Below are positions 1-23,522 of a DNA stretch of 23,522 nucleotides, one piece after another (position 1 is the stretch's first letter; each line of letters starts with the position of its first letter). A program made the translations under genes and the position numbers. The stretch comes from an uncultured archaeon (GTDB taxonomy: Archaea; Asgardarchaeota; Jordiarchaeia; Jordiarchaeales; Jordiarchaeaceae). The notes beneath the pieces were generated by a model. That model worked only from the letters and a program-made list of their open reading frames with translations, searched no databases and was not told the DNA's origin. The DNA is taken from positions 1-23,522 of the forward strand of contig CAZECW010000209.1 in NCBI GenBank assembly GCA_964510585.1, written 5' to 3'.

Positions 1-384
1 GTGGTTTATTGTGATCCTTTTGTTGGGCTTGTTTTCAAGTTCTGGGTCTTGTTGCTTTTTGCACACGAAAATCTAGTTCGCTTGCGTCGATTTAAGGAGT
101 GCGGTGGCCCAAAACATATACTTTCCGTTTACGGTAAAAAAATACTTAACCTTTGCTTCTTGGAGTAAAAGGGATATCTCAAGCCAATAACTTCTCTAAA
201 AAGAAGACCTAGGAAGTATTGATGATGTGGATTATTCTGGTTTAAATACTTATTTTGAAGCCTCAAAAGGGGAGAACATTATAATCGATTCTTTTTTTAG
301 GCGGAGTTGAAAAAATCTTCGGCTCCATAGAAACATAAGGGAATGCTTTTTATTTGAGGCAGATGTTGTTTAATTTGAAGAATT

Positions 385-921
385 ATGGAAAACTTGTCAG
401 TTTTTGAGAATGAGTGGTATGTGCTTAATGATATGCTTGGGGATCTTAAATCTAAGAGGATAAGAGTTCCCTCTAGTGTAGCTGAAAATTTGAGGTTTAC
501 GCGTTTCATAATAGAGCATTACAAGGAAACTCCCGGTATAGAAGCGCACGTACACTATGACTATCTTAAGGATTTGGAAGTCGCATTAAACAATGTGAAA
601 ACCGCCTTATTTGAAGGAGCTCAGGAACTGGGAGAGGACTATGTCGCTTTATGGAGGAAAAAAATTGATGAAGCCCCATTAAAATACCCACCACCGCGCA
701 AAAAAACTCTTGTTAGAGGGCTTCCTAGAAATGGGAAATTAGACTTTGTGCGAATCACTTTTAACAGGGCTGTTCCGAAAACAGATCTACTCCGTATAGC
801 AGAAGAGCACAATATTAACATATATTTTCAGGATGACAAAGTGGTTGTTGTTTCTGGCGCTCCTGAGAAGACTAAAAAGGCTATCCGAGTAATGGCGGAA
901 AAATATTTCCAACCTTCATAA
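385..921 (+). CDS. DUF2096-family conserved archaeal protein
   Basis: 178-aa ORF. Motifs W.vL.dml.DL..k...VP..v...Lr, LGEDYv..W..ki and GlPr...dfVRi match DUF2096 as recalled; lies next to cooC. Family call is from recognition, not a search. Confidence 0.7.
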   Translation: MENLSVFENEWYVLNDMLGDLKSKRIRVPSSVAENLRFTRFIIEHYKETPGIEAHVHYDYLKDLEVALNNVKTALFEGAQELGEDYVALWRKKIDEAPLKYPPPRKKTLVRGLPRNGKLDFVRITFNRAVPKTDLLRIAEEHNINIYFQDDKVVVVSGAPEKTKKAIRVMAEKYFQPS

Positions 922-936
922 ATTCTAAAAATTTAT

Positions 937-1734
937 TTAAGCTAGATCTTTTTCTAATCTGTCTTTTATTTTTGCGATTTGCTTCATAGCTTCAGAATTT
1001 GGTGCAATGTCTAAAGGCGCAACATCATGCAGGTCAGCTTTGATTATTTCCCGGTCGTAGGGTATTAGGGCAATAAGTTCTATTCCTAAGTCTCTGCTTG
1101 CCTCCTGTAAAAATTTAGTGTCTTCGTCGTCTGAAACTTTATTTGCAACCATGTAGAGTTTTCGAACACCCATTCCTTGTGAGAGATCTTTAATCCTTTT
1201 AGCCAAGTCTAGAGACTTTGTTCCGGGCTCTATAACTATTATCATTGCGTCTACGCCTTTTGCTGTTCCCCGCCCTAAGTGCTCTATTCCTGCCTCCATA
1301 TCTAGAATCACTACTTCGTCTCGTTTGAGTACCATGTGGGAAAGTAATGCTCTTATGAGAGCATTGCTGGGACACATACAACCTCCACTCGGCTGTGTAA
1401 CCGTTCCCATTATTAGCAGTTGGACTCCGTCTGGACCTGTAACTTTGAAGCGATCTGGGATATCTGCCACTTTGGGGTTAAGGATGAAAACCCCCCCCAA
1501 GGAGCCTGGCTTCACGCCCGTACGTTCCTCTATAAGTTCATTCATCTCGGATATGGGTTTTACGTTTTTCATGTTTTCGCGGGGTATGCCTAGGGTCTTG
1601 TAGAGATTCATACTTGGGTCTGCGTCAATTGCGAATACCTTTAATCCTTCCTTGGCAAAAAGGCGTGCCAAACTCCCAGCCACGGTGGTTTTGCCCACCC
1701 CGCCTTTTCCTGATACGGCGATTTTGAAACCCAA
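937..1734 (-). CDS. cooC: CooC/AcsF-type nickel-insertion ATPase (CODH/ACS maturation, MinD/ParA superfamily)
   Basis: KIAVSGKGGVGKTT deviant Walker A, DADP, GGCMCP CxC metal site, DMEAGIEHLGRGT. TTG start preceded by a GGAGGT ribosome-binding site. Confidence 0.92.
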   Translation of the reverse strand: MGFKIAVSGKGGVGKTTVAGSLARLFAKEGLKVFAIDADPSMNLYKTLGIPRENMKNVKPISEMNELIEERTGVKPGSLGGVFILNPKVADIPDRFKVTGPDGVQLLIMGTVTQPSGGCMCPSNALIRALLSHMVLKRDEVVILDMEAGIEHLGRGTAKGVDAMIIVIEPGTKSLDLAKRIKDLSQGMGVRKLYMVANKVSDDEDTKFLQEASRDLGIELIALIPYDREIIKADLHDVAPLDIAPNSEAMKQIAKIKDRLEKDLA

Positions 1735-1898
1735 TTAACTACCTCCAGTATTGGAATATTTCCTGTTTTGTTCATAGCACAGTGGAGGGAATGCTTAATA
1801 ATTTTTTGAATTTCATTATTTGCGTTGGATAGTAGTTTTTAGGTAATGGTTTTAAATGTAGAAATTTATAATTTATGATTCTGTTTTTATAGGTAATT

Positions 1899-2363
1899 GT
1901 GGTGGGTTTTGTGGTAGGTAAACACGGTTTGTTGAGTAGCGAGATAAGTAGTGAAGTCGAAAATGTTTTGAGGGGAGATAGTAGGCTGTTGGTGGAGGCG
2001 AAGTTTAAGTGTAAGGAAAAGAAGGATGCAATTATCTGGACCACCAATATCTATTTGAAGGATAAATCTCAGCTCTCGGAGTTTGTTTCTTACATAGCTT
2101 ATGTGGTGGAGTCTATTTTGGATAAGCATCTGGCTTCTAATGGGGAAATAATAAGATTGAGAGTTGGTGGTGGAACGATTAGTGATAGGGGAGAGATATG
2201 GTTTGAAATAGTTGATGGAGTAGTGTTTGAGGTTTATTGTTTTACCTGTAGATCAATAAGTTTTGTAAGAGTTTTACATGAAAAACAGCTTTATGGAGAA
2301 AAAAATGAGTGGGTAAGTTTAGATATAGATGAGTATTTGGATTCACGATGGTTCGAAGAGTGA
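1899..2363 (+). CDS. hypothetical protein
   Basis: 154-aa ORF filling the space between flanking genes, divergent from cooC. No recognisable motif; the start may be a few codons downstream. Confidence 0.65.
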   Translation: MVGFVVGKHGLLSSEISSEVENVLRGDSRLLVEAKFKCKEKKDAIIWTTNIYLKDKSQLSEFVSYIAYVVESILDKHLASNGEIIRLRVGGGTISDRGEIWFEIVDGVVFEVYCFTCRSISFVRVLHEKQLYGEKNEWVSLDIDEYLDSRWFEE

Positions 2364-2426
2364 ACATCGATTATAAAAGATTACCCGAAAGCTGGCTTTT
2401 TGGGCACTGTGGGTAAATTTTCATTT

Positions 2427-3392
2427 TTATTTCTTTGATGGCTTTTTGGGTGCTGGTGGTTTCGTTTCTGGTTTTGCTTTTGCTAGTTCGTCTCCGCCTA
2501 GCTCAAAGAAGAATATTCTTTCTGGTTTGAATTGAGGGGGGGTTTTAGATTTTTCTATTTTTAACTCTCCTTTGATTAGTTCTATGTTTCCTGTAAACGG
2601 GTTTAATATGAATTCTTTTTCTTCAGTTTTTCCGTCTTCGGAGGGAATTTTTACATATATTAATCCGTCTTCGAATTGCCAAGCAAATGTTATTAATGGT
2701 TTCCATTGGCCCTTGTTTCCCATGACGTATAGTTTGGGTGTTGACTGGGGGTTTTCGCGAATATCTTCCATTAGTGAGCTTAACTTCATATAGGTTTTTT
2801 CTTTTCCGTCTGGATAGATTACTTTGAATGGGGGTATGTACTCAACTAGGAAGAAGTTTTGTTTCTCATCTATTATGGGATAGGACATTTTTGTTGCGGT
2901 GATAAGATTTTTATCCAGCTCTAATTCAAAGTTTATTAGAAATGTGGTTTCCGCTATTTCGTACAGTTCTTCGGTGAACTTTTGGGCATTAAAATTTATG
3001 TTGCTCCAACTGAGTCCCATCTTTAGGGATGGGGCGCTCCCCGATTGTTCAGCCTCGGCTAGAGTTTGAAGGAATTCTTTGTCCGGTTTATGTTTGGTAA
3101 CAGTTTTCTTATAAAAGTCCAGTATTTTCTTCTCATGCTCCTCGTCACAATAAATTTCAAGCATAACGTCTAAACGTTTAAGTTCTCCTTTTTTACCGCT
3201 CAGCATATCCTGAATATCACTAGCTTTTAATGTGTCCCTAAGTCTCCTCACGGTTCCACCGGTCAGGGCGAGTTTTCTGTAAAGCTTTCTATGAGCAGCT
3301 ATTGTCTCGTACAGGTAGTCGGAAATCGGAGGCCGTGTCTCCTCTATGTATAAACGCGGCATACTTTCCATTACCCATCTTCTCCGAAACAA
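2427..3392 (-). CDS. hypothetical protein with Lys/Pro-rich C-terminal tail
   Basis: 321-aa ORF with protein-like composition, ending AKPETKPPAPKKPSKK. No family recognised. Confidence 0.75.
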   Translation of the reverse strand: MFRRRWVMESMPRLYIEETRPPISDYLYETIAAHRKLYRKLALTGGTVRRLRDTLKASDIQDMLSGKKGELKRLDVMLEIYCDEEHEKKILDFYKKTVTKHKPDKEFLQTLAEAEQSGSAPSLKMGLSWSNINFNAQKFTEELYEIAETTFLINFELELDKNLITATKMSYPIIDEKQNFFLVEYIPPFKVIYPDGKEKTYMKLSSLMEDIRENPQSTPKLYVMGNKGQWKPLITFAWQFEDGLIYVKIPSEDGKTEEKEFILNPFTGNIELIKGELKIEKSKTPPQFKPERIFFFELGGDELAKAKPETKPPAPKKPSKK

Positions 3393-3804
3393 ATTAGTTT
3401 CAAATTTTAACTTACTAATTAATAATATATTATGTTAACACTTATACAAAAGCATTCTGTTAATTTTTATATTAGTTGACACATTTGTTTTGTCCTATAC
3501 TGGAAGTAGGTATATCCGTTCAAGTAGACCTGTTGAGAAAAGGACTGTCTTTGATTTAAAAGCGGAACCAAGACACTCTCTATCAAAAATCTCCTTTTTG
3601 AAATGCTAGCGAGAGCTATATTCTAAGAGGAAGTAAAAGGGGAGTGAACTAAACCAAGATGTCCGGACAAGTACAGTTTGGGGTTGTTTTTAGGGTTGGC
3701 ATTAATAAATAGAAAAAATGTAGGTAATTTTACCAATTAAGTTTCAAAAAATGGGGAATATTTAATTTAGATAAGGTCATAATATTTTATATCTTAAAAA
3801 GTGA

Positions 3805-4692
3805 ATGTTTAATTGGGAAAGCAGATTTCCACCGCTAACTTATGCTCCTCACCCAAAAATATTAGATTTGAGAAGAAAGTTAATTGATTTGTTCAATGGC
3901 AGTGAAGTGATTGTTGTGAGTTGCCCAAAATGTGGTGCGCTTGTGGCGCCAGACGAGGAAGTTTGCCCAAATTGTAATTATCGTTTAACAGAAGAAACTC
4001 TAGAGAGGCTTCTTCCACTACTTAAAAGGCCTGAAAGGGAACCTATTAGCGCTATGCCTTTTCCAATTCGGATAGCAAAGGCTATAATTGCCCCAAGTTC
4101 CGCCCTTCACGATGTTGCACGCGCCCCAGACGCTATGGGGCCCTTCATAATTTACATTCTTAACGTCATTGTACTTACACTCTTTTACGCTGCAGTTTGG
4201 AATCATATTTATCCCTTTGGGGATTATTGGATTCTGCGAGTTCTGGGTGATGGAGCGATTCTTGGTAGACTTGCTTCAAATACGATGCTGGTTTTTATTC
4301 AGTTTCTGTTTCTCGGTTTTGCTTATTGGCTTCCGTTCCGATTAGTCGGTAAAAAGAGCGGGTTCAAGAAGAACTTATCAATAGTGGGTTATGCGTACAT
4401 ACCAGTACTCATAGGTAGAGCCGTGTCACTTCTATTGCTATTTACAAACTCACCTACGGTACTCATTCCAGCCAGTGCCAGTCTTCTCCAAGTCCAGATT
4501 TTGATAGCTCTGGTTTTTATGTCCCCAGTTTGGAATAACGTGGCAAGTATAGAGATAGCTTGCTGGCTATGGGCGGCTTTTCTAATAGCTTTAGGGATCA
4601 GGCAGCTTAATCAGCTAAAAACAGCGGTGGCACTCATTTCATCCTATGCGATAATGTTAGTCTTTCTAGCAGTTTACGCTTCTTTAATTTAG
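3805..4692 (+). CDS. zinc-ribbon plus YIP1-family multi-pass membrane protein
   Basis: N-terminal CPKCG-x9-CPNC ribbon, then an amphipathic segment (IIAPSSALHDV) and about five hydrophobic helices with a GYAYIP motif typical of YIP1/DUF1282. Confidence 0.7.
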   Translation: MFNWESRFPPLTYAPHPKILDLRRKLIDLFNGSEVIVVSCPKCGALVAPDEEVCPNCNYRLTEETLERLLPLLKRPEREPISAMPFPIRIAKAIIAPSSALHDVARAPDAMGPFIIYILNVIVLTLFYAAVWNHIYPFGDYWILRVLGDGAILGRLASNTMLVFIQFLFLGFAYWLPFRLVGKKSGFKKNLSIVGYAYIPVLIGRAVSLLLLFTNSPTVLIPASASLLQVQILIALVFMSPVWNNVASIEIACWLWAAFLIALGIRQLNQLKTAVALISSYAIMLVFLAVYASLI

Positions 4693-4706
4693 CCAAAAAG
4701 AATGTG

Positions 4707-5342
4707 TTATTTCAGAACTTTACCTGTTTTCATAAACCACATGTAGAGGTCTAACTCTCCAAGGGATAAATTTAGCTCTTCAGCCAACTTCTCCAATTTT
4801 TGTTCTAATTCTAGATATTTTTTTCTAGTCACAGTTTTAGGAATCTCATTGATCAGCCCATATTCAAACATGACCCGAATAACATGTCTATCAAGTATTG
4901 CAACATTACGGTAACCCACATTCCTCAGAAAGTGGCTAGCCTCCTTATAACCCAGCCCTTTGACATTTCTAACTAACCATTCTCTGGCCTTCCGTTCATC
5001 AGGGAAACCTGTAACAATTTCTTTTATATTACGAAAGTTTCTGGCACAAACAATAAAGGTTGCTCTTTTTTCCCAAAATCTATGTCCTCCCTTTCTGAGC
5101 TTCTCGCACAGTGTTTCCAGAGGAAGCCTTAAAAAATTCTCATAGCCCAGTTCCTTCTGAATTTTCAACCCCAACTCAGCACTGGAATAGGAAGTCAGAA
5201 TACAGAAACAGAGCTCCGAAAACCATTCATAATCACTTTTCCCGTGGAGATCCTCAAACTCTCTCATTCTTCTAGAGATTTCTTCTGCTACCGGACTGGC
5301 CTTCAGCCTATTAATTTCCTTAACCAAATCCGTTATATTCAA
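4707..5342 (-). CDS. ogg: 8-oxoguanine DNA glycosylase/AP lyase (archaeal OGG2 type)
   Basis: FSELCFCILT, helix-hairpin-helix VKGLGYKEASHFLRNVG with catalytic Lys, ILDRHV with catalytic Asp, C-terminal LDLYMW..KTGKVLK. Confidence 0.93.
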   Translation of the reverse strand: MNITDLVKEINRLKASPVAEEISRRMREFEDLHGKSDYEWFSELCFCILTSYSSAELGLKIQKELGYENFLRLPLETLCEKLRKGGHRFWEKRATFIVCARNFRNIKEIVTGFPDERKAREWLVRNVKGLGYKEASHFLRNVGYRNVAILDRHVIRVMFEYGLINEIPKTVTRKKYLELEQKLEKLAEELNLSLGELDLYMWFMKTGKVLK

Positions 5343-5430
5343 AGTCGCAACCTACCCAAATGTTGGAAAGACAGATACTCCCAAACATAATAAAAGCAAG
5401 ACCATACAAAATTTGAAAAAAGAGTTTTAC

Positions 5431-5697
5431 CTAGAATATGCCTATTTTAGTCGCAATATCCATGGCATCGTATTCAGGCGAAAGCTTCACGTAGGCCTTT
5501 TTCTTGCCATTAGGCAGAATCAGAGTAGTTACTTTATCAACCTTCACATCATAAAGTTCTTCCACAGCCCTCTTTATGCTCGCCTTATTAAATTTTCGAT
5601 CTACAAGGAAGACCAACTTGTTTTCGGATTCTATTAATTCAAGTGCTGATTCTGTAGTCACAGGCCTAATTATTACCTTGTAAGGATTGAAACTCAT
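5431..5697 (-). CDS. rpl23: 50S ribosomal protein uL23
   Basis: [43 protein letters not shown]......KKAYVKL. GGTGA RBS upstream of the ATG. Confidence 0.97.
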
Positions 5698-5923
5698 TTG
5701 ACTATCACCTTATTAGTATCCACTGCTTTGTAGAGGAATACGCCGTCCCTAATTAAATTTTCTTATTAGATAATTCACCAGAAACTATCGAACCTCCCAA
5801 ATTAACAATCAGGAAATCCCCCAATGCATAAGAAAACAAATTTGCAATTTCCAAAGAAATCTCAACATATTACAAAGTGTTTGGGTGAATCCCAAATCCA
5901 TAATTCAGATGTTAAGCGGGATT

Positions 5924-6787
5924 TTATTTTGAACCATTCCCTCGGAATAGATTTAAAACTGCAAGGGCTGCAGCCACCGCTTCCTCAGTCCTAACAGTTC
6001 TTGTCCCTTGAGAAGGTATGAAGTTTACCATAAAATCCCCTACCTCCTCTGGAGTTACCCCCTCATCCTCAAGAATTTCTCTCAAACCCCGATGGGGCCC
6101 GCCAAAAATTAAGAAAAGTCTTCCCATGCGCCTCCACCCATCCAAAATCTGCTCCGAAACACTCCTAAACGTAACCCCATACTTGGAGGTCAAAACAATC
6201 AACCCAGGGCGAAGATGCTTGAGAATCGAAGCTAAAGAACCCTTCAAAATTCTAACTTCATAACCCCAATAAGTTTTAACCTCACTACGGTTAACCCTCT
6301 CTAGGTACAGTTTATCATCTTTCATAACTACTCTCACAGTAACCCGAGTACCCTCAGGCAAACTTGCCCCGAGAAGCCTTTGAGGTTGCTCTACTCCAAT
6401 ATCCACCAAGCATCCCCGAGGATCACTTTTAACAACTACACCTTCTCGGAACTCCCCATCCTGCAGCCCACTCTTCCTACTTTTAAGGGGATGGTGAGGC
6501 GATGCTAGAGGGGGAAGAATTCCGGCATACCTTAAACGGGGAGAAGAAGGAATAAGACGCTTCCTCAAATACTGAGGCGTCTCCATGTAGTCCAAAACCT
6601 CCTTAACAAGAACTAGATCTTCTCTCTGCTTATCGAAGGAATAATCAGCATAAAGTAGCACCTCCGATACTCTATAAATGGCAGCTAAACGACCTATCTG
6701 CCCCACCTTCAAAGTCTTAAGTCTCAAATCGGGAGCGTCAGCCACCAAGGATCCAGGAAGGACAAGGCTAATCTCCATGATACTCAA
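5924..6787 (-). CDS. putative SPOUT RNA methyltransferase (DUF171/COG2106, SPOUT1/C9orf114 homolog)
   Basis: KVGQIGRLAAIYRV, YMETPQYLRK, AGILPPL..PHH, FREGVV, inserted OB-like domain, FGGP.RGL and NFIPSQGTRTVRTEEA knot motif. Confidence 0.9.
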   Translation of the reverse strand: MSIMEISLVLPGSLVADAPDLRLKTLKVGQIGRLAAIYRVSEVLLYADYSFDKQREDLVLVKEVLDYMETPQYLRKRLIPSSPRLRYAGILPPLASPHHPLKSRKSGLQDGEFREGVVVKSDPRGCLVDIGVEQPQRLLGASLPEGTRVTVRVVMKDDKLYLERVNRSEVKTYWGYEVRILKGSLASILKHLRPGLIVLTSKYGVTFRSVSEQILDGWRRMGRLFLIFGGPHRGLREILEDEGVTPEEVGDFMVNFIPSQGTRTVRTEEAVAAALAVLNLFRGNGSK

Positions 6788-6901
6788 CCCAGCCAGTCAA
6801 GCTCCAAAAACAAAATATTAAGCCTTAAAGTACAAAACCAAACTAAAATTTCTTTTGTGCAGTTTCACATAGAAGATTCACGGAGTTTAAAAAATTAGAA
6901 T

Positions 6902-7109
6902 TGGTGGGGACGGTGAGATTTCCATAGAGAAACATTGTTTCTCCAATTTGAACTCACGACTAGCAAGTCTCTCTGGCTCACTGCTCCAGAAGTTCATCAT
7001 CTTCTGGTCAGCTCAGCCAATATTCACAGCCTCTGGAGCCTGCCGTGCTGCCTAGTCGCGTTCAAAACCACAAACATGTTTTGAACAACACTGACTACAC
7101 TACGTCCCC
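6902..7109 (-). tRNA. trnW: tRNA-Trp(CCA) with three BHB introns: 18/19 (7090-7052, 39 nt), 37/38 (7032-6969, 64 nt), 59/60 (6946-6919, 28 nt); CCA encoded
   Basis: Spliced sequence GGGGACG TA GTGT AGTCAGGCA GCAC G GCAGG CTCCAGA CTTGC TAGTC GTGAG TTCAAAT CTCAC CGTCCCC A CCA folds as a full cloverleaf. Each intron has a 4-bp central helix with 3-nt bulges (AGTC/GACT; CTCC/AGAG with one mismatch; TTCA/TGGA). Confidence 0.92.
6969..7032 (-). ncRNA. box C/D guide sRNA embedded in the tRNA-Trp anticodon intron
   Basis: Degenerate C box GTGAATA (7027-7021), D' CTGA (7011-7008), perfect C' ATGATGA (7000-6994), D box GTGA (6981-6978). The D guide CTTCTGGAGC pairs with GCTCCAGAGG of the pre-tRNA, and its +5 nucleotide (G6986) faces C34. 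Confidence 0.8.
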
Positions 7110-7231
7110 ACCTAAATGGGAAACGATAAGCTATTTAGAGTGTGTAGAAAATTATACACAAGAGTTACATAAAGTTTTTGTTTCCATTTCTCTCGAGCTA
7201 CAATAAGGGAACATAGATAGGGAAACGCCAT

Positions 7232-7244
7232 AAAAATTAAAAAA
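7232..7244 (-). terminator. oligo-T terminator of the 5S rRNA transcript
   Basis: On the minus strand a pyrimidine tract CTTCCTTCTCTCTGC followed by TTTTTTAATTTTT lies directly after the 3' arm of the processing stem. Confidence 0.6.
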
Positions 7245-7271
7245 GCAGAGAGAAGGAAGTGGCGTCGCTGT

Positions 7272-7394
7272 TCCGTGTTCGGGATGAGAACGGGTAGTTC
7301 ACTATACACTATGACCGGCACCGAGATGCCAGTATTCGGTTTTCCCGGTCCCTCGCGGAGAGCAGTACTCACCGAATCGTGTATAGATTTGACT
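7272..7394 (-). rRNA. rrf: circularly permuted 5S rRNA gene: 3' half 7394-7327, linker 7326-7321, 5' half 7320-7272; precursor with BHB stem 7410-7261
   Basis: Joining 7272 to 7394 gives a 117-nt 5S: TGCCGGTCATAGTGTATAGTGAACTACCCGTTCTCATCCCGAACACGGA|AGTCAAATCTATACACGATTCGGTGAGTACTGCTCTCCGCGAGGGACCGGGAAAACCGAATACTGGCA. It has helix I TGCCGGT/ACTGGCA, helix II GTGTATAG/CTATACAC, helix III ACCCGT/ACGGAAGT, loop C CATCCCGAAC, ATTCGG/CCGAAT, loop E AGTA/GAA and a GCGA tetraloop. Confidence 0.93.
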
Positions 7395-7433
7395 TTCACG
7401 CAACGACGCCAAAAACCCACACGCAGTGCCGAA

Positions 7434-7447
7434 ATATAAATATTTCT
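7434..7447 (-). promoter_or_regulatory. BRE-TATA promoter of the permuted 5S gene
   Basis: AGAAATA-TTTATAT on the minus strand. Spacing places the start at or near G7410, the first base of the processing stem. Confidence 0.7.
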
Positions 7448-7723
7448 AACTTCTAACAGTTATACTGTTAAAGCAATTCAACCTTTCAAATCTATCACAC
7501 TAAGCCTGAAAATGTCGAGACTTAACCTACATTCACAAAGGTAAAAGGAATTTATCAAGCAGATATTTTGCGCCAAATAAATTTTTTACTAGAGCTCTCT
7601 AACCTGACGAATTTTTTGACGTTTGATACACGATTTTTTGAAAATTTCCAAGAAATTAATAGGGATAACTCAAAAATGCACGAATTTAGGCATGTTTTTT
7701 TATTGTAAGAGGCATAATACGAT

Positions 7724-7737
7724 AGAAAAATTTATAT
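7724..7737 (+). promoter_or_regulatory. BRE-TATA promoter of tRNA-Asp
   Basis: AGAAAAA-TTTATAT about 30 nt upstream of tRNA G1 (7769). Confidence 0.65.
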
Positions 7738-7768
7738 TTTTACACTAAAACTAGTCAATCACGCAAGC

Positions 7769-7904
7769 GCCCAAGTGGTGTAGCCCGGCCTATCATCGCG
7801 GCCTGTCACGTCGTGGACATAAAACGGGTCGTTTTATGGCGGGAACCCGAGACCTCAAAAATTCTTGTATTGTGGCGGGAATTCAAATCTCGGCTTGGGC
7901 GCCA
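7769..7904 (+). tRNA. trnD: tRNA-Asp(GTC) with two BHB introns: 45/46 (7817-7844, 28 nt) and 53/54 (7852-7881, 30 nt); CCA encoded
   Basis: Spliced GCCCAAG TG GTGT AGCCCGGCCTA TCAT C GCGGC CTGTCAC GTCGT GGAC CCGAG TTCAAAT CTCGG CTTGGGC G CCA. BHB central helices TCGT/GCGG and CCCG/CGGG; inner hairpin CATAAAAC/GTTTTATG. Confidence 0.9.
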
Positions 7905-8072
7905 ATATTTAATTCTCCCCAAGAAAAAAATCTGGCAAAAATTATTTTTTAGACTGAAGACTATCTCAATAGTTCTAGAACGAAACAGAAACTCAGAAAT
8001 AACGCGTTAAAATATTATTAAGGGTAAAGAATATAAGTTACCAAAGATTATTTTACCGTGCTCTGAATGTGC

Positions 8073-8238
8073 GGGCTGCTAGCTCAGAGGCGCGACGTGA
8101 AACGTTTAGCCGAGAAGCTAGGTAGAGCGCCTGACTTCGCAGGTTTTCCTCCGAAGGGTGATGCTTTTAACCAGGTGGTCGCGAGTAGCCCTTGACCTTT
8201 GTCAGGGCTTGCGAATTCAAATCTCGCGCAGCCCGCCA
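8073..8238 (+). tRNA. trnK: tRNA-Lys(TTT) with three BHB introns: 15/16 (8088-8117, 30 nt), 30/31 (8134-8162, 29 nt), 53/54 (8186-8215, 30 nt); CCA encoded
   Basis: Spliced GGGCTGC TA GCTC AGCTAGGTA GAGC G CCTGG CTTTTAA CCAGG TGGTC GCGAG TTCAAAT CTCGC GCAGCCC G CCA. BHB central helices GCTC/GAGA (one mismatch), CGCC/GGTG and CGCG/TGCG, each with an inner hairpin. Confidence 0.9.
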
Positions 8239-8302
8239 CTACCTTGCTATAATTCTGATGGATTGGAGCTTAAAATAGTGTTGGGTGTGATTAGGTAGGA
8301 AT

Positions 8303-8315
8303 AAAAAATATAAAG
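8303..8315 (+). promoter_or_regulatory. candidate BRE-TATA promoter for rpo2
   Basis: AAAAAA-TATAAAG about 100 nt upstream of the ATG at 8419. Confidence 0.45.
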
Positions 8316-8418
8316 TATTTCGTTCAAAAGTTTGTTAGTGTTATCCGTTGGTCTCTGTGGTTGTTTGAATGTTGTTCATCTATTGTTTGTAGCTTTTATT
8401 TTTTGAGAAGTGGTTATT

Positions 8419-11400
8419 ATGTCTGATGTTGAGCAGATTGATGGTTGGCGTGTTATTGAGGCTTTTATTGAGGAGAATGGTCTGGTTCGTCAACATTTAG
8501 ATTCTTACAATGAGTTCATTAAACATGGCCTACAGCAGATTGTGGATGAGGTTGGCAAAATTGAGCCTGAGGGCGAGAACTACTACGTTAAACTGGGTAA
8601 GATTGATGTGGGTAAGCCTACCATAAAAGAGGCTGACGGCTCCACCATGCCTGTTTTTCCCAACGAGGCTAGGATCCGCAATTTGACTTACGCGGCTAAT
8701 TTACATTTGGAAATGACCATAGTTTATAATGATGATAGGGGAGGTGGGACTGAGGATGCAACAACTGAGGTTTATATTGGCCGCCTTCCTATTATGCTCA
8801 AGTCCGAAAAGTGTCCTCTGTCCCAGTTAAGTAGAGAGGAGCTCATCACTCTAGGCGAGGATCCAGATGATCCGGGAGGCTACTTTATTATTAATGGCAG
8901 TGAAAGGGTTCTGGTTACTCAGGAGGATCTGGCGCCTAACCGTATTCTCATTGAGGTGGCCAATAAGAGTAGCTCGTCTACACATGTAGCTAAAGTGTTT
9001 AGTACAGCTCAGGGTTTCAGAGCACCTGTGACCATGGAGCGGCGGCGTGACGGTTCTCTAAGGGTTTCATTCCCCTCTGTTCCGGGGAAGATTCCACTAT
9101 TTGTTTTGATTCGCGCCCTTGGACTGGAAACCGATAAACAGATTGTAGACATTATTTCTGACGATGAAGAGATAATTCGGGAGCTTATTCCCTCTATTGA
9201 GATGGCGGCTCCCATTATTTCTCGTGATGATGCACTAGACTTTATTGGTAAACGTGTGGCTGTAGGCCAGACTAGGGATTATCGTTTGAAGAGAGCAGAA
9301 CAAGTGTTAGACCGTTACCTTCTCCCACACATCGGCACCACACCTAAGGATCGATTAAGAAAGGCATTCTACCTGGGCCAGATGGCCTCACGTATTATAG
9401 AGTTGGCTCTTGGTAGAAGAAGCGAGGATGACAAAGACCACTATTCTAATAAGAGGTTAAAGCTCGCGGGAGACCTTTTAATGAGTTTGTTCCGGGTGGC
9501 CTTTCTCAGCCTCTGCAGGGATATAAAATACCAGTTGGAGAGAAACGCTGTTAGAGGCAGACGTAGAAACATTAAGACCGCGGTTCGTGCAGATGTGATT
9601 ACAGACCGATTACACCATGCACTTGCAACCGGCAACTGGGTCGGGGGAAAAGCAGGGGTGAGTCAGCTCCTAGATAGAACCAACTACATGTCTGCATTAA
9701 GCCACCTACGGAGAGTGGTCTCGCCTCTGAGCAGAAGCCAACCCCACTTTGAAGCGCGTGACCTACATCCTACCCACTGGGGCAAAATATGCCCAAACGA
9801 AACTCCAGAAGGGCCTAACTGTGGTCTGGTCAAAAACTTGGCGCTACTAGCCTACATATCGGTAGGTGCAGACGAGGCGGAAGTGGAAAGCATATTCGTA
9901 GACCTTGGCGTTCAGCCCGTAGAGGAACTAGAGGGAATGAAGGGAGTTAAGGGAGCTCAAGTCTACCTTAACGGTCGACTAATAGGAGTGCATCAACAAC
10001 CATTAGCCTTTCTTGCAGAAGTTAAGAAGAGAAGGAGAAGCGGCCAGATAACCAACGAAGTTAATATCGCTTACTATCCCGATACCAACGAGATACAGGC
10101 TAACTGCGACGCTGGACGCGCCCGACGCCCTCTGATAATAGTGGAAAACGGAGTGCCGAAACTCACCTCTGAACATATTGCAAAACTCAGAAGCAAAGAA
10201 TGGAAGTTTAGTGACCTCATCCGTAGAGGTATCGTAGAGTTCTTAGACGCAGAAGAAGAGGAGAATTCACACATTGCAATGTATCCTAAAGACATAAACG
10301 AGAAAACTACCCACCTAGAAATTGCGCCAAGCTCAATATTAGGAATCTCTGCAAGCATAATTCCCTATCCTGAACATAACCAAAGCCCCAGAAATACCTA
10401 TGAAGCAGGGATGGTTAAACAAGCTCTAGGACTCTACGCTGCAAACTACAGGACGCGAGCAGACACGAGAGCCCACCTACTGCATTATCCACAAGTACCC
10501 ATAGTAAACACTAAAGCCACTATGCCTACTGGATTCGATAAAAGACCCGCGGGACAAAACTTCATAGTAGCAGTGCTATCCTATGAAGGGTACAACATAG
10601 AAGATGCCATAATAATTAACAAGGCCTCCATAGAGAGAGGACTCGGGAGAAGCACATTTTTCAGAAGCTACGAAGCTGAGGAGAGAAAATATCCCGGAGG
10701 GCAAGAAGATAAATTTGAGATACCCGACAAAAGCGTTAGAGGATACCGCGCCGCAGAAGCCTATCGCCACCTATCTGATGATGGCATAATCGAGCCCGAA
10801 GTTGAAGTCCAGGGTGGCGAAATAATAATTGGGAGAACAAGCCCACCCCGGTTCCTAGAGGAGGAAGCAGGGTTTGAAATGCCCACCCAAATCCGAAGAG
10901 AAACATCAACTAGTATGCGCCACGGAGAAACAGGAATAGTAGACACTGTATCAATAACTGAAACCATAGATGGAAACACTCTAGTCAAAGTAAAAATCAG
11001 AGACCAACGCATCCCAGAACTCGGAGATAAATTCGCCACAAGACATGGACAAAAGGGAATAATTGGGCTAATAGTACCCCAAGAAGACATGCCCTTTACA
11101 GAGGAAGGCATAGTACCAGACCTTATAGTCAACCCTCATGCTATACCCTCCAGAATGACCCTTGGACAAGTAATAGAATCGATAGCCGGAAAAGTAGGAG
11201 CACTCGGTGGAAGAAAAGTCGATGGAACTGCATTCAGCGGTGAACCCGTCAAAAAATTGTACCAAGAGCTAATTCAAAGGGGCTACAAATACAACGGCAG
11301 AGAAGTTATGTACAATGGGATAACTGGAAGAAAATACGAAGCGGACATATTCATAGGGGTAGTCTATTACCAAAAACTGCACCACATGGTAGCAGATAAA

Positions 11401-11760
11401 ATACATGCAAGAGCAAGGGGACCGGTACAAATACTTACAAGACAACCCACAGAAGGACGAGCCCGAGAAGGAGGGCTTAGATTCGGGGAAATGGAACGAG
11501 ACTGCCTAATTGGCCACGGAGCAGCTCTTCTCCTGAAGGAGAAGCTGGTTGAGGAGTCGGACAAGACCACCACTCTTGTGTGCGAAGAATGTGGTATGCT
11601 CGCTGTCTACGACAAGAACAAGGGCCGCTACTATTGTCCACTTTGTGGCGAGGACACTCGTGTAGCTAAGGTCAATATGAGCTACGCTTTCAAACTTTTA
11701 TTACAGGAGCTTATGGCCTTAGGTATTGCTCCGCGCCTCAAGCTCGCGGAGAAGACCTAA
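8419..11760 (+). CDS. rpo2: DNA-directed RNA polymerase subunit B (Rpo2), unsplit B''+B' form
   Basis: About 1113 aa with GGYFIINGSERV, HPTHWGKICPNETPEGPNCGLVKNL, PEHNQSPRN, GDKFATRHGQKG, NPHAIPSRMT, GGLRFGEMERDC and a C-terminal Zn ribbon (CEECG...CPLC). ATG 8419 is preferred over GTG 8410. Confidence 0.99.
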   Translation: MSDVEQIDGWRVIEAFIEENGLVRQHLDSYNEFIKHGLQQIVDEVGKIEPEGENYYVKLGKIDVGKPTIKEADGSTMPVFPNEARIRNLTYAANLHLEMTIVYNDDRGGGTEDATTEVYIGRLPIMLKSEKCPLSQLSREELITLGEDPDDPGGYFIINGSERVLVTQEDLAPNRILIEVANKSSSSTHVAKVFSTAQGFRAPVTMERRRDGSLRVSFPSVPGKIPLFVLIRALGLETDKQIVDIISDDEEIIRELIPSIEMAAPIISRDDALDFIGKRVAVGQTRDYRLKRAEQVLDRYLLPHIGTTPKDRLRKAFYLGQMASRIIELALGRRSEDDKDHYSNKRLKLAGDLLMSLFRVAFLSLCRDIKYQLERNAVRGRRRNIKTAVRADVITDRLHHALATGNWVGGKAGVSQLLDRTNYMSALSHLRRVVSPLSRSQPHFEARDLHPTHWGKICPNETPEGPNCGLVKNLALLAYISVGADEAEVESIFVDLGVQPVEELEGMKGVKGAQVYLNGRLIGVHQQPLAFLAEVKKRRRSGQITNEVNIAYYPDTNEIQANCDAGRARRPLIIVENGVPKLTSEHIAKLRSKEWKFSDLIRRGIVEFLDAEEEENSHIAMYPKDINEKTTHLEIAPSSILGISASIIPYPEHNQSPRNTYEAGMVKQALGLYAANYRTRADTRAHLLHYPQVPIVNTKATMPTGFDKRPAGQNFIVAVLSYEGYNIEDAIIINKASIERGLGRSTFFRSYEAEERKYPGGQEDKFEIPDKSVRGYRAAEAYRHLSDDGIIEPEVEVQGGEIIIGRTSPPRFLEEEAGFEMPTQIRRETSTSMRHGETGIVDTVSITETIDGNTLVKVKIRDQRIPELGDKFATRHGQKGIIGLIVPQEDMPFTEEGIVPDLIVNPHAIPSRMTLGQVIESIAGKVGALGGRKVDGTAFSGEPVKKLYQELIQRGYKYNGREVMYNGITGRKYEADIFIGVVYYQKLHHMVADKIHARARGPVQILTRQPTEGRAREGGLRFGEMERDCLIGHGAALLLKEKLVEESDKTTTLVCEECGMLAVYDKNKGRYYCPLCGEDTRVAKVNMSYAFKLLLQELMALGIAPRLKLAEKT

Positions 11761-11822
11761 GCTTTTTTATAGTTTTCCGATTTTTTTGAGAAGGTTTATA
11801 GTATTTTTTCTTTAATTTTTTG

Positions 11823-12257
11823 TTAGACGTATTCATCTGTGACCATTAGGTCTCTCACTTTTTCTATTTCGGGGAGTTGGTCGACTTTCTTCTGTTTGAA
11901 GAGGGAATAGCTCTCCATATTCTTGCTTTTTACCAGAGCTATGATGTCGAAGATGCCGCCAGTACAAGTGTATAGTTTGATGACTTCAGGATATTTTGCG
12001 ATCTTTTTTGCGACTTCTGCGGTCTTTTGATATTTAGTTTCGATTAGCAGTATGGCTAGAATGTCGAAGTCGAGCTTTCTCCAGTCTATTGAAATCATAA
12101 ATTGTTTTATTACTTTTAGATCTATCAATTTTTTGAGTCTATTATTTACTGTTCCTACGCTTACCCCCGTTTTCATGGCTATTTCTTTAAGGGATGTTCG
12201 GGAGTCTTTTTCGAGTGCCTCCAGTATTTTTCGGTCTAAGTTATCCACTGTTTTCAA
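11823..12257 (-). CDS. Lrp/AsnC family transcriptional regulator
   Basis: LDNLDRKILEAL.KDSRTSLKEIA...GVS.GTV.NRLKKL HTH, then a RAM domain (YTCTGGIFDII). Confidence 0.93.
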   Translation of the reverse strand: MKTVDNLDRKILEALEKDSRTSLKEIAMKTGVSVGTVNNRLKKLIDLKVIKQFMISIDWRKLDFDILAILLIETKYQKTAEVAKKIAKYPEVIKLYTCTGGIFDIIALVKSKNMESYSLFKQKKVDQLPEIEKVRDLMVTDEYV

Positions 12258-12484
12258 GCTTTAACCCCCGATTTTGGTTAAATCAAAATTGTTAATAGAG
12301 CATATAAGTTTGATGGTTGATCTTCTCCAAAAAGTTGCTCTTCTTATAAATTTATGAAAATGCTTTTTAAAAGCACAGAAAAGCAAATTCGGTTTAGAAG
12401 TAAAAACCACAAAAATAATTTAAATTGGGGGCGCCAAATGGTTGTGTTTGTTGATAGGGAAGTGTTGAGTTTTAAGGGGAATTT

Positions 12485-12883
12485 TTAGGGTAACTTGCTT
12501 ATGAGACCTTCCTGAATGGCTTTGGCGTAATTGTCTTTTAGGAGGGTTAGCACACCTTCAGCCTTCTTTAGGCCTGCAACGGCAAGTACAAAAGCCTCCT
12601 CTACGCCGACATCTAGGTTGTTAAGAATTCGTCCCGCATCAATGGCAATACCGACATCGCATACAATTATGCTGACATTTAGGGTTTGCCTCAAAACCGC
12701 AAGCATCAAGTCGATGTATTCGCCCCTCCCTTCCCGAAAACATTTTGAAACAAAGAAAGTTATTGATGTGGTAGGCACAAATATTCGGCTTCCTTCTGCC
12801 TTCGCTTTCCCCCAATACTCAGTAGCTTTTGCATCTCCTTCAATAAGGCTGTAAAGGAAAGATGAATCAGCAACCAGAATCAA
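12485..12883 (-). CDS. PIN-domain (VapC-like fold) protein, acidic active site partly degenerate
   Basis: N-terminal ILVADSSFL strand with the first Asp and overall PIN topology (..EEAFVLAVA......VLT). TTG 12883 with upstream GGGGA is preferred over 12907. Confidence 0.6.
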   Translation of the reverse strand: MILVADSSFLYSLIEGDAKATEYWGKAKAEGSRIFVPTTSITFFVSKCFREGRGEYIDLMLAVLRQTLNVSIIVCDVGIAIDAGRILNNLDVGVEEAFVLAVAGLKKAEGVLTLLKDNYAKAIQEGLISKLP

Positions 12884-13049
12884 GTTAAATCCCCACAAAG
12901 TCAACAAATTAGATTAAAAGAACCTCCGACAGGATAAGTAACTAAAGAGATTTATATTTAAGGTTAAATAAAAATCTTACTAAAAGTCCAAAAAGGTCAG
13001 AATGCCAGAAGCAATCCAAACGAGAAGAATTTGAAAATAGTTCTTCAAA

Positions 13050-13805
13050 TTATAGGTTGTCTCCACAACTGCAGAAGATTTCGTGAAGAAGATCGAAGAG
13101 TTCTTCGTATCCTTCACGGTTTATTATTGAAGTTGCAATTACTCTCACCGCGGGTCTGACTTTATTTATTATTTTAAGAGAGTCTAGAGCTAAGTCATTT
13201 ATTACTCCACCCTTTTCCGCATTCGCGATTTTTTTTCTGAGTAGCGCCGGATTGTTGAGCATCCCCACAAATTCTTTGGATTTTAGCATATCTGACTTGT
13301 GTAGTACTGTTATTAGGCTTATGCCAAGTTGTATTTGAACCGCCATACTCATGAGAAGAGCGACAACGAAGCCTGAAGCAGTGGGAGAGGTGTCTGCGCC
13401 CAATAGGAAGACCCCGCAAACTCGCATATTGCGTTGGAGTTTTTCCATAAACAGGCTTCCAGTAGGTTTGAAGGCAAAAACTTCCAGTTGACCCGGAAAA
13501 TCTATAAGTATGAAGTCGGCTAGGGTTTTTTTCATTTGTTCTAAAATCTGATCTGACATTTCGTATATCTTCTGACTTGCCCTTATTATAGAAGCATTTG
13601 GGCCAATGTGTTCAGTTTTCATTATTTCGTAAACATTGAAAAAATCCCGTATATCAAAATCTGGAGTGTAGGGCAGGTACTCTGCTCCGGCATCCAAATT
13701 GAAAATTTTTACATTGTAGTTCTTTTCGGCTAAAAACTCACCAAAACTTCCCGCAAGAGAGGTCTTACCTGAACCAGCGGGTCCCAAAAAAGGAACTGCC
13801 AACAC
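13050..13805 (-). CDS. GPN-loop GTPase (ATP_bind_1 family)
   Basis: G1 GPAGSGKTS, NLDAGAEYLPYTPDFDIRD, GPN loop IGPNAS, G3 DFPGQLEVF, G4 HKSD, C-terminal HEIFCSCGD. Confidence 0.92.
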   Translation of the reverse strand: MLAVPFLGPAGSGKTSLAGSFGEFLAEKNYNVKIFNLDAGAEYLPYTPDFDIRDFFNVYEIMKTEHIGPNASIIRASQKIYEMSDQILEQMKKTLADFILIDFPGQLEVFAFKPTGSLFMEKLQRNMRVCGVFLLGADTSPTASGFVVALLMSMAVQIQLGISLITVLHKSDMLKSKEFVGMLNNPALLRKKIANAEKGGVINDLALDSLKIINKVRPAVRVIATSIINREGYEELFDLLHEIFCSCGDNL

Positions 13806-13993
13806 TTGTGTTATCCCCTATCCATTTTAACATAAATTTTTATTCCATTTTTGGTAAAGAGGAGCTAATTTTTTCCTAATAGGGTGGGAAGACTGTAAAT
13901 TCTTAACCTTTTTCTGGTTGCATTAATTCTAAGAGGGAAGAATGGCACTGATAAAAATGAGTTTAAAGAATAAATTTGAAAAGAAGGGGGAGC

Positions 13994-14278
13994 CTAAGCT
14001 AACTCTGCTTCTTTTCCGATAGCTTGCCCTGGTAAGCCTTTTTGGAATCTAACTTTTACTAAACCGTTTTTACCGTGGACTTTAACGATTTTCCCTCTCA
14101 ATTTTTTCCCAGAAGCAGTTTGCCATACCACCCATCTGCCAATGAATCTAGCTGCTTCTTTATCTGAATCAACCCCTTGTATTTTAACTGCCATAAATTT
14201 GTTTTTTTGGTCATCTGCTCTGCGGATATAGTTTATAATAACACATTTTCTGCCTACAGTCGTAGTGCTCTCAGACAT
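13994..14278 (-). CDS. rpl35ae: 50S ribosomal protein eL33 (L35Ae)
   Basis: IINYIRR...Q....M.VKI.GVDS..EAA.FIGR.VVW....GKKLRGKIVKVHGKNG.VKVRF.KGLPGQAIG. GAGGTG RBS before ATG 14278. Confidence 0.93.
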   Translation of the reverse strand: MSESTTTVGRKCVIINYIRRADDQKNKFMAVKIQGVDSDKEAARFIGRWVVWQTASGKKLRGKIVKVHGKNGLVKVRFQKGLPGQAIGKEAELA

Positions 14279-14738
14279 TTTAGGCACCTCTGATTAACAA
14301 GGTTCGTGAATAAATTGACATTATTCTTTAAAAAGCGTTGTGGTGTTCATCATATTTAAACAACGCTTCCAAGGATGTTGGCTTGTTGCGGAGTTGAATC
14401 CTACTGCTCAACTTTTTTGCGTTTCCAAATGCTCCATTTTTATTACACATAGTAGTTAAAAAATAGGAGAGAAAAGGCTGCCTCCAACTTAAAAATAGTA
14501 CCACAAAACTGCGTGTCGCGATTAAAAGTACGGACAGCGCCCCCTAAGAGTATCTATGCAAAGACATTTTCTGCAAATCCAATTTGGAATAGTTTAACTA
14601 AAAGACGATATGAAAAATTAAAGGTGAATATTCAATATTATGCTTTAGATTTATGGAATTACGAACGATGCGTTTGCGAAACATTTAATACCTTGTATAA
14701 TATAAAGATGAAACACTATCATTTAGGTGGTTTGAATT

Positions 14739-14826
14739 GGTGATGCCCTGCCAATATCTATGGAGCAAGCTTGGACGTGGTGCGGTGATGCCCTGCCAAT
14801 TTATTTAGCTTTAAGTCCTTGCCAAT
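14739..14826 (+). repeat. 17-bp direct repeat GGTGATGCCCTGCCAAT (14739-14755, 14784-14800) plus a partial third copy CCTTGCCAAT (14817-14826) in the ask leader
   Basis: Exact 17-nt duplication 45 nt apart, downstream of a TATA-like TATAAAG (14701-14707) and upstream of the ask start. Confidence 0.85.
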
Positions 14827-14892
14827 ATGCTGTTTTTAGTTTAGATTTGATTTCTGAAAAATTCAAACAAAAACTGTTTTTAGAGGGATTTT

Positions 14893-16128
14893 ATGTTGAA
14901 TACAGATAACACCATCGTGGTTAAATTTGGAGGTTCTTGTTTGTCCACCAGTGAGGACTTGGTGAAAGCAGCTAAGATGGTCGTTGCGGAAACCAGTAAG
15001 GGTAGGAATGTGGTGGTGGTTGTATCCGCTCTGAAGGGAACCACCGACCAGTTATTAAGGTTAGCAGAAGGATCTACTGAGGGAAATATAAGCTCAGCAG
15101 AACTGGATGAGATACTGTCTATGGGTGAAAGGGTGGCGGCCCGCCTAATGGCCTCGGCGCTGAGATCTGCAGGAGTCAAGAGTATTTCTATAGATCCTTA
15201 CTCCGAGTATTGGCCTATTTTTACAAACGACCGCTTCGGAAACGCAGACCCCCTTGTTAAGGAAACAAAAAAGGCGGTAGTAGAAAAATTAACTCCCTTG
15301 GTGGAGAACCAAGTGGTTCCGGTTGTATGTGGATTTCTGGGAAAGACTCTTCAGGGCCAAATCACCACACTGGGACGTGGTGGAAGTGATACGTCTGCAG
15401 TACTGATCGGAAACTGTTTGGGGGCCAAAGAAGTAATTTTGGTTAAGGATGTGGAAGGCGTTCTTACGGGGGACCCAGACTTTATTGAAAGCACTGCCCT
15501 CATAAAGTCGCTAGACACAGAGGAGGTGGTTAGACTCACCTCAGCGGGAGCCAAAATAATTCACCCCAAGGCCTTATGGTTCAAGCCTCGAGATATGCTG
15601 ATAAGGATTGTCGGTTTTCAAAATGGAGACCTAGCAGCTACCGGAACAGTAATAACAGGTTCAGGTTTCCCAGAACTGGAAGTTTTAGCCAGCGATACCA
15701 ATGTTTCCATGGTAACAATAGTTGGAGAAGAGGCTGTTAAACCCGAAGCATTATTCTCCATCCTCTCAGCGGTAAGAGAGGCGGGAGGAAAAATTTTATC
15801 CGCAGCTTTGGAACCTTTATCTCTAATATTATACATATCTGGCGAAAATACTAAAAAAGTAGTAAATGTAATCCATAGGAAAATTAGAGAAAAGGGGTTA
15901 GGTAAGGCGCTTTCTCTCTTCGAGAATCTTTCAATGATTACTGTTAAGGGCGGAAATTTGGAAACCTCACCCGGCATAGTTGATACGGTTGCGAGTCTCC
16001 TCGGAAAAGCGAAAATCAACATTTTTGGAATTCTGACCATCAGCTCAAGTATTAGAATTTTCGTGAATCAAAAAGAAAAAGGAAAGGCAACTGAACTAAT
16101 TAAAACAAATCTGGAGGTTAAAGATTGA
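14893..16128 (+). CDS. lysC: aspartate kinase with two ACT domains
   Basis: [50 protein letters not shown]; C-terminal tandem ACT-like repeats. Confidence 0.95.
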
Positions 16129-17186
16129 AAAAGATAGATGTCTCAATTTTGGGTTGCACAGGCACCGTGGGTCAAAGACTAATAGAAATGGTTTGCAACC
16201 ATCCTTGGTTTAACATTGTCTCCATCGCAGCTTCGGAAAGATCAGCTAGTAAAAAATACAAGGAGGCAGCTGTAAACTGGCACCTCCCCATAGACATTCC
16301 TGAGGGAATAAAGGATATGACAGTTGTAAATACCGATCCCCGAGAAACAGGGGCGCACCTGGTTTTCTCAGCCCTGCCTTCAGAAATAGCAAAAGAGGTT
16401 GAGAAGAACTTTGCGGAGGCGGGTTGTGTAGTTGCCAGCAACGCCAGCGCCTACAGAATGGAAAAAGATGTGCCCCTAGTTATTCCAGAGGTAAACCCAG
16501 ACCATCTTCAATTAATCGAAGTTCAGAAAGAAAATAGAGAGTGGGATGGGTATATAGTGACTGACCCCAACTGCACGACCATTGGTTTGGCTATGGTTCT
16601 TAAGCCCATTTACGACCGTTTCGGACTCGATACAGTGTATGTAAGTACTATGCAGGCCATTTCTGGAGCAGGCCTCCCCGGCGTTCCCGGATTACTAATC
16701 ACTGATAATATAATCCCATACATCAAAGATGAAGAGAAAAAAGTGATGACTGAGAACCTAAAAATTTTGGGTAAAATCAAAGATGGGGAGGTTAAATTTG
16801 CAGATTTCAAAATAGCGGTTTCGTGTAACAGGGTACCAGTAATTGATGGGCACACCGAAACGGTTTTCATCAAAACTAAGGATCCAGTGGATGTTGAAGA
16901 AGCCAAAAAAGTTCTCAGTGAATTTAAGGGCGAACCTCAAAAACTGAATTTGCCATCGGCTCCCCAAAAACCCATAATAGTTAGAGACGAGGAAGATAGG
17001 CCTCAGCCAAGATTGGATCGTATGGCAGGTACAGTTCCAGGAATGAGTGTAACAGTGGGAAGAGTAAGGCAGGGATTCGATGAGAATCATTTACTTTTGA
17101 CTCTAATCAGCCATAACACTATTAGAGGCGCAGCTGGAGCCGTAGTTCTTAATGCTGAACTTTTATACGCAAAAAAACTTTTGTGA
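16125..17186 (+). CDS. asd: aspartate-semialdehyde dehydrogenase (archaeal/fungal type)
   Basis: [34 protein letters not shown] catalytic Cys, [23 protein letters not shown] start overlaps the ask stop (TTGA). Confidence 0.97.
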
Positions 17187-17197
17187 GATGATAAAAA

Positions 17198-17980
17198 ATG
17201 AGAGGAAAAGAACTTAGATTGAGGCGAATAATGGAAAACAACAAATCAGTCATAATTCCCATGGATCATGGAGTTACCAATGGACCAATTAAGGGACTTG
17301 AAAACATTAGAGGCATGGTGGAACTAGTTTCAAAAGGTGGCGCCACAGCGGTTTTGCTTCATAAGGGTATAATTAAACAATTAGAGAAAGCACCCAACTG
17401 TGGGCTAATAATGCATGTTTCAGGGAGCACCGCCTTGGGACCGGATCCTAACTGGAAGGTGATTGTAGGTACAGTGGAGGAAGCAGTAAAACTTGGCGTA
17501 GACGCAGTTTCCATACATGTTAACATCGGAAGTGAAAGGGAACCAGAGATGCTAAAGGATCTGGGTCAGATATCAACGGAGTGTGAGGATTGGCAAATGC
17601 CCCTAATTGCTATGATGTATCCTCGCGGTAAAAATATTGATGCATTTGATCCAAAGGTAATCGCCCACGCTTCAAGGATAGGAGCGGAGCTAGGAGCAGA
17701 CATTATAAAAACGCCGTTCACAGGAAAAGTAGACACCTTTTCAAAGGTGGTTGAAGGGTGCCCAGTACCTATTATTATCGCGGGAGGACCTAAAACAGAG
17801 ACTGACCGTGAAGCGCTTCAAATGGTTAAGGATTCTATGGAAGCAGGAGCCATAGGCGTGGCTATGGGGAGAAACGCATTCCAACACTCAAACCCCACAG
17901 CCTTCGTAAGAGCAGTATCAGAAATAGTTAAAAAAGGAATCTCGGTGGAGGAAGCACTAGAAATCTTGGGGTCAAAGTGA
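17198..17980 (+). CDS. aroA': 2-amino-3,7-dideoxy-D-threo-hept-6-ulosonate (ADH) synthase, class I aldolase (MJ0400 type)
   Basis: IIPMDHG...GP, PLIAMMYPRG, GAELGADIIKT Schiff-base Lys, GRNAFQH. Coupled to DHQ synthase II, which favours ADH synthase over a generic FBP aldolase. Confidence 0.88.
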   Translation: MRGKELRLRRIMENNKSVIIPMDHGVTNGPIKGLENIRGMVELVSKGGATAVLLHKGIIKQLEKAPNCGLIMHVSGSTALGPDPNWKVIVGTVEEAVKLGVDAVSIHVNIGSEREPEMLKDLGQISTECEDWQMPLIAMMYPRGKNIDAFDPKVIAHASRIGAELGADIIKTPFTGKVDTFSKVVEGCPVPIIIAGGPKTETDREALQMVKDSMEAGAIGVAMGRNAFQHSNPTAFVRAVSEIVKKGISVEEALEILGSK

Positions 17981-19056
17981 TGAAGAAGATAGTAATACGT
18001 CTTAATGGTGGCTGGGAGGACATTAAGGAACTAGCTGTAACTTCAATGACCAGCGGAATAAACGCCTTCGTAGCGGACAAATCAGTTATACCTCAACTCA
18101 AGCAACTTGGTTCGGTGACTGTTTTTTCCCCTTCCGAGAATCCCAAACCAGATGTACTGATTGTCAGAGAGGCCAGTCCCGAAAAAATTCTAAGAATCTT
18201 GGAGCATGAAAAAAGAGTAGCGTGTTGGGTAAACATAAAAACTAAGAAGGACGAAGAGAAAGTCTCTGAGCTCTCTAAAATGGGAGTCCCATATGTTATT
18301 GTGGAAACCGAAGACTGGAAAATAATTCCCATAGAAAACTTGATTGCGGAACTCCATAAATCCTCCACAGAGCTATATGCTGAAGCAAGAAACTTGGATG
18401 AGGCGAAAACCCTTTTCCAAACTCTAGAAATCGGAGTCGATGGGGTGATCTTCACACCCAAAACGGCCAAAGAAATAATTGAACTAAAGAAAATGATTGA
18501 GATGCCCAAAAGACTTGAATTGACCGCAGCAAAAGTTGTGGAGGTAAATGAGGTAGGATCGGGGGACCGCGTTTGCATAGATACCTGTTCACTTCTCAGG
18601 GAAGGCGAAGGGATGCTGGTGGGAAGCCAATCCCAGGGCTTATTCCTTATCCATAGCGAGACACTTCAAACAGAATTTGCAACACCCAGACCCTTCAGGG
18701 TGAATGCTGGGGCGGTGCACGCATATATATTGATGGCCGATGGAAAAACAAAGTATCTTTCGGAACTTGAAGCAGGCGACAATGTGCTTGCAGTTGATTA
18801 TCAGGGAAATTGCCGAGAAGTTGTTGTGGGACGCGTAAAGATAGAAAAAAGGCCCCTACTAATTGTTAAGGTGGAATTAGATAGAAAAAGTTTCAAAACG
18901 CTGGTTCAAAACGCTGAAACAGTAAACTTAGTGGACAAGGACGGAAAACCTATTTCAGTTGCAAAACTAAAAAAGGGAGACGAAATTCTGATTTACACCA
19001 TTACAGGCGGGCGACATTTTGGAAAATCCATAGAGGAAACAATCATAGAAAAATGA
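17977..19056 (+). CDS. aroB': 3-dehydroquinate synthase II (MJ1249 type)
   Basis: DWKIIPIENLIA, GSGDRVCIDTCSLL..GEGMLVGS, RPFRVNAGAVH, LVQNAETV, RHFG..I.ETI.EK. GTGA overlap with the aroA' stop. Confidence 0.95.
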   Translation: MMKKIVIRLNGGWEDIKELAVTSMTSGINAFVADKSVIPQLKQLGSVTVFSPSENPKPDVLIVREASPEKILRILEHEKRVACWVNIKTKKDEEKVSELSKMGVPYVIVETEDWKIIPIENLIAELHKSSTELYAEARNLDEAKTLFQTLEIGVDGVIFTPKTAKEIIELKKMIEMPKRLELTAAKVVEVNEVGSGDRVCIDTCSLLREGEGMLVGSQSQGLFLIHSETLQTEFATPRPFRVNAGAVHAYILMADGKTKYLSELEAGDNVLAVDYQGNCREVVVGRVKIEKRPLLIVKVELDRKSFKTLVQNAETVNLVDKDGKPISVAKLKKGDEILIYTITGGRHFGKSIEETIIEK

Positions 19057-19283
19057 AACTATAACGAAAACACAACACTTATGGCTAAAAAGTCAACCTA
19101 ATATTTCCTTTTATGTGTACTCAAAAGTACATAAAAAGCCCTATGGTTTGAGCTTAAAACCGGTGCTAAGTGAGGGGATACCTCCATTTTTTGGCAATGA
19201 AGGTGGGGAGGAGGATCCTCAACGACAACAGTTCTAACAGGGGACGCCATAAAAGCTGTCCTTACATTTTTACCAAGCCCTAT

Positions 19284-19760
19284 CTAAAATATTATGGTTA
19301 TGGGTTCTAGGTTAAGTTTTTTGTAGGTTTCCCTTAGGATATCTAAAATTTCGCTTAGGTTTCGGCTCACGTAAAGTAGATGGCTTACACAACCTCTTTT
19401 GCAGTCACTTGCACCGAATTTTTTACAAATCACTTCTCCATAACTCTTAAGCTCCCTCACCACATCATGCTCTCTATTTTTTAGAGCTTCAGAAAAAATT
19501 ACACCAACAATTTTTGAGTTGTTATCTGTAAGAAGATAATCAATGTGCCAAAAATTATTCTTCTTATCTGAAAGATGCCTCTTTATTCTGCCCTCCAAAC
19601 CACTGGATCCCTTACCCATGGCAGATCCAGTATACACATAAAACCCAGCTGGAAGTTTGATTATTCCCAAGCTGCCTACCTGAATTCGCGTTCCACTAGT
19701 GATTTCAATTATTAGGGAGTAAACACCCCTTGTATCAGATCTAGTAATCATTATCGTCAC
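19284..19760 (-). CDS. GIY-YIG (Uri) superfamily nuclease, DUF123/COG1833 type
   Basis: GVYSLII, GFYVYTGSAMG, RIKRH, FWHIDYLL, E, FGASDC..GC.SHL. Confidence 0.88.
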   Translation of the reverse strand: MTIMITRSDTRGVYSLIIEITSGTRIQVGSLGIIKLPAGFYVYTGSAMGKGSSGLEGRIKRHLSDKKNNFWHIDYLLTDNNSKIVGVIFSEALKNREHDVVRELKSYGEVICKKFGASDCKRGCVSHLLYVSRNLSEILDILRETYKKLNLEPITIIF

Positions 19761-20309
19761 TAATCTATGATTAATGGAGCGAAAATAGATATTTTGAATT
19801 TGTTAGGAATATTTCCCGTCTCAGCGTAACTATAATCAATCATCCCCATAGGTCATTCTTGCCGGTTTGCTTCATCGATTTCGGGTATCCTTTTCTCTTT
19901 TTGATTAACAAAATTTTCTCATATTACAATGTTTTAGGAAGGATTAAACCTTTTCCAATGGCAATCCACAAATAATTAGGATTTTTCAATTTTTTATATA
20001 TTATAAATATTGCAATTCTCATAGTTAACTATTTTCTAAAAAAGCTTTAGAGTATCAAGGTTTGTTATCGTTACTCCCACATCCACTAATCTACCATCAA
20101 GAGGCAAAGCTCCGCCTTTTTGTCAAAGGGGCAAAATCCCAAAATAAGGAAGTTTTCCGCCGGCAAATTCATACCATAAGATGCGGCGGAAAACTAGGGC
20201 TTTTCATAATTCTTCTGAAAATGCGATGTCCACGTAATTTTTTTATAAAACTTTAAATGGTCTAGAACCCCATATTATATAATAAATACTACTTCTAGGA
20301 GATAGCGGG

Positions 20310-22313
20310 ATGCAGGAAGAAAATAGTTCAAAAGCAGGTGATTTAAAGGCTGAGGATTTCTATTCTGCTGATTTGCTGCGTAAAAACCTTAGTGACTTGG
20401 AATCTGCGGTAGACGATGTAAGGCTTGGGTTGGACGCTGCGATTTCAGGAAGTTTGGAGAATTTAAAGGAGAATATCCTTAATATGAAGGATTTAGTGAG
20501 TGAGCGTTTAGTTGCTAAGGTTCACATTCGATTTGCTTCAGAACTAATAAAATACACATTTGTTGACACGGTATCAGAAGTTGTTGATGAAGTTAGAGAA
20601 CAAGCCATGCAAAACCTCTCCAATGCCATCGAAGGTGAGATGCAAGTCTTTAGAGAAGCTATAAACAAGTTCGCCAAAAATTTTTCTAACGTTCTTAAAG
20701 GAGAGAGGGAAAAAGTTAATGAAACAATTAGACAGTTTGATAAGCAACTCGCGGAGCGAGAAGCCCTTTTGAAAAAGAACACCCTAGCCTTAGTAGAAAA
20801 GGTAAAGGAACTTGAGGAAAAAGACAGAGAGCTGGAAACTAGGAGAAGAGAGTTAGAAGAGATAAAGAGTAGCCTAGAACAGAAAAGAGCGGAGTTGGAT
20901 TCTGTAGAATCCCAAATGAAGTCTGCTTTAGAAAAATATGAGGAGGAAAAACTGAAGTCCCGAACGCTTCTTGAAAAACTCGAAAACGCGGAGCAAGAAA
21001 TTAAAAAACTTGAGAGTAAGGAGAAGGAAGTTAGACAGAGGGTGGAGGAGCTAAACAGCCAGCTTCTTGAAAGAGAAAAAATTTTCAAAGAAACTAGTGA
21101 AAAGCTCAAAGAGAGAGAAAAATTATTAGAAGAAAAAACCCGTGAACTAGACCAAAAACGAGTCAGCCTAGAAAAAATTGAAAAAGAGCTTGAGAACGCA
21201 CGGCAGGAGTACAATAATCTAAAGAAATTGTTGGAAGAAGAAAAAAGTCGCTCGGGAGAGCTGTTAGAAAAATATGAAAAAGCACTGTTAGAGGCTAAAA
21301 AACTTGAGGAAGAGGAAGCAATAGCTAGAGCCCGCATACAGGAACTTAACTCCCAACTTAAAGAAAAAGAGAAGATGCTGGATGAGAGAACCAAACATCT
21401 TTTAGAGAGGGAGAAGGCCTTAGAAGAAACTAACACCCAGCTTGAGGCAAAGAGCAAAGAACTTCAAGAAAAAGAAAAAGAGTTAACAGCAAAGAAGGAG
21501 GAGCTGGAAAAAATAAGATTTGAATTGGAGTCCACAAGCAAAGAACTGTCAAGACTTCAAATGACACTTGAAACCGAAAGAGGAAGAGCAGCGGAACTAG
21601 AAGAGAAATTAGAGGGTGCACAGCTTGAGCTATCCAAATTTAACCAGCAAATCAAAAACCTGGAGAGCATGATTAAAGAGAGAGACGCCTTCATAGCCGA
21701 AGGGGCAAACATGCTCAAACTGAAAGAAAGAGAAGTAGAGAGACTAAAAAGCCTAATTGCGGATAGCCGCAAAGACTTAGAACTTAAGGAAGATAGGCTT
21801 AGAGACGCCCAAAAACTCTTGGAGCAACTTGAGAGTGATGCTACAGGACTACGCTCTGAAATCGAAAACTTGAAAAGTGACATCGAGGGCAACGCAGCTT
21901 TAATCAGACAAAAAGAAAGCCAACTACGCTTAAAGGAAGAAGAGATAAAAGCACTAAGAGATGAGATACAAATAATCCAAAAGCAGGTATTTGTAAGGAA
22001 GGACGAAATAGAAGCAAAAGTTAAGGAGCTTGAGAATAAAGCTAAGGAATTGGATAAAATCAAAGAAGAACTTGATAGAGAAAAGAAGATTCGCGAAGAA
22101 CAATTAGATAAGTACAAAGAGGCTATGGTACTTGATCCTCGTTTCAAAATTTACTTTATAGTCGAAAGCGTCAAGAAAATCAACGTGGATAGTCTGATTA
22201 AAGCTACGGGAATAGCTCCAGTCCAAGTGCGTGCCAATCTTGCTTGGCTTGAAAGAGCAGGAATGGTAAAGGTAGAAGATAATATGGTATACGTTAGTAA
22301 ACATCTAACTTAA
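20310..22313 (+). CDS. long coiled-coil protein with C-terminal winged-helix-like domain
   Basis: 667 aa; about 470 aa of E/K/L-rich heptads. C-terminal DPRFKIYFIV...KKINVDSLIKATGIAPVQVRANLAWLERAGMVKVEDNMVYV has wHTH topology. No Walker motifs. Confidence 0.8.
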   Translation: MQEENSSKAGDLKAEDFYSADLLRKNLSDLESAVDDVRLGLDAAISGSLENLKENILNMKDLVSERLVAKVHIRFASELIKYTFVDTVSEVVDEVREQAMQNLSNAIEGEMQVFREAINKFAKNFSNVLKGEREKVNETIRQFDKQLAEREALLKKNTLALVEKVKELEEKDRELETRRRELEEIKSSLEQKRAELDSVESQMKSALEKYEEEKLKSRTLLEKLENAEQEIKKLESKEKEVRQRVEELNSQLLEREKIFKETSEKLKEREKLLEEKTRELDQKRVSLEKIEKELENARQEYNNLKKLLEEEKSRSGELLEKYEKALLEAKKLEEEEAIARARIQELNSQLKEKEKMLDERTKHLLEREKALEETNTQLEAKSKELQEKEKELTAKKEELEKIRFELESTSKELSRLQMTLETERGRAAELEEKLEGAQLELSKFNQQIKNLESMIKERDAFIAEGANMLKLKEREVERLKSLIADSRKDLELKEDRLRDAQKLLEQLESDATGLRSEIENLKSDIEGNAALIRQKESQLRLKEEEIKALRDEIQIIQKQVFVRKDEIEAKVKELENKAKELDKIKEELDREKKIREEQLDKYKEAMVLDPRFKIYFIVESVKKINVDSLIKATGIAPVQVRANLAWLERAGMVKVEDNMVYVSKHLT

Positions 22314-22351
22314 GAATTGGACGGTTACTTATTAGATTGCTTAGTAACAGT

Positions 22352-22513
22352 TTAAGAATCACAGTTTAAACACAAATGTTTGCCGCAAAACTCGCAGGTT
22401 ATGCTATGGGCTCCACATACAGGACGCCCACAGTCTTCACAATAATGGTCCGTTTCGCCCTTACAGAAATAGCACAAGGACTTTTTTGTTATTGTTTCAC
22501 AAACTGCTACCAT
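22352..22513 (-). CDS. small Cys/His-rich zinc-finger protein (53 aa)
   Basis: CYFC-x7-CEDC-x4-CGAH-x3-CEFC-x4-CLNC. ATG 22513 is preceded by AGGTGA/AAGGA, so it is preferred to the longer ORF start. Confidence 0.7.
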   Translation of the reverse strand: MVAVCETITKKSLCYFCKGETDHYCEDCGRPVCGAHSITCEFCGKHLCLNCDS

Positions 22514-22864
22514 TCCTTTTTCACCTTTTAGACAAATAGATTTCCAGAAGGATATTTTAAAATAGTGTATCAAAAAGAACAAACGTTTTCCAGAATGATT
22601 CAATTATAACACAAACAGAATGCTAAAACATAGTTATTAGGAAGCGGTAAAAAATATGGAACAATTTTTAAAGCTCATTTTTCCAAGAAATTACTCAATA
22701 GCTTTTAAATAAGTTGATTTCCTTTTCGGCACTCACCAAAAATCAAAAAATAGGGAAAAAGGATAGTTCCCCACAAGCTTAGAAGAAAAATTATGGAAAA
22801 CGAGTGGCAACAAAACAGATTTAATTTTGATTATCTAATTATTTGCAGAGAGACGGTGATTATT

Positions 22865-23161
22865 ATGCCCATTGAAGCATCTGATGTTAAGAAAATCATT
22901 GGAACATATATAGTTGATAATTATGGTCTCGTTTTCAAGTTACGCAAACTCTACTTAGATGAGGGATACTGGAAAGCCATATTTGGCTATCAGCACATCT
23001 CCCTTGGAAAATACATTGGGGATGTGGGAGAAATAATAGTGAATGCTGAGACCGGAAAAATTGTAGCAGCTCCCAACAAAGAAGAGGTTAAGGACAAGGT
23101 TTTAAAGTATAACAAAAAAGTTGAAAAAGCACTAGATTTGATTAAAGATGGAAAAATATAG
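22865..23161 (+). CDS. hypothetical protein, possibly PepSY-like fold
   Basis: GGTGA RBS before ATG 22865. GEIIVNAETGKIV resembles the PepSY signature (weak). Confidence 0.6.
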   Translation: MPIEASDVKKIIGTYIVDNYGLVFKLRKLYLDEGYWKAIFGYQHISLGKYIGDVGEIIVNAETGKIVAAPNKEEVKDKVLKYNKKVEKALDLIKDGKI

Positions 23162-23405
23162 AAAAATTAGATTCCCCCAGTTATTGCTATGAAAAACTTT
23201 TTTCATATTTTACCTTAAACGCTTTCAGCGTATAGGGGTTTGCTATGAGAAACATTTTCATAAATTGCCGTGAAAAATTTGTTCCATACTCTATCTAAGA
23301 CCTTAAGTGTATACGGGTTTATTATAAAAACATATTTTTATCCTTATTTATCTGGGAACACCGAATAGTTATCTGCCCGAGATGTGTAGAAGTTAGGGAC
23401 ATTTG

Positions 23406-23522
23406 TCACCCCTTGCTGTTAATTGGTAGGATGTCCTGTAATTTAAACGCTTCTACGAACCCCTCAAACCAAGAGGAGTTTGGTGGGACGCCGAACCGCT
23501 CATAGGGAGTCTGGAGGGTTAT
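23406..23522 (-). CDS. 3' end of a CDS truncated by the window edge
   Basis: Minus-strand frame open from the edge: ITLQTPYERFGVPPNSSWFEGFVEAFKLQDILPINSKG then TGA at 23408-23406. Confidence 0.4.
   Translation of the reverse strand: MTLQTPYERFGVPPNSSWFEGFVEAFKLQDILPINSKG

What the first reader, a model, noticed from the sequence alone, without database searches (positions are those of the whole stretch)
7261..7410. Circularly permuted 5S rRNA gene that is restored by BHB splicing
Seen: on the minus strand the 3' half of 5S (68 nt) precedes the 5' half (49 nt). The unit is enclosed by a 10-bp stem GGCGTCGTTG/CAGCGACGCC, a perfect 4-bp central helix CGTG/CACG and two 3-nt bulges (AAA, GAA). 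Known: the archaeal splicing endonuclease cuts after the second bulge nucleotide. Applied here (AA|A at 7395/7394, GA|A at 7272/7271), ligation gives ...CCGAACACGGA+AGTCAA, the conserved 5S loop C/helix III motif, with no base gained or lost. The gene has its own BRE-TATA (start about 7410) and an oligo-T terminator. Analogues I recall are permuted tRNAs in Thermofilum and red algae and the permuted, BHB-circularised SRP RNA of Thermoproteus. I know of no archaeal 5S gene built this way; that novelty claim needs a literature check. Inference: 5S biogenesis here depends on EndA plus RtcB through a circular intermediate. The inner helix is imperfect (G.A, T-A, C-G), implying a relaxed-specificity endonuclease.
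Basis: partly seen in the sequence, partly recalled or inferred. Interest (0 to 1): 0.97.

Follow-up and report, generated by a model that had tools for sequence, protein, structure and literature searches.

The report
Back-to-front 5S rRNA gene, RNA-circularised
This Asgard archaeon (Jordarchaeia/Freyarchaeia) encodes its only 5S ribosomal RNA with the back half first, inside a tRNA-intron-type cut-and-join signal, and contigs from two hot-spring runs labelled metatranscriptomic contain exactly the predicted joined (123-nt circular) form. No such gene turned up for any archaeon in the papers I could search.

Summary
On the minus strand of 7260-7411 the 3' part of 5S (7394-7327) precedes the 5' part (7320-7272). 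The native ends are sealed by a hairpin loop (7326-7321). The unit sits in an 11-bp stem plus a 4-bp helix and two 3-nt bulges, which is a BHB.

A profile of collinear Asgard and other archaeal 5S genes hits the native locus twice, in inverted order. It hits the re-permuted 123-mer once, over its full length (64.8 bits).

The layout is not an artefact. DNA contigs of two runs and four congeners show it, including a closed 3.6-Mb genome that has no other 5S.

About 84 of 151 Asgard genomes sampled have the same layout, and 48 have a normal 5S. No family has both. The outer stems covary completely, and the predicted joint is always the canonical 5S sequence.

New here: contigs of two runs labelled metatranscriptomic carry the exact predicted joint (7271|7393, a closed 123-nt cycle). 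Two DNA runs of the same study do not. This is contig-level evidence from one study, and the tool flags the runs as possibly DNA.

The genome has two EndA paralogues and RtcB.

Whether the ring itself is the ribosomal 5S or is re-opened remains untested.

This scan noted the same gene type earlier on other DNA (62 notes in at least 57 genomes). I found no published report.

The parts
7433..7440 (-). TATA-like box TTTATATT, preceded by an A-rich BRE-like AGAAA. It would place the transcription start at about 7411-7409.
   Evidence: Read. TATA-like boxes lie at a similar distance upstream of most of the 17 related units. The promoter function is inferred.
7401..7411 (-). 5' strand of the outer (leader/trailer) stem, TGGCGTCGTTG
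   Evidence: 11 contiguous pairs with 7260-7270. All 11 aligned pairs covary across lineages. The strain variant T7403C turns the U.G into C-G (table 3; L026).
7397..7400 (-). 5' strand of the 4-bp central BHB helix, CGTG
   Evidence: It pairs with CACG at 7274-7277.
7394..7396 (-). 5' bulge AAA; predicted cut between 7395 and 7394
   Evidence: The cut position follows the canonical BHB rule (established knowledge, not tested).
7272..7394 (-). Excised segment: 123 nt that, once joined end to end, carries a complete 5S sequence
   Evidence: 123 nt; the re-permuted form scores 64.8 bits over HMM positions 3-119 and folds as a three-arm 5S; contigs show 7271 joined to 7393, which is the same product because of the shared AA.
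7327..7394 (-). 3' part of 5S (3' strand of helix II, helices V and IV, loops E and D, 3' strand of helix I)
   Evidence: nhmmer HMM positions 50-119. Helices covary.
7321..7326 (-). Loop UCUCGG that seals helix I, joining the conventional 3' and 5' ends of 5S
   Evidence: In other lineages helix I is extended by hairpins of varying length that covary.
7272..7320 (-). 5' part of 5S (5' strands of helices I and II, helix III, loop C)
   Evidence: Rfam partial hit at 7271-7295. nhmmer HMM positions 3-51.
7274..7277 (-). 3' strand of the central BHB helix, CACG. It overlaps the 3' strand of 5S helix III.
7271..7273 (-). 3' bulge GAA; predicted cut between 7272 and 7271
7260..7270 (-). 3' strand of the outer stem, CAGCGACGCCA
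7232..7244 (-). Two T-runs (TTTTTT, TTTTT), the likely archaeal terminator
   Evidence: Read. T-runs follow most related units. The function is inferred.

Best explanation
This is the organism's only 5S rRNA gene, and it is circularly permuted.

A short independent transcript of about 170 nt runs from about 7410 to the T-runs near 7240. It carries the 3' part of 5S, a hairpin that seals helix I, and then the 5' part. Leader and trailer pair into an 11-bp stem. Together with a 4-bp helix and two 3-nt bulges this forms a bulge-helix-bulge motif.

The archaeal splicing endonuclease (two EndA paralogues are encoded) cuts after the second nucleotide of each bulge. RtcB then joins the ends of the released 123-nt piece. 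The joint recreates the canonical ...CGGAAGUC... strand between helices III and II, so a complete 5S fold exists only after ligation, as a covalently closed ring.

Shown: the gene layout, its conservation and covariation, the absence of any other 5S gene, and a joined form of exactly the predicted sequence in contigs of two runs labelled metatranscriptomic.

Inferred: the promoter, the enzymes, and the mature form. My odds on the mature form, given that ligation happens, are about 60% that the ring itself enters the ribosome and about 35% that it is re-opened in the helix-I loop.
For: **Layout.**

**Sole 5S.** RF00001 and the permuted model R1 each find only this locus in the 96%-complete assembly. 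The closed 3.6-Mb congener G005 has one R1 hit of 117 bits and no RF00001 hit above cut-off. By size it is the complete Freyarchaeia genome of PMC11291895, which is my inference.

**Not an artefact.** DNA contigs of 1,439 and 15,662 nt from runs X14 and X15 are collinear with 7150-7455. Four congeners share the same order.

**Selection on the structure.**
- 18 units from Jord-, Baldr-, Njord- and other lineages all have a 3-4-bp central helix and two 3-nt bulges.
- Their outer stems are 5-16 bp long (11 or more in 17 of the 18) and almost all of different sequence.
- All predict the joint C.CGGAAG..AAG, although the BHB register differs by 1 nt between lineages.
- Covariation score is 0.694 against 0.229 in shuffles, with 0 of 500 shuffles reaching it.

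**Replacement pattern.** Among 151 Asgard genomes about 84 have the permuted gene and 48 have a collinear one. No family has both.

**Joined form.** X2 contig 10 (153 nt, no mismatch) reads 7366-7393 and then 7271-7395. Its first 30 nt equal its last 30 nt, which is a closed 123-nt cycle at k=31. X1 has the 58-nt joint unitig and the 125-nt unitig 7271-7395. The DNA runs X14 and X15 of the same study lack the joint.

**Enzymes.** EndA twice, each with N- and C-terminal domains; one is most like the crenarchaeal catalytic subunit 3P1Z_B at E=2.8e-45. RtcB at E=1e-173.

**Accessibility.** The BHB conformer is 0.2 kcal/mol above the MFE.

**Plausibility of a sealed helix I.** Functional E. coli ribosomes tolerate 5S whose native ends are linked by a 4-nt connector (PMC7283268).
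Against: The RNA evidence is at contig level, from one study. The tool labels X1 and X2 'RNA? (probably DNA)': they hold contigs of up to 80 kb and a 370-nt contig that reaches 280 nt upstream of the promoter, so they contain DNA or read-through.

In X1 the depths are unit 17, joint 7.3 and trailer 7.6. These would also fit a strain with two tandem DNA copies.

Contigs cannot show ends, so nothing distinguishes a ring from a re-opened molecule.

The central BHB helix competes with helix III. In other lineages the BHB conformer costs 1.6-8 kcal/mol.

The inner helix is weak, with 2 of 4 pairs.

Cleavage by EndA, ligation by RtcB and presence in ribosomes are untested.
Confidence: 0.85

Rival explanations
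1. The ring is only an intermediate. After BHB cutting and ligation, a nuclease opens the helix-I hairpin loop (7321-7326). The ribosome then receives a conventional linear 5S with ordinary 5' and 3' ends, as happens with permuted tRNA genes.
For: Permuted tRNAs of Cyanidioschyzon are matured through a circular intermediate that is then processed at the tRNA ends (Soma 2007, as cited in PMC4267664). [quoted passage not shown] Contigs cannot exclude this.
Against: The sealing hairpin varies freely in length (a 6-nt loop on 7 bp here, up to about 11 extra pairs elsewhere) and in sequence. It covaries, with no conserved motif a nuclease could read. The 125-nt unitig runs unbroken through the loop in both runs. 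Circular SRP RNA (PMC4731332) and circular 23S rRNA (PMC12918454) function as rings. Sealed 5S ends work in E. coli (PMC7283268).
Confidence: 0.3
2. No ligation takes place. The joint seen in X1 and X2 comes from DNA, either a strain with two tandem copies of the unit or a collinear gene. The RNA works as a permuted linear molecule whose ends merely lie next to each other, like the permuted mitochondrial 5S of brown algae.
For: The tool flags X1 and X2 as probably DNA. The X1 depths (unit about twice the joint and the trailer) fit a tandem duplicate. Brown-algal mitochondrial 5S is permuted in the final product (PMC4267664).
Against: The depositors label both libraries METATRANSCRIPTOMIC. A DNA duplication would have to break exactly at the two predicted BHB cut sites. 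DNA contigs of the same study (X14, X15) and five genus-level assemblies show a single copy. The 125-nt unitig has no extra branch such as a collinear gene's flanks would cause. A BHB that is conserved and covaries in every lineage, with a register that shifts yet always restores the same joint, has no role without cutting and joining.
Confidence: 0.07
3. A dead, rearranged 5S relic or an assembly chimera. The working 5S lies in the unassembled 4% of the genome.
For: Rfam reports nothing above threshold in the window. The assembly is a 217-contig MAG.
Against: The closed congener has only this gene. The same layout occurs in about 84 genomes of 21 family codes, with compensatory changes in every helix. 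Independent DNA contigs agree. The gene has its own promoter-like and terminator-like signals.
Confidence: 0.02

Closest known systems
Permuted, circularised SRP RNA of Thermoproteus tenax and T. uzoniensis (Plagens et al. 2015, eLife, PMC4731332)
   Same: It is a stable structural RNA gene whose parts are in swapped order. [quoted passage not shown] The ring restores the functional fold and remains circular. The gene was missed by standard searches (abstract read).
   Different: A different RNA (SRP RNA rather than rRNA) in one crenarchaeal genus, whereas this occurs in most Asgard lineages sampled. For SRP RNA, circularity, protein binding and endonuclease cleavage were shown experimentally. 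Here there are only contig-level junctions.
Circularly permuted tRNA genes (Cyanidioschyzon merolae, Soma et al. 2007, cited in PMC4267664; Thermofilum pendens, from my own knowledge)
   Same: The 3' half is encoded upstream of the 5' half. A BHB forms at the new ends and there is a circular RNA stage.
   Different: In tRNAs the ring is re-opened at the mature ends by RNase P and tRNase Z. The 5S linker here is a variable hairpin with no known processing signal. tRNA is a multi-copy family, whereas this is the single 5S gene.
[quoted passage not shown]
   Same: A leader/trailer processing stem with a BHB, EndA cutting and ligation of an rRNA into a ring. In some archaea the ring, or a permuted derivative of it, is in the ribosome.
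   Different: Those genes are collinear, so circularisation is not needed to create the sequence order. PMC12918454 explicitly states that 5S is not processed this way.
Permuted mitochondrial 5S rRNA of brown algae (Valach et al. 2014, PMC4267664)
   Same: A 5S whose helix I is closed into a hairpin and whose ends lie elsewhere.
   Different: It is organellar. The ends lie at the three-way junction. It is permuted in the final product, with no BHB and no ligation.
Circular isoforms of collinear 5S rRNA in Halobacterium and Sulfolobus (PMC12558985; Danan 2012, cited there)
   Same: Covalently closed RNA derived from 5S is detectable in archaea.
   Different: The junctions are variable, there is no BHB, the genes are normal, and the isoforms are interpreted as degradation products.

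Membership tests
5S rRNA (Rfam RF00001) | Full-length match to the family model above the gathering score (38 bits) | tested here: not met
   The native locus gives only a 25-nt local hit of 21.7 bits. This is the expected result for a permuted gene.
5S rRNA (Rfam RF00001) | Complete 5S sequence in canonical order once the predicted joint is made | tested here: met
   nhmmer with a profile of 22 collinear Asgard and other archaeal 5S genes: the re-permuted 123-mer matches HMM positions 3-119 at 64.8 bits, E=1.2e-21, with no net indel. The native locus gives two hits in inverted order.
5S rRNA (Rfam RF00001) | Three-arm fold (helices I to V) supported by covariation | tested here: met
   The MFE of the re-permuted sequence is the canonical three-way junction. 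Helices I, II, IV and V have 5-7 pairs each with changes on both sides. Helix III is matched by Rfam.
5S rRNA (Rfam RF00001) | Part of the large ribosomal subunit | not testable with these tools
   Indirect only: it is the sole 5S-like gene in this assembly and in a closed congener.
Bulge-helix-bulge substrate of the archaeal splicing endonuclease | 4-bp central helix flanked by two 3-nt bulges on opposite strands, each 3' of the helix on its own strand | tested here: met
   CGTG/CACG with AAA and GAA. The same geometry is found in 18 of 18 units examined.
Bulge-helix-bulge substrate of the archaeal splicing endonuclease | Flanking helices on both sides (strict hBHBh') | tested here: inconclusive
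   The outer helix is 11 bp. The inner helix has only 2 of 4 pairs (G.A, U-A, C-G) and competes with 5S helix III. This is a relaxed motif of the kind that two-subunit EndA enzymes are known to accept (my own knowledge).
Bulge-helix-bulge substrate of the archaeal splicing endonuclease | Cut by EndA after the second bulge nucleotide and ligated by RtcB | tested here: inconclusive
   The observed joint 7271|7393 equals the product predicted from those cuts, and the genes are present. No enzyme assay was done, and the runs may contain DNA.
Permuted RNA genes restored through a circular RNA (tRNA and SRP RNA type) | 3' part upstream of 5' part, with the native ends joined by a linker | tested here: met
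Permuted RNA genes restored through a circular RNA (tRNA and SRP RNA type) | Circular RNA with the predicted junction detected | tested here: inconclusive
   A closed 123-nt cycle appears in contigs of two runs labelled metatranscriptomic and is absent from two DNA runs of the same study. This is one study with no raw reads, and the tool doubts that the runs are RNA.

The most novel reading that the evidence does not exclude
The ribosomes of Jordarchaeia, and of most Asgard lineages (about 84 of 151 genomes sampled), contain a covalently closed circular 5S rRNA that can only be made by the tRNA-splicing machinery. EndA and RtcB would then be essential for ribosome assembly in the closest archaeal relatives of eukaryotes.
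Probability: 0.5. Interest if true: 0.92.

Novelty: new variant of a known kind. Interest (0 to 1): 0.86.

Why it matters
5S rRNA is treated as a universal, easily recognised gene that is not processed through circularisation in archaea (PMC4267664; PMC12918454).

Here the sole 5S gene of an Asgard archaeon is unreadable by standard annotation. A functional fold requires RNA cutting and ligation. The same holds for more than half of the Asgard genomes sampled, including closed genomes (Freyarchaeia, by inference from genome size; Atabeyarchaeia, by exact contig length). The paper describing those closed genomes does not mention a 5S rRNA.

- It explains why 5S genes go unannotated by standard tools in this phylum.
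- It adds rRNA to the short list of permuted RNA genes rescued by the splicing machinery.
- It makes ribosome biogenesis dependent on EndA and RtcB in a lineage whose tRNAs are already 92-95% intron-bearing (PMC11291895).
- It gives a directly testable prediction of a ring-shaped rRNA in a cellular ribosome.

On the practical side, a covariance model such as R1 would let annotation pipelines find these genes.

Tried and rejected
- Rfam at gathering threshold on the whole window found nothing. ARAGORN found no tRNA.
- The look-up of sequencing runs: no RNA holder is listed on record as RNA. The two runs I used are labelled METATRANSCRIPTOMIC/WGS and the tool flags them 'RNA? (probably DNA)'.
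- Stretches without cover in X1 and X2 (for example 7189-7253 in X2, and 7462-7520 in all runs) were not used as evidence.
- Depth figures are sums over contigs of several organisms, so I did not use them to rank expression.
- The genome contigs pattern scan returned 117 stretches. Most were ordinary collinear 5S genes (Collinsella, Treponema, Actinomycetota, haloarchaea and others) that happen to have GAGTA at the right distance upstream. Only 16 were truly permuted, all of them Asgard or mislabelled Asgard-like MAGs.
- The first MAFFT alignment (A1) misaligned the lineage-specific outer stems, so I replaced it with A2, trimmed to equivalent ends.
- One consensus structure cannot hold both BHB registers. 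The four Jord/Baldr rows therefore count as 'unpaired' in helix 1, which understates the pairing.
- I did not use the sigma-70 promoter/terminator scan because archaeal promoters are not covered.
- ORF 7112-7420 (minus strand, 102 aa), which overlaps the gene, has no Pfam match and is taken as spurious.
- One Pfam call failed on bad coordinates, and one RtcB translation was in the wrong frame.
- Infernal on the re-permuted sequence could not be run, so nhmmer was used instead.

Full report
**What is there**

On the minus strand the stretch 7411-7260 reads, in order:
- TGGCGTCGTTG, the 5' strand of the outer stem
- CGTG
- AAA
- 68 nt that match the 3' part of 5S
- the loop UCUCGG
- 49 nt that match the 5' part of 5S and end in CACG
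- GAA
- CAGCGACGCCA, the 3' strand of the outer stem

Rfam sees only a 25-nt local 5S hit at 7271-7295 (helix III and loop C, 21.7 bits).

- The native locus gives two hits in inverted order: HMM 50-119 at 7395-7327 and HMM 3-51 at 7320-7271.
- The 123-nt segment 7394-7272, re-opened in the UCUCGG loop, gives one hit over HMM 3-119 (64.8 bits, E=1.2e-21, no net indel). Its minimum-free-energy fold is the textbook three-arm 5S.

- The joint lies immediately 3' of helix III, in the loop B strand that leads into helix II, not in loop C.
- The 3' strand of the central BHB helix (7277-7274) shares three nucleotides with the 3' strand of helix III. The BHB and helix III are thus alternative conformers. 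In this sequence they differ by only 0.2 kcal/mol, and in other lineages by 1.6-8 kcal/mol.

**The BHB**

Read 5' to 3', each strand runs helix, then the 4-bp helix, then the 3-nt bulge, then helix. This is the geometry of a tRNA intron at position 37/38. The leader and trailer take the place of the exons, and the 5S takes the place of the intron. The rule that the endonuclease cuts after the second bulge nucleotide is established knowledge, not something I tested. It gives cuts at 7395|7394 and 7272|7271 and a 123-nt product whose joined ends read ...CACGGA+AGUCAAAU.

**Not an artefact and not a relic**
- DNA contigs of 1,439 and 15,662 nt from two hot-spring DNA runs are collinear with 7150-7455, as a strain variant with 7 substitutions and 3 single-base deletions. 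One of those changes turns the U.G pair of the stem at 7403 into C-G.
- Four other species of the genus show the same order.
- One of them, G005, is a single-contig 3.6-Mb genome. By size it corresponds to the complete 3,576,204-bp Freyarchaeia genome of PMC11291895. That identification is my inference. G005 has one hit to the permuted model (117 bits) and no RF00001 hit above cut-off.
- In the window's own assembly (3.78 Mb, 96% complete) this locus is the only match to either model.

**Who has it**

The record titles returned by the pattern scan name the genus as Jordarchaeia/Freyarchaeia (QZM_A3, SQRJ_82, Jordarchaeum madagascariense). They also show permuted units in Baldrarchaeia, Njordarchaeia and several MAGs that carry non-Asgard or generic labels.

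I built a covariance model (R1) from 17 units and searched 151 Asgard genomes.
- 106 genomes match. 22 of these are weak matches (26-41 bits) that overlap ordinary 5S genes.
- That leaves about 84 genomes, in 21 of 27 family codes, with a permuted gene.
- RF00001 above cut-off is found in 48 genomes, confined to families f7, f10, f12, f16, f23 and f26.
- No family has both. The permuted gene replaces the normal one rather than accompanying it.
- The two closed Atabeyarchaeia genomes have the permuted gene too.

**Selection on the processing structure**

In 18 units:
- the central helix has 3-4 pairs;
- both bulges are 3 nt;
- the outer stem is 5-16 bp, and 11 bp or more in 17 of the 18;
- outside the near-identical congeners the outer stems are unrelated in sequence.

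The BHB sits one nucleotide further 3' relative to the 5S sequence in Njord-type lineages than in Jord/Baldr-type lineages. Even so, the predicted joint is always C.CGGAAG..AAG.

On the MAFFT alignment A2, 86.8% of cells pair against 60.2% after shuffling and about 51% after sliding by one column. All 11 outer-stem pairs show changes on both sides, and 0 of 500 shuffles reach any of the five measures.

TATA-like boxes upstream and T-runs downstream recur across lineages. This fits a short independent transcription unit, but the promoter is inferred.

Two runs from one hot-spring study, deposited as METATRANSCRIPTOMIC, hold all or 0.91 of the sampled words of the 131-nt inner unit. They hold only 0.44 and 0.38 of the 371-nt stretch around it.

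When their contigs are laid on the window:
- Run X2 has a 153-nt contig with no mismatch that reads 7366-7393 and then 7271-7395. Its first and last 30 nt are the same, which is how a closed 123-nt cycle appears in a k=31 graph.
- Run X1 has the 58-nt unitig that spans the joint (28 nt + 30 nt) and the 125-nt unitig 7271-7395 that lies between the two branch points.
- In RNA sense the joint reads ...CACGGAA|GUCAAAU, exactly as predicted.
- Two DNA runs of the same study show only the genomic order.

Caveats:
- These are contigs, not reads, and come from one study.
- The tool flags the runs as 'probably DNA'. They also contain long contigs and a contig that reaches 280 nt upstream of the promoter.
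- The X1 depths (unit 17, joint 7.3, trailer 7.6) would also fit a tandem DNA duplicate.

I rate that alternative as unlikely. It needs a duplication that breaks exactly at both predicted cut sites. Single copies are seen in every DNA assembly examined. The unbroken 125-nt unitig excludes a mixture with a collinear gene.

**Enzymes**
- The genome encodes two EndA paralogues of 192 and 198 aa, each with the N-terminal and catalytic domains.
- One is closest to 3P1Z_B (E=2.8e-45), which I recall as the catalytic subunit of a crenarchaeal heterotetramer. The other is closest to the M. jannaschii enzyme.
- From my own knowledge, two-subunit enzymes accept relaxed BHBs. That would fit the weak inner helix here.
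- RtcB is present (E=1e-173).
- Published work reports that 92-95% of tRNA genes in the complete Freyarchaeia and Atabeyarchaeia genomes contain introns (PMC11291895). The splicing machinery is therefore heavily used in this group.

**Mature form**

This is open. Four points favour a ring.
- The sealing hairpin varies freely in length and sequence and has no conserved motif.
- The SRP RNA precedent stays circular (PMC4731332).
- Circular 23S rRNA has been reported in archaeal ribosomes (PMC12918454).
- E. coli ribosomes work with 5S whose native ends are linked by a 4-nt connector (PMC7283268).

Two points count against it. Permuted tRNAs are re-opened, and contigs cannot show ends.

My odds, given ligation, are about 60% ring and 35% re-opened.

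**Novelty**

Seven full-text searches found no report of a permuted or BHB-circularised 5S gene in any archaeon. PMC12918454 states that circularisation applies to 16S and 23S 'but not 5S rRNAs'. PMC4267664 calls the archaeal gene 'easily identified'. Subscription-only papers are not covered by these searches.

Within this scan the same gene type had already been noted on other DNA: 62 notes in at least 57 genomes, including Jord/Freyarchaeia. Word searches of those notes found none with junction evidence.

The mechanism class is known from tRNA and SRP RNA: a permuted RNA gene rescued by BHB cutting and ligation. Its application to rRNA, and its spread through most of a phylum, is new.

Noticed in passing
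L033:1560-1600 (G000 contig C58, the rtcB gene): The RtcB reading frame carries an in-frame insert of about 30 nt that contains TGA, exactly inside the conserved PD-x-H-x-GYG motif (reads ...LPDT*RESPHLREAHQGYGFPIGG). It looks like one of the 30-nt BHB mini-introns that earlier notes reported in other protein genes of this genome. If so, the ligase mRNA would itself need splicing.
   Followed up: partly
window 7308-7380, contigs X1 record 5 and X2 record 11: A 124-nt contig from a related species lies in the same two runs, with 7 differences over 73 nt and depth 57 and 29, higher than the window's own form. It starts AAGTTAAGCCC... and ends ...CCGAAC, so it is a second permuted 5S unit of the same layout in the same samples.
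   Followed up: no
G017:C88:187-367, G027:C158:18818-18997, G116, G137, G037, G098 (family f9): Permuted-model hits in family f9 are 173-181 nt long rather than about 150 and score lower (53-63 bits). This suggests an insertion, possibly an intron, inside the permuted 5S of that lineage.
   Followed up: no
G110 (4 hits, several at contig ends); G034, G076 and G086 (2 hits each): Some Asgard genomes carry two to four copies of the permuted 5S unit. In G110 the copies lie at contig ends, which suggests a repeat that breaks the assembly.
   Followed up: no
window 5924-6787 (-) and 8410-11760 (+): The 5S unit lies between a gene for a putative RNA methyltransferase (Methyltrn_RNA_3, E=6e-62) and the gene for RNA polymerase subunit B (Rpb2 domains 1-7). 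It is not linked to 16S or 23S within this 23.5-kb window.
   Followed up: partly
L004, L005 and L006 (family f12), upstream of the collinear 5S: In the f12 genomes, which have a normal 5S, a tRNA-like 3' end (...GGTTCGAATC...CCA) lies about 70-80 nt upstream of the 5S gene. This is a different genomic setting from the stand-alone permuted units.
   Followed up: no
window 7403 and 7413 (table 3): All four runs carry A>G (plus strand) at 7403 and 7413. The 7403 change converts the U.G wobble of the outer stem into C-G, as in congener G001. This is strain-level variation that keeps the stem intact.
   Followed up: yes

What the first reader, a model, noticed from the sequence alone, without database searches (positions are those of the whole stretch)
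7261..7410. 5S leader and trailer look like a tRNA-type intron split in two (natural permuted intron-exon layout)
Seen: trailer (A-CAGCGACGCC) plus leader (GGCGTCGTTG-CGTG-AA) has the same architecture as the neighbouring tRNA introns: one nucleotide, a hairpin, a 4-nt central-helix strand and a terminal AA (compare Lys 53/54 ...TGCG-AA, Asp 53/54 ...CGGG-AA, Trp 59/60 ...TGGA-AA). Joined, it would be 27 nt plus a loop, similar to the 28-30 nt introns nearby. Inference: the ancestor may have been a collinear 5S gene invaded by a short BHB intron in helix III and later permuted within that intron.
Basis: inference. Interest (0 to 1): 0.6.

Follow-up and report, generated by a model that had tools for sequence, protein, structure and literature searches.

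The report
Split-intron flanks of permuted 5S gene
The only 5S ribosomal RNA gene of this hot-spring Asgard archaeon is written back half first, and its two flanks pair into a tRNA-intron-type cut-and-rejoin signal; the layout is old and widespread in Asgard archaea, but descent from a real intron is plausible, not shown.

Summary
Observation confirmed. On the minus strand, 7394-7272 holds a 123-nt circularly permuted 5S gene (3' part, 6-nt cap, 5' part). Its leader (7410-7395) and trailer (7271-7261) form a 10-11-bp helix, a 4-bp central helix and two 3-nt bulges. This is the geometry of the eight tRNA introns I verified next to it. Cutting and joining would restore the conserved GGA-AGU of helix III.

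This scan has noted the permuted Asgard 5S many times on other DNA. I found no paper on it.

The origin story is only partly supported. The same break point occurs in 18 of 27 Asgard families sampled, with flanks that pair in every lineage but differ in sequence, so the event long predates this genome.

No collinear 5S with an insert at this site turned up in 400 Asgard or 151 Thermoproteota genomes. Collinear 5S genes do carry tRNA-type mini-introns nearby (positions 35/36, 45/46 and 55/56). One Asgard sub-lineage has moved its break to 35/36, exactly one of those intron sites.

Collinear and permuted families are interleaved on an RpoB tree, so the direction of change is unresolved. The size match with the neighbouring introns is generic, not evidence of kinship.

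The parts
7434..7440 (-). TATA-like box (TTTATAT). Its centre lies about 26 nt upstream of the first leader base, so transcription probably starts at or next to the leader stem.
   Evidence: Sequence read. Collinear Asgard 5S genes show the same kind of box 25-30 nt upstream. That it acts as a promoter is inferred.
7395..7411 (-). Leader: the 3' strand of outer helix h' ((U)GGCGUCGUUG), the 4-nt central-helix strand CGUG, and AA, the first two bases of the 3' bulge. The predicted cut lies between 7395 and 7394.
   Evidence: The same register is seen in 18 families.
7327..7394 (-). 5S rRNA 3' part (positions about 51-117: helix III 3' strand, helix II 3' strand, helices IV/V, helix I 3' strand).
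   Evidence: nhmmer match to profile positions 47-117. Full-length alignment after rotation.
7321..7326 (-). Cap UCUCGG joining the native 3' and 5' ends. It folds as a U.G pair closing a CUCG loop on an 8-bp helix I.
   Evidence: Fold of the precursor and of the circle.
7272..7320 (-). 5S rRNA 5' part (positions about 2-50). It ends in CACG-GA. CACG is the exon strand of the central helix. The predicted cut lies between 7272 and 7271.
   Evidence: nhmmer match to profile positions 2-50. Weak Rfam match of model positions 27-51 at 7271-7295..
7260..7271 (-). Trailer: A (third base of the 5' bulge) followed by CAGCGACGCC(A), the 5' strand of outer helix h'.
7232..7244 (-). Two T-runs (T6 and T5) 16 nt after the trailer stem. 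Probable terminator.
   Evidence: Sequence read. Collinear relatives also end in T-runs. Terminator function is inferred.
6902..7109 (-). tRNA-Trp(CCA) with introns 7090-7052 (39 nt), 7032-6969 (64 nt, box C/D-like) and 6946-6919 (28 nt). Used here as a comparison set.
   Evidence: ARAGORN after intron removal. Weak Rfam sR3 match at 6976-7031.
7767..7903 (+). tRNA-Asp(GUC) with introns 7817-7844 (28 nt, position 45/46) and 7852-7881 (30 nt, position 53/54). Comparison set.
   Evidence: ARAGORN after intron removal.
8073..8238 (+). tRNA-Lys(UUU) with introns 8087-8113 (27 nt), 8134-8162 (29 nt) and 8186-8215 (30 nt). Comparison set.
   Evidence: ARAGORN after intron removal.

Best explanation
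The 16-nt leader and 11-nt trailer of this permuted 5S gene together act as a tRNA-type intron opened in its outer hairpin.

Proposed mechanism, step by step:
1. In the primary transcript (about 7411 to about 7240, minus strand) the flanks pair into a 10-11-bp helix.
2. Leader CGUG displaces the helix III partner of exon CACG and forms the 4-bp central helix. This leaves two 3-nt bulges.
3. The splicing endonuclease cuts after GGA (7272) and before AGU (7394). In this genome the enzyme is probably a two-subunit, crenarchaeal-type enzyme.
4. RtcB joins the two ends. This rebuilds helix III with its AA bulge and yields a 123-nt 5S closed on itself through the cap on helix I.
5. The leader and trailer are left as a paired by-product.

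Shown here: the gene order, the pairing, its conservation and covariation, and the presence of the enzymes. Inferred: the cuts, the ligation and the circular product.

Historically, the arrangement is not a feature of this genome alone. It was already present in the common ancestor of most sampled Asgard families. The most likely origin is a collinear 5S carrying a BHB intron in helix III that was tandemly duplicated and lost its outer halves, as proposed for permuted tRNA and SRP RNA genes. That step is inference.
For: - Gene order and full-length homology after rotation. This is the only 5S locus in the 96%-complete MAG.
- An in-register BHB unlikely by chance: 9 of 200,000 shuffles reach it. 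It is energetically accessible.
- Among 13 lineages with distinct flanks, the flank helix is 9-16 bp (median 12). Trailers paired with leaders of other lineages give a mean of 1.7 bp. The central helix tracks the exon: CACG/CGUG, UCGG/CCGA, CCGG/CCGG and GCGG/CCGC.
- There are two EndA paralogs. One is closest to the catalytic subunits of the Aeropyrum and Pyrobaculum heterotetramers. By my reading of the translated sequence, the other lacks the catalytic His; its best PDB match is the M. jannaschii enzyme. RtcB is present.
- For the origin: collinear Asgard 5S genes are plain promoter-to-terminator units without BHB flanks.
- BHB mini-introns exist in collinear 5S genes 5-15 nt from this site.
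- The second Asgard break point (35/36, in 30 of 135 f9 genomes) is the same site as the Thermoproteota mini-intron.
- Plagens et al. reached the same inference for SRP RNA.
Against: - No RNA data were available. My one metagenome scan for the junction used too generic a pattern and found only other organisms' collinear 5S genes.
- The exon-side outer helix is absent in this window, so cleavage needs an enzyme that accepts relaxed motifs.
- The predicted ancestor, a collinear gene with an intron at 50/51, was not found. It was absent from 400 Asgard genomes, the 49 collinear Asgard genes and the 145 Thermoproteota genes.
- No vestigial half-genes flank any permuted or collinear copy.
- No contiguous hairpin related to trailer plus leader exists elsewhere in the genome.
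- Collinear families are scattered on the RpoB tree, so the direction of change is open.
Confidence: 0.6

Rival explanations
1. The direction is reversed. The permuted gene is ancestral for Asgard archaea, and today's collinear Asgard 5S genes are reversions. A tandem duplication of the permuted unit creates a collinear gene whose 'intron' is trailer plus spacer plus leader, and this insert is then lost. A collinear 5S with an intron at GGA|AGU would then be a descendant, not the ancestor. The first origin of the permutation stays unexplained.
For: - On the RpoB tree rooted with Bathyarchaeia, permuted families include the deepest branches.
- Collinear families fall in at least four places on that tree, and two separations are forced by well-supported branches.
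- One clade of all collinear genomes is rejected (AU p = 6.8e-6).
- G024 holds two tandem permuted copies. There the 5' part, a 41-nt spacer and the next 3' part read as exactly such a collinear gene.
Against: - This is a single-protein tree built with a quick search, and long branches sit at the root (flagged).
- The G024 duplication is not shared by its sisters G043 and G059 and contains a scaffold gap.
- No collinear gene with a leftover insert at the site was found.
- Long coexistence of both gene types followed by differential loss would give the same pattern.
Confidence: 0.3
2. The flanks are not intron-derived. The gene was permuted first, for example in a spare copy, and a BHB evolved afterwards at the new ends. 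Only about 4 + 8 paired bases are needed, and helix III already supplies one strand.
For: - Flank sequences turn over completely between lineages.
- In families f5, f9 and f13 the flanks carry extra hairpins and long-range stems that look more like processing stems than mini-introns.
- No intron-bearing intermediate was found at the site.
Against: - A permuted copy without a working junction gives no 5S, so it could only drift in a genome with another copy. Nearly all sampled genomes have one 5S locus.
- The break sits exactly where BHB geometry restores GGA-AGU.
- The second break point coincides with a site that is an intron in collinear genes elsewhere.
Confidence: 0.15
3. The permuted gene descends from a split gene. 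On this view the two 5S halves were once separate transcription units joined in trans through complementary flanks, as in the Nanoarchaeum split tRNAs, and later came to lie next to each other.
For: The leader/trailer pairing is what a trans-spliced pair would need. In principle the layout equals two adjacent half-genes.
Against: - In every locus examined the halves are contiguous and joined by a short structured cap (often a UUCG-type loop), with no promoter between them.
- No genome showed halves at separate loci.
Confidence: 0.05

Closest known systems
Permuted, circularised SRP RNA gene of Thermoproteus tenax / T. uzoniensis (Plagens et al. 2015, eLife, PMC4731332)
   Same: The 3' part is encoded before the 5' part. 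Leader and trailer fold into a BHB cut by a heterotetramer-type splicing endonuclease, and ligation restores a functional helix. The organism has an extreme tRNA intron load, and a C/D box sRNA gene lies nearby. [quoted passage not shown]
   Different: The RNA here is a different one (5S rRNA, a ribosome component). The distribution is far wider: 18 of 27 Asgard families sampled, against two Thermoproteus species. Processing is not shown experimentally here.
Circularly permuted tRNA genes (Cyanidioschyzon merolae, Soma et al. 2007; Thermofilum pendens, Chan et al. 2011) - from my own knowledge; the first is cited in PMC4267664
   Same: Swapped halves, a BHB formed by the transcript ends and a circular intermediate. 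Break points coincide with known intron positions, and the accepted origin model is tandem duplication of an intron-bearing gene.
   Different: In tRNAs the linker between the native ends is removed by RNase P and tRNase Z to give a linear product. Here the linker is a 6-nt structured cap on helix I and no such processing signal is evident.
BHB processing stems and circular intermediates of archaeal 16S/23S rRNA, including the circularly permuted 23S of Pyrococcus furiosus (PMC7758197) and circular 23S in ribosomes (PMC12918454)
   Same: The same enzymes (EndA, RtcB) act on an rRNA precursor, with circularisation.
   Different: There the gene is collinear and the BHB brackets the native ends. 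Here the gene itself is permuted and the BHB brackets an internal site (helix III). PMC12918454 states that 5S is not processed this way in the species studied.
Permuted mitochondrial 5S rRNAs (Valach et al. 2014, PMC4267664)
   Same: 5S rRNA with rearranged order of its parts.
   Different: These are organellar, with no BHB splicing, and the mechanism is unrelated.

Membership tests
Archaeal bulge-helix-bulge (tRNA-type) intron | Central helix of 4 bp | tested here: met
   Exon CACG (7277-7274) pairs with leader CGUG (7400-7397), 4/4 Watson-Crick.
Archaeal bulge-helix-bulge (tRNA-type) intron | Two 3-nt bulges on opposite strands, with each cut two bases into its bulge | tested here: met
   The bulges are GA|A and AA|A. 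These cut positions rebuild the conserved GGAAGU. This tests geometry only; cleavage itself was not tested.
Archaeal bulge-helix-bulge (tRNA-type) intron | Outer helix on the intron side (h') | tested here: met
   10-11 contiguous base pairs between trailer and leader. The helix is 9-16 bp in 13 lineages with distinct sequences.
Archaeal bulge-helix-bulge (tRNA-type) intron | Outer helix on the exon side (h) | tested here: not met
   An A.G mismatch lies next to the central helix, with 0 contiguous pairs in this window. Some relatives have 3 bp. This is therefore a relaxed motif.
Archaeal bulge-helix-bulge (tRNA-type) intron | One contiguous insert between two collinear exons | tested here: not met
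   The two halves lie at opposite ends of the transcript. It works like an intron but is not one in the gene.
Archaeal bulge-helix-bulge (tRNA-type) intron | Splicing endonuclease and RtcB ligase encoded | tested here: met
   Two EndA paralogs and one RtcB are present in the MAG.
Circularly permuted, BHB-processed RNA genes | 3' part upstream of 5' part in one unit, with the native ends joined by a short linker | tested here: met
   nhmmer profile positions 47-117 are followed by 2-50, with 5 unmatched bases between the two matches. By the sequence the cap is the 6-nt TCTCGG at 7326-7321.
Circularly permuted, BHB-processed RNA genes | Transcript ends form the BHB and the junction restores the canonical sequence | tested here: met
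Circularly permuted, BHB-processed RNA genes | Circular RNA intermediate or product | not testable with these tools
   No RNA data were reachable, and the junction scan of metagenome contigs was uninformative.
5S rRNA (Rfam RF00001) | Match to the covariance model at or above the gathering score | tested here: not met
   In genomic order, only model positions 27-51 match, at 21.7 bits against a cut-off of 38. After rotation the sequence aligns end to end with collinear relatives and folds as a 5S. The failure is due to the permutation.
Ordinary rRNA processing stem | Helix formed by sequences flanking the native 5' and 3' ends | tested here: not met
   The flanks bracket a break in helix III. 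Collinear Asgard 5S genes have no conserved flanking helix or BHB.

The most novel reading that the evidence does not exclude
5S rRNA genes of archaea may cycle between three interconvertible states: plain collinear, collinear with a BHB mini-intron in helix III / loop C, and circularly permuted at that intron site. The permuted state would already have been present in the common ancestor of most or all Asgard archaea, and hence in the lineage that gave rise to eukaryotes. Collinear Asgard genes would be reversions, and break points would move between helix III strands that look alike (CCGG).
Probability: 0.3. Interest if true: 0.8.

Novelty: new variant of a known kind. Interest (0 to 1): 0.68.

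Why it matters
5S rRNA is a universal ribosome part and is usually the simplest rRNA gene to find. If most Asgard archaea can only make it by tRNA-style cutting and rejoining, three things follow:
- Ribosome assembly in the closest known relatives of eukaryotes depends on the splicing machinery.
- Their 5S is probably a closed ring.
- Standard gene finders miss it. Rfam finds nothing above threshold in this window.

The comparative data gathered here turn the origin question into something testable. Mini-introns and permutation points share sites in helix III / loop C. That is the pattern known for permuted tRNA genes, and it points to intron gain followed by duplication as a general route to rearranged RNA genes.

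Tried and rejected
- **Junction scan.** I scanned metagenome contigs for the spliced junction with an 18-base plus 2-degenerate pattern. The pattern also fits many unrelated collinear 5S genes. None of the 120 loci resembles the Jordarchaeia 5S.
- **aEF-2 marker.** I tried aEF-2 as a naming and tree marker. It confirmed the genome as Candidatus Jordarchaeia QZM_A3. I used RpoB instead.
- **Genome-wide census.** A strict census of BHB mini-introns (central helix 4/4, h' at least 7, h at least 3, length 24-45) gave 464 hits against 301 in block-shuffled DNA. That is too noisy for a length distribution.
- **Related hairpin.** A search for a contiguous hairpin related to trailer plus leader elsewhere in the genome gave only chance-like matches.
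- **Vestigial half-genes.** None was found beside permuted or collinear copies, apart from the G024 tandem.
- **Synteny.** 5S lies 1-8.5 kb upstream of rpoB in f1 and f3 (permuted) and f12 (collinear), but no other gene is shared. This is too weak to claim an orthologous locus.
- **Pseudogene reading rejected.** This is the only 5S locus and it is conserved across the genus at 84-99% identity.

Full report
**What is there.** On the minus strand of the window, a TATA-like box (7440-7434) is followed by these elements in order:
- a 16-nt leader (7410-7395);
- the 3' two-thirds of a 5S rRNA (7394-7327);
- a 6-nt cap (7326-7321);
- the 5' third of the 5S (7320-7272);
- an 11-nt trailer (7271-7261);
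- T-runs.

Rfam at gathering threshold and ARAGORN find nothing in the whole window. The only Rfam trace of 5S in the 3.78-Mb MAG is a 25-nt piece here. A profile search of the whole genome finds only this locus, as two matches in swapped order. After rotation, the 121-nt sequence aligns end to end with eight collinear 5S genes of the same phylum. The junction GGA|AGU falls in their invariant GGAAGT. An aEF-2 gene identical to a public record identifies the genome as Candidatus Jordarchaeia archaeon QZM_A3, an Asgard archaeon.

**The observation.**
- The trailer stem CAGCGACGCC pairs with the leader GGCGUCGUUG (10 bp, or 11 with 7411/7260).
- Leader CGUG pairs with exon CACG.
- The bulges are GA|A and AA|A.
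- This is BHB geometry with cuts two bases into each bulge. It is the same layout as the eight introns of the three flanking tRNA genes.
- I confirmed those tRNAs by removing the predicted introns and obtaining Lys(UUU), Asp(GUC) and Trp(CCA) from ARAGORN.
- Six of the eight introns are 27-30 nt. The virtual 5S intron is 27 nt plus a loop.
- Shuffled flanks reach the same in-register pairing in 9 of 200,000 trials.
- The BHB conformer of the precursor costs 0.2 kcal/mol relative to the minimum-energy fold, which already contains the 11-bp flank helix.
- The exon-side outer helix is missing, so the motif is of the relaxed kind.
- The genome encodes RtcB and two EndA paralogs. One EndA paralog is closest to the catalytic subunits of the Aeropyrum and Pyrobaculum heterotetramers. 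By my reading of its sequence, the other lacks the catalytic histidine.
- According to Plagens et al., heterotetrameric enzymes have the most relaxed substrate recognition.

**Conservation.**
- A DNA search and an Rfam survey of 151 genomes of the phylum, followed by profile searches on the loci I fetched, show the swapped order in 18 of 27 families sampled. Those families are f1-f6, f8, f9, f13-f15, f17-f22 and f25.
- Plain collinear 5S genes occur in f7, f10, f12, f16, f23 and f26.
- In nearly all permuted families the break is at GGA|AGU, or one base further on.
- The flank helix is present in each lineage (9-16 bp in 13 lineages with distinct sequences) but shares no sequence between lineages. 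Trailers paired with foreign leaders average 1.7 bp.
- The central helix follows the exon sequence.
- In f5, f9 and f13 the leader strand of the flank helix lies further upstream, and an extra hairpin is inserted.
- This is strong comparative evidence that the BHB is functional. It also shows that the arrangement long predates Jordarchaeia.
- This scan has reported the permuted Asgard 5S on many other genomes. My literature searches found no paper describing it.

**Testing the origin idea.** The results are as follows.
1. Collinear Asgard 5S genes are simple promoter-to-terminator units with no conserved flanking helix or BHB. The flanks are therefore not inherited processing stems.
2. No collinear gene with an insert at 50/51 was found.
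   - Of the 49 collinear Asgard genes in the 151-genome survey, 48 are of normal length. The exception, G133, carries its insert at 55/56 (see point 3).
   - A pattern for a 12-60-nt insert at the site found no true case in 400 Asgard genomes.
   - None of the 145 Thermoproteota 5S genes has one there.
3. tRNA-type mini-introns do occur in collinear 5S genes close by.
   - G133 (family f7) has a 32-nt insert after AGUUAA (position 55/56). It has a 4/4 central helix, both bulges and both outer helices. Its sister genomes lack it.
   - Twelve Thermoproteota have a 17-20-nt insert at 35/36 with a central helix CCGU/GCGG and a covarying hairpin.
   - One further Thermoproteota genome has an 18-nt insert at 45/46.
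   - Scan notes report similar inserts in Woesearchaeota. I did not test those.
4. A second permutation point exists.
   - In 30 of 135 genomes of family f9 the break is at 35/36.
   - These genomes are nested among f9 lineages that break at 50-52.
   - Their leader and trailer are homologous to those of the neighbouring lineages.
   - The break point therefore moved by 16 nt. The palindromic CCGG of helix III lets the same leader pair with either strand.
   - The new site is exactly the Thermoproteota intron site.
5. Permuted genes can carry further introns, as in f9 genus g10 and in G101.
6. G024 has two tandem permuted copies. There the 5' part, a 41-nt spacer and the next 3' part read as a collinear gene with an 'intron' at the site. 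Its sisters lack the duplication, and the second copy holds a scaffold gap.

**Direction of change.**
- On an RpoB tree of 61 Asgard and 5 Bathyarchaeia genomes, collinear families fall in at least four places: with f9, as f10+f16, as f12, and as f7+f26 next to Jordarchaeia.
- The deepest branches on that tree are permuted.
- Forcing all collinear genomes into one clade is rejected (log-likelihood difference 197, AU p = 6.8e-6).
- One early permutation with several reversions needs fewer steps than eight or more independent permutations at one site. Long coexistence of both gene types is a further possibility.
- This is a single-protein, quick-search tree with long branches near the root, so I do not regard the direction as settled.

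**Verdict.**
- The functional reading, flanks acting as a split BHB intron, is well supported short of RNA evidence.
- The origin from a true intron is the most economical explanation. It gains support from shared intron and break sites, but the specific intermediate was not found.
- The resemblance in size to the neighbouring tRNA introns follows from BHB geometry plus a roughly 10-bp helix. It says nothing about common descent.

Noticed in passing
L046-L048, L058 (f9 genomes G149, G054, G131, G068), compared with L056 (G134): There is a second permutation point of the 5S gene at 35/36 in loop C (...ACCCGGUC| and |CCAUCCGAAC). It occurs in 30 of 135 f9 genomes, and the leader and trailer are homologous to those of neighbours that break at 50-52. 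A 16-nt segment has moved from the end of the gene to its start.
   Followed up: partly
L230, L232-L242 (Thermoproteota genomes, e.g. G169:C5:32217-32355); L231 (G304:C116:1156-1294): Collinear 5S genes of 137-140 nt carry a 17-20-nt BHB-shaped mini-intron at 35/36 (12 genomes) or an 18-nt one at 45/46 (1 genome). The hairpin covaries. I found no paper on 5S introns.
   Followed up: partly
L045 (G133:C2:29256-29407): A collinear Asgard 5S (family f7) has a 32-nt full hBHBh' intron after AGUUAA (position 55/56). It is absent from its sister genomes G087, G139 and G148.
   Followed up: partly
L046, L047 (f9 genus g10); L064 (G101, f21): Permuted 5S genes carry an extra insert of about 30 nt, in helix IV/V in genus g10 and in loop C in G101. 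These are probably additional BHB introns.
   Followed up: no
L014 1468-1860 (G024:C18): Two tandem permuted 5S copies are separated by a 41-nt spacer, and each trailer pairs with its own leader. An N-run lies inside copy 2. The sister genomes G043 and G059 show one copy.
   Followed up: partly
window 6969-7032 (-): The 64-nt intron at 37/38 of tRNA-Trp looks like a box C/D sRNA (Rfam sR3, E = 0.044, below threshold). This recalls the tRNA-Trp intron sRNA of Euryarchaeota. Plagens et al. also noted C/D sRNA genes next to the permuted SRP RNA gene.
   Followed up: no
G000:C126:10797-12956 (L065): After the Jordarchaeia themselves, the aEF-2 of this Asgard genome is closest to Bathyarchaeia sequences (63-68% identity). 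No other Asgard sequence appears among the 80 best loci.
   Followed up: no
G000:C58:3702-5036 (L069): The RtcB ligase gene has one in-frame TGA inside a full-length match. It may be a mini-intron, a recoding site or a sequencing error.
   Followed up: no
window 7261-7410 and 8410-11760; L221, L222, L223: 5S lies 1-8.5 kb upstream of rpoB in f1 and f3 (permuted) and in f12 (collinear). No other neighbouring gene is shared.
   Followed up: partly

What the first reader, a model, noticed from the sequence alone, without database searches (positions are those of the whole stretch)
7314..7333. Helix I of the 5S is capped by a 6-nt linker: the mature 5S may remain a covalently closed circle
Seen: the native 3' end (ACTGGCA, 7333-7327) and 5' end (TGCCGGT, 7320-7314) are joined by TCTCGG, which can fold as a T.G pair closing a CTCG tetraloop on helix I. 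BHB ligation would give a 123-nt circle. Inference: either a nuclease opens the cap to give a 117-nt linear 5S, or the ribosome carries an end-less 5S, which could stabilise it as proposed for circular SRP RNA in thermophiles. No second BHB is visible at the linker.
Basis: inference. Interest (0 to 1): 0.72.

Follow-up and report, generated by a model that had tools for sequence, protein, structure and literature searches.

The report
Tetraloop-capped permuted 5S rRNA, probably circular
This hot-spring Asgard archaeon writes its only 5S ribosomal RNA gene back-to-front, with the normal ends sealed by a stable four-base loop; public RNA data show that the new ends get joined, so the ribosome probably carries a ring-shaped 5S RNA, though this is not proven.

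Summary
On the minus strand, ACTGGCA (7333-7327) and TGCCGGT (7320-7314) are joined by TCTCGG (7326-7321). This folds as helix I closed by a U.G pair and a CUCG tetraloop.

It lies inside a circularly permuted 5S gene (7394-7272) flanked by a bulge-helix-bulge (BHB) motif. No other 5S was detected in this genome, a 96% complete assembly.

New here:
- Contigs of two runs labelled metatranscriptomic (one study) hold the predicted ligation joint in this exact sequence. One is a 153-nt cyclic unitig, which is a 123-nt cycle plus 30 nt of overlap. DNA runs hold only the colinear form.
- In 90 permuted 5S loci from 21 sampled families, plus one unclassified MAG, helix I is always closed as one hairpin. 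Sixty-one of 90 carry a YNCG tetraloop. Helix I is 99% paired with compensatory changes.

The circle therefore forms, and the cap is under selection. Whether the ring is the final ribosomal form (my estimate about 0.55-0.6) or is re-opened (about 0.3) cannot be told from contigs.

This scan has noted the permuted Asgard 5S before in at least 33 other genomes. I found no paper describing it.

The parts
7434..7440 (-). TATA-like box (TTTATAT) about 24-30 nt upstream of the BHB outer stem. It implies a very short leader.
   Evidence: Read directly. A TATA-like AT-rich box sits at the same distance in Frey-, Jord- and Baldr-group loci. Its function is inferred.
7401..7410 (-). BHB outer helix, 5' strand (GGCGTCGTTG). 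It pairs with 7261-7270.
   Evidence: 10 pairs. On 12 sequences 94.6% of cells are paired and 8 pairs change on both sides. On 88 distinct sequences all 10 pairs covary.
7397..7400 (-). BHB central 4-bp helix, 5' strand (CGTG). It pairs with CACG at 7274-7277.
   Evidence: the four pairs stand in 10-12 of 12 sequences (two gaps at one pair, one mismatch at another) and none shows covariation.
7394..7396 (-). BHB bulge 1 (AAA). The predicted cut lies after the second base, so the circle starts at 7394.
   Evidence: Sequence combined with the established rule for the archaeal splicing endonuclease. The joint seen in contigs is compatible: 7393/4/5 joined to 7271/2/3, ambiguous by 2 nt because of repeated A.
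7327..7394 (-). 5S rRNA 3' part: helix II 3' strand, helices V and IV with the loop E motif, and helix I 3' strand.
   Evidence: The circular MFE fold gives the canonical 5S three-way junction.
7321..7326 (-). The cap, which is the finding: U7326.G7321 closing pair around the CUCG tetraloop 7325-7322. It joins the native 3' and 5' ends.
   Evidence: The homologous position is a hairpin loop in 90 of 90 loci and a YNCG loop in 61 of 90.
7272..7320 (-). 5S rRNA 5' part: helix I 5' strand, loop A, helix II 5' strand, helix III and loop C.
   Evidence: Partial Rfam 5S match at 7271-7295 to model positions 27-51, 21.7 bits.
7271..7277 (-). BHB central helix 3' strand (CACG, 7277-7274) and bulge 2 (GAA, 7273-7271). 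The predicted cut lies after 7272. CACG is also the 3' strand of helix III in the mature fold.
   Evidence: In the precursor MFE fold helix III forms instead of the central BHB helix, so the two are alternative pairings.
7261..7270 (-). BHB outer helix, 3' strand (CAGCGACGCC).
7232..7244 (-). Two oligo-T runs about 17-29 nt after the outer stem. This is a likely archaeal terminator.
   Evidence: Read directly. Function is inferred. X18 has no cover downstream of the unit.

Best explanation
Window 7410-7261 (minus strand) is the only 5S rRNA gene detected in this Asgard archaeon (Freyarchaeia-like by its relatives' record titles, from a hot spring). Its order is circularly permuted: 3' part, cap, 5' part. 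The six bases of the finding are not a disposable spacer. They extend helix I by a U.G pair and close it with a CUCG (YNCG-type) tetraloop. The short transcript folds so that leader and trailer form a bulge-helix-bulge motif. The tRNA-splicing endonuclease cuts in both bulges, and the RtcB ligase joins the new ends without a scar inside the loop C / helix II region, giving a 123-nt covalently closed RNA with a canonical 5S fold. Most likely no further cut follows, and this ring, with its ends permanently sealed by the tetraloop, is the 5S rRNA built into the ribosome. Shown here: the anatomy, conservation and covariation of the cap and the BHB; the absence of any other detectable 5S gene; and the presence of the ligated joint in RNA-labelled data. 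Inferred: which enzymes act, and that the ring is the final form.
For: (1) Anatomy. The coordinates are exact and the cap hairpin folds at -10.5 kcal/mol, z -3.58. The circular fold of the 123-mer gives the 5S three-way junction.
(2) Only 5S gene. Rfam 5S finds nothing over its cut-off in the window or the whole 96%-complete genome, and the only partial hit is this locus. Complete single-contig relatives also lack a canonical 5S but have a full-length permuted one.
(3) Joint in RNA-labelled runs. X18 record 10 is 153 nt, made of 7366-7393 followed by 7271-7395, with 0 mismatches; that is a 123-nt cycle plus k-1 = 30. X14 record 5 is a 58-nt unitig across the same joint. DNA runs X15 (same study) and X1 show only the colinear contig. 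Depth peaks over the 5S body, and X18 has no cover of the downstream flank.
(4) The cap is conserved. In 90 loci from 21 sampled families plus one unclassified MAG, helix I plus cap is always a single hairpin. Seventy-seven of 90 are 17-22 nt long. Sixty-one of 90 end in YNCG (UUCG 36, UACG 9, UGCG 9, CUCG 5, CACG 1, UCCG 1), against about 3% expected for random tetramers. Longer versions are perfectly paired extensions with compensatory changes. Helix I is 99.0% paired with 7 of 8 pairs changed on both sides, including the loop-closing pair.
(5) The capped helix I (8 bp plus loop) is about as long as the open 9-bp helix I of canonical Asgard 5S. Removing the cap would leave only 7 bp.
(6) No BHB, bulge or other known cleavage signal lies at the cap.
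(7) Enzymes are encoded: two EndA-family genes and RtcB.
(8) Precedents. E. coli ribosomes work with 5S whose native ends are joined by a 4-nt connector, and those ends lie at least 50 A from 23S rRNA (PMC7283268). Circular 23S rRNA capped by a tetraloop sits in M. acetivorans ribosomes (PMC12918454). Permuted SRP RNA of Thermoproteus stays circular (PMC4731332).
Against: - No direct evidence that the ring persists. Only Logan contigs could be laid, and a cyclic unitig can be assembled from precursor k-mers (across the cap) plus k-mers of a re-opened linear RNA (across the joint).
- The tool's own joints table listed none. I read the joint from the pieces table, where the shorter side has 28-30 letters, below the tool's 31-letter rule of thumb. 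That length is what a k=31 unitig gives by construction.
- Both RNA-labelled runs belong to one study and are flagged 'RNA? (probably DNA)'.
- A conserved stable cap could be selected only for precursor folding.
- Permuted tRNAs of Cyanidioschyzon do get re-opened after circularisation.
- Two families (f21, f14) have 3-7-nt loops that are not YNCG tetraloops (f14 loops still hold ACG or UACG).
- An earlier re-check within this scan priced 'the closed ring is the ribosome's 5S' at only 35/100.
Confidence: 0.58

Rival explanations
1. The circle is only an intermediate. After BHB ligation a nuclease opens or trims the cap, and the ribosome carries a linear 5S of about 117-123 nt with ordinary helix I ends, as happens with permuted tRNAs.
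For: Permuted tRNAs in Cyanidioschyzon mature through a circle that is re-opened (cited in PMC4267664). Archaeal 16S rRNA circles are re-linearised (PMC12918454). The contig data cannot exclude it. Lineages with long cap extensions of up to 35 extra nt could be read as spacers.
Against: No cleavage signal lies at the cap. YNCG tetraloops are compact and stable, and no known nuclease targets them (established knowledge). The cap is conserved in length and loop type and its extensions keep pairing through compensatory changes, which is unexpected for discarded sequence. Removing the cap leaves a 7-bp helix I against 9 bp in canonical relatives. tRNA end-processing enzymes recognise the tRNA shape, not 5S.
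Confidence: 0.3
2. The joint-bearing contigs come from DNA, not RNA. The source would be a strain with a canonical-order or tandemly repeated 5S, so circularisation is not demonstrated.
For: The runs are typed 'WGS' and flagged 'RNA? (probably DNA)'. X14 also covers both flanks at DNA-like depth.
Against: The library source is METATRANSCRIPTOMIC. Depth over the 5S body is several-fold above the flanks, and X18 lacks the downstream flank entirely. The DNA run of the same study and the source-like DNA run lack the joint. All 90 genomic loci show a single permuted unit, none tandem. A cyclic 123-nt unitig in DNA would need tandem 123-nt repeats.
Confidence: 0.05
3. The locus is a rearranged 5S pseudogene and the working 5S lies elsewhere.
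For: Rfam does not call it. The genome is 96% complete, so 4% is unseen.
Against: The arrangement is conserved with compensatory changes across 21 sampled families. Complete genomes of relatives have only this form. It has a TATA-like box and an oligo-T terminator and is covered in RNA-labelled runs.
Confidence: 0.02

Closest known systems
Permuted, circular SRP RNA of Thermoproteus tenax / T. uzoniensis (Plagens et al. 2015, PMC4731332)
   Same: The gene halves are swapped. The new termini lie in a BHB cut by the tRNA-splicing endonuclease. Ligation restores the functional order, and the product stays a stable circle that binds its proteins.
   Different: It is a different RNA (SRP versus 5S rRNA). 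It is limited to a few species, whereas this arrangement occurs across 21 sampled Asgard families. Circular persistence and protein binding were shown there and are not shown here.
Circularly permuted tRNA genes of Cyanidioschyzon merolae (Soma et al. 2007, as cited in PMC4267664)
   Same: The 3' half precedes the 5' half. A BHB-type motif flanks the unit, and a circular RNA forms by ligation.
   Different: There the linker between the native ends is removed by tRNA end-processing enzymes, so the mature tRNA is linear. Here the linker is a conserved tetraloop cap with no known processing signal.
Circular 23S rRNA inside archaeal ribosomes (Shi et al. 2026, PMC12918454)
   Same: It is an rRNA circularised at a BHB and retained as a circle in ribosomes. 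A tetraloop caps the helix that joins the former ends.
   Different: The 23S gene is not permuted and the joint itself forms the (GNRA) cap. Here the cap is genomically encoded (YNCG) and the joint lies inside the 5S body. That paper states that 5S is not processed in this way.
Engineered cp5S rRNA in E. coli (Huang et al. 2020, PMC7283268)
   Same: The native 5S ends are joined by a 4-nt connector and new ends are opened in loop C or D. The ribosomes are active.
   Different: It is artificial, inserted into 23S rRNA rather than free or circular, and bacterial.
Permuted mitochondrial 5S rRNA of brown algae (Valach et al. 2014, PMC4267664)
   Same: Helix I is replaced by a closed hairpin and the ends sit elsewhere.
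   Different: It is permuted in the final linear product as well. There is no BHB and no ligation, and it is organellar.
Minor circular isoforms of canonical 5S in Halobacterium and Sulfolobus (PMC12558985, citing Danan et al. 2012)
   Same: Circular 5S-derived RNAs exist in archaea.
   Different: Their ends are heterogeneous, they come from normal linear genes, and they are thought to be related to degradation. They are not an obligatory maturation route.

Membership tests
5S rRNA (Rfam RF00001) | Scores above the family's gathering cut-off (38 bits) on the genomic sequence | tested here: not met
   No match at gathering in the window or the genome. Only a local hit of 21.7 bits to model positions 27-51. 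The failure is explained by the permuted order. The re-ordered sequence could not be submitted to Rfam with these tools.
5S rRNA (Rfam RF00001) | Three-way junction with helices I-V, and conserved loop C / helix III and loop E motifs | tested here: met
   The circular MFE folds of 12 homologues give the canonical shape. On 12 sequences 97.4% of cells are paired and 23 pairs change on both sides. On 88 distinct sequences 91.5% are paired, with 0 of 500 shuffles as high.
5S rRNA (Rfam RF00001) | It is the genome's 5S gene, with no better candidate | tested here: met
   Complete single-contig relatives also have only the permuted form.
BHB-repaired permuted RNA genes (permuted tRNA / SRP RNA type) | The 3' part is encoded upstream of the 5' part, with the native ends joined by a linker | tested here: met
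BHB-repaired permuted RNA genes (permuted tRNA / SRP RNA type) | A bulge-helix-bulge at the new termini: two 3-nt bulges on opposite strands, 4 bp apart, flanked by helices | tested here: met
   AAA / CGTG:CACG / GAA with a covarying 10-bp outer helix. The inner flanking helix is not a simple stem, so this is a relaxed form.
BHB-repaired permuted RNA genes (permuted tRNA / SRP RNA type) | The ligated joint is present in RNA at the predicted position | tested here: met
   X18 record 10 and X14 record 5. Caveats: these are contigs only, from one study, the run type is uncertain, and the joint position is ambiguous by 2 nt.
BHB-repaired permuted RNA genes (permuted tRNA / SRP RNA type) | Cleavage by the splicing endonuclease and joining by RtcB | not testable with these tools
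   The genes are present: two EndA-family ORFs of 206 aa and RtcB. Activity on this substrate was not assayed.
Functional circular RNAs (mature form is a ring) | The circular form predominates over the linear form, resists exonuclease, and is found in the ribonucleoprotein | not testable with these tools
   Only contigs were available. This needs raw reads, RNase R treatment, 2D gels or a ribosome structure.
UNCG / YNMG stable tetraloops | Loop sequence UNCG, preferably on a C-G closing pair | tested here: not met
   The window has CUCG on a U.G pair. This fits the wider YNCG/YNMG pattern but not strict cUNCGg. Relatives do have c(UACG)g and c(UUCG)g, and 56 of 90 loci are strict UNCG (UUCG, UACG, UGCG, UCCG; CUCG and CACG are not). 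The extra stability of CUCG on U.G is assumed, not measured.

The most novel reading that the evidence does not exclude
Ribosomes of most Asgard archaea, the closest known prokaryotic relatives of eukaryotes, contain a covalently closed, end-less 5S rRNA. It is made obligatorily by tRNA-type splicing of a back-to-front gene, and the genomically encoded YNCG tetraloop is a permanent part of it.
Probability: 0.55. Interest if true: 0.9.

Novelty: new variant of a known kind. Interest (0 to 1): 0.8.

Why it matters
- 5S rRNA is described as a linear, autonomous molecule in the accounts read here. An obligatorily spliced and probably circular 5S would be a new state of a universal ribosome component.
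- It would extend the recent finding of circular 23S rRNA in archaeal ribosomes.
- It explains why 5S genes "could not be predicted" in closed Asgard genomes (PMC8813620) and why MAG quality checks that require 5S may fail for this phylum.
- It ties ribosome biogenesis to the tRNA-splicing machinery in the lineage closest to eukaryotes.
- It gives annotators a usable covariance model (permuted order plus BHB stem).
- The cap itself is the key to the open question. Its conservation makes the ring-versus-linear alternative directly testable with simple RNA experiments.

Tried and rejected
- Rfam at gathering threshold on the window found nothing. ARAGORN found no tRNAs in the window.
The corrected pattern also hit 10 bacterial loci, which turned out to be 23S-end/spacer plus a normal 5S and not permuted genes.
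- The look-up of sequencing runs listed no holder on record as RNA. Two runs carry a METATRANSCRIPTOMIC label but are typed WGS.
- The joints table of read laying listed none, and the tables of read starts and ends were empty because only contigs were available. No counting of reads ending at 7327/7320 against reads crossing the cap was therefore possible.
- I tried to infer cap depletion from unitig mean depths (X14: body 17, joint 7.3, flanks 7.6 and 14.8; X18: cycle 13.6, leader flank 11.9). I rejected this as undecidable because means hide local dips and DNA or precursor contribute.
- The sigma-70 promoter/terminator scan is irrelevant for archaea and found nothing useful.
- Literature searches for an archaeal or Asgard permuted or circular 5S found no such paper. 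Subscription journals are not covered.
- The re-ordered 5S could not be scored against Rfam, because only stored sources can be searched.

Full report
**Observation**

Reading both strands confirms the finding letter for letter. On the minus strand, ACTGGCA (7333-7327) is followed by TCTCGG (7326-7321) and TGCCGGT (7320-7314). The 22-mer 7334-7313 folds into 8 continuous pairs around a CUCG loop, with U7326.G7321 as the closing pair. The energy is -10.5 kcal/mol, z = -3.58, and 1 of 200 shuffles folds as well.

**What the locus is**

Rfam at its curated thresholds finds no RNA in the window. A permissive scan finds only a local 5S match: 7271-7295, model positions 27-51, 21.7 bits. The whole assembly is 3.78 Mb in 217 contigs and 96% complete. 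It has no other 5S-like match.

Read on the minus strand, the region runs in this order:
- the 5S 3' part (helix II 3' strand, helices V/IV with the loop E motif, helix I 3' strand);
- the 6-nt cap;
- the 5S 5' part (helix I 5' strand, loop A, helix II 5' strand, helix III / loop C).

The flanks form a bulge-helix-bulge:
- outer helix 7410-7401 with 7270-7261 (10 bp);
- central helix CGTG (7400-7397) with CACG (7277-7274);
- bulges AAA (7396-7394) and GAA (7273-7271).

The established rule is that the archaeal splicing endonuclease cuts after the second bulge base. Applied here, ligation joins ...CACGGA to AGTCAA..., which is the canonical loop C / helix II sequence. The circle is 7394..7272 = 123 nt. 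Folded as a circle, it and eleven homologues adopt the standard 5S three-way junction.

A TATA-like box (7440-7434) and oligo-T runs (7244-7232) bracket the unit. The genome encodes two EndA-family proteins and RtcB.

**Relatives**

A DNA search of related genomes found the same permuted order in the genus, in a second family of the order, and in two further families. A pattern scan of named genome records shows these are Asgard archaea: Jordarchaeia, Freyarchaeota including a closed 3.58-Mb chromosome, and Baldrarchaeota. One unclassified 'archaeon' MAG (L021) also matched, with a divergent sequence. The ten bacterial hits were ordinary 23S-spacer-5S regions.

I built a covariance model of the permuted unit plus the outer stem. 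In a sample of 151 genomes of the phylum it gives full-length matches (model 1-156) of about 33-180 bits in 21 families, most of them above 48 bits.

The standard 5S model passes its cut-off only in seven families: f7, f12, f16, f10, f23, f25 and f26. There the permuted model gives only weak overlapping hits, except in one f25 genome that matched both models. Several closed single-contig genomes have the permuted gene and no canonical one.

Covariation is strong:
- On 12 sequences, the mature fold has 97.4% of cells paired and 23 pairs with changes on both sides. The BHB structure (outer plus central helix) has 94.6% paired, and 8 pairs of the outer helix change on both sides.
- On 88 distinct sequences, 91.5% of cells are paired and the covariation score is 0.767, against 0.200 for shuffles and about 0.1 for slid partners. 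That alignment was fitted to the model, so it leans towards the structure.

**The cap across the phylum**

I examined 90 loci from 21 sampled families plus L021.
- Helix I together with whatever joins its strands always folds as one uninterrupted hairpin.
- In 77 of 90 loci the hairpin is 17-22 nt long, which is 6-8 bp plus a 3-5-nt loop.
- The loop is YNCG in 61 of 90: UUCG 36, UACG 9, UGCG 9, CUCG 5, CACG 1, UCCG 1. Random tetramers would give about 3%. Kinship inflates the count, but the motif persists while positions 1 and 2 and the closing pair change.
- Closing-pair types are AU 24, GC 24, CG 19, UG 9, UA 5 and GU 4.
- Helix I is 99.0% paired, and 7 of its 8 pairs change on both sides.
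- Twelve loci carry 25-29-nt versions and one a 51-nt version. These are paired extensions with compensatory changes within families, for example UUCC/GGAA, CUC/GAG and CCC/GGG in f17, again often ending in UUCG.
- Two families deviate: f21 has 3-4-nt loops on a shorter helix and f14 has 3-7-nt loops.
- Canonical Asgard 5S genes have an open helix I of 9 bp. The capped version (8 bp plus loop) fills about the same length, whereas excising the six bases would leave 7 bp.

**RNA evidence**

The stretch is held by hot-spring metagenomes from 14 studies. Two runs of one study (X14, X18) are labelled METATRANSCRIPTOMIC but typed WGS, and the tool flags them 'RNA? (probably DNA)'. Only Logan contigs could be laid.

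- X18 record 10 is 153 nt. Its first 28 letters are 7366-7393 and the rest are 7271-7395, with no mismatch. That is a 123-nt cycle plus the k-1 = 30 overlap of a k = 31 unitig.
- X14 record 5 is a 58-nt unitig across the same joint, and record 4 covers 7271-7395.
- The joint is ambiguous by two bases (7393|7271, 7394|7272 or 7395|7273) and includes the predicted 7394|7272.
- The DNA run of the same study (X15) and the source-like DNA run (X1) give one colinear contig and no joint.
- Depth is several-fold higher over the 5S body than over the flanks. X18 has no cover downstream of the unit.

I read this as RNA carrying the BHB-ligated form. The caveats are:
- the tool's joints table listed none;
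- the shorter side of the joint is under the tool's 31-letter guide, which is inherent to unitigs;
- there is one study only;
- contigs cannot show read ends.

Most importantly, a cyclic unitig does not prove single-molecule circularity. Precursors can supply the cap-spanning words and a re-opened linear RNA can supply the joint-spanning words.

**Mechanism and odds**

Steps shown:
- permuted gene;
- conserved, covarying BHB;
- conserved, covarying capped helix I;
- no other 5S gene detected;
- joint present in RNA-labelled data;
- enzymes encoded.

Steps inferred:
- EndA cuts and RtcB joins;
- nothing re-opens the ring.

The case for the last step is indirect:
- It is parsimonious, because the ring already has the complete 5S fold.
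- There is no cleavage signal at the cap.
- The cap shows the kind of conservation expected of a retained structural element.
- The 5S ends are solvent-exposed in the ribosome, and a 4-nt connector there is tolerated in E. coli (PMC7283268).
- Circular 23S rRNA exists in M. acetivorans ribosomes (PMC12918454), and Thermoproteus SRP RNA is a lasting circle (PMC4731332).

Against it:
- Permuted tRNAs are re-opened.
- A stable cap may serve precursor folding only.
- An earlier re-check in this scan priced the ring-in-ribosome claim at 35/100.

I put the ring at about 0.55-0.6, a re-opened linear 5S at about 0.3, DNA-derived contigs at 0.05 and a pseudogene at 0.02.

**Novelty**

Full-text searches found no description of a permuted or obligatorily circular 5S in archaea. 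One paper on closed Heimdallarchaeum genomes states that 5S genes could not be predicted (PMC8813620). A 2026 paper on circular archaeal rRNAs says 5S is not processed this way (PMC12918454). Subscription literature was not searchable.

Within this scan the permuted Asgard 5S has been noted in at least 33 other genomes, including one analogous 'tetraloop cap, permanent circle' note, so it is not new to the scan.

The kind of mechanism (BHB-repaired permuted RNA gene, circular functional RNA) is known, but its application to 5S rRNA at phylum scale is not. I therefore rate it a new variant of a known kind.

Noticed in passing
G000:C58:3702-5036 (locus L141): The genome's RtcB ligase match (578 bits, full length) has one in-frame TGA. 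This could be selenocysteine recoding, which is reported for Jordarchaeia (PMC9723677 abstract), an intein or frameshift, or an assembly error.
   Followed up: no
G000:C157:27039-27287 and G000:C126:19921-20181 (L139, L140): There are two separate EndA-family (tRNA_int_endo) genes, each in a 206-aa ORF. This may be a two-subunit endonuclease of the kind that accepts relaxed BHB motifs, which would fit the heavy BHB load noted for this RNA-gene island.
   Followed up: no
window 6788-8409: A 1.6-kb stretch has only short ORFs around the 5S.
   Followed up: partly
L094:101-281 and L095:101-273 (family f9): Two low-GC relatives carry a ~32-nt insertion inside loop C of the permuted 5S. This may be an intron or an expansion. 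An earlier scan note calls a Loki-type 5S 'intron-bearing'.
   Followed up: no
L093:101-279 (family f9): Helix I is extended by a ~35-nt insert holding its own UUCG-tipped hairpin, in place of the simple tetraloop. It looks like an expansion segment at the former 5S termini.
   Followed up: no
G034, G076, G086 (f5), G066 (f21) and G110 (f25): Some genomes have two to four permuted 5S copies. G110 also has a weak canonical-order Rfam match, so mixed states may exist.
   Followed up: no
window 7366-7455 and beyond (X18 record 12, X14 record 7): A 370-nt contig in the RNA-labelled runs runs from inside the 5S body through the leader and about 280 nt further upstream, past the TATA-like box. This may be read-through from an upstream RNA gene or residual DNA. 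The strain in those runs has the G001-type leader (A>G at 7403 and 7413).
   Followed up: partly
phylum sample: Families f7 (26 of 26) and f12 (17 of 19) have canonical 5S genes, while 21 other sampled families have the permuted form. Either there was a single early permutation with reversion or loss, or these families branch outside the permuted clade.
   Followed up: no
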